Assembly: GCA_963846575.1 (NCBI GenBank)
Contig: CAWJWJ010000002.1
Location: 2,656,001-2,720,000, forward strand
Source: an uncultured Nitrospiraceae bacterium
Lineage (GTDB): Bacteria > Nitrospirota > Nitrospiria > Nitrospirales > Nitrospiraceae
Direction of reading: 5' to 3'
DNA length: 64,000 bases
Shown here in pieces: positions 1 through 64,000 of the stretch. The notes below the pieces were generated by a model. The model did no database searches. It was not told the origin of the DNA and was given only the letters and a program-made list of their open reading frames with translations. Numbering within the stretch: the stretch's first letter is position 1; every line of letters begins with the position of its first letter. The position numbers and the translations under genes are program-made.

Positions 1-3000
1 CCCGTCACCGCCTGCCAAAGCATTGTTACCGTGATTGCCGGTCAGCACATTGGCCAGAATATTGCCCGTCCCGTTGATCGCCGCAGATCCGGTCAGGGTA
101 AGATTTTCGAGATTGGCCCCCAGGACCCAGGTCGCAGAACTTTCCACCGTATCGGTGCCGGCATTCAACCCTTCGACCACGGTGTCCCCCGCGCCAACGA
201 CATAGCTGTCGTTTCCTGTCCCACCGGTCAACGTGTTGGCCGCGCTGTTGCCAGTCAGAATGTTGTTGAGCCCGTTTCCCGTGCCATTGATGGCGGCAGT
301 CCCAGTGAGCGTCAGATTCTCGATATTCGCCGCAAGTGTGTGCGTCACAGAACTCTTGACAGTATCTCTACCGGCATTCAGCCCTTCGACAACGGTGTCG
401 CCGGCCCCGACGACATAGGTGTCATTCCCTCCTCCTCCAGTGAGTCTATTTGCCGCGCCATTCCCAGTCAGAATATTATCCAGTCCGTTCCCGGTTCCAT
501 TGATCGCCCCGATCCCGGTCAGCGTGAGATTCTCCACATTGGCGGCAAGGGTGTACGTCACCAAACTCTGAACCGTGTCGATGCCTTCATGAGGCAATTC
601 GGTTATCTTGTCGCTGGCGTTGTCCACGATATACATGTCGTCGCCATGACCTCCGATCAGGGTATCCCCGCCGGCGCCACCATTGAGAATGTTTGCGGCA
701 CTGTTCCCGGTCAGAGTGTTCGCTACACCATTGCCGCTTCCGTCGATGGCGGACGTTCCCGTCAAGACCAACTTTTCCAAATTGGTCCCCAGTGTCCAAC
801 TAATATCGGTTTGGACGATATCGGTGCCGGCACTCGCGGCCTCTACAACCGTATCACCGGCTCCGACCACATAGGTGTCGTTCCCTGTCCCGCCTGCGAG
901 AACATTGGCCGCCGTGTTGCCGACAATAATATTGTTAAGTGAATTCCCGGTTCCGTTGATTGCTGCACTGCCTGCAAGCGTCAGGTTTTCGACATTCGCT
1001 CCCAACGCATACGAGATGCTGCTTTGAACGGTATCCACCCCTAGCCCAGCTTCCTCAGTCACTCCATCCCCGACATCATCGACTACATAGAGATCATTTC
1101 CGGAACCACCGATCATGGTATCAGCACCGATACCCCCGTCCAGCGTATCGCTTCCAGCGCCGCCATCCAATTGGTCACTTCCGGCACCGCCGAGCAATTT
1201 ATCATCACCGGCTCTACCACGGAGGCTATCGTTTCCTCCCATTCCTGACAGAATATCATTCGTAACATTCCCGGAAAGATAATCTGCCTCATCGGTGCCA
1301 ATCAGGTCCACGCCTTCAAGTCGCGCTAACATCTCGCTATAGTCCCAGATCGTGCCATCTGCAAATTGGATTTGATCGACGCGGGCCGCCTCGCCCAGGA
1401 AAAATCCAGCGAGGCCCAGTTGATCATCTGTCCCGTTCAGCAAAAGGACAATATCGCTGCCATTGTCGGGCATCGCACGCAGTGTAACATCACCTGGGAT
1501 GATTCCTTCTGTGAGTCGGATCGTATCCACATCTGCAAAATTCCCTTGTTCGTCGATAAAGTCGTCCCCATATCCCCGGCCGAAGATATAGGTATCGTGT
1601 CCCGACGAACCCTCAAGAAAATCGGAACCCGCCCCACCATCCAAAATATCATTTCCCATGTTCGCACGGATCTGATCGTCTCCTCCCATCCCCCAAATGG
1701 CATCATCCCCCAATAAACCATAGAGCGAATCATCTGCTTCGCCACCGACAAAGGTTTTTACACGTCCATTAATATCATCTGGGTTCCATATCGTCCCGTC
1801 AGTGAAAATAAGCTGGTCGACGGTGGCGTTGGCAGAGGCAAAGTAGGATTCAACGCTTAACTGATCATTGGTCCCATTAATTTTGATGACGAGATGGTTG
1901 ACATGGTTTTCCATTGTGATGTCGGCTGGCACGACGCCCATGAGAAATTGCACCCGGTCCAGGCCTGTTTGCATATAGGTCTGCTTGCCCATGCGTACGA
2001 TGTCTTGCCCATACCCACGGCCAAACACAAATGTATTATCTCCCACCCCGACGAGGATGTCGTTTCCTTCTCGTCCATCAAGCTGGTTCGGGCCAGACAG
2101 TTGGTTGTCCAATGCATTACCTACTACATCCACCGTTTGGGTCGGGTCCAAATAAAAATCGTCGAGAATCTGCACATTCTCCACATGATCCGGAGTCATC
2201 AACGTGAGTGAAGAAATCGGCGCAAGTTGGATGGTATCGATTCCCGCATTGGCATCCTCTGACACAGTCGGAAGACCGGAAAGGAAACGATAGATATCAT
2301 CGCCCATCCCACCGAATAACTGATCGCCGCCCCCGTGCGATTCCAACAGATCGTTTCCCGCCCCACCGTGCAGCACATTCACGCCAGTCCCACCGTACAG
2401 ACGATCATGTCCTTCTCCACCGTGTACGACATCGTCGCCCTCATCCCCTTCCAACACATCAGCGCCCTCGCCGCCGAGCAAGATGTCGTTTCCTTCACGT
2501 CCATGGAACCAATCATCGACTTGGCTACCTTGCATATGATCGGCAACGGTGGTACCAAACAACGTTCCTCCCGTCACCGACGCGGACAAGTGAAAGCCGC
2601 GAGAGAGCAATTGGCTGCTCGTCAGCACGGTCCCGTCTGCGAACTCAAACCGGCCAATGGTGTGAAACTCCGCCGGGGAATTGAGCCCGAAACCGATAAT
2701 CTGAACCGCGTCGCCACCGTGTCCTACTCGCACCACCAGCGAATCACCAGCTACCACATCCAAACTCAGGGATTCGGCCATGACACCGGAGCCGAAGACC
2801 AGACGGTTGCTCTGAATCGCATCATCCTCGATCGAATCAACCCCGTCCCCCAGACTAAACCGGTAGGTGTCGAGGCCCCCTCCACCGATCAGGCGATCAT
2901 TCCCGGCCCCACCGTGTAAATCGTCTTCTCCTGCCGCCGAATACGGACCATCCCACGATTCTCCGAACAACACATCGTCGCCACTCCCTCCCTCTAACTG

Positions 3001-6000
3001 ATCGTTGCCACCTCCCCCCTGCAAGACGTCATCGCCCTCACCGCCGCCGAGGGTGTCGTTTCCCGCCTGGCTCGCAAGTGGTGAGTCACCGAAAAGGGAA
3101 TCATTGCCGGCCTCTCCGAAGAGCACATCGTCGCCAACATCGCCCACCAACTGGTCAGAGCCGTCGCCCCCAAACAGTCGGTCCTGTCCCCCACCGCCCC
3201 ACAACTGGTCGTCGCCCTCTTCGCCATTCAGCGTGTCATTCCCACCGATCAGGCTCAGGACAGTTGGATCGTTGCCATCGCCATAAAGGAAATCATCGCC
3301 GGCCCCTCCGATAACAAGGTCATCACCATCGCCCCCCTGCACTTCATCGATCCCGTCGCCACCAAAGAGTGTATCGTTCCCCTCGCCCCCTCTCACGAGA
3401 TCATCATCTTCTTCACCGTCGAGCAGGTCAGCGCCCTCCTGACCTAACAAGAAATCGTCGCCTCTCCCTCCAAACAACTCGTCGTCTCCCAAACCACCCT
3501 GCAATTCATCGTCCCCCTCGTCACCCGACAAGATGTCTCCCCCGTCTTGACCGAAGAGCCGATCATTTTCGCTGCCGCCTGCCAAGGAATCGTTTCCGCC
3601 ACCACCTTGAAGCTCATCGATCCCGGCTCCCCCATGAAGCATATCGTTAGAGCCGGGCTCATTCGCGTACTCTCCAACCAGCAAGTCGTCCCCAATTCCT
3701 CCAAATAACACATCGGCTCCCACCCCACCGTACAACTGATCGTTTCCCTCACCGCCCTCAAGCCAGTCATCACCCGCTCGCACGGCATACAGCGCCCCTT
3801 CGCCAAAAATCACATCGTCCCCACTGCCCCCGATCAGGACATCCGCGAGTCCTCCGCCATAAAGCCAGTCATTCCCCGCGCCACCATCCAGATAGTCCTC
3901 ACCATCTTTGGCTGGATCCCACGGCAGAAGGGTTGCTCCACCGTTATGATCGCCGAACAAAACATCGATCCCATCACCACCCAACAGGAGGTCTGCGCCT
4001 CCAAATCCGATCAGGTTGTCGTCACCTGCTCCGCCGTCCATCGTGTCCTCCCCTAAGCCCAGAGAATAATCTAGGGTAAAGGAGAACCCAGTATTGAACG
4101 GGTGATCAGGCGGAATGATGGTCAACTCGGTCGTACCTCCATCCCCCCTCAGGTCATCGTTTCCACTGCCGCCGAGCAAGACGTCATTCCCCGCCCCGCC
4201 CACCAGGAGATCGTCGCCGGCCCCTCCATCTAAATAATCCTGCCCGGCTTGTTCGAGCGACAGATCCCCATAGAGTCGGTCATCGCCGTCACCGCCCTCC
4301 AGCACGTCGTTATCTTCCCAGCCATACAACTCGTCATTTCCCCCAAAACCCTGAAGCAGGTCGTTGCCTGCACGGCTGGACAGACGATCGAAATTGGGTC
4401 CGCCGTATAGCTGATCGTTCCCTGGTCCCGCATAAATCCGATAACTCCCTTGTCCCCCTTGGAAGATATAGTTCTTCGCCTCGATACGCTCGATGATCCA
4501 AGCTCCCGTCTGAGGAAGCAGAATCTCCTCAGCCGCAAATCCATTGGCGCCAAAATTTATCGGAGGAACCGCGCCGGCGACGAACGAGTCCATGTTGGCT
4601 ACCGTCACGTGGGCCTCCACCTGCGTGCTATGCGTGGACTGACCTTCGGCATCTGCCAGCGTAACAGAGAGCGTGAGTGATGCATCAGCCGCGATGTCTT
4701 GCGTCGACTTGAGCCCGACGACCAACTGCCTCCGGCCCTCCGGAACGACCAGCGCAAAGGCACTGCCTTGCGGCAGGAGGTCCGTACCATCAGTGCGGAG
4801 CACGACCCCGCCTGCGTTGGGGCCGCTCAGCGTCAGCATCAGTTTCTGGCCACCGATCGCCGCTTCGAAGGGCAGATTGATGGTGATCGCTTTCAGTTGG
4901 CCTTCCCTGAGACTCACGGCTGCCGGTACTACGGCATCAGGATTAAACCCCGCTGCGTTAAACGGATTCGCTCCGAAGCCTTGCTGCACAACTACGGTCT
5001 GCCCGGCCTGTTGAAGCGTAATTCTCGCAGCTTCCAGTGCTGCGCCTAGGACTGGATCCACGGTCCATTCGCGCGACGCCTGCTCATACCCCTTCCGAAA
5101 GGCATCAAGCTCGATAAATCCCAAAGAACGGCCCAGATCGAACACCCCAGGAATGTCGCCGATGAACTCTGAAAAGACATTCGCGATTCCCTGAGCCGTG
5201 TTAGTAATCCACGGAACCAGCGTGCCTTCGACAAATGCATCGACGGCTCCGACTGCACCCCTCAAATTTCTGCCTACCTCAATCAGTGCTGAACTGACCA
5301 GTCCTTGTACCTGAGCCACGTTTTGACCGAGGGCGTCGGCTGCACCAGTAATCATCTCTAACGCTCGATTGATCCCTCCGCCCGGCAATGCCAACGTGTC
5401 GGCGAAGACATCACGATCAAACTGAAGCCCTACCAATTGCGCCGCTGCTTCGGCTTGTTTGCCCAACTCCCCCACCCCAAGCGCCACGCCCAGAGCTGAA
5501 GCATAGAGTGCCAGACGGAGAGCCGCTTCCGTGTTTCCCTGTACTGTGCCGTCGGTATTTCCAAGTTGCGAGTAATGGCGGGCAAATGACTGCGAGAGCG
5601 CCAGGTCTAATTGAAGCGGAATGTAGGGTACCACCGGGGCTGCCCAGTATTCCGGCTTCCTAATCGTATGGGCAAACAGCCCCTCGCCTGTAGTAGCGAA
5701 GGTTACTTGATGTCCGACCACCTGTGTCCCTGCGCCACCCACATGCGGCCCGCCCAGCAAATGAACTGCATCACCCTGCACAATCGGAGGTTGTCCGATC
5801 ACCACATGATGTTCACCGATAACCACTGACATCCGGTCAGTCCCCGGAGAGGCTCCACCCAGGACGTGTGTAATCCCCGGGGCATTGAAGGTAGTGAAGT
5901 GGAGCTGAGTGGGATTGATTATGAAATTGGGATTGGAGTTACCTTGAGCATTATTGGGGTCTAGGCAGCCCTCGAGCAATTTCCAGAACAGAAGTGAAAT

Positions 6001-6417
6001 CGCTGACCTGACTCTTCGTCTTTCAAATTTGTGTCATTAATAGCCCATTGAACTAACGCACCGCCTAGACTGTGGCCAACTAGCTCCACCTTTCGGTTTG
6101 CGACCAATTCTTGGGCAAGCCATGGATTCACATCATTACGGAGTTCATTAAATTGGGTTTTGCCAATATCGGTGACATCCGCGAACAGATCTTCCATATT
6201 CACAGACGTGACTTCCGATCCACGAAACACCAGCATTCGCCGACCGTCGTCTTACGGCTCGCTTGAGCGCGTAGACAAAGCCACCGCTCCACCGGACCTT
6301 GGCCACTCTCTTCCGTTCCAAATGACGGATCAATTGCCAGCCTATGGAAAAGGAATTCTCGTAATATACTAGTTCTGCAGCTTCGCGAGCATCAGCTAGG
6401 CTAACAACGGCGGTCAT
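1..6417 (-). CDS. Large RTX (hemolysin-type Ca2+-binding repeat) T1SS substrate with N-terminal lipase (Lipase_3-like) domain; 3' end outside window, frameshifts near 5960-6300
   Basis: Spot-translation across 6033 to 1 stays in one frame, with many GGxGxDxLx nonapeptides, VENLTL repeats and QFADGTIWD motifs. Lipase motifs LVFRGSE, VGHSLGG (ORF 5961-6236) and FTTFNAPG (about 5880). ATG at 6417 follows AAGGAG. Absent from the ORF track because there is no stop in the window. Confidence 0.9.
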
Positions 6418-7666
6418 GGCGTTGCTCCTTGCATTCGATGAACATGAGTTCAGACTGTCCTTTATTACGCTCACCCACTTGCGACCGTCGGCGACATCTG
6501 ATTGCCGCAATTTCGTCTGGAAAATTGACTTTCATGAAGTGGTTCAACACTCGGCCTCTTGGATTTTTGAGCGTCCATCCAGAGGCTCGTCACGAGACGA
6601 TGACCGCGCTCAATCATCACTACGTCACCTTGGGCATTCACATGCAGATCGTGCAAATAAATGGATCATCGGGAGTTTGTCTGAATACTTACCACTTCTT
6701 CCATCTTTAGCCTTTTCCCCATCTAGATGAAATCGGCAGATCCTCCCCCCAACAGTGAGATGGCGATCGCATGGTCACCTGCTCTAAAACACCCCCGTAG
6801 AGGTGATTTCCCAGTTAGATCGGGCTTAAAACTGAGCCTCCAGCTGATATGGGCCTTGTTCCTGCGTGGTCTGCTGTACTATGCGACCATTTAAATCTGT
6901 AGCAGATAACCTTGCTTAGTTCCGTGCCATCGGCCATTTTCAAAGGTGGTTCCGAATTGGTCACCCATTCGTAATTTCCACTACCTTTGCTGACTCGAAT
7001 CGTCTCATCCCAGCGATACTGGACAAGGAATCCTTTGTCCAGTAACCACATACGTTTGGTACCTCTATCGTGGGGCAAACACACCGCGCGATACCCTGGC
7101 AGGAGATATGCGAATCCACAATCGTTCTTGGCCTGATCTGGTAGCGCTGAACTCTGCAAGCCCCGTCCACCCAAAGTATTACTAAAACTCAGGACAAATT
7201 GGTTTGCGATGCTGACAGCTTGTGGTACGACGAAACCCTCTAGTTTCTCTGCCAACAGGGTTGGTGGCTGGCCGATTGTTAGAGAGTAGAGCTTGTTCCG
7301 TTTCTTATCCGCGGATAACACATGGAACAACAGGGTGTGCGACTGACAAGTCACATCGCGAATGTGAGGCTGTAAGTTCGGTTCAATGGGCGCCAGATCA
7401 ATTCTCCTGAGATCTTTAGGTTTAGCCGGATCAAGGTAATAGAGCCCCTCCACCTCGAACTCCTGCCCAGGGGCTGGCTGGCCTCCTTTTACGATCACGA
7501 AATGCGTGTCGTCATACCAGCAGCCCCCACCTCTGATCCCTGTATTGATGACCTGGTATTCACGTTCGCCTTTGGCCAGAACAGTACTTACACAAGCGGC
7601 TGCAATGAGGACCACGGACAGGCACAGACGCTTCCGATTCCTGTGAGGCAATCGAGCCCTGTTCAT
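6414..7666 (-). CDS. Exported protein with signal peptide, probably beta-rich; C-terminal third broken by several indels
   Basis: ORF 6815-7666 has a basic N-terminus and hydrophobic segment ending VLA. Coding-like sequence continues in shifting frames (TDLNGRIVQQ, GGRICRFHLDG, LHDLHVNAQGDVVMIERG, DGRKWVSV) to a TGA overlapping the RTX ATG. Confidence 0.7.
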
Positions 7667-7892
7667 TGACGGTGGACTCCTTTGTTTGGACGTGGTGCGT
7701 TGTAAAAGAGTTAGGAGCGACCATTTTGGCGATCTACTGGCACATCAGCGAACCTCAGTTACAGCCGGCTTGCACATCCCACTCTGTGCTGTGACATAGA
7801 GTGTCAAGAGCTCTTGTTCCATGCTGTTTGGGATGACCAGGTTGAAGACACAAGGGCCCCAAATTTCACCGGGATCATGTCTTGTGGCTGCC

Positions 7893-9320
7893 CTACCGCT
7901 CCCGCAAGCTTTCCTGCATCGACTTCAGTAACGGACTCAGCAGATACTCGATCACTCGTCGCTGGCCGGTTTTGACCTCCACTGTCACCGCCATCCCAGG
8001 CGTGAGGTGGACGGTCTTCCCTTCCACATGGAGTGTCGGGTGGTCAAGGCTGATTCGACTGGCATAGATTAAACCGCCTTGCTCTTTCTCCAACGGTACC
8101 GCATCATCCGAGACGGTCAAAACTTTTCCCGGAACGGTGCCGTAGAGAGTAAACGGAAAGGTTTCAATTTTGATTTCCACCGGCTGCCCTTCCCTTACAA
8201 ACCCGATGTCTTTGTTTTCAAAGCGTGCTTCAACTTCGACGGAGTGGTCCTGCGGCACGACGATGAGCAAGGGTTGCGCGGGGGTCACCACCCCACCGAC
8301 CGTATGCACCGCCAGCTGCTGGACGACCCCTTCGATCGGCGATACCAATTTCTGTAAGTCAGTACGCTGTTCTGCCTTTCGCACCTCCTGAAGCAGCGAT
8401 GCAGCTTTCGTTTCGGTAGTGGACAGCTCGGCCTGTTTGGTCTGCTGAAACTCCGAGACGAGCGCATAGTAATTTTGCTCCGCCTCGGCCAACGCTGCCT
8501 GATCTTGCCTTAGTTTGCTTTTCTGCCCGGCCCACTCCTGCGCTTTGTCGATGCGCTGCTGCTCAAACTGGAGATAGTCCATCTTCGACACATATTGCTG
8601 CGCGAGCAACGTGCGATAGGCCTTGGCTCGCTCAGCCTCTATCGGGACAGTAGCTTCGAGACGTCGAAGATTATCTTTGGTGGCCTCCACTGCGGCTTTG
8701 CGCTGACCAATGAGATGACGTGCGGCATCCACTCGCGCAGAAAATTCCGTCATCTGATCACGCAACAGTTGTTGTTGCAGCATTACGAACTGTGGGGCGG
8801 CATCAGCGGGTGGAGGGAAGTTGAAGCGCCCGTCAATCAAGGCTCGCAAGCGAGCGGCTTCGACCAGGGTCGCGCGATACTCGTTAGTGGCCCGGTCGCG
8901 GTCTGCACTGTTTTGGGTTTCATCCAGTTCAATCAGGATCTCGCCTTGATGAACCGTCTGGCCATCTTGCACGTGAATGGCAGTGATAACTCCGTTCTCG
9001 AACGGCTGAATTGTTTTGGAATGGCCGCTGGGAATAATCCTCCCGGGAGCCACCGCCACAATATCGATGACACTGAGGGACGACCAGATGCACGCCGTCG
9101 TGAACACCATCAGGATGGTCCATAGAATCGCTCGGCCGATTGGCGAAGGCGGCGCATGTTCAATTTCAAGCACTGCCGGCAGGAATTCAGTTGTATCGCC
9201 GTAGGAGGTTGCTCCTATCGGGAGCGTCTCCGCAGCTTGCCATGCAGCACGCCACGCTGCCAAATGTCGCAACAAACTGTATCGCATCCTCATCGTTCTC
9301 TCAGTTGTTTGCCGGGTCAC
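7893..9320 (-). CDS. hlyD: HlyD-family T1SS membrane fusion protein (start may be 9293)
   Basis: EFLPAVLEIE, one TM helix, coiled coil, SPIEGVVQQL, C-terminal LTPGMAVTVEVKTGQRRVIEYLLSPL. Confidence 0.96.
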   Translation of the reverse strand: MTRQTTERTMRMRYSLLRHLAAWRAAWQAAETLPIGATSYGDTTEFLPAVLEIEHAPPSPIGRAILWTILMVFTTACIWSSLSVIDIVAVAPGRIIPSGHSKTIQPFENGVITAIHVQDGQTVHQGEILIELDETQNSADRDRATNEYRATLVEAARLRALIDGRFNFPPPADAAPQFVMLQQQLLRDQMTEFSARVDAARHLIGQRKAAVEATKDNLRRLEATVPIEAERAKAYRTLLAQQYVSKMDYLQFEQQRIDKAQEWAGQKSKLRQDQAALAEAEQNYYALVSEFQQTKQAELSTTETKAASLLQEVRKAEQRTDLQKLVSPIEGVVQQLAVHTVGGVVTPAQPLLIVVPQDHSVEVEARFENKDIGFVREGQPVEIKIETFPFTLYGTVPGKVLTVSDDAVPLEKEQGGLIYASRISLDHPTLHVEGKTVHLTPGMAVTVEVKTGQRRVIEYLLSPLLKSMQESLRER

Positions 9321-9384
9321 CCCGCTGCATCGGCAGATTAAGGTCCGCTTATTCCTCCGCTACACAGCCATTGCATCACTCAAC

Positions 9385-11553
9385 CTATGCCGCGGCCGAC
9401 TGTCCACCCTGATATCTATGGAGCCGGGCGTATAGCCCATTCCGCTTGAGGAGGTCGTCGTGGGTGCCATCTTCAAGGAGCTGCCCCTTCTCGAGCACAA
9501 AGATTCGATGAGATGCGCGAACCGTACTGAGTCGATGGGCAATGATGACGACCGTGCGCCCCTTGCAGATCTGCGCCATGTTTTGCTGGATGATCGCTTC
9601 AGACTCATAGTCCAATGCACTTGTGGCTTCATCGAAGATGAGGATGCGTGGATTGGCCACCAGCGCCCTGGCGATGGCGATCCGTTGTCGCTGGCCGCCG
9701 GATAGGGTACAGCCGTGCTCGCCAACAACCGTATCGTACCCTTGAGGAAGTTCAAGGATGAACTCGTGGGCACCCGCCAATTTCGCGGCGTTCATGACTC
9801 GATCCATGGAAAGACCTGGATCCGTCAGCGCGATGTTGTCACGCACTGATCGGTTGAATAGAAAGTTTTCCTGTAGGACCACCCCGACCTGACGCCGCAG
9901 CCAGGCCGGATCGACCTGAGCAAGATCAACTCCATCTACCAACACACGGCCTCGTTCCGGTACATACAGGCGTTGCATTAACTTCGCGATAGTACTCTTC
10001 CCGGAGCCTGACCGTCCCACCATCCCTATAACCTGACCGGGTTGTAATGTGAGCGAAACCTGCTGGAGGACCACTGGTCCGTCAGGACGATAGCGAAAAG
10101 TGACATCGTCAAACACAATCTGCCCGGAAATCTTTGGCAAAGTCGTGCGGTTCGGGTTGTAGGACGGCTCCGGCCTGGTGTTCAGCAGATCCCCCAATCG
10201 TTGCATCGAAAGACCCACCTGCTGAAATTCCTGCCAAAGGTTTACCATTCGCAACAAAGGACCGGTGACTTGGGCTGACAGCATGTTGAATGCGATCAGC
10301 CCACCGATACTCAAAACTCCATCGATGACCTGATATGCTCCGACCCACATAAGGGCGATCGTCGTGGACTTCTGGATAAAGATTCCCACCTGTCCGGCCA
10401 CAGTGATGAGACTGGTGGCGCGGAAACTCGCTCGCACATATTCGGCCAGCTGTTCATCCCAGCGACGTTGTAATGGCGGCTCAACGGCCAGAGCCTTCAC
10501 GGTTTGAATGCCGCTCACGGCCTCCACAAGAAACGACTGGTTCTCCGCACCGCGGTTGAATTTTTCATTGAGCCGCAGACGAATGGTCGGTGTGATGACT
10601 ACTGACAGAATGGCATAGAGCGGAAGGGACGCCATCACCACCAATGTCAGCAGAGAACTGTAGATCCACATCACCCCCAAAAATATGACGGTGAACGCAA
10701 CATCCAGCACAACCGTCACAGAGTTGCTGGTAATAAACTGGCGAATCTGTTCGAGTTCGCGCACTCGCGCGACCGTATCGCCGACGCGTCGGGCCTCGAA
10801 ATAGGCGATCGGAAGCGCCAAAAGATGCCGGAATAGCTGTGCACCAAGCCCCACGTCGATCCGGTTGGTGGTGTGAGCAAACAGGTACGTGCGCAACCCT
10901 CCGAGTAGGGCATCGAACAGGGCTAGTGCGACCATCCCGATACCTAACACGTGCAACGTTGTAAAGCCCTTGTGTACCAATACCTTGTCTATGACAACTT
11001 GCGTAAAGAGCGGTGTGAGCAGTGCGAACAGCTGAAGGAAGAACGAAGCCAGCAATACTTCACCTAGGAGCCTTCGATACTTAACCACGGCTGGTATGAA
11101 CCACGTGATATCGAAAACAAGATCTTGTGCCCTCAGGCCGGCACGTTTCGTAGCAAGCAACAGTCTACCGCTCCACGTCGCCATGAATTCTTCCTTGGAT
11201 TGAACTTGTGGTCGCGGTTCCAGTGGATCCTGGATTAACACATTGTTGGCCTCTACCTTCGCCAACACAATGTACTGCCCGTTGACCCTCTGAGCGATGG
11301 TTGGAAACGGTGTCGCCTTCAGGTCCTTCCATGTGGCAGTCACCAGGCCAGCCTTCAACCCCACATGTTTCGCCGCACGTAACAGTTCCTGTGGTGTCAG
11401 TATCTGACCGGACTGCCCGTATTGATGTGCAATCTGTCCGGCATCCACATACAGGTCATGAAATCGCGCGAGCACCAGCAGGCACAACAATCCTGTATCC
11501 GGAAAGGGTTGGGGCCTGGAACAAGGGTCTGGACGGCACACAGCGGCTTCCAT
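9385..11553 (-). CDS. hlyB: HlyB-family T1SS ABC transporter with C39-like N-terminal domain
   Basis: DTGLLCL N-terminus, TM domain, Walker A GRSGSGKS, LSGGQRQR, IFDEATSALD. ATG 11553 gives 722 aa and avoids overlap with the upstream gene. Confidence 0.96.
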   Translation of the reverse strand: MEAAVCRPDPCSRPQPFPDTGLLCLLVLARFHDLYVDAGQIAHQYGQSGQILTPQELLRAAKHVGLKAGLVTATWKDLKATPFPTIAQRVNGQYIVLAKVEANNVLIQDPLEPRPQVQSKEEFMATWSGRLLLATKRAGLRAQDLVFDITWFIPAVVKYRRLLGEVLLASFFLQLFALLTPLFTQVVIDKVLVHKGFTTLHVLGIGMVALALFDALLGGLRTYLFAHTTNRIDVGLGAQLFRHLLALPIAYFEARRVGDTVARVRELEQIRQFITSNSVTVVLDVAFTVIFLGVMWIYSSLLTLVVMASLPLYAILSVVITPTIRLRLNEKFNRGAENQSFLVEAVSGIQTVKALAVEPPLQRRWDEQLAEYVRASFRATSLITVAGQVGIFIQKSTTIALMWVGAYQVIDGVLSIGGLIAFNMLSAQVTGPLLRMVNLWQEFQQVGLSMQRLGDLLNTRPEPSYNPNRTTLPKISGQIVFDDVTFRYRPDGPVVLQQVSLTLQPGQVIGMVGRSGSGKSTIAKLMQRLYVPERGRVLVDGVDLAQVDPAWLRRQVGVVLQENFLFNRSVRDNIALTDPGLSMDRVMNAAKLAGAHEFILELPQGYDTVVGEHGCTLSGGQRQRIAIARALVANPRILIFDEATSALDYESEAIIQQNMAQICKGRTVVIIAHRLSTVRASHRIFVLEKGQLLEDGTHDDLLKRNGLYARLHRYQGGQSAAA

Positions 11554-11575
11554 GGATGAACTGTAAATAGAGCGG

Positions 11576-11953
11576 CTAAGATTGTTTCGGCTTAGGAGGT
11601 TGGAGAGAGCCCAGCATCTGCTGGAGTTGCTGATTGAGCCGAATTGCGGAAGGAAGAGGCAAGGAGACACCTGCTGCTTTGGTGCCATTTAGCTGCTGGG
11701 GTATTGCTTCGCCTTGTTTAACACGTCGAGCGACAAGGCCCAACAAAGCAGGTTCAAGAACCCCAAACTCGACGTATGCAAGTCCTTTGTCTATACCGAC
11801 ATGAGTGTAGTTGACCAGCTGCGGACGCTCATGCTCCCCGCCTGGCTTCAGCCAAACATTAACCGCGGTTGCCTTATCGCTATTCCACTGGGAAAGATTA
11901 CCTACCACCATGCTATCCCTCCTGCGATCTAGCTTTTGACATTCCTCCGTCAT
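11576..11953 (-). CDS. Hypothetical cytoplasmic protein (DUF3467-like) heading the T1SS operon
   Basis: 125-aa ORF ending 22 nt before hlyB; NYTHV-x6-YVEFG followed by a helix resembles DUF3467-type proteins. Confidence 0.6.
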   Translation of the reverse strand: MTEECQKLDRRRDSMVVGNLSQWNSDKATAVNVWLKPGGEHERPQLVNYTHVGIDKGLAYVEFGVLEPALLGLVARRVKQGEAIPQQLNGTKAAGVSLPLPSAIRLNQQLQQMLGSLQPPKPKQS

Positions 11954-12125
11954 TTCGTGAGCCGAACAAGAGCTCAGGACAATAGGGCGCAGAATAGGGG
12001 CAGACTAGTTGAACCGCTATTCCTCGATGGCGGGGAAGGTATTAAGGCTTACGTAGCAGAAGATCCAGAACGACAAGGACTGACGAAGATTAGGTATCAG
12101 AACTTCAGGGAGTAAGCCTGTAGGG

Positions 12126-12550
12126 TCAGCTGACCACTGTGAGCGTGGTTTCATGGCGTCCCGTGGCTCCATTGAGAGCCGGGTCCTGCTCAATCGAGAT
12201 TCATGAGGCGGCGGAAAGCGGAACGTCGAGTGACGTAAGAACCAAACGTCCTCCCCCTCGTCTGTCCTGATCAGAACCCGGCATGTCGGAAGGCGAGAAC
12301 CTGAATCAGGTGCCGCAGGCCTCGCAACATCATCCCGTGGTTTAGCGCATCGACCCGCAACCTGCTCTTGACGACCGCCTCAGTCCAGCCCGTTTGAGCA
12401 TGGTACCCCTTATACTCCCGCTCAACGACCTCGATCTCCGTGAGCCACTGCACGCTCTTCATGCCACAACTACCAGACACGATGACCCATGCCAGGAACC
12501 TGTGCCTAACGGAAGTGTCACCGCTCTTTCATCGTCCGTCTCCCTGGATG
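12126..12550 (-). pseudogene. Relic of a sulfite-oxidase-family molybdopterin oxidoreductase (C-terminal part)
   Basis: Degenerate HRFLAWVIVSGSCGMKSVQWLTEIEVVEREYKGY (cf. HGFPxRxIVPGxxGMKSVxWL) and tail IEQDPALNGATGRHETTLTVVS*, with deletions and frameshifts. Confidence 0.75.
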
Positions 12551-12595
12551 CAGCAGTGGTTGCCCTGCCGGTCCGTCAGTCGGGCGAAGAAATTC

Positions 12596-13654
12596 TTACG
12601 TGTGGTTAGTGGGCGGAGGAATACCGGATTCAGGTTTGACGGGTCCCCAGAAGAGGCGGTGAATCCAGACTTGATAACTAATCACGATGGTGATGCCGAT
12701 CGTAAACCACCAGAACGCGGCCTCGAGCCCATGGGTTCCGGCTGAGGCGTTGCCGGCCGTCAGACTGTACGCCGAATCGGTCGTGGAGATGAGGAGATTG
12801 GGGTACGATCCCCAGGCCACAGAGGCCAGCAGGCCGAGCAAAAATAGACTCGAGGCAGCAAAGGCGGCGACATCCCGATCACGTCGTCTGAAGAGGACCA
12901 GGGCGGCCAAGGCCGTTAACGCCGTCAGCGGGAGGGCATACCCGATGGGATGCGCGTCGTAATTGATCCGGTAGGAGGGTTGTATGTAATGGATGGACAG
13001 AAGGACCAGCGGGACGGACGCCGCCGCGGCATACCCGCTCCGCGCGGCCAACGATCGCGCCCGCGCCTGCAGGGCACCCGTGGTTTTCATGGCCAGATAG
13101 TTGGCCCCGTGCGCCGTCAGCATCGCGACGCTCGCGACCGCCAGCAGCACCGTGAACCAGTCGAGAATGCCCGGTTTGGGCCCAGGGGTGAAATCAGTCC
13201 ACAGGGCGACGAAAAAGTATCCGTCCTCGTCCAAGGGCACCCCACGAATCAGGTTGCCCAGCGCCGCACCGAAAACGATCGCCAGCAACGCGCTGGACGC
13301 TGCGAAGGACACATCCCAGAAGTCTCTCCAGAGGGGATGGTCCAGATGGGACCGCAGCTCGAAGGCCAGGCCGCGGCCGATCAGCAGCCAGAGCACAAGG
13401 GTGAGCGCCAGATAAAAGCCGCTGAATCCCGACGCGTAGGCCCTGGGAAAGGCCAGAAAGAGCACGGCGCCGCCGGCGATCAGCCAGACCTCGTTGCCGC
13501 TCCAGACCGGGCCGATCGCCGCCAACGCCATGCGCCGTTCCGCCTCGGTCCGCGCGATGAAGGAGTAGACCATGCCGACGCCGAAATCGTACCCGTCGAG
13601 CACGACATACAGGGCCAGCATCAGGGTGACGGCGCTATACCAGAAGAGTTCCAT
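12596..13654 (-). CDS. cydB: Cytochrome bd ubiquinol oxidase subunit II
   Basis: YVVLDGYDFGVG, GPVWSGNEVWLI, multiple TM helices; adjacent to cydA. Confidence 0.97.
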   Translation of the reverse strand: MELFWYSAVTLMLALYVVLDGYDFGVGMVYSFIARTEAERRMALAAIGPVWSGNEVWLIAGGAVLFLAFPRAYASGFSGFYLALTLVLWLLIGRGLAFELRSHLDHPLWRDFWDVSFAASSALLAIVFGAALGNLIRGVPLDEDGYFFVALWTDFTPGPKPGILDWFTVLLAVASVAMLTAHGANYLAMKTTGALQARARSLAARSGYAAAASVPLVLLSIHYIQPSYRINYDAHPIGYALPLTALTALAALVLFRRRDRDVAAFAASSLFLLGLLASVAWGSYPNLLISTTDSAYSLTAGNASAGTHGLEAAFWWFTIGITIVISYQVWIHRLFWGPVKPESGIPPPTNHT

Positions 13655-13670
13655 CCCGTTCGATCCTTCA

Positions 13671-15032
13671 CTAAGCCGGTTGAGCGGCGCCCTCGCCAGG
13701 CGCGGGACGAGCTTCCGCCGCCGGGCCGTGCCGTAGCGTTTCAGCGAACAGGAAGAGAAAAAGCAGGCCCAAGAACAGATAGAGCCCGAGAAAGCCGATG
13801 AGGGTAAAGAGCGCGTTCCCCGAATGAACCAGGGGCGAGATCCCGTCGGCCGTGTGAAGCAGCCCGTACACCAGCCAGGGCTGACGGCCCAACTCGGCGG
13901 TCATCCAGCCGGCCGTGGTGGCAATATAGGGAAACGGTACGCTGAGCATGATCAGCCACAGCAGCCATTTGGCCTTGAAGAGCCGTCCCCGCCACAAATA
14001 CATCAGCGCGAGCCCCATGACTGCCAGGAGTATCGTCCCGAGGCCGGCCATAATGTGGTACGCGTAATAGAGCAGCGGAATATTGTCCGGCCACTCCCGC
14101 TGAGCGAACACGTTCAGCCCCTTCACGTGGGCATAGAGGTCGTAATACACGAGTAGGCTCAGCGCCGACGGCAGGACGAGCGGGTTGTCGATCGTCATGG
14201 TCTCCATGTTCGGCTGCCCGATCAACAGGATATCGGCTCCCCGCTCGGTGCGGAACAGCCCCTCGAAGGCCGCGCCCTTGATCGGCTGGAACTCGAACAC
14301 CTGCCGCGCGCTCTCATGGCCGGTGGGCGTGATCATCAAGACCGAGGCGATGGCTCCCACCACGACGCCGGTCCGAAGAAAGGTCCTGGCATGGGCGAGG
14401 TGTTGCCCCGACAGGAGATAAAACGCCCCCACCGCCGCCATCACGACCGAGGCGGTCACCACCGCGGCGGTCATGTTGTGGGCAAATTGCCAGAACAGCC
14501 ATGGATTGGTCAGCAGTCCCGTGAGACTCTCGATCAGCAGGCGTCCATCCTCGGCCACGCGATAGGCCACCGGATGCTGCATCCAGGCATTCGTCGCCAG
14601 AATGAAGTAGCCGGACAACCACGAGCCCAGGAAGAGCATGAAGGCCGCCACCCATTGAAGGCGCCGGCTGAACCGCTTCTCACCGAACAGCAGAATGCCG
14701 AGGAAGGAGGATTCGAGAAAAAATGCGAACACGCCCTCCATGGCGAGGGTTTGCCCGAGGATTCCGCCGGCATAGTTGGAGAACTTCGCCCAGTTGGTGC
14801 CGAATTGAAATTCCAACGGGATGCCGGTCACCACTCCGAAGGCGAAGCTCAACGCGAAAATGCCCGTCCAGAATCTCGCGACCCGGTGATAATGGTCATC
14901 CACGCTCCAGAGATCCCTGGTCCTGAAATAGACCAGCAGCAGGGCCAGGCCCATCGTCAGTTGCGGAAACAGGTAGTGGAAGCTGGCTGTGACGGCAAAC
15001 TGCAACCGGTCGTAAAGTATTGCGCTCTCCAT
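13671..15032 (-). CDS. cydA: Cytochrome bd ubiquinol oxidase subunit I
   Basis: RLQFA..FHYLF, GVVTGIPLEFQFGTNW, NAWMQHP, QPIKGAAFEG, ELGRQPW. Confidence 0.97.
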   Translation of the reverse strand: MESAILYDRLQFAVTASFHYLFPQLTMGLALLLVYFRTRDLWSVDDHYHRVARFWTGIFALSFAFGVVTGIPLEFQFGTNWAKFSNYAGGILGQTLAMEGVFAFFLESSFLGILLFGEKRFSRRLQWVAAFMLFLGSWLSGYFILATNAWMQHPVAYRVAEDGRLLIESLTGLLTNPWLFWQFAHNMTAAVVTASVVMAAVGAFYLLSGQHLAHARTFLRTGVVVGAIASVLMITPTGHESARQVFEFQPIKGAAFEGLFRTERGADILLIGQPNMETMTIDNPLVLPSALSLLVYYDLYAHVKGLNVFAQREWPDNIPLLYYAYHIMAGLGTILLAVMGLALMYLWRGRLFKAKWLLWLIMLSVPFPYIATTAGWMTAELGRQPWLVYGLLHTADGISPLVHSGNALFTLIGFLGLYLFLGLLFLFLFAETLRHGPAAEARPAPGEGAAQPA

Positions 15033-15459
15033 GACTCCTCTCGCCCTGACATCTCGGTCCCACAGGGCCCGTGGTCACTCGGTACGTGGTACCCATCATA
15101 GATGGGTTTCATTATACCGGCCAAATCGGAACAAGTGTCATGGATCTTGGGAAATGACCGCCGGATTGCGCTCTCTGTGTCCTGCGTATTTTGTCGTGCC
15201 AGGAACGCCTGCCGCAGACGATCGCGCCGTCCTTGGTTCATCTCCGGCCGAGGCAGGAGCCTCAAGAGATCGCGCATACAGGTCACTGCGTCACAACGAC
15301 TCCCAGAAATCCTGGGCCCGTATGCGCAGCAGCCCAGGCCATAGACCTTGCAACAACCGTAGGGCATTACATCAAGCGATGCATCCGAATGAGATTATCG
15401 TCCGTAGGAGATGGTAAGGTACATGATCAATACAACCGGTTCAAACCAAAGGAGGCCAT

Positions 15460-15822
15460 ATGGAGATGATGAGACGGATAGGAATGGTGGGGTTGGGGAT
15501 TGCGTTTCTGGGAGCGCTTTCCGGAGTCCCCGTCTTCGCCGCGGATAAGGCGAAGGCGCCGATCGCGGACGGTTCGAAGGTCATGATTACGTCTCCGAAG
15601 GATGGGGACAAGGTGAGCAATCCCTTTGACTTGAAATACGAACTGACCAAGGGCTCGCAAGCGGCTCATGCCCACGTGTACCTGGATGATCAGTACCAGA
15701 AAGGCTTCAAGGGAACGTTCAAGGACCTGCCCAAAGGGACGCACAAGATTACCGTGACCGGAGCCACAAAGGATCACGACCTGGTCGACGCCAGCCAGAC
15801 CATTCACGTCGAGGTGCAGTAA
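15460..15822 (+). CDS. Small exported Ig-like protein (DUF4399-like)
   Basis: AAGGAGG RBS, signal peptide ending VFA, VMITSPKDGDKV, HAHVYLD, LPKGTHKITV. Confidence 0.8.
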   Translation: MEMMRRIGMVGLGIAFLGALSGVPVFAADKAKAPIADGSKVMITSPKDGDKVSNPFDLKYELTKGSQAAHAHVYLDDQYQKGFKGTFKDLPKGTHKITVTGATKDHDLVDASQTIHVEVQ

Positions 15823-16203
15823 CCAGCGATCAGCCCGGATTGCGTCGGGGTTTCTTGAACAAGAGACCCCGGCGCGCCGGGTCCAAAAGGCTGCTTCAGA
15901 GCCTTCGCGAAAGACCGGCGGTACGGCGTATCTCTGAGCTTGCATATCTTCAAGCTGAGTGACCACGACTTCGATGGTAAAGTTCCCTCCCCTCCTTCCA
16001 TACTTCGTCAATGGAATGCAATGCTCAGCACCTGTCCCTTGGCTTGACTCTTTTCCTTCCGGAACGTAGCCTTCTCTCACGATCGTTCTGGTCTCGTCTC
16101 TGCCCTTTGGCGCTGCATGAAATGGATGAAGGTGGTGATGCTCTCTATCGTCACTAGGAGTCCAGCCATTCGATCACGGATCCGCTTGATGTCAGGAGCC
16201 CCA

Positions 16204-16938
16204 ATGACACGCGATGACTCATCTATGGGACGTCTCCTTTCCCGCCGTCAAATGGTTTCACTACTCGGCAGCACCGGCGCGCTGTGGCTGATGGGCGGCA
16301 GTCTGTTTTCTCGGCATTCAACTGCGGGCATGCCATTCGCCTCCTGCGTGGTCAGACCGGAGCAAACCGAAGGACCCTATTTCGTCGATGAGCGATTGAA
16401 TCGCTCCGACATCCGGTCAGACCCGGCGAACGGACAAGTCAAACCCGGCACGCCCCTGGCGCTGACGCTACAGATATCACGGGTTGGCTCAGGCAATTGT
16501 CAGCCATTGGCCGCCGCCCTGGTGGACATCTGGCACTGCGATGCGCTGGGGGTCTATTCGGATGTGCAGGATGCCGGCTTCAATACCGTCGGCCAGAAGT
16601 TCTTGCGCGGCTATCAACTGACGGACTCTCAGGGCGAAGCCCGGTTCGTCACCATTTATCCCGGTTGGTATGTGGGCCGGACCGTGCACGTCCACGTGAA
16701 AGTTCGCACTGCATTCGCAGCCGGGCGGAGCTATGAATTTACGTCGCAGCTGTACTTTGACGACGGACTGACAGAGCGCGTGTACGCCGATCAACCCTAT
16801 GCCGCAAAAGGCCGGCGCAAGGCACGGAATCAGGATGATCGCCTCTTCCGGCGCGGCGGAGATCAACTCATGCTCGCGCCCACACCCACGACCGACGGGT
16901 ATGCGGCCACGTTCGGGATCGGCCTGCACATTCCTTGA
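16204..16938 (+). CDS. Intradiol ring-cleavage dioxygenase-like protein with twin-arginine-like leader
   Basis: EQTEGPYF, VDIWHCDALGVYS, FLRGYQLTD, TIYPGWYVGRTVHVH; leader SRRQMV; AGGAG before ATG 16204. Confidence 0.9.
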   Translation: MTRDDSSMGRLLSRRQMVSLLGSTGALWLMGGSLFSRHSTAGMPFASCVVRPEQTEGPYFVDERLNRSDIRSDPANGQVKPGTPLALTLQISRVGSGNCQPLAAALVDIWHCDALGVYSDVQDAGFNTVGQKFLRGYQLTDSQGEARFVTIYPGWYVGRTVHVHVKVRTAFAAGRSYEFTSQLYFDDGLTERVYADQPYAAKGRRKARNQDDRLFRRGGDQLMLAPTPTTDGYAATFGIGLHIP

Positions 16939-17238
16939 TCACCACTCAATAGCCATGCGTTCCCTTCCCGGACAGGGCATACCTGAAACCCCGTATCACA
17001 GTCATCAAGGATCATGATGGTGGCGGCCTTGAATTTGTATAATGGTGTCATGACGCCCCCCCTATCCGTCTGGTTGATCCAAGTATGCCGGTAGACATCG
17101 CCGGGAATCCCAGGGATTCAACCGATAGGGTGCAAATCCGCGTGAGACGCCATCTACCATCGACGATGACAACCTTTTACCCTTCCGCCCGAGGACCCTA
17201 TGGATGAACGCTGTCACCACACGCCTGAGAGATCACCA

Positions 17239-17817
17239 ATGAGAACACTTGCAAATGGCCTGAACGGTTCATGCCTGACGCTGGCGACCGCGGCCCTCTG
17301 CCTACTCCTGTCCGCATGCGCAGGAGTGGACCGGAAAGACACGTTAGCCACCGTGGAGTCGGTGGATCTTGATCGCTATGCCGGCACCTGGTACGAGATC
17401 GCCCGTTTGCCGATGTATTTCCAACGACATTGCCTGCATTCCAAGGCGGTGTACACTACCCGCCCCGATGGCACGATGGGTGTGCACAATGAATGTACGA
17501 CCGATCGAGGAGGAGTTGAACGGGTCGAGGGCGTGGCAACGGTCATCGATGCGACGACGAATGCCCGGCTCACCGTGGTATTCGACAATTTCTTTGCCCG
17601 GCTTTTCGGTTCGTCGAGGGAAGGGAACTATTGGATTCTGGATCTCGACCCCGAGTACCGGACGGCGATGGTGGGGACACCCGACCGTCGCTTTCTCTGG
17701 ATCCTCTCGCGTGCTTCGCAACTCGATGAATCCAGCTATCAACGCCTGGTGGAGAAGGCCCGGCAAATGGGATTCCCCGCGTCGAAACTCATTCGCGACC
17801 GGCGGCCGGCATCATGA
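17239..17817 (+). CDS. blc: Outer-membrane lipocalin (Blc family) lipoprotein (alternative start 17200)
   Basis: Lipobox LSAC, VDLDRYAGTWYEIARLP, YWILDLDPEY, FLWILSR. Confidence 0.93.
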   Translation: MRTLANGLNGSCLTLATAALCLLLSACAGVDRKDTLATVESVDLDRYAGTWYEIARLPMYFQRHCLHSKAVYTTRPDGTMGVHNECTTDRGGVERVEGVATVIDATTNARLTVVFDNFFARLFGSSREGNYWILDLDPEYRTAMVGTPDRRFLWILSRASQLDESSYQRLVEKARQMGFPASKLIRDRRPAS

Positions 17818-18328
17818 TAGGTGGACACTACGATTAGAGCACGGTGCGCCCGGTACTCCTGCCTGCTGAATCAGCTTCGCCAATAGGCCACTCCATCGGG
17901 GCCGATGCCTGGCGCCGATACCCGCCCCGTTGTCCAGGAAAGTATTCATAGAACAACGGGTTGTTGCGCCACGACGGAGCGTCTCGAGGGACGGGACGCC
18001 GCCGGATACCCGCCGCTTCGCTTCGCCATTCCGGACAAAGCTGTGAGTGAGCGTCGACTGATCTCTGCCGTCACCTGCCGGACTATAGAGAAAGCCGCCT
18101 GATCCAGTCGGTTCGGACCCTACCCTGATCGCCGAGATAGTCATGGAATTTCTGAGCACCTCGATCATCAGATGGTTGACCGAAACCAGATCGGTCGGCG
18201 CCAGTTCGGACGATCCCGTTATATGCCTACACCGGAATGGCGCCGGTCGTAGTCCACACGATGCTCACGACCTGTCACAGAGCCCACATAAGAATGCTCC
18301 CCCAACATCATGGCCATGGCAGGCTGGT

Positions 18329-19318
18329 TCAGCCTCCTGTTGCCTCACCTTCTGAGGCGGAACGGACAGCGACGGCTTCGTCGGCAGGCCGCACCAGCGA
18401 TCCGTAGTGGGTGGCATAGACAGCAATAAACACCGCCCCGAACAGAAAAATCTGGCAGGCGTAATAGGCCCACAGCAGTATCAGCACCAGTGCGCCGGCT
18501 CCTCCATATAACGTCACCAGGGCGCTATGCCCCAGATACATCACGATCAGCATGCTGCCGACCATGTATAACACTCCCGTCACTGCGGCTCCGACCCAGA
18601 CGTCGGACCAGGCCACTTTCGCCTGCGGCACCCATTTATAGATGAGGACGAACAGACCGGTCACGATGATGAACGACACGGTGGTGCCGATGACTTCACG
18701 AAGCCATACGGGAGACCCCGAATTCCCTACCACAGACTGCAGTACGATGCTGAGCCACGCGCTGACCGCCAGCGATGCGAGGAGAATGAAGCCTACGCCC
18801 AGCAGCGCAGACACTGACGCGAATCGCTGCCGCATCCGTCCCCACATGCCCCGGGGCCGCTTGGGCCTGACTCCCCAGATACAATCCAAGGCGTCCTGGA
18901 GTTGATCCATGACCTCCGCCATGCCGATGAGGACGAGTCCTAACGCTACGACTTCGCTCAGGAGCGGGGATCCGGCGGATTTCCATTGATCGAGTAGATG
19001 AAACAAACCATTGGCTGCCGGCTCCCCGATGAGATCGGCGATGTGCTCCTGCAGACGTCCCCAATATGCCTCACCGCCCATCCAGGTCGCGGACACCATG
19101 AAGACCAGCACGACAAAGGGCACGATGGTTAATGCCGTATAAAAGGCGAGGGCGGCAGCAAAGCGCGGCCCGGGATCATCGTTCCATTTGTCGATCGTGG
19201 TGATGACGAGGGACTTGACGTGGTGCCAGGGTCGCGCAGACGGTCCCGGTTTATCCGGTGCCTGCGTCATCGCAGGGCAGTTGGCGGCGTGCGAAGCATC
19301 CACCCGGGTTGACTTCAC
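18329..19318 (-). CDS. YihY/virulence factor BrkB family membrane protein
   Basis: AAALAFYT, LIYKWVP, WSDVWVGAAVT, YGGAGALVLILLWAYY. Confidence 0.92.
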   Translation of the reverse strand: MKSTRVDASHAANCPAMTQAPDKPGPSARPWHHVKSLVITTIDKWNDDPGPRFAAALAFYTALTIVPFVVLVFMVSATWMGGEAYWGRLQEHIADLIGEPAANGLFHLLDQWKSAGSPLLSEVVALGLVLIGMAEVMDQLQDALDCIWGVRPKRPRGMWGRMRQRFASVSALLGVGFILLASLAVSAWLSIVLQSVVGNSGSPVWLREVIGTTVSFIIVTGLFVLIYKWVPQAKVAWSDVWVGAAVTGVLYMVGSMLIVMYLGHSALVTLYGGAGALVLILLWAYYACQIFLFGAVFIAVYATHYGSLVRPADEAVAVRSASEGEATGG

Positions 19319-19593
19319 GATTTATCCCCCCACATTGTCGCGCAGAAGGCGCCGTCTCCCGCACGTCTCAGCGGGGCCCATATGCGCAGGAGAGAGCTCA
19401 CCGTCACATGGCCGATTCTGCGGCGGGGAACGTAGATAAGACACGGGCCGCTGCTCCAGCCGGTGCGGGACGCACCAGTCAGGGCGGACTTCACCCCTTC
19501 TCGATTGCTTGCGATTGGCCGTTGGTCGTCCGTTCTTCCGACGGGGTGGTGGGTGCCACCAGGCCAGGTCCGGGCGTGACCGTCTGGGAATAT

Positions 19594-20070
19594 TCACGAC
19601 TCCTTGTGAATCTGCTCACTCAAGTATTTCTCGAGCCCCAGGTCCTTGATCAATTTGAGTTGGGTCTCAATCCATTCGATATGACCATCGGTATCCTTTT
19701 GCATCCCCTCGAGCATGTTCCGGGTCGTGAAATCCCCGACCTTCGCGCAATGCGCGACTCCCTCGGCATAGAGCGTGAGCATGGCATGCTCCGCTTTCAG
19801 GTCAAGCTGCAGTTGCTCGGGAACGGTTTCACCGACCTGCACAGTGCCCATCCGCTGCATGTTCGGCACGCCTTCGAGATACAAGATATGCTCGATGAGT
19901 TCTTCGGCATCCTTCATTTCGTCAAAACTTCGCTTGCACACATGGTGGTGCAACCGCTGATAGCCCCAGTTTTCGCACATCTTCGAATGAACGAAATATT
20001 GATTGATGGCCGTCAGGTTCTCGGTCAACGTCCGGTTCAGCAGGTCGATGATCCCCTCTTTAGCCTTCAT
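19594..20070 (-). CDS. bfr: Bacterioferritin
   Basis: 158 aa; [34 protein letters not shown]. Confidence 0.95.
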
Positions 20071-20417
20071 GAGCCGATTCTCCTTCTCACGCTCGTCCCT
20101 TGTTTGCCACAGTCGCTTTCGCGGTCACCCTTCCCGCCACCTACCCAGTATCTCGCTCAACATCTCCGGTTCCCATCTCTTGTGATCCGGACATGGACAA
20201 GCACGCGCTCCATAAAGCCCCCATCGGCATAGCCCCAATCCGCGTCTACGGGAGAGGAAGAGTACGACGTGGCCCCGAGCGCTAACGGGCGATTCCTCCG
20301 TGCTGATGCCGGGCGCCAACACAACATGTCCGGCGGCTCCCGACGAAGGCTGCCGGGGTCAGGGCCGTCGCTGTCGGACAGGAAGGCCTAGCCGCGTTTT
20401 TGTTATGCGACCGAGCG

Positions 20418-20588
20418 TCATTCGTCCCCACCAAGCACCGTGGTCGCATAATCCAGCACGACGCGGCCTTCTCGACACAAGTCCTGAATTTCCGCGGGTG
20501 GCCGCCTCTCCTCAAGAGCCTGGATGAGAAGGTCCAACTGAACGGCGAGCCGACGGGCCGTAAACTGCAACCCGCGCTTCTCATCCAT
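20418..20588 (-). CDS. Small hypothetical protein, 56 aa (below ORF-track cutoff)
   Basis: GAAGGA RBS; MDEKRGLQFTARRLAVQLDLLIQALEERRPPAEIQDLCREGRVVLDYATTVLGGDE*, helical pattern, co-oriented with neighbours. Confidence 0.5.
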   Translation of the reverse strand: MDEKRGLQFTARRLAVQLDLLIQALEERRPPAEIQDLCREGRVVLDYATTVLGGDE

Positions 20589-20671
20589 GGCGTTCCTTCA
20601 CTAGAGGTCCATCACGCATTGCTTGCCGCGGGACAGGGACAGCATTCCATCAAGGATTTGCTCACCCACCA

Positions 20672-21112
20672 CTACCGGGCATGTTCTCCGCCCACCCAGG
20701 CCGGTGTGCCTTCCCCGTGTCGGAGACGCATCCGTTGCTTTCCGTCGGCGTTGGCGAGTTCGCCTGCGACCAGCATTTTTGTACCGTCCACCACCGCAGG
20801 ACTACAGACGGCGGTCACGAACCGACCCCGGTTCACATCGAACCGATTCCGATATTCCTTCATGTACCAGGCGGGGCCGAGATGTACGCGAACCACGCCG
20901 TGATCGGTCTCCACATCCATTTGCATAAACTCCACGCCGTCTTTCATTTCTACCGTGTGGGTATCGAGGATGGTGCCCTGGACAACCTGGGCACGGTCTT
21001 CCGAATACAGCTTCGCTGAGGCTTCTGCCGGTTCAAACGGTATCGTATCGGCAACGGGCAATGCATAGACACCATTGACCGCTGTGAAGAGTAATAATTC
21101 AGGCAGCATCAT
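20672..21112 (-). CDS. Exported OB-fold-like protein (MamS/MamX-like domain)
   Basis: GAAGGAG RBS; VRVHLGPAWY and C-terminal LRHGEGTPAW pattern. Confidence 0.7.
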   Translation of the reverse strand: MMLPELLLFTAVNGVYALPVADTIPFEPAEASAKLYSEDRAQVVQGTILDTHTVEMKDGVEFMQMDVETDHGVVRVHLGPAWYMKEYRNRFDVNRGRFVTAVCSPAVVDGTKMLVAGELANADGKQRMRLRHGEGTPAWVGGEHAR

Positions 21113-22065
21113 CCGTCTCCTTCGGTTTCAAGTCGTTTCACCCCTTGAGCGTTCACCACCGGGGGGAGCGGCAGTCACTTCGGGATATCCCTGCGAGGGC
21201 TCGATACCACATGAGACCTCATTAGCCGGGCGCTGAAGCACCGTTGCGCCATCGAACCTGCTTCGCTAGTTCGAATTCAACGCAGTGCCACATGGGCAAG
21301 GTAATGCCTTTTAACTCAGAGTAGCGTCCCTAAGGGGGGGATCATACTAGGAGTGTCCCTCGCCCGTGAATCCGTTCGCGGCCACGAGCAACTTTCTGAC
21401 CCAGCACCTGCCCCGTCCGCGACACTTCTACGCGGCGCGACGCAGGTGTCAGATGTTCATTAGATCCATGTCTGCACAGGATACCTCGTCATACGAGGGT
21501 TGTTCTGACAATGCCGTGGGCCCTACGTGAGGCTAATCACGAGCGGATGAACGAGCATCTTCCTGCAACGCTATCGGTCTGTGATGAGAGACACCGTTCG
21601 AGGCTCACCGGGACCGGTAACATCACAACCAAGAGGTGTGGGCAGTCCATCAGGAAGTGCTTGGGCTATGTCCGGGATACGGGACATCCTGAGTTGTCAC
21701 GATACGTCAAAGGCCAGGACGGGAACGTGAGCGGGCAGAGGGAGAGTAACGGTGGGGGAAGGACGGGACCGGGAATGCCCGGCTCACGAGGGTGTTGAAG
21801 CACTACTTCGCGAGGTTTGGCGCAGGAGAAGAATCATCGGATGATCGGACATGGGAGTGAAGCGTGATGGGGGGGGCCGGCTCGCCAATCTCCGCAATGC
21901 TGAACCGTCATTGGCTTCCCCGCATTCGGTCCAGATAATTCGGGCAACCGACAACCCCCTCCATGCGCCAGCTCAAGCAACGATACCGTCCCCTAGGAGG
22001 GCGGATCATATATTTCCCCCAGACCGCGATTTGCACCTGTCATGACTTCGTCATTCCGGTCGGCC

Positions 22066-22320
22066 TTAGCTCATGACGCATTCAGAATCCACTGCCGCGT
22101 CCACCAGGGATTCGAGCGCCCGGGCACCTTTGGCCATCGAGATTCCCTCGTACACGCGCGCTGCTGCCGCCGACCAGGCCGGGTTGAAGGGTTCGCCGCG
22201 AAAGGCAGCCTCGGCTGCCTTCTTCTCGTCATAGGTGAGGCCTCGGGGAGATTCGGCACTTGCGTTCGATGCATCAGCTGCGTTTCCGGTCGGATCAGCG
22301 TTCATCATGTTCCTTGCCAT
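22066..22320 (-). CDS. Small hypothetical protein, 84 aa
   Basis: AAGGAGG before ATG 22320; LTYDEKKAAEAAFRGEPFNPAWS; downstream of a sigma54-type promoter. Confidence 0.75.
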   Translation of the reverse strand: MARNMMNADPTGNAADASNASAESPRGLTYDEKKAAEAAFRGEPFNPAWSAAAARVYEGISMAKGARALESLVDAAVDSECVMS

Positions 22321-22401
22321 GCTGCCTCCTTGAGGATCCGTAAAGGTGTCTGACGTACGATTCCGATAAATCGACTCTCCGCCTGCTTCTATTCTACGTA
22401 G

Positions 22402-22417
22402 AGCAAACTTAATGCCA
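22402..22417 (-). promoter_or_regulatory. sigma54 -24/-12 promoter
   Basis: Minus strand TGGCATTAAGTTTGCT, exact GG-N10-GC spacing, about 80 nt before ATG 22320. Confidence 0.75.
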
Positions 22418-22558
22418 CGATGCCGGTGCTCCAAGCGAAACCCTGTCTCCAATTCTCTTCAGCATTGGCGGGGGCTTGCTGGCCCGTCGAGATTTGGAAT
22501 TATTACAGTCTCACAGCGAGGGAAACGGAAGGAAGAGACTGGGGATTCGGCGGTAAGG

Positions 22559-22599
22559 CTGTGGTCAATTCACACAGCGATCGTGTCAATTGTGACACG
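22559..22599. promoter_or_regulatory. Candidate enhancer-binding-protein sites
   Basis: Palindrome CGTGTCA-ATTG-TGACACG (22582-22599) plus CTGTG-N9-CACAG (22559-22577), about 140-180 nt upstream of the sigma54 promoter. Confidence 0.5.
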
Positions 22600-22696
22600 G
22601 ATAAAAGGATCCAGCACAGTTAGATGAGATGGCAGGGAAGCTTGGGTAGCGTCAGTCTTGACGGAACCGGTTCGGCCGGCAGCACGGCCCACATGG

Positions 22697-23593
22697 CTAC
22701 CTCTGTAACCTCATGTGGTCCATTTTTTTCTGGATGCTCTGTACGCACACCGGGCAATAGCCGTGAGAAAAGACCGCTTCGGAATGTTCACTGATGTAAA
22801 TCTCTATCGGCACCCATTGGTCGTGATCATCGCGGATCTTTTTGCAGGAGGCGCACACGGAGAGTAATCCTTCAAGACGCTTCAAGTTGGCCAACGCGTC
22901 CTGCAGTTCTTTCAAGAGCCTCGAGCGTTCGTCCTCCTCCTCTTTCTGCTGCGTGATATCTTGCGCGAAGGTCGACGCGCTCACCGTGATTCCGCGCTCG
23001 TCGACGATCGGTGAGATGGTCATCGAAACGCGGCGTTCGCGATGATCCTTGGTCGTCCACACCGTTTCGACCGGCTGGATGTGTTCTCCCTGTTTGACGC
23101 GCGCCAGCAGATCGGCCACTTCCTTCCGATGATCTTCCGGCAGGAGGATCGAGAGCGGTTGCCCCATGATCTCGGCAGCCTGGTAGGCGCAGAGATGTTC
23201 CGCGCCGGGATTCCAGGTTTCAATTTTTCCTTCCAAAGTTGTACTGAGGATTGCCTCGTGGGACGAGGTGACCACCGCCGCCAGGCGTGCGGTCTCCGCG
23301 ATGCTCCGTCGATAATAATAGACCAGTGTTGCCGTGGCCCAGATGGTGATCAACGCCAACTCCCGGTTGGCCAATGCATAGGGAGTCAGAAGACTCACCG
23401 ACGGGATGGGGAAGGAGCCGAGAATGACGAGCACCGAGCTGAGGGCCGCAATCTGCAGCGTGAATGCAGGCCGGGGAGAACGCACCGTAATCAACACCGC
23501 GGCGACGTAGAGCACGCCGCAAGCCACGCCTGTCGGCGTCACCAGGTCAAGGCCGAAGACTAGCCCGGTAATGAGCAGCGTCGTCAAGTCCAA
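22697..23593 (-). CDS. Membrane-anchored PAS-domain sensor lacking a kinase domain
   Basis: N-terminal TM helices, PAS (SSHEAI..WNPGAE..ISPI), C-terminal CASCKKIRDD..FSHGYCPVC motif. Confidence 0.88.
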   Translation of the reverse strand: MDLTTLLITGLVFGLDLVTPTGVACGVLYVAAVLITVRSPRPAFTLQIAALSSVLVILGSFPIPSVSLLTPYALANRELALITIWATATLVYYYRRSIAETARLAAVVTSSHEAILSTTLEGKIETWNPGAEHLCAYQAAEIMGQPLSILLPEDHRKEVADLLARVKQGEHIQPVETVWTTKDHRERRVSMTISPIVDERGITVSASTFAQDITQQKEEEDERSRLLKELQDALANLKRLEGLLSVCASCKKIRDDHDQWVPIEIYISEHSEAVFSHGYCPVCVQSIQKKMDHMRLQR

Positions 23594-23844
23594 CGGCGAC
23601 AGGATCAGATCCTCCCTCAGTTTGTACCGATGGGAATCCGGAAAGGTCTGTCAGCATTCTTACCGACTCGGACAAGACTACGGTAATCACATTTCCTCGT
23701 AAAATCTAGAAAAGTCGGTTATTCAGCACCGGCGGAAATCTGCCGCACCGTAATAATAGGACTGCTGGTGAGGATGTCAGCATGAAGGGATCCGGCGAAC
23801 AGGGAGTCGTGACATCACGGACAGTCAGGCATGGGGGAATTCTT

Positions 23845-24315
23845 TCAAGATAGTTTCGGAGGTTCCTCGCTGGCCAGGGCAACGCGTACTTTGTCCAATA
23901 ACACGTCGCCCGTGAAGGGCTTCTGCAGGAATGAATACTGTCGAAGCAGCCCACTCATCCCACGTCCTCCAAGTTTCCACGTCGAGCTGGCTGACATGAT
24001 CATCAGTCGGCTCGATGGCCGTTTTCTGCGCAACATCGGCAACAGTTTATCCCCGTGCATGCGTGGAGGAGCACTGGCGCTGCTATCCATCTGAACAGAC
24101 CGCGGGTAGAGCATCACGTCGAGGAGGATCAGATCAATTTTCTTCGGATAGTCGGTGCAAACTTGAAGGGCCTCAGCGCTGCCGATGGCCTTCAGTACGA
24201 TATATCCTTGGGCGCCCAGAACGGTCGCGCATAGATCGAGCATGTCCGTATCGTCGTCCACGATAAGCACTGTGGAGGCGTCGGTTGTTGGCATCGATTC
24301 CGTCGTCGTTGTCAT
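23845..24315 (-). CDS. Single-domain response regulator
   Basis: VLIVDDD, IDLILLDV, FLQKPF; GGAGG RBS. Confidence 0.92.
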   Translation of the reverse strand: MTTTTESMPTTDASTVLIVDDDTDMLDLCATVLGAQGYIVLKAIGSAEALQVCTDYPKKIDLILLDVMLYPRSVQMDSSASAPPRMHGDKLLPMLRRKRPSSRLMIMSASSTWKLGGRGMSGLLRQYSFLQKPFTGDVLLDKVRVALASEEPPKLS

Positions 24316-24677
24316 GTACCTCCCGTTTACTGCTGCCGGTCATCCCGCCGGCAGGCTCAAGCCTTTGGACTCTAAGCCGACCACCGGTTCGCTGGTGGAT
24401 TGACATGGCCGCTGTTCAGCAGCGACTGAAGAATATTCTTAGAACCTATGTCTGGAATGTCTGACGGGTTCGCTCTGAAGAGACTGGATGGAGCATGCAC
24501 AACCCTTACGTGACACATCAGTCAAGTTGTCATCGTGCCTCGCAGATTGCACTTCCTCGGGAACCAGGCATTGTTGAGAACTACCCGTCCTGACAGACTA
24601 TTCGAGCCGGTCCCAGTGGCCTCTTTCACCATGCAAACCATAGACTTACCGTAACCTTAGACCGTCCGCCCCTGGAC

Positions 24678-24693
24678 CTAGGATAATCCCTAG
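24678..24693. promoter_or_regulatory. TAGG-N6-CCTAG palindromic operator (best copy)
   Basis: CTAGGATAATCCCTAG in intergenic DNA; related copies recur across the window. Confidence 0.55.
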
Positions 24694-24869
24694 TATGCCC
24701 TCAAATCCACTATTCTCCAAACGAAGGCGCAATTAACACACTTCAAGGGCCAGATGAGATGATTCGCACCGTCAGGAATGACGCGTTCCCCCCCGGCGGA
24801 TGAATCATCCACGAGTCACGCGCGTATTGTGTGCTGCAGAACTGAGGTTCCGCGGTGGCGGACGATCGA

Positions 24870-25061
24870 TCATGTGGACGCCTCATAGTAACTCACCTCG
24901 CAGTGCTGCCCGCACTTGGCACAGTGGCCCTGCCGCTGTCTGAGTTCACCACCGGGTGTCCAGGTATCAAGGAGATTGTCCAAGCGCTCACGATCCTCCG
25001 GCGTGGCCGCCATCGCGACTTTTATCAGGCAGGCCCGGCAATAGGCTACAGGATGATCCAT
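24870..25061 (-). CDS. Small protein with two CxxC motifs (possible zinc ribbon)
   Basis: MDHPVAYCRAC..GHCAKCGQH; no clear RBS. Confidence 0.4.
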   Translation of the reverse strand: MDHPVAYCRACLIKVAMAATPEDRERLDNLLDTWTPGGELRQRQGHCAKCGQHCEVSYYEAST

Positions 25062-25610
25062 GGCTATGAGGTAGCAGGGGAAGAATAATGGACGAAAGCC
25101 TCCCCACCCTTGTTCCGATGCCATGCCCGGCGAGGCCCGGACTGGCGGCGTCGAGGCGGGGCGGGGTTGATCAGGAGCCTGTTGGGCTGTACGAGGATCC
25201 GACAATGCGAGCAGAAGCGTACCGACTCGTCCATAAGAAGAACTCGAAGAGCGATTGGTCCAGTGGTTCAAAGCGACCGCACCTATCGTACCATGGAACC
25301 GTCCAAACGGAGCGGTGCCACGTATCTCGACAAGCGCCTGCATCGAATCCCGAAAATGTCGAATGCTTCTGCGGAGCAGCGCTTGAAACCTGTCCCCGCC
25401 TTATGTGTGCACTTCCGCGCCAGGGCTGTCCTGACCGACTCTCGAGTCTGTCGGCTCCGACAGGATTGACGGTTAGGGGCAGGTCCCTCAGGACAAAGGA
25501 GGGCACAAGGATGCGCCAATGCCTCTCCACTGGGCGAGTATAATGTGATCAGCAACAGAACCTGGTGGGTAAACCAGTCACAGGTTCATGCGTTGTACGC
25601 GGTAGGACAT

Positions 25611-26270
25611 ATGAGAAGGGAGGACGTCATATTATCTCTAACGGCCGCCCTTGAACTCACCCTCGAACGAGGCTGGCAGGGGCTTGCCTGCGTCCTCTTC
25701 TTCTCTATCATGCTCTTCCCATTGCCCGATGTCGCGCAGGCCCAGGCATTCGGGTCGGCGGAGGAGTGCCAAACATATACCGGTGACGCCCATATCAGCT
25801 GCCTGTATGCCTACATTGAGCGGCAGCAGAAAAGGCTTTCGGAGATCGAAGCACAAGTGGGTAGCCCTGGGCAGCAATTCGTGCCGCAGGAAACCATGTT
25901 CCGCGACATCCCCGCGCCGGTGCCGGCATCTGCAGCAGGCCAACGCTACATGGACCCCGCGCTCGCACCAGGCTTTGCCTATGCCGGATACGGATATCCA
26001 GGAATACCTTACTGGTATCCGCCCTACGGTGCGGGATTCGGCCTCTCTGCTTTTCCCGGGTTGGGAATCTCGATCGGTGTGGGTGGCCCAGGTTACTACG
26101 TAAGGCCGTTTAATCGACCGCGTTACCTCTACCGGTCACCCGGATTCTACCGGCCGCGTTTCTCGTTTGGACCTCGATTGTACCGCTCCCATGTCTATCC
26201 GGGTTCCCGATTCTATTCCGGTTCCCGCTTCCACTCCGGCTACCGATCTTTCGGTCGTCACCACCGATAA
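25611..26270 (+). CDS. Exported protein with Tyr/Gly/Pro/Arg-rich low-complexity C-terminus
   Basis: Hydrophobic segment ending AQA, Cys pair, short coiled coil, repetitive YPG/SRFYSG tail; TATAAT near 25538. Confidence 0.75.
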   Translation: MRREDVILSLTAALELTLERGWQGLACVLFFSIMLFPLPDVAQAQAFGSAEECQTYTGDAHISCLYAYIERQQKRLSEIEAQVGSPGQQFVPQETMFRDIPAPVPASAAGQRYMDPALAPGFAYAGYGYPGIPYWYPPYGAGFGLSAFPGLGISIGVGGPGYYVRPFNRPRYLYRSPGFYRPRFSFGPRLYRSHVYPGSRFYSGSRFHSGYRSFGRHHR

Positions 26271-26512
26271 GCAGCCACACAGTCAGCAGGAAGATCATGC
26301 TGGAGGAGCAACGTCCTATGGACCCGTGTACCGGAGCGGGGCCAAGGCCGAAACCTTGTCCGTCCTAGCCCCTCGGTCTCTGCACCCGCGGCCAGGCGCA
26401 AGACCCTGCCCTCTCCAACGGCCCTGGAGTCAGGGAGCACATTTGCGGAGTGGAGGAATTCCCGCCTGGCCTGCTACTGACCCTGTGTCTCTCTTTTGGT
26501 CTGGAGGTCTCG

Positions 26513-26722
26513 CTATTCGGCCTGAACGCAAATACCATCAAGCCTGGCGATGACGACGTTTTTGTACCGATAAGTCTTCTCTGCCCAGGAAGCCAACTCC
26601 TTAAGCGCGCGATCGCATGCTTCCTTGGACGAGAATTCCACGGTCTGAATAGCCGGACCGAACGGACTGGTATCGTTACCACTCCCGACAGTCAGGAAAA
26701 ATAGGAAGAGAATCCATTTCAT
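26513..26722 (-). CDS. Small exported hypothetical protein, 69 aa
   Basis: MKWILFLFFL leader, VEFSSKEAC and C-terminal GICV. Confidence 0.65.
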   Translation of the reverse strand: MKWILFLFFLTVGSGNDTSPFGPAIQTVEFSSKEACDRALKELASWAEKTYRYKNVVIARLDGICVQAE

Positions 26723-27258
26723 CACTGAACCAACCAGCCGCGGACTGTGAAGGCCCACCTCTCATCCTAAGCGAGGTAGTGCGAAGGCAGGCCTGAGATC
26801 AGTGATACCACATTTACGATCCATCTCTTCACGTCTCCCGCCCTACTCCGTTTCGACGCGTCATGACGTAGTCGCTGCGGCTCTCATCGATCATGGCCGG
26901 GACAGATTGATGTGCTTTGCCGCACATGGCGTCCTCTCGTCCTGTCATACACATTTCACATCAGCTCAATTCTTCTGTGCCGCCGTGCTGTAAGACTAGC
27001 CCCATGCTAAAACCGCCCAGGCAACTGCTCTTACCTTCGATCCAGATCGGGGTCATGGCAAGATGACTGTCCATGTACCGCTGCCGTGATGGTGGCGGGC
27101 GCTTCTATCAGTTTCGCCGGGGGTCTCAGTCAGACTTCATATTTCCTGCCGCCTCGCGGCCAATCCAGATCATGAGTGCTCCGCTCAACAACGACTCGCT
27201 AAACCCGTTGTGCCCATTTGATCAGAGGAGCCGATGGGACAACGGTCGCCTCGAACGG

Positions 27259-29759
<2,501 letters not shown>

Positions 29760-29834
29760 CTAGTGATTGATTGAAGGTCGGGCTTACTCTGAATCAGAAG
29801 ATGGCCTGTATGTAGGTTCATTCTACTCCTTGGT

Positions 29835-30030
29835 TCATTCCGCGAGACACTCGGGACAGATGGGTGAAGCTGTCCGCCGCCTTATCGCTCTGGTAACCCA
29901 GGTCGGTGCTGGCAGGTAAAGGTGTCTTCGACGGCGCACTCGACGTCCACCGTTTCTTGCAAGACCCACAGATCACGAGATGGTAGTTGTCACCGGCCCT
30001 ATCCAGACCGAACGGCCGATACTCCTCCCC
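29835..30030 (-). pseudogene. Relic of a FurA-type Fur-family regulator (C-terminal half)
   Basis: Across frameshifts it reads RAGDNYHLVICGSCKK-VDVECAVED-LPASTDLGYQSDKA-ICPECLAE*, matching the FurA pattern GDNHHHxxCxxC..VDCAV..CPxC; directly upstream of katG. Confidence 0.7.
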
Positions 30031-30513
30031 GAGAGCGCCGTCGCAATTCTGCAAAGTAGATGCGTGCGCTTCAGAGCCTGGTTACGCGGCGAAGCTCATA
30101 TGACGATTGTTATGGCAAGGATTATTCCCCGATCGGAGGCGGCACGGACGGCGTCACAAAGATCCTGTATTCGTGAGACTTCTCCCGCTGATGCAGGTCG
30201 AACCCATGTGCCGTGCCGGGATGCTTTGGGGCAATTGGGGGCAGCCAACTACTCTCTCGAGGGCAAGACTCCCCAAAAAACCGCGCCAGGACGACCATTG
30301 CACGGGTTAGGCTCTGGGGGAAACTGCTGAGAACGGGGAATCAGTGACCGGCAGATCAAACCACTCAGACTTCTTCGCCAGCATCATCCTGCTCAACCAA
30401 TCGTGCAGGGGCGACGTTGGGAACACGCAGTTGCTCCAAGCTGAAGTCATGTTCCATGTTCTCACGGCATCCTGCAGCATCCGCTTCCCCGCAATTCTGC
30501 GAAGGACCTGGAA

Positions 30514-31239
30514 TCAGGCTTCCGCCGCACCGTAACCGGCCAGCTCGTGATCGTTCATGGCGAGGACTGTCTCCCATTCCGTATCGAAGCGACCATCCTC
30601 GATTTCCTTGATCCGGGTCTCCAGGCCCGAAGCCTTCTCCGTCAAATGGGCCCCTTGCACCCGACTGGCAAAGAGCGCAACGAGGTTGGGAGCAATGTCG
30701 GCAGGACAGACCGGGTTACACATCCCGCACATCACACAGTCCATAAACATCTCGGAGACGCTTTTGAATTCCCCGAACACCGCTTTCCAGACGCCGGCTC
30801 GCACGTCGATTTTCTGGGGGCAGGCCTGCGTGCAGGCGTCACAGTTTTTGCAGAGCGGCGCTTCAGGATAGAGAGCGAGCAGGTCTTTTTTGGGATCCTT
30901 CAGCGTGTGAATGTCATACAGAGCCTTGCGGACCGGGAACGGAGGCATGAACCTGAAAGACATGCCGTCCTGGATGGCCAGTTGGCAGGCCAGACCCGAC
31001 CGGACCTTAGGATCATCCTTCGTGTGATAGTAGGTTGCGCAAGCGCCGCAAAACCCGCCGAGGCAGCCCGCTCCCCGCACCACCTCGCGGCCCGAGAACC
31101 ACAAGGCTTTCAGCGCCGTCATCCCCTCCGGGACCTGATAGGCTGTGCCGGCAAAGTCGATGGTTACCAACCTCCCGAGGTGCCCGTCGGCTTGATCAAT
31201 AATGTTGGCGTCTTCTTGTGTCATGCGGCACTGAGTCAT
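30514..31239 (-). CDS. Iron-sulfur protein with 2Fe-2S and 4Fe-4S motifs (SdhB/FrdB-like)
   Basis: GCLGGFCGAC..LAC, CKNCDACTQACP, CVMCGMCNPVCP. Confidence 0.88.
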   Translation of the reverse strand: MTQCRMTQEDANIIDQADGHLGRLVTIDFAGTAYQVPEGMTALKALWFSGREVVRGAGCLGGFCGACATYYHTKDDPKVRSGLACQLAIQDGMSFRFMPPFPVRKALYDIHTLKDPKKDLLALYPEAPLCKNCDACTQACPQKIDVRAGVWKAVFGEFKSVSEMFMDCVMCGMCNPVCPADIAPNLVALFASRVQGAHLTEKASGLETRIKEIEDGRFDTEWETVLAMNDHELAGYGAAEA

Positions 31240-31694
31240 TGCAAAAGAGGCGCGCTTCGTTCCCCCCTACCGGAAGGTCCAGGCGCAGCCACCTGTCAGT
31301 ATGTCACAGGAGAGTCGTATGAGGAAATCTCGATTCGCCCAGGGTAGGTGACGCGCAGTCTCAGAATAGTGCGAACGGGCGACTCGGAACTTCTGTTTCT
31401 TGCCGACCCGGGTCATCGGCGCCTCTTGAGAGGCAGCAGTCGACCATGGCGTATTCAGATCACCGGCGTAGGTCGGCTAAGGCCAAAGGCCGCCGATGAA
31501 TCCGCATGAGCTTCCACACGAGTTCAGCCTCCGGAGTGTCACCCCGATCCATCCATCAGTCTTGAGACGGACATGAGCCATCGAACGGACTGACCATGCT
31601 CACACGGCATCAATTGGTGCCGCAATTCAAGACAACAGGGCAGTTCAGCGCCTCACTCGATTGACCCGGGCGAGACATTTTCCCCCGACCGGCC

Positions 31695-31738
31695 CTTGAT
31701 TTTTTCCCCGCCACACTTACCTCCGCCATAGCAGAGGT
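31695..31738 (+). promoter_or_regulatory. Candidate heat-shock promoter plus conserved 20-bp element upstream of hsp20 copy 1
   Basis: CTTG-N17-CTTACCT then ACCTCCGCCATAGCAGAGGT, identical upstream of the second hsp20. Confidence 0.6.
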
Positions 31739-31776
31739 ACAAGAGATCAATTAATAACGTACACAGGAGGTGCACC

Positions 31777-32232
31777 ATGGCAGTTGTGAGATGGGACCCC
31801 TTGCGGGAGTTGGAGGAAATGTCCGATCGACTCAACCGGGTCATATCGAGACCGGGCGGTGGGCCAGTCGGCACTAACGGCAAAGAAACGATGACCGTAG
31901 CGGACTGGATCCCCACTGTGGACATCAGCGAAACTGAAGCAGAATACACAATTCTGGCCGAACTCCCTGGAGTGAAAAAGCAGGACGTGAAGGTCACGGT
32001 TGAAAACGGCGTCCTTACGATTCAAGGGGATCGGCACCAACAGGCCGTGGAGAACGGCAAAAAGTACCATCGGATCGAGCGTTCCTACGGACGGTTTGTC
32101 AGGAGTTTTACGCTTCCTGAAACCGTTGACGAGGGCAAGGTCCAGGCGGAATATGCGGAAGGGATGCTGCATCTGCGTCTCCCGAAATCCGAAAAGGCCA
32201 AGCCTAGGCAGATCGAAGTGAAAATCGCCTAA
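31777..32232 (+). CDS. Hsp20/alpha-crystallin small heat shock protein
   Basis: AGGAGG RBS; WIPTVDISET, AELPGV, ERSYGRFVRSFTLP, PRQIEV. Confidence 0.96.
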   Translation: MAVVRWDPLRELEEMSDRLNRVISRPGGGPVGTNGKETMTVADWIPTVDISETEAEYTILAELPGVKKQDVKVTVENGVLTIQGDRHQQAVENGKKYHRIERSYGRFVRSFTLPETVDEGKVQAEYAEGMLHLRLPKSEKAKPRQIEVKIA

Positions 32233-32248
32233 GGCGTTACGCGGGCAC

Positions 32249-32274
32249 GGAGGCCCGCTCAACTGCGGGCCTCC
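32249..32274 (+). terminator. Stem-loop after hsp20
   Basis: GGAGGCCCGC-TCAACT-GCGGGCCTCC, perfect 10-bp stem; no U tract. Confidence 0.55.
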
Positions 32275-32482
32275 AGCGCGACTTCACCCAAGGCTGAAGC
32301 CGCCACTCGAACTCGGCCGAACTGCGGCCGGTCTCCCACCTGAGTCTTGACTCAATTTTTGATTATGTACAGACAATTGAGAAGCAGATGGTACTCTTGA
32401 TGAGAACGTCCTTGCGCGTGCGATAAGGCCCTCCACAAGGCCAGCATCGCGGGAGGGTGGCTACCGGTCGTTTCGGATTATC

Positions 32483-32944
32483 ATGACTCTACGACTCAGC
32501 CTTCTCGTCCTGCTTAGTATCTTCTGCCTCCTTCTCGGAGCGGGGTACCTGGCCGGCATTTCCTATACCGACTTGCTTCCGCGCACGTTCTCACTCGACA
32601 CGTCCTCACTTGAATCGTCGCGCGCGTCGTCGGGCCTCACCATGAACCTGCCTCGCGTCGTCGTGTCCGTAGATGACGGCCGGCAGTTCTATTACATTCA
32701 AGCGAATATTGCGCTGGAGATTAACCGCGCGTCGACCGCCCCCTTGATCCGCGCCCGCCACGAGATGATCGATCGGCAAATCATGGACCTCTTCCACACC
32801 TATTCAGTCAAAGACCTGCGTGCTGCCGGACAGCCATCGGCACTACGAGCGGACATCAAACGCACCATCAACAACCTGCTTCCGCAGGGGCAGGTTCAGA
32901 ATGTCTATATCACCAATTGGGTGATGATCCCGGCACAGTACTGA
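32483..32944 (+). CDS. fliL: FliL-family protein (orphan)
   Basis: N-terminal TM helix, YIQANIALE, IKRTINNLLPQGQVQNVYITNWV. Confidence 0.8.
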   Translation: MTLRLSLLVLLSIFCLLLGAGYLAGISYTDLLPRTFSLDTSSLESSRASSGLTMNLPRVVVSVDDGRQFYYIQANIALEINRASTAPLIRARHEMIDRQIMDLFHTYSVKDLRAAGQPSALRADIKRTINNLLPQGQVQNVYITNWVMIPAQY

Positions 32945-32989
32945 CTCGATACGGCCATGAACTTTGGCCGGCAAGTTGACCTCTCGCCC

Positions 32990-33220
32990 TGTGCCTTGGT
33001 TGAGTCGCTGACCGGGCTCGACGAGCGACTGGAGATCACTCAAACCGGCTACGGTTATCGAGAATATCCGACCCCACTTCCGAGCATCCTGGCAGAGCAT
33101 AAGGACAGGACGGATCAACCCTCCCTGCCCGATCTTGGGAACGCTGTTCCACGGCGGTCGCATTCCGCTGACGCCAGTAGTAAGGCCAGCAGGTACCTAT
33201 TATGAGTGTAAAGGTATGAG
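32990..33220 (+). pseudogene. Relic of recombinase C-terminus (copy 1)
   Basis: Shares TCGCATTCCGCTGACGCCAGTAG and AGGTACCTATTATGAGT with 62796-63143. Confidence 0.6.
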
Positions 33221-33245
33221 GTTACAGGGACGGCCCCGGTCGGTT

Positions 33246-33737
33246 TCATTCACCGTACGTTTGCTCCGGCGTCCCGCCTTCCGTCGTGGGCGCATTCCGG
33301 CTGATGGCTTGCTTCGCCGTCTGAACGGCCACGCCTAGTTCCTCCGCTTCTTGCGCCGTCATGACTGCCTGGGTTTGGCGGAAGAGCGAATTTTCCTCGG
33401 CGGCAACATGAGTCTCGACGAGCTTGTGTAAGTCCTGGAATTTCGATACCCACCTATGGTCGTACACCGGAAATGTCTCCAGTTCATCCAGGAGAATTTT
33501 GATCCGGCGATGCGCTTCGAGGGCATCATGTGCCTCATCTCGTGTAGGCTCTGCCTGCTGGAAGACACGATAGACGTGCAAATCCTCCACGGCTGCGTGG
33601 AGGTCCAACTCACTCTTGAGTTGCCCGAACAACCGATGGCGTTCTGGCGAGTCAGGCTCTGCGAACCCGCGTTGGATTTGTTGAAACAGGGACGCGACGT
33701 GCTCGTGATCACGTCGCAAGAGTGTCACGAAATCCAT
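33246..33737 (-). CDS. Hemerythrin-like (HHE) domain protein
   Basis: LLRRDHEHV, HAAVED, EAHRRI, HVAAEE; AAGGAG RBS. Confidence 0.9.
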   Translation of the reverse strand: MDFVTLLRRDHEHVASLFQQIQRGFAEPDSPERHRLFGQLKSELDLHAAVEDLHVYRVFQQAEPTRDEAHDALEAHRRIKILLDELETFPVYDHRWVSKFQDLHKLVETHVAAEENSLFRQTQAVMTAQEAEELGVAVQTAKQAISRNAPTTEGGTPEQTYGE

Positions 33738-33820
33738 GGGATCTCCTTTCGGTTTCCACAGGACCGCTCAGGCCGGATGTTCGTAGGCGCCCACACGCGG
33801 CACTCAACCTTCTAGCTCCA

Positions 33821-34300
33821 TCAGACAGCCGAAGGGCCGGATGGCTCCATCGCTTGCCATAGTCCCAACGAGGTCAGGGTGGCATAGACGTCCGTCCGCC
33901 CTTTGTCTGGCCTGATCACCATACGCACATGAGTCACCTGGTCTTGCGCGATGTCCCACCTTTCTGTTTCCCAGGTCGCTCCATTCGGGCTGAAGGTAAA
34001 TTCCTGACGGACGACCTCGCGATACGTGAGGCCGCCGTCTGAGGACAGCGCGAGTTGCACCTCTTGAGTGCGTGCAATTTCCCGTTCTTCCACTTCCATG
34101 GCGATGCGGGCAAGGGCACATGGTGCCTTGAACGCCACGGTGATCGTTTGTTCCCCGGGATCACCGGCTTTCCAGTACGTCGCACCCGGCCCGTCACCGT
34201 CATCGAATGCCAACAAAATCGGATGCGCCTCATCCTCGGAGCTGGCCCGCACCTCGGCGAAGGCCAGCAGGGGCAATTTTTGTAATTGTAATTGAGCCAT
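33821..34300 (-). CDS. Hypothetical protein with discoidin/galactose-binding-like fold
   Basis: SSEDEAHPILLAFD, WKAGDPGEQTI, SSDGGLTYREVVRQEFTFSP. Confidence 0.75.
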   Translation of the reverse strand: MAQLQLQKLPLLAFAEVRASSEDEAHPILLAFDDGDGPGATYWKAGDPGEQTITVAFKAPCALARIAMEVEEREIARTQEVQLALSSDGGLTYREVVRQEFTFSPNGATWETERWDIAQDQVTHVRMVIRPDKGRTDVYATLTSLGLWQAMEPSGPSAV

Positions 34301-34334
34301 AGCCGATGTTGGACCGCCCCGGGAATGAAGAACA

Positions 34335-34420
34335 GTAGGGAGGCCCCTAGGGGACCTTACCGAAAAGCCAGGTCAACGACCATGCTGGTCGCAGCGGGAG
34401 GCGCTTAGAGGGCCCCCTTG
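34335..34420. promoter_or_regulatory. Two TAGG-N6-CCTAG-type boxes between divergent genes
   Basis: GTAGGGAGGCCCCTAG (34335-34350) and TTAGAGGGCCCCCTTG (34405-34420). Confidence 0.5.
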
Positions 34421-34476
34421 ACTCAAGTCCTAAAAAACTTATTGAAGTAATGATCCTCATTGGACTGAGGTGGATC

Positions 34477-34872
34477 ATGCAATCCCAGCGATCAATTAAA
34501 AAGCTAGTACCTCTGAGTGTCGCATTGTTGTGGCTGTTCGCAGAGCCGGCTGCAGGTGCGGAAGGCGGAACTTACGAGACCATGCACGAAGTCATCGGCC
34601 AGACCGAATTGGTACTGAAACGAGCCGCGAAAGAAAGTCCCCAATGGCATCGTCGACAGGACGCGATTCAACGCGACGTGGAGGACATCACATTCTTCGT
34701 GGACCGCGCGCTAAAAGCTTCAAAAAACCTCAATGCTGCCGCAAGGAATGACTACGCGGAGCAGGCGCTCAGGCTACTTCAACGAGCCGTGAGGCGAGGG
34801 CACTTTGATCCCAAGGACATTGAACCGGTGCTGACTCTGATACGCGAACTGTTGCCCAACGTGGCTGCATGA
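34477..34872 (+). CDS. Exported helical hypothetical protein
   Basis: GAGGTGG RBS, signal peptide, amphipathic helices. Confidence 0.75.
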   Translation: MQSQRSIKKLVPLSVALLWLFAEPAAGAEGGTYETMHEVIGQTELVLKRAAKESPQWHRRQDAIQRDVEDITFFVDRALKASKNLNAAARNDYAEQALRLLQRAVRRGHFDPKDIEPVLTLIRELLPNVAA

Positions 34873-35182
34873 GGGTGGAGCCGGCTGTGACCGAGTGGCA
34901 GCATAATCTGTTTATCTGACGGATGAAGTAGCCTAAGGTCAACGAAGCCTGTGCCGGCTTCCACTGCCCTTCGCCGAGTCCATCGCTCAGCCGGAGATCT
35001 TCCCTGCGTTACCCTGAGGCACTCACAATAAGGAACCTGGCGCCTGCCGCGCACTATCGTGGGTACGCTCACATTGCATCATGGCATGCACGCGTTAGGG
35101 CGGCAGGCGCCTGTCGGTTACCGCCAGGACGGAGTACTCAGACGCTCACGCAGCTTCGCCCAGGCATTGCTGAGGGGATTGG

Positions 35183-35710
35183 CTAAGCGTGCCCAACGAT
35201 CCGACTGACCAATCTCCGGCCTTTAGAGGAGCCATCTTGTGCCAAGAGTGACCGTCCCGGCGCCGTCACCTCAATCCGCCGAGGTTTGGGCCTTTCGGAC
35301 TTCGGGCAAGACAGGCGCAACATCCCATTGGCGTATTCCGCTCGCACCCTGCGTTCGTCGGCCTCAGCAGGAAGCGCAAATCGTCTGACGAAGCGACCAT
35401 AGGTACGCTCGACCCGATGATGCGTTCGTCCCCTCTCCGCCTGTTCATGTCTCCGTTCTCCCTCAACTGAAAGCACTCCGTTCTCCACTGTCACCTTCAC
35501 GTCTTTTTTTTCGACTCCGGGGAGTTCCGCGTGGATCGTATACTCCGTGTCCGTTTCGCTGGCGTCCACCGTCGGGATCCAATCAGCAAGGGTCCTTCCT
35601 TCCATCGCGCGGTCGTCAAGCATACCCGCTCGTGGTCGCGCCATGATCTCGTCCAGTCTGTCAGACATCTCTTCCAACTCACGCAAGGGGTTCCATTTCA
35701 TCACGGCCAT
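35183..35710 (-). CDS. Hsp20 small heat shock protein (copy 2, extended C-terminus)
   Basis: Clear paralog of 31777-32232 (WIPTVDASET, AELPGV, ERTYGRFVRRF); GGAGG RBS. Confidence 0.94.
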   Translation of the reverse strand: MAVMKWNPLRELEEMSDRLDEIMARPRAGMLDDRAMEGRTLADWIPTVDASETDTEYTIHAELPGVEKKDVKVTVENGVLSVEGERRHEQAERGRTHHRVERTYGRFVRRFALPAEADERRVRAEYANGMLRLSCPKSERPKPRRIEVTAPGRSLLAQDGSSKGRRLVSRIVGHA

Positions 35711-35748
35711 GCTGCACCTCCTCTGTAGATAGGTAATGACCTACTGTG

Positions 35749-35792
35749 ACCTCTGCTATGGCGGAGGTGATTGCGGCAGGATACAAGTCAAG
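35749..35792 (-). promoter_or_regulatory. Conserved promoter element upstream of hsp20 copy 2
   Basis: Minus strand CTTG-N17-ATCACCT and ACCTCCGCCATAGCAGAGGT. Confidence 0.6.
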
Positions 35793-36108
35793 GGAGGCAA
35801 GATAGCCCCTTCCAGGCCCAGACCGGAGAGTTTGACGTGATGGCTGGAAGTCGCGTCTCATCAGGACGATCCTCGGAATATCTCGCCTCCGCGACAGTCA
35901 TTCGTGCGCCAGGGAATTTCCTGTCGTGCCGACGTCAGCCTGTCGAGGATCGCGCAACACCCATTCACATCCGAGTGGGCATAAGCCTGTGCCGGGCCGT
36001 TCAGCTCATGGTGGGTCGCACAATATCGTCAAGGGTTCCTACGAGCTTTACTACGCTCTGGAAAATTGTAGGCTGTTTTTTGTGCTGGTCCTGAGAATGT
36101 ACTGTCGC

Positions 36109-36588
36109 ATGTCCGAGCCATCCACCCCTGCCGCTCGAATCTTGAAGCTGTTGTCCGATGACCACAGGGTCATCAGGACACTCTTCGAACAATTCCAGGC
36201 GGCGTCGTTGGAAGCCCGGGGGGCTCTTGTCCTCAGAGCGATTCACCGGTTCCAAGCCCATGCCGAGCTTGAGGAAAGATTCATTTACCCAGCCATTCAC
36301 AGGGCGGTTGGCGGGCCGAGGTGCATGATGCAAGCCGTGGAGGATCATCGTTCCATCCGTCGGGCCATCAGGAGGTTGATGAGGCTGAGTCCAAGCGATG
36401 CGAGATGTCAGGCTTCATTCTCCGCATTGGGCGAGCAGATCGGGCGTCATATTGACGAAGAAGAACGGGACCTCCTGCCGCGGGCCGCGAGAACTTGCCT
36501 CAATTGGGAAGTGCTGGAGGCACAAGTGCTCGCCTACAAGCAGGTGTCCGAGGGCAGACGCACCAGAAAGAGACCTGTCTTATTGTAA
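36109..36588 (+). CDS. Hemerythrin-like (HHE) domain protein
   Basis: LLSDDHRVI, HAELEERFIYPA, EDHRSI, HIDEEE. Confidence 0.88.
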   Translation: MSEPSTPAARILKLLSDDHRVIRTLFEQFQAASLEARGALVLRAIHRFQAHAELEERFIYPAIHRAVGGPRCMMQAVEDHRSIRRAIRRLMRLSPSDARCQASFSALGEQIGRHIDEEERDLLPRAARTCLNWEVLEAQVLAYKQVSEGRRTRKRPVLL

Positions 36589-36713
36589 ACAGACACTGCG
36601 GTCCGCTCCTGGTTCTGGGAGTGTCATGGTCGGTACTCCCATAGAGGAGATCAATCACAACGGTACGCGGGCGAGTGCTTCTCGTCTCGGGCCAACAGGG
36701 AAGGGGGAACTGC

Positions 36714-37466
36714 TTGAAGACGACAACGAACGGGTTTTCCGCCAATCGCATTCTGGCCCTGCTGCCGCATCGGGAGGCCGAGGTGATTTTTCCCCACATG
36801 GAACTGATGGAAGTCCAATTAGGCGATATCATCGACCGGCCCGGAAAGCCGATCCAGTACCTGTTCTTTCCTCTCCGCGCCGCCATTAGTATCACCGACA
36901 TTCTGGATGAGGAGCATACGGTCGAAGTCAGTCTCAGCGGACCCGAGGGTTGTAGCGGCGCATCGGTAGTGCAAGGCAACGATCAAGCCGTCTGTATGGC
37001 GCTGGTTCAAATCGGTGGCTCCACGGCCCGGCTCCCGGCCTCGGTATTGCTGTCCGAGCTATCTCGCCTGCCCTATCTACAAGGAGCGCTCCAGCGATAC
37101 AACGTCCTGCTGCTGCGCCATGCGGTGGTGTCCGTGGGATGCAACCGGTTCCATTCCCACCGTCAACGTCTTGCCCGCTGGTTAACATCCCATTGGGACC
37201 GGACGGGGCTGGAGACGTTCCCCTTTACCATGGACTTCCTCGCGGCCCAGGTGGGGGTCGACCGGAATACGGCCAGTGAAGTAATCGCGGACCTGGAAGC
37301 GCAGCGGATTGTCGCCAAGCGCCACCATGCCGTTACGATCACGGATCACGAAGGGCTGACCGCCGCCTGCTGTGAATGCTTTGCCGTCTCCAAGGAAGCC
37401 ACGAGCCACTATCTGGAGGGCCTACAAGACCTTGCGCGCGCGCATGGCGACGCGTCCTCGACGTAA
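36714..37466 (+). CDS. Crp/Fnr-family transcriptional regulator
   Basis: NRILALLP, CNRFHS..RLARWL, HTH region FLAAQVGVDR, CCECF; TTG start after GGGGGA. Confidence 0.9.
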   Translation: MKTTTNGFSANRILALLPHREAEVIFPHMELMEVQLGDIIDRPGKPIQYLFFPLRAAISITDILDEEHTVEVSLSGPEGCSGASVVQGNDQAVCMALVQIGGSTARLPASVLLSELSRLPYLQGALQRYNVLLLRHAVVSVGCNRFHSHRQRLARWLTSHWDRTGLETFPFTMDFLAAQVGVDRNTASEVIADLEAQRIVAKRHHAVTITDHEGLTAACCECFAVSKEATSHYLEGLQDLARAHGDASST

Positions 37467-37851
37467 CGATGCCGATGCGCAGAACAGGGAAGCCAAGATG
37501 CCCTGTCCGTGAGACCATCTGCGCTTCCTCAAATGCGGTTGATGAGTCCCCAGGGACGTAACCAGGCATCCTGGATAAAAAGCAGAACTAGGCTATCGAG
37601 CGAGGCATCCCAGGCCAGTCAACGCGAACGGATATGGAACTGCATACAGGGCACACATAATGGGGCGCCGCACAGCGGGTCGGACATTCACAGGTTGGCG
37701 GGGACGATGCGCGTAAAGCCACTGAGTCAGGATCGCCGTCGTCGGCTTGAATGGTGGCGACGTAACCAAGGCGATCGAACCGGCAGGGAACTTCAACGGT
37801 CGACCGGGGGGAATAGGAAGATCGGTAGCGTCTCGCTGGAGGCACTGTGTG

Positions 37852-38157
37852 ATGAGCCTTCAAATTGATGTCAATACGATCACCCGCATGCTCTTGAAAG
37901 ATGGTGCCTGGTATGAAGTATTGCCCGGCTCGCTGACAATGGAGGCTTTGGAGTGGACGGATGGTTAAGGCCTCGTGATCGCAACCGGAGACATTGCGGT
38001 ACTTCCCCCGATGGGTGTCCGGTTCAAGACGCGGGGGATTACCGGATGGATGTCCTGCCCGCTTATGTCAATCCTGGCCGTACAGTATGAGCCCATCGAA
38101 ATGGAAGATCCGCTCGGGATCAACGTGCCCGCTGCCTTAGCAGATGAATTCGACTAA
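37852..38157 (+). pseudogene. Small hypothetical gene interrupted by one in-frame TAA
   Basis: GGAGG RBS, MSLQIDVNTITRMLLKDGAWYEV..WTDG*GLVIATG..CPLMSILAVQYE in a single frame; stop at 37966-37968. Confidence 0.6.
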
Positions 38158-38240
38158 CCTCGATGACAGGGGACGCGAGAACAAAACTGTCGTCACGGAC
38201 CCGCCTCGATCAACTGGAATTCTGACCACGGGGAAATGAC

Positions 38241-38369
38241 ATGACCACGAGATTCTGGTGGATTCTTCTGGCTGTTGCAGTTGGCGCGCTCGTCGCGGCA
38301 GGGATGCTCTCCCGGCTCTATGTCGGACAGCAGGTACCGCCCGAAGTGGAACGTCTCGCACCACGGTGA
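38241..38369 (+). CDS. 42-aa single-pass membrane microprotein
   Basis: GGGGA RBS; MTTRFWWILLAVAVGALVAAGMLSRLYVGQQVPPEVERLAPR*. Confidence 0.6.
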   Translation: MTTRFWWILLAVAVGALVAAGMLSRLYVGQQVPPEVERLAPR

Positions 38370-38675
38370 TACTGACACTCCCAAGTCTTCTCGAGACCTT
38401 CTCGACGCGAAGTTTATTGACGCCCCGGCACTGCCCAGGCCATCCTCCAGACCGTGAATTCCGTTTCCTGCGGCCCGGCCCCCTACGCGAGGGGCTACCC
38501 AAGCTGGCACGATAGGGCCAGAGCCAGGATAAGTCATGCCGCATGCCTACGCCTCGAGGGGCCCTACGGGGCGATGCTCAAAAACACCGTGGCATTGCCG
38601 CGATCGATGAGCAGAAGGACCGGCTTCCTCGGGGTCGGTGTAGCCGTGAGCCGTTCGCCGGTTCGCGCAGAGTGG

Positions 38676-38858
38676 CTAGTTTTGAGACATCGACCCTTTG
38701 ACGCTCTGGCAATGCTTGAGGAGTTTTTCTAAATAGAACTCGACCACTTTGGTTTCTTCGTGAGTCAGGGGAGGTTGGAGAAGAATGGGAGACAACAGCG
38801 TTTCGCAGTCGAGGATGAATGCCCGGATTTCCGGCCTATACAGGTCGTCGCCGATCAT
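38676..38858 (-). CDS. Small hypothetical protein, 60 aa
   Basis: GGGGGA RBS; IRAFILDCETLLS..LTHEETKVVEFY. Confidence 0.65.
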   Translation of the reverse strand: MIGDDLYRPEIRAFILDCETLLSPILLQPPLTHEETKVVEFYLEKLLKHCQSVKGSMSQN

Positions 38859-39353
38859 GGTGAATCCCCCATTGAGCCTTAGGTGCGATGTTTCTGCGGG
38901 TGGTGGTCTGAAGAGCCATAGGGTACGTCTTAGGTGCAGCGAAGTCCATGGGACATATGTGCTGGTGCGGCCCTAGTGGTTTCCACTGTAGACGATAGCA
39001 ACAATCATGTCGTCCTACGCGAACATGCGGTGCAGGCACAGCAGAGAATAGATAGCCGATGACGCCAGAACTCTCCACCTCAGCCAACTATTCAGGTTTC
39101 ACGTCCGGCTGTTTCTCCTTCTTCGCAGTTCGATGCGATCGTGGCCCGAGGCTTCTATCCGCCGGCACATGTGCAGATGAGCGGTCGGCAAATTGTAGAT
39201 GTCGCTCACAAACGCTCCGTCCTCCACGTTGTTCTCCAGTCGAGCTCAGTCAGGCCGCCTTTCTCCTCACACCTATATTCAGCCCTGGTTCAGAAGTCCT
39301 GTTTTTCGGAATCACGCCCGAGCCCTGATGAAGGTCCTTGCATCCGCTATGGC

Positions 39354-39369
39354 ATAGGGTCCTCCCTAG
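39354..39369. promoter_or_regulatory. TAGG-N6-CCTAG box
   Basis: ATAGGGTCCTCCCTAG about 130 nt before ATG 39501. Confidence 0.5.
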
Positions 39370-39500
39370 TAGGAGGAGAGCCCGAGGTCCCGCAGAATGG
39401 CACCATCTTCTGCGTAGATATTCAAGGAACTGCGTCAAAAGTGGGACGATTCCCGTTTCATGTCGAATCCGGCCCGCTTTCGCTCACAAGGAGGAACGTT

Positions 39501-39992
39501 ATGCGATCTCCGGTAGTCATTGGATTGGCTGTGTTGGTGTCAGGATGCACGATGTGGTCGAATAAACCCACAGTCCCAGAGACCAGTCGAACCGCGGTCG
39601 TGCATGACGTGCACGTGTCATTGACGGACATCAATCCCGTTGAGCTGCGGGCCAACGTTGGAGATGAAGTGCGATTTATCAATGATAAAACGCAGCCCAT
39701 TCGCATCGTACTCATTGAAGCGGGCAAAAGCATTGCCTGCAACAAAGGTTTCAATGGAACGATCGATCAGGAAGCCGACATTAAACCAGGGCAATATGCA
39801 GGGTTTTGCTTCAGCCGGACGGGAACTGTCAGATACATGGCTCGAGATCAAACGGCTGTGACCGGCGGCGAGGTTGTGCTGCCCGCACAAATATTAGTGG
39901 GATCTGGCATAAGCCGTCCCACCCGTACCGAAAGCGTCCTGCCATTCGGGCGGTCCGAGGAGGAGAATTCAACGGGGTCACCGCAAAGATAA
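39501..39992 (+). CDS. Lipoprotein with cupredoxin-like fold
   Basis: AAGGAGG RBS, lipobox VSGC, PVELRANVGDEVRFIN, FCFSRTGTVRY; no canonical Cu ligand set evident. Confidence 0.8.
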   Translation: MRSPVVIGLAVLVSGCTMWSNKPTVPETSRTAVVHDVHVSLTDINPVELRANVGDEVRFINDKTQPIRIVLIEAGKSIACNKGFNGTIDQEADIKPGQYAGFCFSRTGTVRYMARDQTAVTGGEVVLPAQILVGSGISRPTRTESVLPFGRSEEENSTGSPQR

Positions 39993-40247
39993 ACTCTCGC
40001 TCATCGGCATTGGCACTCCTGCAGAAATAGGGAAGGCGAGACATCTATGCAGCGGCTCACCTTCCTTCTTCATCCCGGCTTCACGTGAACACCGTGAACA
40101 GCCCGGATTGCGCTCCCGGGAACCAATATGACTTAGCACCCGGCGGGCAAGTCGTCGTCGTCCGTTTACGCTCATCAGGAGCGAGGATCAGACGCGTCGG
40201 ATCATCCGCCGGAGTTGCTTCCGGAATGGCCTCCAGGAAGCGCCGGG

Positions 40248-40424
40248 TTACGCTTTCTTCCGGGGGACCTTCTTGCCCTTCTTCCTGGCTTCCGACAAAC
40301 CAATCGCGATGGCCTGCTTGCGGCTTTTCACTTTTTTTCCGCTTCCGCTTTTCAATGTCCCCTTCTTGCGTTTATGCATGGCCTGCTTGACAGTTTTCTG
40401 AGCACCCTCGCTATATCGGGCCAT
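40248..40424 (-). CDS. Highly basic 58-aa DUF6496-like protein (below ORF-track cutoff)
   Basis: GAGGAGG RBS; MARYSEGAQKTVKQAMHKRKKGTLKSGSGKKVKSRKQAIAIGLSEARKKGKKVPRKKA*. Confidence 0.85.
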   Translation of the reverse strand: MARYSEGAQKTVKQAMHKRKKGTLKSGSGKKVKSRKQAIAIGLSEARKKGKKVPRKKA

Positions 40425-40442
40425 CTCTTCCTCCTCACCAGG

Positions 40443-40877
40443 TTACCGTTGGGTCCGTGAAGGATCTGAGACATTGTGCAATACAGCCCCTGACGTCTGA
40501 GTATCCAGACCGTCCACGCTGAGATCGCCGAAAGATATGATCCCGACCAGTTGTTTCTCTCTGGAAAGCACGGGCAAGCGACGGATCTGCTTATCAGCCA
40601 TAATTTTGGCGGCTGCTTCTGCGTCCTCATCCTCAAAGCAGTAGACTACGTCCCGCGTCATTGCGTCACTGACGGTCGCCTGTGCGGGATCGCGGCCCGC
40701 TGCAACGACCCTTACCACGAGATCCCGATCAGTCACCATACCCAGCAAACGCTCACTCTCACAGACAGGAATCGCCCCGACATCCAGTTCCTTCATTTTG
40801 CGAGCCGCATCCGCAGCGGTTGCGGTCGGCGACAGGGTCTCCACGCTCGGTGTCATGATGGCATTAAGTAGTGGCAT
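40443..40877 (-). CDS. CBS-domain protein
   Basis: AAGGAGG RBS; VGAIPV, GMVTDRDL, QIRRLPV, GIISFGDL. Confidence 0.93.
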   Translation of the reverse strand: MPLLNAIMTPSVETLSPTATAADAARKMKELDVGAIPVCESERLLGMVTDRDLVVRVVAAGRDPAQATVSDAMTRDVVYCFEDEDAEAAAKIMADKQIRRLPVLSREKQLVGIISFGDLSVDGLDTQTSGAVLHNVSDPSRTQR

Positions 40878-41082
40878 GGGGCTCCTCCTTAATGTTTCCG
40901 GCTGAGATTCCAAAGCTCGAATCTAAATTATCACCTGTGGATCGGCAGTCCACTGGGCGAAGCCCTTGCGAATATGGCGCGCCTGCGGGTGCTGCCCACT
41001 GCTGAAGCAGCTTCCCGATCAGAGGGGACTCTGTGCGCCTGGCGAGCGTGCACAGCACGATCCCATCCCTTCAATCGCCGGG

Positions 41083-41250
41083 TTACCATCCTGCTTCTGC
41101 GAAGGTAGTTTGTTCCATGATCTGACGGATAGTTTCCAGATGTTCCCTTTCCTCTGAGAGAGCAATCATAAACTTCTCAGCCATATCGGTCTGACCCATT
41201 TCTCGGGCTAACTTGATCAACAGATCCCAACCATCCCGATCCGTGAGTTC
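41083..41250 (-). pseudogene. C-terminal relic of a ferritin-like protein
   Basis: ELTDRDGWDLLIKLAREMGQTDMAEKFMIALSEEREHLETIRQ..GW* with ExxH; preceded by an in-frame stop, no start. Confidence 0.6.
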
Positions 41251-41441
41251 TCATTGGCAGTGTTACTCTTCTGAAGCGCTCCGATGCGGCGGGGCAGCAC
41301 CAGCAAATGACCTTTGTCTCAGGCAGACAATTTGTCATCGGACCTCACAAACACGAAGGCAGGAAGCTCCGGTGACCCTCCTGCCTACGTAACTGCCATC
41401 TCGTGACTGAGGCGCAGAACCCCACCCTCATCCTTATGGAT

Positions 41442-41774
41442 TCAACTGGGCAGCTTCAGGGTATTGTTGTTGAGATACGCAACCGGCGCCGAAAGGACCC
41501 AGTGAACGATGTCACTCTCTTTTAAAGCTCTTTCGAGTTCGCTCCTTGTACGCCGGGTGTCTAGCAGTAAGTCCATGCCGATCTGAACAGTACATTTGAA
41601 CGTTCCGCCTTGAAAGAGATGCAACGTGCGGTCCACATTGGTCCGGGAACCATCTTCGATACGCCAGTCCGGGAAGGTCTGGGACAAATACTGACGAATT
41701 AAACCAATTTTCTCTGCTTCACTATTCATGTCGGACCCGTCGCCATCCATCCGGTTATGGGGTGGCATCGTCAT
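41442..41774 (-). CDS. Hypothetical protein
   Basis: 110-aa ORF overlapping the end of the upstream gene; globular composition. Confidence 0.55.
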   Translation of the reverse strand: MTMPPHNRMDGDGSDMNSEAEKIGLIRQYLSQTFPDWRIEDGSRTNVDRTLHLFQGGTFKCTVQIGMDLLLDTRRTRSELERALKESDIVHWVLSAPVAYLNNNTLKLPS

Positions 41775-42051
41775 GACCTGGCCGCGGCTTCACGACAGTG
41801 GGAGGTGAATTCAGGGCGGAAATAGGATTCTGTCCGGCTTCCGACAGGCTGACGGTAAAATGGTGGCACTGTCGGCAGAGGGCTGAAAATGAGGAGGTTT
41901 TCGGATCGTAGCGCGTGTGAATATGGTCCTCCGGTATGTCTGCGTCTGGCGCGAGGAGGGACTCGTCTAACTCAATGGGTTTCCCGCATTCAGGATTCTC
42001 ACACGGGACAACGTTGGGTGACCTTGCGCTCGCACTCTCCTTTTCTCGCAT
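41755..42051 (-). CDS. Hypothetical zinc-ribbon-like protein
   Basis: GGAGGG RBS; CENPEC and CRQC. Confidence 0.6.
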   Translation of the reverse strand: MREKESASARSPNVVPCENPECGKPIELDESLLAPDADIPEDHIHTRYDPKTSSFSALCRQCHHFTVSLSEAGQNPISALNSPPTVVKPRPGHDDATP

Positions 42052-42725
42052 AGCTTCCCTCCTTCGTGTCGCAGCCTTCCGCCAGCCATGCGCCATCGGC
42101 ATGAGGCTGGCATCGGCATACGGTGCTCGTTATGCCGTACGAAGGACCCAAGCGAGTGAGTAACGCCGCCGACGCTTCCTGCCATGATCTTTTTCTGCGG
42201 GCCACGATCTCAACGCGCTGCGTCCATCCGTGGATCGGGCTCCTTTATATAAAAATGAATCACGTACCGGCCACTGGGTAATCCCCCTGCACCGTTCGTG
42301 GGCAAGTTACTGCCGGCCTGTTGTGACTATCCTCCGCTTCCCCTTACCGTGACCGCGCCAAACCCCCAGTAGACACATCGCCCTCGGGCTCGGGCCGTAA
42401 AGCACCGCTCTCCCATCGCCCCCATAGCGAACGCTAAGGTTGATCGATGGGGAGAGAGTAAGGCGCGAGAAGGGTCGCTAGGGACGACATCTACAACGGC
42501 AGAGAAACTCCGGCAACGCTGCCCGTGGACACTTTGAAGTTTGTTTCAGTGCGGCGTCGGAAGGCTGAATGTATAGGTACCCGGTGTTGCACATAGTGAA
42601 CATGATCCTGAAGTTCGGCCGCTTGCACCATGACCTAACCCATTGTGAAAGCCCGGCAGAGCTGCGGGTTTGATGTCGAAGAGGAAAGACACATGCCGGA
42701 CGAGTGAAGGCAGGCAGTGATCCAA

Positions 42726-44402
42726 TTACGGTGCGTCATGAGGAGGCATCTGATCGGCGGAATCACGGACCTCCGCAACGATGCCCTCATGGCCTTGCAA
42801 CGAGAGCTGGTCCTCGAACGGTTCACCGCGTCGCCTCAGCAGAGTAGAGAGCACGATGTGACCAGGCTGCTGAACTTTGACAGCGCGTGGGTGGGAAGAA
42901 AAATTGAGCACGATCAAGAAGCGGCGCTTTCCCCACTCACGGCGATAACACAGAATGTCGTCGGTGGCCCGTTCGAGCCGGTACGCCCCGAGCGTCAAGG
43001 CCTGCTCCGTGCGACGCAAGTCGATGAGCGATCGATAGAGGTGCAGGATGGAGTCGGGATCGTCGCGCTCCACTTGGACATTGACGGATTCAGCATCCGG
43101 CGAGAGCGGCAGCCAGGGCGTGCCCTTCGTAAATCCAGCCTGATCCGATGTGTCCCACTGCATCGGTGTCCGCGCTGGGTCCCGCCCTAGGCCGAAACCC
43201 GGCATGTTCTTCTCCCACGGATCCTGCACGTGATCCGGTGCGATCGGCACATCTGTCATGCCAAGCTCCTCGCCATAATAAATCGTGGGCGTGCCGCGGA
43301 GCGTGAGCAGCAGCATGGCTGCAATCCTCGTGTGGGCGCTGCCGATGCGCGTGGCGAGGCGGGATTTGTCGTGGTTACCTAACACCCAGTTCGGCCAGCC
43401 GTGAGGAGGCAGGGCCGCTTCGTAGGCCTCGATAGTCGCGCCGATGGTTTCCACCTGCCAGGGCACCTCGATCAGTTGAAAATTGAACGGCAAGTGGCAG
43501 CCATTGCCAGCAGCGCCATAGTACGTGACCAACCGTTCAATCGGCAGATAGACCTCTCCGATCATCAAACGATCGTCGTATTCGTCCAGGACGCGCCGCA
43601 TACCGCCAATGATGTCATGTACCTCCGGCCGATCCGTCGTATAGGTCGCCAATAACTCTCGATAGGGCCACTCGCCCGGACGGAATTGGGGATTGGGGGG
43701 GTTACTGCGAAACTGATCGTCTTTGACGAGATGCCAGATCACATCCACTCGGAACCCATCCACGCCGCGATCGAGCCAGAAACGGAGCACCTGGTGCATC
43801 GCGGCCTGCACCTCAGGATGCCGCCAATTCAAATCCGGCTGCTGCCTCAGATAGGCGTGATAATAGTACTGACCGGTGCGGGGATCGAGCTCCCACGCAC
43901 TGCCCCCGAAGGTGCTCAACCAATTGTTCGGGGGGCCGCCGTCAGCCGCCGGGGCTTTCCAAATGTACCAATCCCGTTTGGGATTCTCGCGCGACGAGCG
44001 GGACTCGATGAACCAGGGATGTTCGTCGGAGGTGTGGTTCGGCACCAGATCCAGAATGACCCGGATTCCTTGTGCATGCGCGGCGGCGAGCAACTCATCG
44101 AAGTCCTTCAAAGTCCCGAACATGGGATGGATATCCATGTAATCTGAGACATCGTACCCGAAGTCCGCCATCGGCGACGGATAGATGGGTGAAATCCAGA
44201 TGGCATCGATACCCAGCCAGCGCAGATAGTCGACACGTTCGATGATGCCGCGCAGGTCGCCGACGCCGTCGCCATTGTTGTCCGCAAATGAGCGAGGATA
44301 GATCTGATAGATCACACCGCTCTGCCACCAGGAGGAAAGTGGACAGGTTACATCCACGTCGCGGTTCGAGGCCCCTGGATTCTCGTTGCCGTCTCGTGTC
44401 AT
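42726..44402 (-). CDS. GH13 alpha-glucosidase/oligo-1,6-glucosidase
   Basis: WWQSGVIYQIYPRSF, DLVPNHTS, DGFRVDV, IGE, VLGNHD, YYGEELGM. Confidence 0.95.
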   Translation of the reverse strand: MTRDGNENPGASNRDVDVTCPLSSWWQSGVIYQIYPRSFADNNGDGVGDLRGIIERVDYLRWLGIDAIWISPIYPSPMADFGYDVSDYMDIHPMFGTLKDFDELLAAAHAQGIRVILDLVPNHTSDEHPWFIESRSSRENPKRDWYIWKAPAADGGPPNNWLSTFGGSAWELDPRTGQYYYHAYLRQQPDLNWRHPEVQAAMHQVLRFWLDRGVDGFRVDVIWHLVKDDQFRSNPPNPQFRPGEWPYRELLATYTTDRPEVHDIIGGMRRVLDEYDDRLMIGEVYLPIERLVTYYGAAGNGCHLPFNFQLIEVPWQVETIGATIEAYEAALPPHGWPNWVLGNHDKSRLATRIGSAHTRIAAMLLLTLRGTPTIYYGEELGMTDVPIAPDHVQDPWEKNMPGFGLGRDPARTPMQWDTSDQAGFTKGTPWLPLSPDAESVNVQVERDDPDSILHLYRSLIDLRRTEQALTLGAYRLERATDDILCYRREWGKRRFLIVLNFSSHPRAVKVQQPGHIVLSTLLRRRGEPFEDQLSLQGHEGIVAEVRDSADQMPPHDAP

Positions 44403-44433
44403 GCGTCCCCTGCGCTGCTCGAGGAACAGTCCA

Positions 44434-46098
44434 TCATATTGATTCCGCCTGCCGGCTCGGCAGAACACGGTACCATCGATAGCCGTACGGCTCCAGGTGC
44501 ATGATCGGATCGATCTGCCGGTTCTCGGAATCGCTGGACAAAAGACACACCAGGTTGCTCTGCGGCTCTTGGATCACCCGGACCCTGCAGGATTTATCCC
44601 CCAGATTGTGCAGAGCGATCACTCGATGGCCCTGCCATTCGGCCTGGTGTCCCAGCACCGTGGGTTCGCCTGTCTCGAACGGACTGACTTTTCCGGCTCC
44701 CCATTCGGGGCATTGTCGCCGTGTCTGCAGAAGACGGGTCGTCCAGTTCAATAGTGACTCGGGATCCCGTTGTTGATCCGCCACGTTCACGCAGGCGTAG
44801 CGGAACGTCCCTGCATCGATCGGCGGCAATGGCAGCGACCCGGTGGGAGCGCTGGAGAAGCCACCATGGATGTCCGACGACCATTGCATCGGAGTTCGCA
44901 CGGCATTGCGTCCGGGCAAGGACAAGTTTTCGCCCATTCCAATTTCGTCCCCATAGATGATCATCGGGGCGCCGGGCATGGAACAAAGCAGACTGAGTGC
45001 GAGTTCGACCCTCGGCCTGGCTCCGAGCATGGGGGCCAAGCGGCGACGGATACCCCGCCCGAAGATGAGCATGTCCGGCTCGGGCGCAAACGCCTTGAAG
45101 ACGAGGTCCCGCTCGCTATCGCTGAGTCGCTCCAAATCCAACTCATCGAGATTCCGAAGAAAGTTCACGAAACGTCCGGTTTCCGGCACGGGGGGCAACA
45201 GGCGCAGGGCCCGGATGACGGGCTCGGCTCGCTCGGTCGCCAGTGCGAGGTACAGGTAGTTGGTCAGCATAAAATTATAGAGGAGGTGCAGTTCGTCCCC
45301 GCTACCGAAGAACGCGCCCAGCTCACCGGGATCGACGTCCGCCTCGCCTAACAGCACCGCGTCCGGACGCCGGTCGGAGGTGTAGGCACGCAGTTCGCGG
45401 AGAATCGCATGCGGGTCGTGAATGGCGGGACGTGTGTCGCGTTCAAGCGGTGATTGGATCATATGAGACACGGCATCGACTCGGAATCCGGCAATGCCGA
45501 AGGACAACCAATAATCGATGACGCGTTTGATTTCTTCGCGCACGTCCGGATTCCACACGTCGAGGTCCGGTTCGAAGTGATAAAACTGGTGATAGTAGTA
45601 TTGACCGGCCAATTCGTCGAACCGCCACACGGTCTGCTCTTCGCCTGGAAATATGTTCTGGTGAGCCGGATCGGTCGGTGGCGGCGCATCGGTCCAAATG
45701 AAATAGCGCCGATAGCGGGAATGCCGGTCGTGCCTGGCAGCCTGAAACCAGGGATGTTGGTCAGAGGTATGGTCCATGACCAGGTCGATCATGACCCGTA
45801 TCCCTCTCTCGCCGGCTTTGCGAATGAAGGCTACAAAGTCTTGAAGAGTCCCCAGCCTGGCATCTATCCCGAAGTAGTCTTTCACATCGTACCCATTATC
45901 CCCATCGGGCGTTGGAAAGAAGGGAAGTAACCAGACGCATGTGATTCCGAGATCGACAAGGTAATCCACTCGCGAACAGAGACCGGGGAAATCGCCGATT
46001 CCATCGCCGTTCGAATCCTGAAATGTCGAGACGTCGACACCGTAGAATACGGCGTTGGCATACCACGGTTCTTTCGGCATCCGTCGGGCGGAGCACAT
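44434..46098 (-). CDS. GH13 trehalose-synthase (TreS)-like protein
   Basis: DNGYDVKDY, GFRVDAV, FLRNLDELDL, GIRRRLAPML, RNAVRTPMQW; GGAGG RBS. Confidence 0.9.
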   Translation of the reverse strand: MCSARRMPKEPWYANAVFYGVDVSTFQDSNGDGIGDFPGLCSRVDYLVDLGITCVWLLPFFPTPDGDNGYDVKDYFGIDARLGTLQDFVAFIRKAGERGIRVMIDLVMDHTSDQHPWFQAARHDRHSRYRRYFIWTDAPPPTDPAHQNIFPGEEQTVWRFDELAGQYYYHQFYHFEPDLDVWNPDVREEIKRVIDYWLSFGIAGFRVDAVSHMIQSPLERDTRPAIHDPHAILRELRAYTSDRRPDAVLLGEADVDPGELGAFFGSGDELHLLYNFMLTNYLYLALATERAEPVIRALRLLPPVPETGRFVNFLRNLDELDLERLSDSERDLVFKAFAPEPDMLIFGRGIRRRLAPMLGARPRVELALSLLCSMPGAPMIIYGDEIGMGENLSLPGRNAVRTPMQWSSDIHGGFSSAPTGSLPLPPIDAGTFRYACVNVADQQRDPESLLNWTTRLLQTRRQCPEWGAGKVSPFETGEPTVLGHQAEWQGHRVIALHNLGDKSCRVRVIQEPQSNLVCLLSSDSENRQIDPIMHLEPYGYRWYRVLPSRQAESI

Positions 46099-46407
46099 AG
46101 GAGACCTCCAAGAGTGGGCGGAACTGTATGCGACGCGGCGTGAGGGCGGCAAACGGCGACTCGGTTGCGTCCCGGATCCTCCTACCTCCCAACATTTCGC
46201 AATGAACGAAGCGTGATCGCCGGCCGGGATTAAAGGACATTGTCTCCCGGCGCAGGACTGAAGCTCGCTTCACGGATCTATCCCGCTCGACCCTGCAGGG
46301 CAGCAGAGCTATCCGGATCCCCCCCGTATCTGCATGGCTGCAGATTCACAAAACCGCGGTTGAAAACGTGTTGAAACTACGATATCGAATCACCTCTTCC
46401 CTTGGGC

Positions 46408-46530
46408 CTAGGAAGATCCATAGGGTGCAGGAGCCCCCCGAGCCATGCCGTCGCGAACGGCTCCTGACAAAACACAGGGCTCAGGCAGTTCTTGGAGATT
46501 GTCCATGCGACCGCTTAGAGCAATGCCTAG
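46408..46530. promoter_or_regulatory. Two TAGG-N6-CCTAG-type boxes between divergent genes
   Basis: CTAGGAAGATCCATAG (46408-46423) and TTAGAGCAATGCCTAG (46515-46530). Confidence 0.5.
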
Positions 46531-46637
46531 TCCCTCAGGTTGCCGCAAGCCCGTAAACTACCTCTCGGGAAGATTTGTTCCAGGGCAGACCTGGCAGGAC
46601 AAGATACCTCAAAAAAACACAGGAGAAACGGTGGCCT

Positions 46638-47540
46638 ATGAAGACTCTTGGTCAAGTCGGATTGTTCCCGGTCATTCGCCGTGCTGGTGGATTGCTCATC
46701 GTTCTTTTTTTAACCGGTACTTATCCGGCCGGGCTCTCGGCAGGGGAAGCTCTTGGTCCGGAAGCCACAGTGCGCCTTATCGTCGAGGCCAATGCCGCCA
46801 GGGACCTCGCGACGCTGTCCCGGTACATGTCCCACGATGCAGATGCGGTGGGGTACACCGTAGACGGACATAAATATGTTGGATGGCCTGTGCTCGAGGC
46901 CGAAATGCGAGCCGAGTTTCAGTCGGTGCACAAACTGGAGCTTCCCATCACCTACCTGCAGGTGTGGCAGAAGGGCGACCTGGCCTGGTTCGCGATGGAA
47001 TTGGACTACATCCGCTACTTCAGTGCGGTGGATCCGACTCAACGGATGGTACTGCCCCTACGAGAAACGGGCGTTCTGGAACGGCGTGACGGCCACTGGG
47101 TGCTGGTCGCCTGGCATGAATCCGGTCGACAACCCGATACCGGCCTCGGCAGCGCACTGACGGCCTCCACGACGGTGACCGATCGGCACGACGTCGTGCA
47201 GGCGGATCTTCCTGGGGTGAGCGGCGAGTGGGACATTACCGAGGTGGAGGACAATAAGCATTACCGCGCAACCCTCGATGCACAGGGCAACGGCCCCTAC
47301 ACATGGCAGGGAGGACGGATCGTGACCACAGAACTGCACGGGAGGCGTTGGCGAGGGACCTGGGCGCAGCCGGGGAACGACCGCGAAGGAGGCTTTGAAG
47401 TCGTCCTGTCGGAGGACGGGACGGAAGCGAAGGGGATCTGGTGGTACACGCGGGTCGGAATGAAGGACAATATTCCGCCCCGGCAGCATGGCGGCACCTA
47501 CGTGTGGACTCGCCATATGCCGTCCACCACGTCCCAATAG
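46638..47540 (+). CDS. Exported SnoaL/NTF2-like domain protein with a C-terminal beta-barrel-like domain
   Basis: AGGAG RBS, hydrophobic leader, RETGVLERRDGHWVLVAWHES, Trp/Gly-rich C-terminal domain. Confidence 0.85.
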   Translation: MKTLGQVGLFPVIRRAGGLLIVLFLTGTYPAGLSAGEALGPEATVRLIVEANAARDLATLSRYMSHDADAVGYTVDGHKYVGWPVLEAEMRAEFQSVHKLELPITYLQVWQKGDLAWFAMELDYIRYFSAVDPTQRMVLPLRETGVLERRDGHWVLVAWHESGRQPDTGLGSALTASTTVTDRHDVVQADLPGVSGEWDITEVEDNKHYRATLDAQGNGPYTWQGGRIVTTELHGRRWRGTWAQPGNDREGGFEVVLSEDGTEAKGIWWYTRVGMKDNIPPRQHGGTYVWTRHMPSTTSQ

Positions 47541-47853
47541 GAACCTGTGCCAGTACGGTGTAGACAATGAACCGGTTGGATCGAGTATCGGGGGGGTGAA
47601 GGCACATCCCGCTAAGCGGAGGGAGAGGTCGAACGGCCTGGATGGGCGCAACCGGATCCGCAGCCTTCACCCCTTATGGCAACATCCAAGGCGAGGCCAC
47701 CGGCCCTTCGGAGGCTCTTCAGTAAGACTCGGTGACGCACCGTTGGCCGAGGTCTCTTACTGTCATCTCTGTGATCAGAGTGACGGCGGTCTCATTTTCC
47801 TGCCTGAGCCAGAAAAGGTCGTTGGGCTCGCGCTCCGATCTTGCGCCTCGGGC

Positions 47854-49479
47854 TCACTTCTTTCCCTTGCCTTCGAGTCCCGGCAGCACCGCATCGAAGA
47901 ATGCATTTTGAAAGAGAGTGACGACGACCTCCCACGTACTCGCTTGCGGATTTTCCACGGGCCCCGACACCTCCGCCTTCGTCGCCACCTCTCCCCGGGG
48001 AGTATTTTCAAGCACGTCAGAGGCCAGGTTGATCGTCTTTTCAAAGATCTTCTCCAAGAAGCCTTTGTCCTGATCCTGCTCGGGATCGTAGGCCTGGACA
48101 TCCTTGAAGAGAGGCTTGAGATACCCGCGCGCCCTGCCCTCGTTGACTGTGATTTCGCTATAGACTGAAAACACTCCCGTCGTCACATCCATCCCGCCGT
48201 AGGCCCGCAATAATGGGTTCAGAGACTTCGCTTGGGTATTGATAATCTTCACACTCAGATCAAAGTCCGGGGATTTTGTCTCCGGCCTGAACGCCCCTGT
48301 GATCCGGGTCGCCCCGCTACCCATCAGGAGACCGTTCAGTGTAACCCGAGCCGTCCCTTCAGAGAGCTGATTGCTCCAGTTCTCCAATTCGAGATCGGTC
48401 TTCGTGATAAATATCCGGTAGGGAGGGTTGCTCGCTCTATTGACGAGGCCGAACTCGCTATTCTCGATCTTCCCATGATCGATTTTTAGGACGAGCGTGG
48501 GATGATTCGTTGCGCGCCCGGCGGTGTGCGCCACCTTCCTGGCCGTTTTTTTCACCTTTTTTTCCGTCTTGGCTGAGTGGATAAAATCAGCCGTGACCTC
48601 TTGCAGCCTCAGGGTGCGGAGTTGCACCACTTGCACGGTCGGGGCATGTTCTACATGCCCCGTGGCGGACAACCGTCCCTTCGACAGGTGGACCTGGTGT
48701 TGGGCCGTGAGCGGTAACAGCTGCGCAAGCTCGATGTCGGTGAGCGTCAGATCGGCGTTAACCGCCATCGTCGGCTCGGCAAAAAAGTCGGCCTGGCCGT
48801 CTAATTGAAACCGCCCGCTGTCAAAGATCACCGCCTCGACATGCAGATCTGAGGGATACTGCTGAGGCTTTGAGCGCACGTTGCGGATATTGTCCACGGT
48901 TACACTCAGGTCCGTGATATGGATTGGTTGAGCGGTCGCGTTTTCCCGGTAGGTCACATCCCCGTGCGTCACGCGGACTTCGTTGAGTTGGACCTGCTGC
49001 ATGGCGAACAGGGCTTCCTGCCAACTCCGTTTCTTCGCGGGTGAGTCTTCGACTTCCCTGGCTGCCTGGGGGCGCGTCAGGTGAATCACCGGACGATCGA
49101 TCCATTGGTCGCTCACGAGACGGCCACGCAATAACGCACTCCACTGAATGCTGGCCTGTATCTGCGCGACGGAGGCGATCGGCGGTTCCGGATGCTTCTT
49201 TTGCCGCACAACCACATCCTTGATATCAACGGCGAAACTGAGCGGATGCAAATCGAGCGCCCCGATGCTGAAGGTATAGACAGGGATTCGCCGGTTCAGC
49301 TCATCTTCCACATAGGCACGCAGGGGGCCATCGATGAAGAACAACGCCACGCCGGCGAGCAGGATGAGGCCCAAGGGGAGTGCAGCAATCCACCACCAGA
49401 ATCGTCGAGAGGGCGCGGGAGCTGCACGGTCAGAAGGTGTGTCCGGACGGATGGCTGTCGACGTCACCGGCGCCGCCAT
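47854..49479 (-). CDS. DUF748/AsmA-like membrane-anchored protein
   Basis: Single N-terminal TM helix, long beta-rich body, GYLKPLFKD, LFQNAF tail. Confidence 0.85.
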   Translation of the reverse strand: MAAPVTSTAIRPDTPSDRAAPAPSRRFWWWIAALPLGLILLAGVALFFIDGPLRAYVEDELNRRIPVYTFSIGALDLHPLSFAVDIKDVVVRQKKHPEPPIASVAQIQASIQWSALLRGRLVSDQWIDRPVIHLTRPQAAREVEDSPAKKRSWQEALFAMQQVQLNEVRVTHGDVTYRENATAQPIHITDLSVTVDNIRNVRSKPQQYPSDLHVEAVIFDSGRFQLDGQADFFAEPTMAVNADLTLTDIELAQLLPLTAQHQVHLSKGRLSATGHVEHAPTVQVVQLRTLRLQEVTADFIHSAKTEKKVKKTARKVAHTAGRATNHPTLVLKIDHGKIENSEFGLVNRASNPPYRIFITKTDLELENWSNQLSEGTARVTLNGLLMGSGATRITGAFRPETKSPDFDLSVKIINTQAKSLNPLLRAYGGMDVTTGVFSVYSEITVNEGRARGYLKPLFKDVQAYDPEQDQDKGFLEKIFEKTINLASDVLENTPRGEVATKAEVSGPVENPQASTWEVVVTLFQNAFFDAVLPGLEGKGKK

Positions 49480-49712
49480 CGTGAAGATGGAACATTCATA
49501 ACCAAATTCTAGTTGGGCGGTCGAGCGCAAGAACACTGGGTAGAGCCCTTGCGCATTAGGCTGCTGGGTGGCATTCCCCGAGTGCCGTCACGCGCACTGG
49601 GGCTTTACCGAGTTATACGACCATTCTCAGCCGTGCCACCATGAAGACGTCGTTTGGCCATGGTCGGCTCTCCACCAAGGCCTGGACTTTAGAGGCTACC
49701 CTCCGTCGAGCC

Positions 49713-49766
49713 ACAAGAGGGAGGCAAATACAGAGGCACACTACAAGAGCGAGGCAAAAATAGAGG
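49713..49766. repeat. Tandem 24-bp direct repeat, period 30 bp
   Basis: ACAAGAGGGAGGCAAATACAGAGG / ACAAGAGCGAGGCAAAAATAGAGG. Confidence 0.75.
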
Positions 49767-49852
49767 GCTCTCAATTAGTCAACGAAGTGAATGAATGGAA
49801 CAGCGGATCGCTGACTGGATCTCCGGGACCGGAGGGCGTCCCAAAACGCCAG

Positions 49853-49867
49853 TGGCCTTTGAGTTGC
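49853..49867 (+). promoter_or_regulatory. sigma54 -24/-12 promoter
   Basis: TGGCCTTTGAGTTGC with GG-N10-GC spacing, 44 nt before ATG 49912. Confidence 0.65.
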
Positions 49868-49911
49868 CTCGGACAAGTTGCGAGATTACGACATACAGAA
49901 AGGAGGCCCAC

Positions 49912-50130
49912 ATGCCCTGTCATCGCTGCCAGAGTCTCATGTTCCCGATTGACCTGTTGGACGGATCCGGCGGGCTCGTACACCAATGCGACACCGCCTG
50001 GCGCTGCTTCGCATGCGGCGACATCATCGACGACGTCATCGCGGAAAACCGTGCTCGCACGGCACGCGGGGACATCGACGAGAGGAGCCCCGCACCGCGA
50101 CCTCGCAAGCTCGTGGGCGCGAGCCGCTAA
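49912..50130 (+). CDS. Small CxxC..CxxC zinc-ribbon protein
   Basis: AAGGAGG RBS; MPCHRCQSLM..WRCFACGDIIDDVIAENR. Confidence 0.85.
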   Translation: MPCHRCQSLMFPIDLLDGSGGLVHQCDTAWRCFACGDIIDDVIAENRARTARGDIDERSPAPRPRKLVGASR

Positions 50131-50382
50131 TCGGCCCCTTCCCACTCCTGAATCCACCGCTACTCTCAGGACGTTTGTCGAACCGGCTTCGCCGGACGTG
50201 ATGGATGTCCTTGCGGATGATAGAACGAGTGACTCGGCCTGCGATATTCGTGCTGGGTCCGTCTTGCGATCTCGCGCAGCCGTGGTCCAGCGCGTAACCC
50301 AGCACACTGATTCATTATGCGACGGGACGAGGGGATTAATAGGTACCGAACCCGGCGCAACAATCGGGGGAAGGATATCTCA

Positions 50383-50577
50383 ATGGAGACCAAACGAGGA
50401 GGACACAAGGGGACGAGCATCGGACGCCATGAAGAGAGCAGTGCTCCGGCGGGTGCTGTCCGAGATCCACACGCGCCGGAAAAAGCGTCGAATGAGGAAG
50501 ACAGGTCGTCACGACATGACGGCAAAACGGGTGACAATATCGGAAGGGGAAAAAGTGGTGCCCGGACCGATCAATGA
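50383..50577 (+). CDS. Small hydrophilic, probably disordered protein
   Basis: GAAGGA RBS; 64 aa rich in G/R/K/D/E/S. Confidence 0.6.
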   Translation: METKRGGHKGTSIGRHEESSAPAGAVRDPHAPEKASNEEDRSSRHDGKTGDNIGRGKSGARTDQ

Positions 50578-50826
50578 CTACATCTGACCGTCACCTGTTG
50601 ACCAAAACGTCATCCTTCTCGTGTGAAGAGTCACACATGCTCAGTTTGCGGTATTGCCGCTCACCAGCCTGCGAAGCTGGCCGCCTGCGAAGCCCATTTT
50701 CACACCCAGGCCGGCGCGCCATTCTACTCGGCGGCCTTCCAGATCCGGAAACCCAGACCGTTCCCTACAGTCTTCGCCATTCTCCACGTGCTCAGCTTGT
50801 GAGTCCATCACGACGTCAAGCGGTCG

Positions 50827-51943
50827 TCATAGGATTAGATCAATTCCACCCAGACCAGAGAGAACGGGCACAGTGATGGTGGCCCTGGTCCCCATGGTAG
50901 GCTGGGACGCAATCTCGAGTCATCGGTCTCAGGCGTTGTTGCATGCTCGAGAGGCCGAATCCAAGGTCAGTGCGGGCCGCTCGGAATGTCGCATCCCATC
51001 CCTTCCCGTGATCCTGGACGATCACGCGAAGCATGTCCGGCCCCCGTTCCAGCGTCACGAAGGCCTCGCGGGTTTGGGCGTGTTTTAATACATTAAACAG
51101 GAGTTCGCGCACACATCTCAGGATAGTCATCGCGGTGGCTTCAGCGACTACGACCGCTTGGCCGGGCCCCTCCACCACGACCGTGAGCCCATGGTCCCGC
51201 ATGCGATCGCACAGCCACCGAAGTGCGATGTCAAGCCGCCCACCCTCTAACTCCGGCGGCAGTAGATCTGACATGAGTGACCGCGTGTAGCGGAGGCACT
51301 GTTCCAGCACCGAATCGATTTCGTTCACCGTTTCCTCGGCAGGACGGTGTCGTTGTTGGCGGAGTTTCATCCGGGCGACGGCGAGCAGTTGGGCCAGATC
51401 ATCGTGCAGACTCTGGGCCAGATTTTTCCGTTCGTGCTCCTGTATAGTTCTCAATTGATCGGTCAAACGACGGATCTCTTCCTGGGCATTCTGAACAATC
51501 GGAAACTCGTGATCAGGCCGGCTTATGTCCCGTAAGAGGTGCCGATATTCTTCTTGTCGCCGATGCAACCGTAATAAGGCCTGCACAGAGGCCAGAAACT
51601 CTTGCGGGGCCACGGGCTCGTTCAGGTAGGAATCCGCACACTCCAGGCCCAGCGCGTGATCATGACCGGACCTGAAGTAAGCGGATATCTGCAGTACCAG
51701 GATGATGGCCGTCTCTGGGTCCTGCCGGAGTTGCTGACAGACGTTACGCCCCGAGATGTCGGGTAGCTTCACATCGAGGATGATAAGAGCGGGGTGCTCG
51801 CTGCGTGCCAGATCCAGTGCCTCTGACCCGGTGCTCGCGTCGAGCACGCGATGGCCGGCCCGCTCAAGAACTTTACCCCGGGCATAACGAATACCGTCAT
51901 TGTCATCGACGTTCAGAATCGTGCAGGCAGGTGCAGTTATCAT
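50827..51943 (-). CDS. Hybrid receiver-histidine kinase (HisKA_3, NarX/UhpB type); frameshift near 50920
   Basis: ILNVDDN, LDVKLPD, LHDDLAQ, ELLFNVLKHA, DHGKG, GFGL; the tail LEIASQPTMGTRATITVP lies in another frame. Confidence 0.88.
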
Positions 51944-51959
51944 GTGCGACTTTCTTCGG

Positions 51960-52454
51960 GCCTCGACTTCGCTGCCGGTGCGGACCACTCGGCCAACGGT
52001 TTCCTCCAGATCAACGCTGGGTATTCTGCCATCGCTACCGTGGCTCACATATCTCCCGAAGCCAATTGCTTCCTCCCAGCCCGGGCGCACCGCGACGCCC
52101 AACTCCCCCAGACGTCCTTCAAGCTTGGACTGCATCACCGGGAGATCCGAGGCTTGGTGACGCAGTATCCTCAACTGCGGCGACGTCTCGCCGCTTGTCG
52201 TGTCGACAAACCGGCTTTCAATGGTGATCGGTCATGCGGGAATCCTGCAATCTCAACATGGATCTTGTCATGTGTCGCGTGCGGAACTTCGGAAAAGAGA
52301 GGTCTTCAAGACTTCGTGTAATCGCCTGGCTCAGCAAGAGTTGCTCGATCGCCGTCCGAGGGGTCCGCAAGGGTTCACGGGTCATCGCCCAACCGACTGA
52401 CAGAGCTGGTAGAGCGACGAGAGCTGTTGCGGCCTTCCAATTGCGAGACGTCAT
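51960..52454 (-). pseudogene. Decayed lipoprotein gene (DUF6655-like)
   Basis: Signal-like leader with SVGW at the expected lipobox, then RTPRTAIEQLLLSQAITRSL; the frame breaks afterwards. Confidence 0.5.
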
Positions 52455-52891
52455 GTGATCAGGGTGACCGCAGAGCTGCTGGAACCTTTCTCCGAGAATC
52501 GAAACATTTGACTGTAAGTCAAAGCAGCCATGCGTGGCCGACTGTCTACGGAAACTGGTTCAGACGAGCATGTCCCGCTCATCCGCGAGAAGTGGTGAGC
52601 CTCCCGGTCCGGTCCATGCCGTTATAAAGAAGATTGGGAGCATGAGGCCCAGCCGCCGGTGGATTGGAGTACCGCTACGAGTAGGTGGCATCTGATGACG
52701 CGCTCTCTCCATTTCCGGATCTTCTCTGAAGAGCACACATCGTTATTCATCCGCGGGGTGCCGGCCCGGAGGCAAGCGACGCCAACAGTGTTGCCGTCGC
52801 TTGCTCCCTCCGACTGCGTCCTCCGGCACCTGAATGTCCGCAGCCACTACCCCCTAGGCGGGGCGATCGTCCCCCGCGCTCCATCATCTCT

Positions 52892-53593
52892 TCAGTGCCC
52901 TGGTTTCTGAGATGCGGTTCCTTTTCCCTTCTGGGAACCGGAAGAGGTTTTACTGAGTTTCTGAATCGTGGTCGCCTTCCCATGATCCGCACCTTCTATC
53001 TGCACGTGATCGCCCTCCTTGAAGTGACAATCCCCGATCTGAAAGCCGGAACCCCGCGCTAAATCCTCTTTCGCCTTGTGGTCCGTCGAGCCGACCACTT
53101 CCTTATGCTTACTAGGGTCTTTTGAAATCTCACCGCTCCTTCCCTGAGGGTCCTGACGCAGTTGTTCCATCATTTGCTTTTCCGTAGGCGGCGGTCCCCC
53201 CTTCCCGGCTTGCTCCTTCATGAACGGCGTCGGCGGAATCTCCTGATGTTCCTTGCCACTTTCGATGCCCGAGGTCACCTTCGAACCGGATCCGTCGGTG
53301 CAGACCTGATTCGTGTCTTTCGTGACGCGCAAGGTGACGTCCTGGCCGCGATCGCCATGCACCGTGTACTCTTCGCCGGAAATTTTCGTGATGACACCCT
53401 CGATGATCTCCGGACCGCCGAGGATGACGTTCGAGGATTTACTTTGGCCCGACAGCCCATGCCCTTGCTGCCCCTTTTGATCGGTCGTTTCTCCCTTGGC
53501 CGTACCCTCCGCCGCGTTCACGCTCACGGCGCCGCAAAAGCCTGCGAGCACAAGAACGGATATGGTCGATAATCTTCTCCGGATGCTTCGCAT
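52892..53593 (-). CDS. Exported hydrophilic hypothetical protein
   Basis: GAGGAGG RBS, signal peptide ending VNA, small beta domain with a Cys pair. Confidence 0.8.
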   Translation of the reverse strand: MRSIRRRLSTISVLVLAGFCGAVSVNAAEGTAKGETTDQKGQQGHGLSGQSKSSNVILGGPEIIEGVITKISGEEYTVHGDRGQDVTLRVTKDTNQVCTDGSGSKVTSGIESGKEHQEIPPTPFMKEQAGKGGPPPTEKQMMEQLRQDPQGRSGEISKDPSKHKEVVGSTDHKAKEDLARGSGFQIGDCHFKEGDHVQIEGADHGKATTIQKLSKTSSGSQKGKGTASQKPGH

Positions 53594-54021
53594 ATGTGAC
53601 CTCCTCATGGTTGTCGTTAGCGCACCTAATAGAGCGGATTATAGGATTCTGCGGGAGGCGAAAAGACTGGTCATGCCCCTAGTCTTTTGGACGGTCTCTT
53701 CGGGGATCACTAGGAGACAGAAGGATGCCGGCAGCTGGACCGTATCCGCTGACTGTCAGCGGGAAGACGCGATGGAATCGGGCGGTTCGAAGCGGACGAA
53801 ATCATACAGTCCGAACGCTGCAGACCAGCACGTGACCGGGGCTCAGAGACCGGTGTGAAAATGAATGGTCTACAAAACTTCTTTCAGGTGGCCTGACCCC
53901 GTCCACTGCATCACAATTCTGCCGAGCACGCGCCATCATTCGAATGATGGACGGAGGGGGCTGCGAGAACTACCTATCCGGAACTGAAGACCGATACTTG
54001 GATGAATCCCAGGTTCGGCGA

Positions 54022-54591
54022 TCAGCCTTTCATGTACAGCACCTGTGTCACCTCAGCGACGCTCTCCACGAGATCGGATTGATTGCTCACGACCTGATCA
54101 TGTCGTTGTAGGCCGCTGGGATCCGATCCAAGACGCCGGCACGCTTTCGGCATTCCAGTCAAAGGTGCGTTTAGCCTGCCCGCGGGACATCCACGGTCCC
54201 GCGCCATGAGCGCACCACTCAGAGACTTCCTGGTTCCCGCCGCCGCGCACAAGATAGGAGCGACTGCCCATCGATCCTGAAATGGTGCCCATTTCGCCTT
54301 GTCGCGCCCGGACAGGGCCCTTCCGCGTCACAATGACTTGATGAACGACGTGCGTTCTCGTTCAGTGCCATCATGATGGCAATTCACTTCCATCACCGGA
54401 GCGATAACTCCTCGCACCCAGGGCAGTACGGTGCTCGTCGCCCGCAACAGGCGCGGCATCATGACGTCCCGGTTCATAAAGGCATATTCCTGGACCCGTT
54501 GCAGGTCGTTCGATAGGCATCGAACGATCGATGAGCGGCACGTCCACAAGCCAGGGCTCTCCCCAGCTACCGCCTCCCTGACCTGGTGCAC
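54022..54591 (-). pseudogene. rtcB: RtcB RNA ligase relic (C-terminal half)
   Basis: YAFMNRDVMM, EVNCHHD, VTRKGPVRARQGEMGTISGSMGSRSYLVRG, CAHGAG..MSR, NQSDLVE..QVLYMKG*, with frameshifts, deletions and substitutions. Confidence 0.85.
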
Positions 54592-54636
54592 TAAGCTAGC
54601 ACTGAACTCGACACTCCTTCTTCGTCACGCGTACAG

Positions 54637-55164
54637 GTGAGTGTGCAGGCGAATCAGAACACGCGATCTCTCTTCTTTGGGCTGCTAGTGGTCTGCCTGT
54701 CCGTGGGATGCTCCAATGTCAATGTCCTCCGTCTCACCTCCGAGACGTTTCCGCCTCGCTCGATCGAGGAGGTGGCAATCTTGAGCGAAGTCCCGCCCGA
54801 CCAACATACCCGAATCGCGGAGCTCACCGAGACATCCTCCTCCGGTGTCGATTCCCTTCAGCGACATATTCTGAAAAAAGCGGCTCAATTGGGAGCGGAT
54901 GCGGTCATCTTTTCGGTACCTCACACCCGTTCCGAACAGCGCGTAGACTATCAGCCGGTGTATAGCCCCTGGGGCTACTATGCGCCGTATTACTATGGAC
55001 CCGGTCCCTACGGATATTCGAGACCCTGGGGCTACTCCTACAGCGCATTTGGAGCGTTCGGAGGGTACCGCCGGTATGCAGCCGTCCCCTACTCAGTCCG
55101 GGTCACGACCCTAAAGGGTGTAGCGATCAGATATCGCGGGTCGCCTGGAGAGCCCGCACCATAA
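54637..55164 (+). CDS. Lipoprotein with Tyr/Pro/Gly-rich segment
   Basis: Lipobox SVGC, KAAQLGADAVI, YSPWGYYAPYYYGPG. Confidence 0.8.
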   Translation: MSVQANQNTRSLFFGLLVVCLSVGCSNVNVLRLTSETFPPRSIEEVAILSEVPPDQHTRIAELTETSSSGVDSLQRHILKKAAQLGADAVIFSVPHTRSEQRVDYQPVYSPWGYYAPYYYGPGPYGYSRPWGYSYSAFGAFGGYRRYAAVPYSVRVTTLKGVAIRYRGSPGEPAP

Positions 55165-55179
55165 AAGGGAGGAGACATC

Positions 55180-55656
55180 GTGAACCGACACATGCAGGCA
55201 CTGGCGGGTATCGGACTGTGGGCATTGGCAGGATGCAGCCATGCGCCCGCCGTACACCAGGAGCGGCACCCGGTGGATCCCGTCATGGACATGTTGCACC
55301 GAGGCATCCTCGACTTGGAGGAAAACGTTCAGGAACTCAACGAACGCATCGCCGAACTGCAACAACTGCCCCCGGCGCAGGATCCCACCGTCCAGGAGTT
55401 GCGGACGCTCGATCTCGCGGGGTGGCACCTCCATCAGCAGCAGTGGTTGCTGCAACGTGAGCGGCTCTTCCTGGCGGTGCATCAGATTCAACAAGCTCAG
55501 GCACACCCGCCTCAGCGCGCCGATCTCTGGACGCAGTGGACATCACGACAGCAGGAATTCATGACCGCACTTGAGAACCTTCGCGCGCAACGGAATACCC
55601 TGGAACAGAAACGACTCGCGGTGGAATCCCGGCTGCTGGAGCGGTATTTCAAGTAA
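55180..55656 (+). CDS. Coiled-coil lipoprotein
   Basis: GGAGGAG RBS, lipobox LAGC, heptad-rich helices. Confidence 0.8.
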   Translation: MNRHMQALAGIGLWALAGCSHAPAVHQERHPVDPVMDMLHRGILDLEENVQELNERIAELQQLPPAQDPTVQELRTLDLAGWHLHQQQWLLQRERLFLAVHQIQQAQAHPPQRADLWTQWTSRQQEFMTALENLRAQRNTLEQKRLAVESRLLERYFK

Positions 55657-55719
55657 GGTCCGTTCAGCAACGGCTTTACCTCCCGGATAGATCCACTCAG
55701 GGCACAGAGCCCATACAAT

Positions 55720-56112
55720 TTAGAAAAATACCAAGCCAAGCGTAATGCCGAACGCCCGAACCCACACCGATCGTCAACAATGGCGAAGGGAACGGCTCTC
55801 TCATCTCAAACCACGCTGTCTCCCATCTGGTTTACGATTTCCGCTTGGAACTGGATGATGCCCTGAACAGCCGGGTCGTGCCGAAAGGGCCGAGCCTTGC
55901 TCCTGTGACAAACCGCTGGCGATGCAGGTTGGAGGATCATCCCGTCGTGTACGGCTCACTTAAGGGGATTATTCTTCGAGACGAGTATGGCGGCCGCGCG
56001 GTCCTGCTGCGCGACCGAGACACGTGGGAACCGGTCTGCGACCCACGGCACGCCAGGGATTGGGCAAGGGAACGCCGGTCTTCAAACTCTATGGTGAAAT
56101 GCTGCACGGCGA
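55720..56112 (+). pseudogene. ligD: LigD 3'-phosphoesterase domain relic
   Basis: LEKYQAKRN, NHAVSHLVYDFRLELDDALNSRVVPKGPSL, EDHPVVYGSLKGII..EYGG..RDRDTWEP; degenerate versions of LigD PE motifs. Confidence 0.8.
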
Positions 56113-56181
56113 TATGTGTTCGACTTACTGTCTCACCAGCGTGCCCTGATCCCCTGCAAACCTGCTGATTTCACCCCCCGA

Positions 56182-57327
56182 TCAAAACCGATAGACGGCG
56201 GCGAGCACCTGTTGACCGGGCATGTCCTTCTGATCAGTGCCGTATAAGATCCCGCCGTGCAGCAGCGTTTGCATAGCTGCGAGATCGATCAGCTCGTCAT
56301 CACCCGGTTGCTGTTCGGCATGCTCTTCCAGGCTCAGACTGTCAAAGTCGAATCGTCCGTACCGGCGCACTCCCGACGCAAGGAACAACGTCGCAATTCT
56401 TCCTTGATGGGCAGCCGTCAGGACGTCGAGGAGTGCATGGCCGGCTCGCCCCTTACCGAGGCCTTCATGATATTGCGTGGCGGCCATGGCTCGCGCTTCC
56501 AGAAAGGACGGCTCTGCAATAGGCCAGGCACGGTGATGCAGTTCCTTATCGGACAGCCCGTCAGGATTTCCTTGCACAATGGCCTCAAGAATATTGCGAT
56601 CGCCGGTGGCCTCTTTGAACAGGGGTGCTAGATGGTCCACGCAGGCCAGAACGATGGGCGCGCGATTCTGTGCGAGGATGTCCTTGAGACCTTCGCGAAC
56701 CCGGTGAAAATACCGAATCACATTCACGGCGTCGAGGTCCTCAGCGCCCGCGCCGTGTCCGTGGAAACGCGTCGAGGCGTTATGCCCGACCGGAAGCGAG
56801 TAGTGCTGATCTTGCGGCGACCCACCTTCCGGGAGCGCCGCTTCCATCCCTTGCGGGACACTCGCAAGGTCCACGGCCTGAACATGGTCACGGGAGCATT
56901 CCAATAGTCGAACGGCCTTTTGACTGAGCGCGAGCACGTAAAACCGAGATTCATTAATGAGTACGGGCAGGAGTGGTTTGACGTAGAAGCGGGTCGAGAC
57001 TTGAACAAACTCCTCGAGGGGTATAGGAAGCCGGTACACTCGAAAGACCTCACGGGAGCGAAAAATCGCGAGGCCATCTTCTTGGTGCCGCCAAAAGTCA
57101 GCGTCGTCCAAAAGAGCCGATATTGGTGCGAGCAGTTCGCGTGCCTCGGGAGCACGCATGCCCTCCTTGATGAGCTGATCCTCGGCCTGCTTTATAAGGT
57201 TCTTCAGCCTGATCGGGTCTTGCTGAATCTCGGCCCCGGCGCGGTGTGTGGGAAGAAACACAGAAACGGCCGGTTCATGGCCCGCCGTTACGATCGACTT
57301 CAGTTCTTCTTGAGACATGGTTAACAT
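56182..57327 (-). CDS. baeRF (bacterial archaeo-eukaryotic release factor family 3/7-like) protein
   Basis: VSVFLPTH, IRLKNL, GLAIF, FYVKPLL, FHGHG, GRIATLF, C-terminal AAVYRF. Confidence 0.85.
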   Translation of the reverse strand: MLTMSQEELKSIVTAGHEPAVSVFLPTHRAGAEIQQDPIRLKNLIKQAEDQLIKEGMRAPEARELLAPISALLDDADFWRHQEDGLAIFRSREVFRVYRLPIPLEEFVQVSTRFYVKPLLPVLINESRFYVLALSQKAVRLLECSRDHVQAVDLASVPQGMEAALPEGGSPQDQHYSLPVGHNASTRFHGHGAGAEDLDAVNVIRYFHRVREGLKDILAQNRAPIVLACVDHLAPLFKEATGDRNILEAIVQGNPDGLSDKELHHRAWPIAEPSFLEARAMAATQYHEGLGKGRAGHALLDVLTAAHQGRIATLFLASGVRRYGRFDFDSLSLEEHAEQQPGDDELIDLAAMQTLLHGGILYGTDQKDMPGQQVLAAVYRF

Positions 57328-57627
57328 AATTCCCCCCTGCATGTGCGTCGATATCTCCCTTGCCTCGCTTCTTCCTTCGATTCATCTGTAAGGGCGCACT
57401 ATACGGATCATCATAGGGTGATTTATGCCTTTCAGGATCTGGACATGTCCCTAGTCTCGGGACTCTCGATGTTTTCCGGCGCGCAAGCTACGGTCTCGTG
57501 CTGAAAACTTCGCATCGCGCTGTCTAGTGGAAGGGAGCGGAAGGGTGTGTTATCCGATATCGGATCCTCAGGAGCTCATGAAGGTTGGCTTGCCCTGCTG
57601 GTCCTAACGTACTCGAAGGATCAACGA

Positions 57628-58731
57628 TTAAAGGTTGAGAACGGGGGGGCGGCTGGCAGTTGTGGGAGCTACGGATCGTTGGTACATACGAAGAAGGATG
57701 TGAAAGGTCGCTTTCGTCATTGCTAGGATGATGGGGCCTACAAAGAGCCCAAGGAATCCCAGCCAGGCCAGCCCCCCGAGAGAGGCAAAGAAGACCAGAA
57801 TTACGGGAAGGTCGACTCCGGCCCCAACGAGAAAGGGATGAACGACATTGTCCATGAGTCCAACGATGACGATTCCCACGGCGAGCAGTGTCACCCCTTT
57901 CCATACTGCGCCTGTAAACAGCAAATACAACGTTACCGGTCCCCATATTAATGCGGTGCCTCCGACCGGTACGAGCGACGCCACCGCGCTGAGAGCTCCG
58001 AGTAGGAGTGCCAGCGGCAGGTCAAGCAGCCAGTAGGTGACACCCGACACGATGCCCTGACCGACCGCGGTGAGCAGGGTACCCCGAACAATCGCCACCA
58101 CGGCATTGTCTAGACTTTCCGAGATTTCTGTTTTCACCTTCGCCTCGACCGGCAGTGCCTCATTGACGGCCTTATACACACTAGGGCTGTCACGAAACAG
58201 AAAAAACAACGTGAAGAAGGTGATCAGGAAATGAGTGAGGCCTTCCGCGACCCCTTTCAGCACTTCTCCCATGGTGCCGGCCATAGACTTTCCGACCGTC
58301 GCTGCTTCCGGTGGGGGTTCGACCTGCCCCTGTGTCCCGATTACTTTGCTCAGAAATTCCTGCGACATCGAGCCCACAACCGGGATCTGTCCCACCCGCT
58401 CGGGCACCTTCGCTAACCCGCCGGACCCGATCCACTCTTTTCCGACTTCATACGCCTGCATGAGTTCGGTGGCTGCGACTGCACCGATATAGGAGAGAGG
58501 CAACACAAGAAGTACCATGGTTCCCACGGCCATCATCGTGGCCGAAATCGTTCGCCTTCCGTTGAGTTTATTTGCAAGCCTTTCATGAGGCCCATCAAAT
58601 ATCCTCCATAAGAGAAGGGCCCAGGCGATTGACGTCAGAAAGGGCCAGAAAATCCAAACCGAAAGACATCCCAGAAGGATGCCGAACATCACGAGCAAAA
58701 CGTTGGAAAGAGTCTGACGTGAGACGATCAT
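57628..58731 (-). CDS. AI-2E family transporter
   Basis: Multi-TM; LFFLFRD, PVGGTALIW, DNVVHP, GGLAWLGFLGLFVGP. Confidence 0.92.
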   Translation of the reverse strand: MIVSRQTLSNVLLVMFGILLGCLSVWIFWPFLTSIAWALLLWRIFDGPHERLANKLNGRRTISATMMAVGTMVLLVLPLSYIGAVAATELMQAYEVGKEWIGSGGLAKVPERVGQIPVVGSMSQEFLSKVIGTQGQVEPPPEAATVGKSMAGTMGEVLKGVAEGLTHFLITFFTLFFLFRDSPSVYKAVNEALPVEAKVKTEISESLDNAVVAIVRGTLLTAVGQGIVSGVTYWLLDLPLALLLGALSAVASLVPVGGTALIWGPVTLYLLFTGAVWKGVTLLAVGIVIVGLMDNVVHPFLVGAGVDLPVILVFFASLGGLAWLGFLGLFVGPIILAMTKATFHILLRMYQRSVAPTTASRPPVLNL

Positions 58732-59347
58732 TCGTGAATGGGCTTATTATTCCGGGCACGGCACTGCTGAGAGAACTCCGCCACTAGCTGGTTCATCATT
58801 TCCCCATGGATGAGGCGGCCATCGTGGCGCGTGTGCTCGTAAGACACCCTTTCTAACTGGGAGCCTTCTCCGGTGGCCTGTGCTTCGCGACTGCCGGGCA
58901 TTCTTCACTACAGCAGGTGCTTCCTTGAAGTCAGCGCGAACAGCCCGGATGACTACATTCGTTGTATCTATGAAAATTTCGACATCAGTTAAAGTACCGA
59001 AACGACAGACAGTTCGACTACTGGTGGTATCCCTTGCATAGTCCTTGATGAGGCCGACCTTACTTGCCTCGGCTTTGCCTGAAGGTTCTCGACCAGGCAA
59101 TCTATTTGCAGTTTTCGTTCTGCATTTGGCCTGCCCACAGACGTAGGTCGTGACCACCGCCCGATCGCACAACTTCCTCATAGATCTTCCACCGCAGTAA
59201 AGACTGCGCTCTCCTCGGCGGAGATCATGGTGACCGAGCACACTTTTTACCCACGAGTCGCTCACTGGAAGACGTTAAAACGAGACCTTCGAGCAGCACA
59301 TAGTTTGGACCATGAAGCTTTCCCACCGCCGGGCTACGTCCGACCAA

Positions 59348-59363
59348 TTAGAGGTTTGCCTAG
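59348..59363. promoter_or_regulatory. TAGG-N6-CCTAG-type box
   Basis: TTAGAGGTTTGCCTAG(TCCC), closely matching TTAGAGCAATGCCTAG(TCCC) at 46515. Confidence 0.5.
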
Positions 59364-59452
59364 TCCCGGCCCGCGTGCCGATAGCGTAAATTAAAACTTG
59401 TGAGTGCTAGGAAGAGGTTGCTTGTATATTTCACTAATGGGAGGAAGATTGT

Positions 59453-59740
59453 ATGAGAATGGAAAAATTTATAGCTGTCGCCTTATTTTCTGGCTTGATT
59501 GCGAGCCCCGCGTGGGCCTTGTTTGAGACGAACAAGGAATTGATCTCTACGGCCAAAATCACCATGGAAGAGGCGGTGCACGCCGCGACGAAGGCCGTTC
59601 CGGGTGGCAAAGCAGTGGAAGCGGAACTCGGCAAGGAAGATGGGCGGACAGTCTACGAGGTGGAAGTCATCGACGCCAATACGAAGACGCAGAAAGTCTA
59701 CGTCGATGCCCAGACCGGACAAGCCAAAATCGATAAGTAG
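59453..59740 (+). CDS. PepSY-domain exported protein
   Basis: GGAGG RBS, signal peptide ending AWA, ITMEEAV, VYEVEV, VDAQTG. Confidence 0.92.
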   Translation: MRMEKFIAVALFSGLIASPAWALFETNKELISTAKITMEEAVHAATKAVPGGKAVEAELGKEDGRTVYEVEVIDANTKTQKVYVDAQTGQAKIDK

Positions 59741-59748
59741 CTCTCGAC

Positions 59749-59772
59749 GTGCGGCCTCGCGGGAGGCCGCAC
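59749..59772 (+). terminator. Stem-loop after PepSY gene
   Basis: GTGCGGCCTC-GCGG-GAGGCCGCAC, perfect 10-bp stem. Confidence 0.6.
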
Positions 59773-60003
59773 AGGTTTCCCACCATTACAACGACCACAC
59801 AGCGATAACCTCGCGGGTCCTCAAATAGCCGCGCAGCTTCCCCCTAGGCTTCCATCGGGATGCATTATCAATCGATTGCGATTATGCGTCGACGATTGGT
59901 CAATGGTCTGAAAAAGGTATCTTGAAACGGGTGTCTGTCCGGCAGCAGAGGTGGCTAGAGCCAGGATATTATCGGTTCAGTTGGGCGATCTTCGCCATGC
60001 AGC

Positions 60004-60270
60004 TCATCCTCCGCCGAATCGTTTTGAGATGGCCCCTCGGCTGCACGCCGGTGCCATGACTGTAAGGCCGGCAAGCATGCTTGCGAGGCTCTGGTGATAC
60101 TCCAGATGAAGGGTGAGATCACGAGTCACAGACCGAGCCCACATTGACCCATCGCACAGTTCGCGCCGACTCCCGGATCGCGACCCTGACGAAGGTGGCG
60201 AACCGGGCCCCAACGACTTGATGATTGCGGCGGGGCGATTACTTGCGGTGGCACCGTGCTCCACATACGT
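60004..60270 (-). pseudogene. Relic of an SPW-repeat-type membrane protein
   Basis: Across frames: ATFVRVAIRESARTVRWVNVG, LVISPFI, RGAISKRFGGG*; downstream of the VKOR gene. Confidence 0.45.
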
Positions 60271-60300
60271 TATCCCTGCAAGTCCTTGAACGTTCTCTTC

Positions 60301-60858
60301 TCAGAGATGATCCCCATCTGAAGCGCCTCTCCAAAAGATCTGCCAGAGCGGCAGTTTCTTATCATGCGCCCGCTTGAGGAGTTGAAGGCTGGCCAGCACC
60401 TCATCCATGGCGGGGCCGATCATGATGATCGAGATGAGGGCGGACACGAGGCAGAGTGTGCACCATGCATGCAGCACCACGGGTTGCGCAATCACTAACA
60501 GCACACTCACCAGCCCCAAGGGTCCGACGGCCAGTCCAAACAAGATGACCATCCAGGGCATGCTTCGCCAGCGTTGAGTGCCGCCGATCGCCCCAGTGAT
60601 CGCATCGAGAGCATAGGCAAAGGCACCCAGTGCGGCGTCGGGGATGGGAAGTAGTCGAGAGAGTGCGGAATGCAAAACCGTCTCACTCCCCCGGTCAAAA
60701 AATGGTTCCCAGACATGGTCGAGAAGGCCCCATTGATACCATGCTAAATATCCGGAGATCGCGAACCCGAGCAGAGCCACGCCAATCAGCCACACCCGCT
60801 CCGACCACGTCGAAGGATTATAGCTCCACCCGGGTGGAAAGGAGGACGTGATACTCAT
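60301..60858 (-). CDS. Vitamin K epoxide reductase (VKOR)-family protein
   Basis: PPGWSYNPS, PIPDAALG, AWCTLCL; AAAGGA-like context and start overlapping the upstream stop. Confidence 0.88.
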   Translation of the reverse strand: MSITSSFPPGWSYNPSTWSERVWLIGVALLGFAISGYLAWYQWGLLDHVWEPFFDRGSETVLHSALSRLLPIPDAALGAFAYALDAITGAIGGTQRWRSMPWMVILFGLAVGPLGLVSVLLVIAQPVVLHAWCTLCLVSALISIIMIGPAMDEVLASLQLLKRAHDKKLPLWQIFWRGASDGDHL

Positions 60859-61946
60859 TACGTCTCTTGCTGCGAGAGTTCAGGCGAGGGACTGAGTTTG
60901 TGGGCGCGATACCAGGCCAGGGGATCTTGCTTGAGTGCGCAGATCATTTTGGGAATGGTATCCCGCAACGTGCGTCGGGGTTGCCACTCTAACCAGGCTT
61001 TGGCTCGAGCGATGTCTAACGCATAGTGGTCATCGGCAAAATCGATCATCCATGCTTTGATGAAGGGATCCTCGATGAAGGGCATGGCGTCCTGCATCCA
61101 GGCACCCGTTTTCGCCAGAGCTTTTGGAATCTGCACGGTTTCCCACTCTTCATCGTGCAAGAGCCTCCCGAACCGATGCTGAAGTTCATCGTAGCTGACA
61201 GGCTCAGGCTCACCGATGAGCATGACGGCATCAGATGCCAGTGTCCGACGGCGGTCGACCGTGCGCTCGATGGCATCGACCAAGTCCTCTACATGAACAA
61301 AGGACTGGCCGTGCGAAATATGACCGGGAAACAGTTTGCTGGTGACGTGCCGTTCATGGATCCGCTCAATCTGATTCGCGAGCGGAATGGAATGACAGAA
61401 ATCGTCATAGACGCCTGCAATCCGCAAACTGACCGTGGGAATGGTTCCCCGCTCCTCGTCAATCAGCCGTTCGGTCTCGACTTTCGATTGAGGATAGGGC
61501 CAGCGAGGATCGAGGGGCCACTCTTCGTGAATAACCTGACCCGGCTCACACGGCGCGTGGACCAGCATGGTGCTCGAGAACACAAACTGCTCAACGTCGA
61601 ACTTCGATTCATGAAGTGCTCGCAAGAGGCGCCTCGTGCCTTCCACAGTCACTTCTTGATACTTTGAGCTCGCTTCGCCTGAAAAATCAAAATAGGCGGC
61701 GAGGTGGATGACCGACGCGACCCGTCCACGGTATCTCTCAGCGACGGTTCGCAGTCCGCTTCTGACACTTTCGGTGGAAGTGAGGTCAACCGGAATGTTG
61801 TAGGCGGAAGGTGGCGGATGCGGAGCGCCGGGGCGATCTAATCCAACAACCGTGTAGGACGTGGCGAGACGATTGGCCGTGTGGGACCCGATGAGACCAC
61901 TGGCTCCGGTTAGCAATACGAGAGGCTTGCTAGTTTGAGAATTCAT
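60858..61946 (-). CDS. NAD-dependent epimerase/dehydratase
   Basis: TGASGLIG, HLAAY, FSST, YPQSK, FVHVEDLVDA. Confidence 0.93.
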   Translation of the reverse strand: MNSQTSKPLVLLTGASGLIGSHTANRLATSYTVVGLDRPGAPHPPPSAYNIPVDLTSTESVRSGLRTVAERYRGRVASVIHLAAYFDFSGEASSKYQEVTVEGTRRLLRALHESKFDVEQFVFSSTMLVHAPCEPGQVIHEEWPLDPRWPYPQSKVETERLIDEERGTIPTVSLRIAGVYDDFCHSIPLANQIERIHERHVTSKLFPGHISHGQSFVHVEDLVDAIERTVDRRRTLASDAVMLIGEPEPVSYDELQHRFGRLLHDEEWETVQIPKALAKTGAWMQDAMPFIEDPFIKAWMIDFADDHYALDIARAKAWLEWQPRRTLRDTIPKMICALKQDPLAWYRAHKLSPSPELSQQET

Positions 61947-62795
61947 TGCTCGAGTTGGGCCGCTCTAAGGCATGTCGGTAAATAAAAGGTGCCCCTCTTT
62001 CGGAATCGGGCGGTTTTCTTTAGAAGTTGTGCCAGTCGGTCGTACTTCCTTTTCAACATCGTTATTTTCTTCAGAATCGATTTAAATTTACTCCGGTCCT
62101 GGAACCCTGAGTACTGGAACAATCCCCAGCTCATAGAGATGCCAGCCCTCGACCTTACTCTCACGACCACTCAAGACATGGAGAGGAATTCACAGCACGA
62201 TTTCTCACGCCGCCGGATGAAAGTCTGTTCGTTCTTAAATGGCAACTGGAAGACAGGAGTCTGGTCCGCGAACGGGGGAGTCGATGATTCCGAGGTCGCC
62301 GTGTAGGTTCAAATGATTAGGGAAGGCTTGCTCCTGTTGCGGTGGGAGAGTCAGCTATCAGGTCTCTTAAGAAAGGTATCGCGGGGGGAAGGGGACGTTG
62401 GGATGAAAGCGACTGGTCCCTTGGTCACCGGAAACGAGCAAAGCGCCGCTTTGACGATCGAGTTGAATTCCCTCTCCAGACGGCCGGCGTTCCCCTCTGT
62501 CCGAACCTTGCGCGGGTGGCAGAACCTGGCATTGGCTCGACTCCTTTCAACTCCCGTCTGAGGCTGGTGACGAAGATAATCCCGCCGATGATGATAACGA
62601 GAAAACAGCTGTATACCGTGATGGATTGTACGGTGAGGGGGAAAAGTGAAGGAATGTTGTTGAGCAATGCCATGAAGTCCGGCATGCCGTCAGGAAATCA
62701 TACAGAAGAAGTGAAGTCAAGTAAGGGTGCCGGGGCCTTCTCATTGAGCGACAATACGACTGATTCTTCAAGCATGTCACGAGCGTAAAAGTGCC

Positions 62796-63143
62796 TTGCT
62801 TGAGGCGCTGACCGAGCTCGACGACCGCCAGGAGCCCGACCAAACCGATTACGCTGAATTGGGAAAAGACCTTCGAGCGCACTTCCGAACCTCATGGCAG
62901 ACCATCATGACGCGACAGATCAGCCCTACCCGTCAGATCCTCAGCAAGCTCTTCAACGGCAATCGCATTCCGCTGACGCCAGTAGAGGGGCCATTTAGGT
63001 ACCTATTATGAGTTTGAAGGGATGGCCTCGATCGGCCGGCTGCTGACTGGTCGTACAAAGGCTGTGGTGTCCCCAACGGTACCCGTCAAACCACGGAGCA
63101 ATCACTCAGTTTTTACATTGACCTGCTGGTCGAGGCAGCGTGA
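62796..63143 (+). mobile_element. Relic of site-specific (probably large serine) recombinase C-terminus with tRNA-3'-end-like att core
   Basis: TRQILSKLFNGNRIPLTP, YYEFEGMASIGRLLTGRTKAVVSPT, IDLLVEAA*; TGGTGTCCCCAACGG at 63065-63079; homologous to 32990-33220. Confidence 0.6.
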
Positions 63144-63327
63144 ACCAGCAAGCCTTGCCCACATGCACCAGTAGCACTCTCCTTTCAGTGCCAACCGTCT
63201 CAGATTCTCTCTTCACATGGACGGCACCACCAGGTAGGATGACCCGAGGGGCCTATAAAAACATGAGACTCGGATAGTCCGAGAGGGCTCTTACGCCCCT
63301 CTCGGGAGCTGGCCCAAAGGAGGCTTT

Positions 63328-63576
63328 ATGATCGGTTGGATATTGTTTGGTCTGGTCGTCGGAATCGTCGCGAAATTGGTCATGCCTGGGAAGGACCCAG
63401 GGGGCTTCATTATTACCATCCTCTTGGGCATCGGTGGTGCATTGATAGGAGGCTATCTCGGCCGTTCGCTCGGCTGGTACGGGGAAAACGATCCGGTGGG
63501 CTTTATGATGGCAGTAGGCGGAGCCGTGCTTTTGTTGATTGGGTACAGGTACCTGCTCGCCCCCAAAGCAGCCTAA
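63328..63576 (+). CDS. GlsB/YeaQ/YmgE-family stress response membrane protein
   Basis: AAGGAGG RBS; WILFGLVVGIVAKLVMPG, LGIGGALIGG, AVGGAVLLL. Confidence 0.95.
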   Translation: MIGWILFGLVVGIVAKLVMPGKDPGGFIITILLGIGGALIGGYLGRSLGWYGENDPVGFMMAVGGAVLLLIGYRYLLAPKAA

Positions 63577-63731
63577 TCGGACTGCCTCTTCACACCATAC
63601 ATTTAGCGTAGAGGAACACTGATACTCTGACGGGACCTTGAAAGGGCAGCTGAAAGTGACGGGCGACATCCGTTGCTCTCCGCCGATCGGCCACTCGCTA
63701 CTTGCCACTGTATCTGACTAGGGAGACAATC

Positions 63732-64000
63732 ATGTCAAAAAATGTCAAGACGGTGTCTACCCGTGATTACGAAGAAGTCGTTTCCACTGTCACAAAATAT
63801 GTCGAGGGGCTACGCATCGGCAGTGTCGAAAATGTCGCAGAGGCGTTCCATAAGGACGCTGTGATGTACGGCTTTACCGAAGGAAAGCTGCTGGGCGGCC
63901 CGATAACGAACCTCTACGACTTCGTCCAGAAGAACGGCACCGCGCCCGACATCAAGACGCGGCTGGACGTGCTCGCGATCACGCCAACAACCGCAGTGGT
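63732..64000 (+). CDS. NTF2/lumazine-binding-like protein (partial, runs off window)
   Basis: GGGAG RBS; MSKNVK..YVEGLRIG..AFHKDAVMYG..GGPITNLYDFV, open to the end. Confidence 0.85.
   Translation, partial: MSKNVKTVSTRDYEEVVSTVTKYVEGLRIGSVENVAEAFHKDAVMYGFTEGKLLGGPITNLYDFVQKNGTAPDIKTRLDVLAITPTTAV

Follow-up and report, generated by a model that had tools for sequence, protein, structure and literature searches.

A locus at the left edge of the window (the whole 64,000-nucleotide stretch of DNA analysed here, from an uncultured Nitrospiraceae bacterium) is best read, at a probability of roughly 0.65, as encoding a type I-secreted polymorphic antibacterial toxin, in which an RTX protein carries a lipase-like enzyme at its N-terminus and a gene placed upstream specifies an exported immunity protein. 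This reading is strengthened by the strict linkage of partner and enzyme among relatives, by their joint swapping, and by arrays in which whole partners accompany truncated enzymes. What is new is that the chromosomal slot is polymorphic, with partner and enzyme replaced as a unit between relatives. The toxin/immunity idea for type I secretion is older, having been proposed for FrpC/FrpD in 2019; this cassette system was not found described in the literature searched.

Organization of the locus

The genes lie on the minus strand in the order small ORF, hlyB, hlyD, signal-peptide partner gene (from 7666) and RTX gene (from 6417), as a preliminary description of the sequence had proposed:

1..4590, minus strand: RTX repeat stalk, running 426 nt past the window's left edge
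4590..5640, minus strand: linker, predicted helical then beta-rich (identity profile; helices at low confidence only)
5640..6417, minus strand: class-A N-terminal alpha/beta-hydrolase (lipase class 3-like) domain (homologue conservation, Foldseek)
5960..6920, no strand: indel-dense stretch (alignment to intact homologues)
6414..6417, minus strand: ATGA stop/start overlap of partner and RTX genes, with an AGGAG-like site upstream
6414..7666, minus strand: class-A partner, candidate immunity protein (nine intact homologues), frameshifted from about 6918
7893..9320, minus strand: hlyD, membrane fusion protein (TIGR01843)
9385..11553, minus strand: hlyB, type I secretion ABC transporter with C39-like domain (TIGR01846, Pfam, homologue starts)
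11576..11953, minus strand: small ORF, conserved, about 110 aa in relatives, no family assigned

The HlyB ABC transporter and HlyD adaptor that characterize HlyBD type I secretion both score above their profile cut-offs (hlyB, 1020 bits against TIGR01846, cut-off 726; hlyD, 398 bits against TIGR01843, cut-off 209). The hlyB ORF reaches 11688; the start in homologues is the ATG at 11553. A TolC-like channel gene is absent from the window's operon and present in the operon of some relatives; the best TolC-like match in the genome (43-45%) is split over two frames, with two weaker matches besides. The small ORF sits first in such loci, is found in 179 of 371 family genomes and 36 of 39 genus genomes, and in relatives is commonly duplicated along with cassettes. 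It has no match in Pfam, PHROG or NCBIfam; an Atlas match (0.88) leads to a cluster in which 24% of members carry PF11950; DUF3467-like is a lead only, and the protein may be a cytoplasmic chaperone or regulator. The ATGA overlap, also suggested beforehand, is found at 6417-6414; it is kept in 9/9 intact relatives' pairs and in 9/10 metagenome loci, the remaining locus terminating within the partner, and suggests that partner and RTX gene are translationally coupled. The result of a promoter and terminator scan was not above chance.

As assembled, the sequence has some 13-20 frame shifts within ~1 kb that interrupt the partner and lipase genes; frameshifts had been flagged before, but they are heavier than was implied. 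Relative to six intact homologues, 9-14 shifts fall in the C-terminal half of the partner, whose ORF ends at 283 aa (6815), and 4-6 in the lipase; all lie between about 6920 and 5960, the lipase part between about 6335 and 5960. It is quite probable that these are assembly errors in an unpolished stretch and not real decay, because the aligned path across the shifts contains no stop codon, identity to homologues is as high within the broken stretch as in unbroken parts, neither the 6-kb RTX body nor hlyBD is interrupted, and the same assembly also splits secA, a catalase-peroxidase gene and a TolC-like gene. All of this speaks against the somewhat unlikely alternative, bearing on this genome's copy only, that the cassette is a true pseudogene, decayed in the second half of the partner and the first half of the lipase. 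Decay has its precedents in relatives L077 and L024, whose cassettes are degraded, and it would fit a break density far above that of most other genes of the genome: more than one frame is needed for 9/202 orthologue matches genome-wide, some of them merely through long gaps. The 17 internal stops met in the orthologue comparison were discounted, many query ORFs being possibly shadow frames. The listing gave five DNA sequencing runs, with small shares, and no RNA run; among contigs from four of them, none covers 6001-6800.

The RTX protein and its putative N-terminal enzyme

The entire RTX gene comprises 6,843 nt (about 2,280 codons). Its body reads as one uninterrupted frame (2,152 residues) running from 6033 to a point 426 bases past the window's left edge, which bears out the earlier estimate of >2100 aa; it holds 43 GGxGxD matches and 28 PF00353 stretches, and no other PF00353 protein was found in the genome, all matches (24/24) lying in its gene. 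It is arranged like a type I substrate, in that GGxGxD repeats lead up to a C-terminal signal and an N-terminal signal peptide is lacking, and secretion is predicted; the C-terminus, conserved between cassette classes, is likely the secretion signal. The linker is common to just one other cassette class (identity profile, 72 proteins). The motif DP[LI][AVI]LDLxGxG, which we take to mark FrpC-type Asp-Pro clip-and-link self-processing and which a diverged module may escape, is absent from the linker and from the first 72 proteins searched. That absence was counted against the toxin reading, as was the need for a protein of >230 kDa to pass the target's outer membrane. A pore-forming linker is not supported, because the first 720 residues of the homologous L007 protein contain no hydrophobic segment above threshold.

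All three lipase motifs that had been noticed are present (FRGS, 6227-6216; GHSLGG, 6077-6060; TFNAPG, 5892-5875), but only FRGS and GHSLGG share a frame as assembled, TFNAPG lying in a different one. The class-A domain is a putative lipase with GxSxG and a Ser-Asp-His triad, namely the Ser in GHSLGG, the Asp in QGDAVHLL (5778-5755) and the His in FAHTI (5676-5662); S117, D208 and H242 are invariant across 9/9 class-A homologues, and it is on residue conservation that the triad rests, the lipase model being unreliable past residue 171. The top Foldseek matches are fungal lipases and a feruloyl esterase (E 9e-5), and the matches also include 9cys, a T6SS lipase toxin/immunity complex (E 2e-3); at the level of sequence, no PDB chain matches the class-A lipase. 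Matches to the NCBIfam 'SA1320 family' fall far under cut-off and were set aside; the name is absent from the accessible part of the paper on TslA (PMC10730906). Distant lipase relatives are commoner in Ig/cadherin adhesin-like than in eCIS-core proteins (4/36 scanned); their occurrence in adhesin-like proteins was counted against the toxin reading.

The partner protein

In relatives, the class-A partner is about 415 aa long, with an N-terminus that is signal-peptide-like by hydropathy. It is a predicted beta-propeller: the model of the L007 homologue (pLDDT 80) has its propeller over residues 46-416, and fold comparison matches it with VIA (Z 17.6, rmsd 4.2, 273 aligned). FrpD is missing from the 50 fold matches listed for this model, whose propeller differs from the published description of FrpD, a central sheet; the two were compared by description only. 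No Pfam or NCBIfam family matches the class-A partner. Across the partner classes tested, Pfam, NCBIfam and PDB sequences yielded generic TPR and WD40 repeats only and no described immunity family, which was likewise counted against the toxin reading; for three classes, the comparison with PDB sequences gave no match, with two chance-level rows. A hydrophobic N-terminal segment is found in 64/71 partners (hydropathy), and the N-termini of several classes are lipoprotein-like or membrane-anchored; inspection of class-A partners by eye revealed no conserved lipobox. Prediction of a complex between the intact class-A lipase (1-270, alignment A2) and the partner (46-416, alignment A1) gave a median of 0.12 against a mark of 0.32. 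Between classes, the probability of 17.8 for class-A and class-A3 partner profiles was not taken as homology; the 96% for class-A0 and class-A2 over 69 C-terminal columns is a lead.

Linkage, exchange and arrays among relatives

The class-A pair is intact in nine relatives. Its partner occurs in 13/371 family genomes and its lipase in 10/371, every one among those 13, and where the lipase occurs the partner precedes it (10/10 genomes); in the three partner-only genomes, two partner genes reach a contig end and the third, an orphan, is broken and comes with an 80-aa remnant of the enzyme. Elsewhere the slot holds other pairs of partner and enzyme, including several lipases and a weakly supported lysozyme. 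At 20 genus loci, the same chromosomal slot is occupied by class B (9), class C (8), B then C (1), a degraded C (1) and an unclassified cassette (1); over all the loci compared, about ten partner classes alternate. The enzyme is N-terminal in all pairs, on a conserved RTX delivery scaffold, and its class is predicted by partner class in 69/71 pairs (shuffle maximum 35), the 71 having been kept by hand out of 107 automatic pairs and including kin that are non-independent. Whether homologous loci keep the pair together and swap N-terminal domains was the comparison that the preliminary description had called for, and its outcome is favourable: the lipase is always found with its partner, and both are exchanged jointly. 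Cassette type is scattered across the hlyB tree (22 rows), on which it takes 10 changes, against 10.9 for shuffled labels and with a count as low in 68/200 shuffles. Partners, which are mosaic, diverge faster than enzymes (49% vs 65%); a partner-enzyme identity correlation (rho 0.88) was not counted as co-evolution, since kin share both. A megaplasmid of Ralstonia also carries the class-B pair, next to hlyBD; neither the class-A lipase nor the class-A1 partner gave a match in plasmid searches.

The lysozyme-like domain in the slot counts for the antibacterial reading because peptidoglycan is a bacterial substrate. It resembles T4 lysozyme (PHROG endolysin, E 5e-4; Pfam, E 3e-4), with Glu-Asp-Thr aligned at E 0.1, an assignment that lies under every curated threshold. 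Together with the orphan partner arrays, it points to attack by bacteria with the same system, and so away from the very improbable alternative that the lipase hits grazing protists or fungi while the partner shields the producer's membranes. Many RTX proteins do target eukaryotic membranes (PMC3034196, accessible text), and exposed eukaryotic phospholipids would make the outer-membrane problem disappear; no acyltransferase gene, however, was spotted next to the RTX gene in the gene lists drawn up for the loci.

The arrays are seen in relatives, the window's own locus consisting of one cassette. In 20 hand-picked array loci with 44 partner genes, 29 whole partners go with an enzyme that is truncated or absent and 12 with one that is long or open, while of the partial partners 3 have a truncated or absent enzyme and none a long one; the scoring of partners as whole is partly circular, many references having been drawn from the same loci. 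An anchor would be useless without its enzyme, and the 29 whole partners accordingly weigh against the unlikely reading of the partner as an FrpD-like anchor or folding factor, by which the N-terminal domain would be held on the producer's surface or folded, for adhesion or biofilm remodelling, with diversity arising via phage or grazers. Its model is FrpD, which is encoded upstream of FrpC, whose variable N-terminus it binds, and has been interpreted as the anchor of an adhesin (PMC5472700); the lipoprotein-like or membrane-anchored N-termini of several partner classes and the adhesin-like proteins containing distant lipase relatives would suit it, and co-variation with the enzyme is also to be expected of any specific binder. 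Class-A partners, signal-peptide-like and lacking a conserved lipobox, suit it less well, as does the missing self-processing motif, and FrpC/FrpD has itself been re-read by Bayer-Santos et al. as a possible toxin/immunity pair (PMC6759196, accessible text). Neither partner retention after enzyme truncation nor the repeated exchange of unrelated partner families is predicted by another improbable reading, in which a nutritional or matrix-remodelling hydrolase is paired with an Inh/AprI-like safety catch that guards only the producer's periplasm from leakage, with no role in competition. Inh, a Sec-exported periplasmic inhibitor in RTX protease operons, has the same presumed role, and the family I.3 RTX lipases that leave the cell by type I secretion are exoenzymes of the ordinary kind; those lipases, however, are about 480-620 aa long and require no further gene product (both from the accessible text of PMC3034196).

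Relation to known systems

The toxin/immunity reading places the locus closest to systems in which a delivered enzyme and its partner are encoded side by side. As in FrpD/FrpC of Neisseria meningitidis, the gene for an exported partner, here predicted to be so by hydropathy only, lies directly upstream of one for an RTX substrate of type I secretion whose N-terminal domain varies; unlike in FrpD/FrpC, that domain can be recognised as a hydrolase, a propeller is predicted for the partner in place of the FrpD sheet fold, the self-processing motif was not found, and about ten partner classes alternate and orphan cassettes are stacked. It was for FrpC/FrpD, to which the X-T4SS pair Smlt3024/Smlt3025 is related, that the role of a T1SS antibacterial effector/immunity pair was suggested in 2019 (PMC6759196, accessible text).

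With CDI/TpsA-tpsC, MafB and Rhs, the locus shares a conserved delivery part, an exchangeable enzyme, an adjacent cognate partner and spare cassettes (PMC5472700, PMC3482391, in the parts consulted). An exchangeable enzyme on a conserved scaffold, a co-varying adjacent gene and, in relatives, spare or orphan arrays are all found, but the C-terminal toxin domain of classical polymorphic toxins is replaced by an N-terminal enzyme. The partner lies upstream, the spare cassettes are upstream and 3'-truncated, a mirror image of CDI/MafB orphan arrays, and export is type I. The locus thus appears to work like a polymorphic toxin system, but its architecture is not classical.

Like T6SS Tle/Tli and T7SS TslA, the locus sets a putative GxSxG lipase with a Ser-Asp-His triad beside a partner gene, and TslA, a reverse lipase toxin, has an N-terminal lipase as well (PMC10730906, accessible part). 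Unlike them, it has no VgrG, PAAR or LXG part, and the VgrG, PAAR or Hcp linkage that marks T6SS is replaced by RTX with hlyBD; in the libraries searched, the partner matched none of the described Tli families. The proposal of an interbacterial toxin/immunity pair, modelled on Tle/Tli, has thus gained comparative support from linkage, swapping and arrays, and no link to the Tle/Tli families themselves. The accompanying argument that an exported partner would meet only incoming enzyme is too strong, since in AprA/Inh the inhibitor is a presumed leak guard (PMC3034196) and in FrpC/FrpD the partner is read as a surface anchor (PMC5472700), so far as the accessible parts of these sources go.

The AprA/Inh operons and family I.3 RTX lipases share with this locus a type I-secreted hydrolase with RTX repeats, and Inh is the operon's Sec-exported periplasmic inhibitor. 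Inh is, in contrast, a 10-kDa beta-barrel against a metalloprotease, and the I.3 lipases are short and partnerless, whereas here a protein of about 2,280 aa has a fixed partner; the accessible parts of the sources describe polymorphism for neither. The PueAB model reaches 78 bits on the RTX protein (cut-off 670) and aligns to nothing but the repeats. For RTX bacteriocins (RzcA of Rhizobium and relatives) and Min-Wnt-RTX fusions, a cognate partner or cassette exchange was not found described in the accessible portions of the sources. The marker of LapA-type retained adhesins, the BTLCP/LapG protease (PF06035), was not found in the genome, which is 99.9% complete (G000).

Proposed mode of action and significance

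If the locus is such a toxin, HlyBD and an unlinked TolC-like channel would export the protein C-terminus first, perhaps with the small ORF as chaperone; calcium would fold the RTX stalk, and the lipase would turn active outside and reach phospholipids in the envelopes of nearby bacteria, which are probably close relatives sharing its microcolonies. The partner would bind the lipase in the cell envelope, shielding the producer and its clone-mates. A new partner-enzyme pair could come in by recombination, upstream within the small ORF or hlyD and downstream within the RTX repeats, with old partners often staying behind as a library of immunities. It is an even bet whether a wider generalization holds: that type I secretion has mirror-image polymorphic antibacterial toxins of its own, with N-terminal enzymes that attack the envelope (lipases, lysozymes), giant RTX stalks, upstream exported immunity proteins, exchange by cassette, banked arrays and a small dedicated chaperone, common across Nitrospira and reaching Pseudomonadota, and that they are a main strain-competition weapon of nitrite oxidisers and comammox.

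Annotation usually labels large RTX proteins haemolysins or adhesins, and lists of polymorphic interbacterial weapons seldom include type I secretion. These loci supply many naturally occurring pairs of enzyme and partner in which catalytic residues can be recognised, and so open the 2019 FrpC/FrpD hypothesis to direct cross-rescue tests. If the reading is true, the polymorphic toxin catalogue would gain a delivery route and several new immunity folds, the question would arise of how an RTX-borne enzyme passes the target's outer membrane, and there would be a hint of how close Nitrospira strains exclude one another in treatment plants and soils.

Layout and state of the window copy

The gene order put forward in the preliminary description is found on the minus strand.

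Genes of the RTX locus (window positions, in order of reading)
11576-11953, minus strand: small ORF, first gene in order
9385-11553, minus strand: hlyB, above the NCBIfam cut-off
7893-9320, minus strand: hlyD, above the NCBIfam cut-off
start at 7666, minus strand: partner gene, between hlyD and the RTX gene
start at 6417, minus strand: RTX gene, last in order

The RTX gene holds all 24 of the genome's PF00353 matches. Its product was said to exceed 2,100 residues, and the RTX body indeed runs open for 2,152 residues, its stop lying 426 nt beyond the window's left edge, for a whole gene of ~2,280 codons. The three lipase motifs reported for its N-terminal enzyme domain (FRGS, GHSLGG and TFNAPG) are all present, spread over two frames. 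Immediately upstream of the small ORF lie cytochrome bd-like subunit genes (12596-15032, minus strand), which we take to be cydA- and cydB-like; a cydB-like gene also neighbours the locus in two relatives (L007 and L008).

Frameshift-aware alignment with six intact homologues requires 9-14 shifts in the C-terminal half of the partner (43-61% identity) and 4-6 in the lipase (68-72% identity). These shifts fall within roughly 6920-5960, and the alignment path crosses no stop codon. Assembled contigs aligned to the window leave 6001-6800 uncovered. Elsewhere (400 kb of a relative), more than one frame is needed in 9 of 202 orthologue-like matches, some merely through long gaps. One of these nine, secA (G000:C1 near 1197170, in this genome), is interrupted around residue 246, at 92-95% identity. 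The best TolC-like match, judged against the operon-linked protein of relatives, lies at G000:C1:301696-303020 and is split over two frames; and a gene at 27678-29750 (minus strand) with catalase-peroxidase-like motifs is spread across three ORFs, which likewise points to indel errors. The absence of stops, the identity to homologues and the splitting of these other genes make an unpolished stretch of assembly likelier than decay. All comparisons beyond this analysis of the breaks were made on intact relatives.

The class-A pair in relatives

The window's combination of partner and lipase (class A) stays together in homologous loci, a point on which the preliminary description had sought a check: of 371 family genomes, 13 carry the partner and 10 the lipase, the 10 all being among the 13. 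In two of the three genomes with partner and no lipase the partner gene reaches a contig end; the third has a broken orphan partner and an 80-aa enzyme stub. One genome (G283) carries a second lipase copy downstream of a partial partner. The proposed ATGA overlap is kept in all nine intact pairs, and the same junction recurs in 9 of 10 metagenome loci, which are not all independent (three are 98-100% identical to proteins already in the comparison set and two are apparent near copies); the tenth stops within the partner. In G165, the class-A locus is preceded by four ORFs (L017 region, L027:170-5218) whose motifs resemble those of a CRISPR-Cas gene set.

Homologues of the class-A partner belong to Nitrospira records, and the host is accordingly treated as a relative of Nitrospira. 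The partner's family has 107 clusters lacking informative names. Its predicted model is a beta-propeller (pLDDT 80; fold match with Z 17.6, rmsd 4.2 and 273 aligned residues) with PD40-type look-alikes. The class-A partners are mosaic (alignment A1): two types of C-terminal blade, 57-66% identical within and 33-40% between types, assort independently of the N-terminal blades. In the enzyme, S117, D208 and H242 are invariant; Lipase_3 matches are weak and accompanied by lipase-fold structural matches, from a model unreliable past residue 171. The nucleophile elbow reads GHSSG, not GHSLG, in two of nine enzymes (L005, L020).

A polymorphic slot

The small ORF, present in 179 of 371 family and 36 of 39 genus genomes, served as a marker for retrieving 60 further loci, with selection for long contigs. 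Whether N-terminal domains are swapped, as had been asked, is answered by the slot after hlyD (or tolC), where other partner-enzyme classes are found: among 20 genus loci, class B (a ~320-aa partner and a GYSLG lipase) occupies nine and class C (a ~185-aa membrane-anchored partner and another GHSLG lipase) eight, the rest being a B stub followed by C, a degraded C and an unclassified gene. Mapped on an hlyB tree of 22 rows (L083 left out), the labels of these cassettes, each a partner gene and enzyme domain exchanged as a unit, require 10 changes against 10.9 when shuffled, a value as low being reached in 68 of 200 shuffles; cassettes therefore move independently of the transporter.

From 70 loci a script drew 107 candidate pairs, of which 71 were kept and 36 removed by hand (mostly split pieces or shadow ORFs lying within an RTX gene, with a few unclear single cases). 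In 69 of the 71, the class of the enzyme follows from that of the partner (shuffle mean 27, maximum 35), a figure that is a description and not a P-value because kin are not independent. The partner classes span propellers, proteins with WD40 or TPR repeats, and unknown families; a hydropathy rule, used in place of SignalP, puts a hydrophobic segment at the N-terminus of 64 of 71. GxSxG hydrolases make up most of the enzymes. Another two resemble T4 lysozyme, scoring weakly in each of three libraries, and one of these retains Glu, Asp and Thr in register. Homology between classes begins at the RTX repeats, earlier for one class. In the same slot, partner-like genes are also followed by other N-terminal domains or long proteins that match no known family (L005:7754-9322, L036:1759-3189, L059:2-7375, L048:1606-2718, L057:7272-15827).

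Cassette arrays and spread

In many loci cassettes are stacked ahead of the long RTX gene, and transposases or additional small-ORF copies are often present. Twenty array loci picked by hand contain 44 partners. Of these, 29 are whole and have an enzyme that is truncated or missing, 12 are whole and have one that is long or open, and three are partial, again with the enzyme truncated or missing; no partial partner precedes a long enzyme. The call of 'whole' is partly circular where references came from the same loci. One family of small transposase-like ORFs recurs between cassettes, often directly after an enzyme stub (L037, L058, L060, L061, L063, L065, L082, L126, L127, L129). The small ORF, DUF3467-like as a lead only, is duplicated ahead of individual cassettes in several arrays (L065, L066, L122, L123), as if it might be one recombination end of the cassette. 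On a Ralstonia megaplasmid a class-B pair (partner identity 26-29%; enzyme 34%, E 4e-24) adjoins hlyBD and an RTX frame of 2,300 aa plus; the architecture thus crosses phyla.

Putative function and known systems

The mechanism is inferred throughout, from export and enzymatic activity to target, route of entry and neutralisation: the RTX lipase would be an envelope-damaging antibacterial toxin with a neutralising partner (probability about 0.65). HlyBD and an unlinked TolC-like channel would export the RTX protein, which would fold in calcium and present the lipase; this would damage the envelope of neighbouring bacteria. The coupled partner would neutralise the lipase within the producing cell and its clone-mates, and old partners may be retained as spare immunities. 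Counting against the toxin/immunity reading, no partner matched a described immunity family, no processing motif and no hydrophobic segment for translocation turned up, and among the distant relatives of the lipase (36 scanned of the 150 listed) adhesin-like proteins outnumber eCIS-linked ones. An RTX protein aimed at protists is very improbable.

The premise that an exported partner meets the enzyme only from outside is unsafe. Inh, for one, resides in the periplasm and partners a type I substrate (PMC3034196, in part), and it is unlikely that the partner here is likewise a guard for a harmless exoenzyme. Some type I substrates stall with the N-terminus in the periplasm (PMC7777525, in part); BTLCP was not found in this genome. 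Protection against a cell's own effectors is reported in the title of PMC10933484. Bayer-Santos et al. have proposed that FrpC/FrpD is an antibacterial effector-immunity pair of the T1SS (PMC6759196, in extract); a partner acting as an FrpD-like anchor is unlikely.

Related systems have been described. CdzCD is reportedly a type I-linked bacteriocin. RTX bacteriocins are already known (PMC3034196), Min-Wnt domains fused to RTX N-termini have been noted (PMC12419801) and type VII secretion has TslA, a toxin whose lipase is N-terminal (PMC10730906), each according to a portion of the source. The tpsC and mafB cassettes form the same array pattern, reversed here (PMC5472700, in part). No such system is described where the text covered of Zhang et al. 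2012 (PMC3482391) mentions 'RTX' or 'lipase'. The literature searched, including few subscription papers, yielded no account of this system in Nitrospira, nor of arrays of RTX cassettes in which partners lie upstream; RTX homologue tables in the supplements of PMC6759196 and PMC12419801, outside that search, could list such loci.

The system is not a new category, and this genome's copy is damaged as assembled. The cassette system is real and well supported; judged from sequence, it would work like a mirror-image polymorphic toxin, with a putative function.
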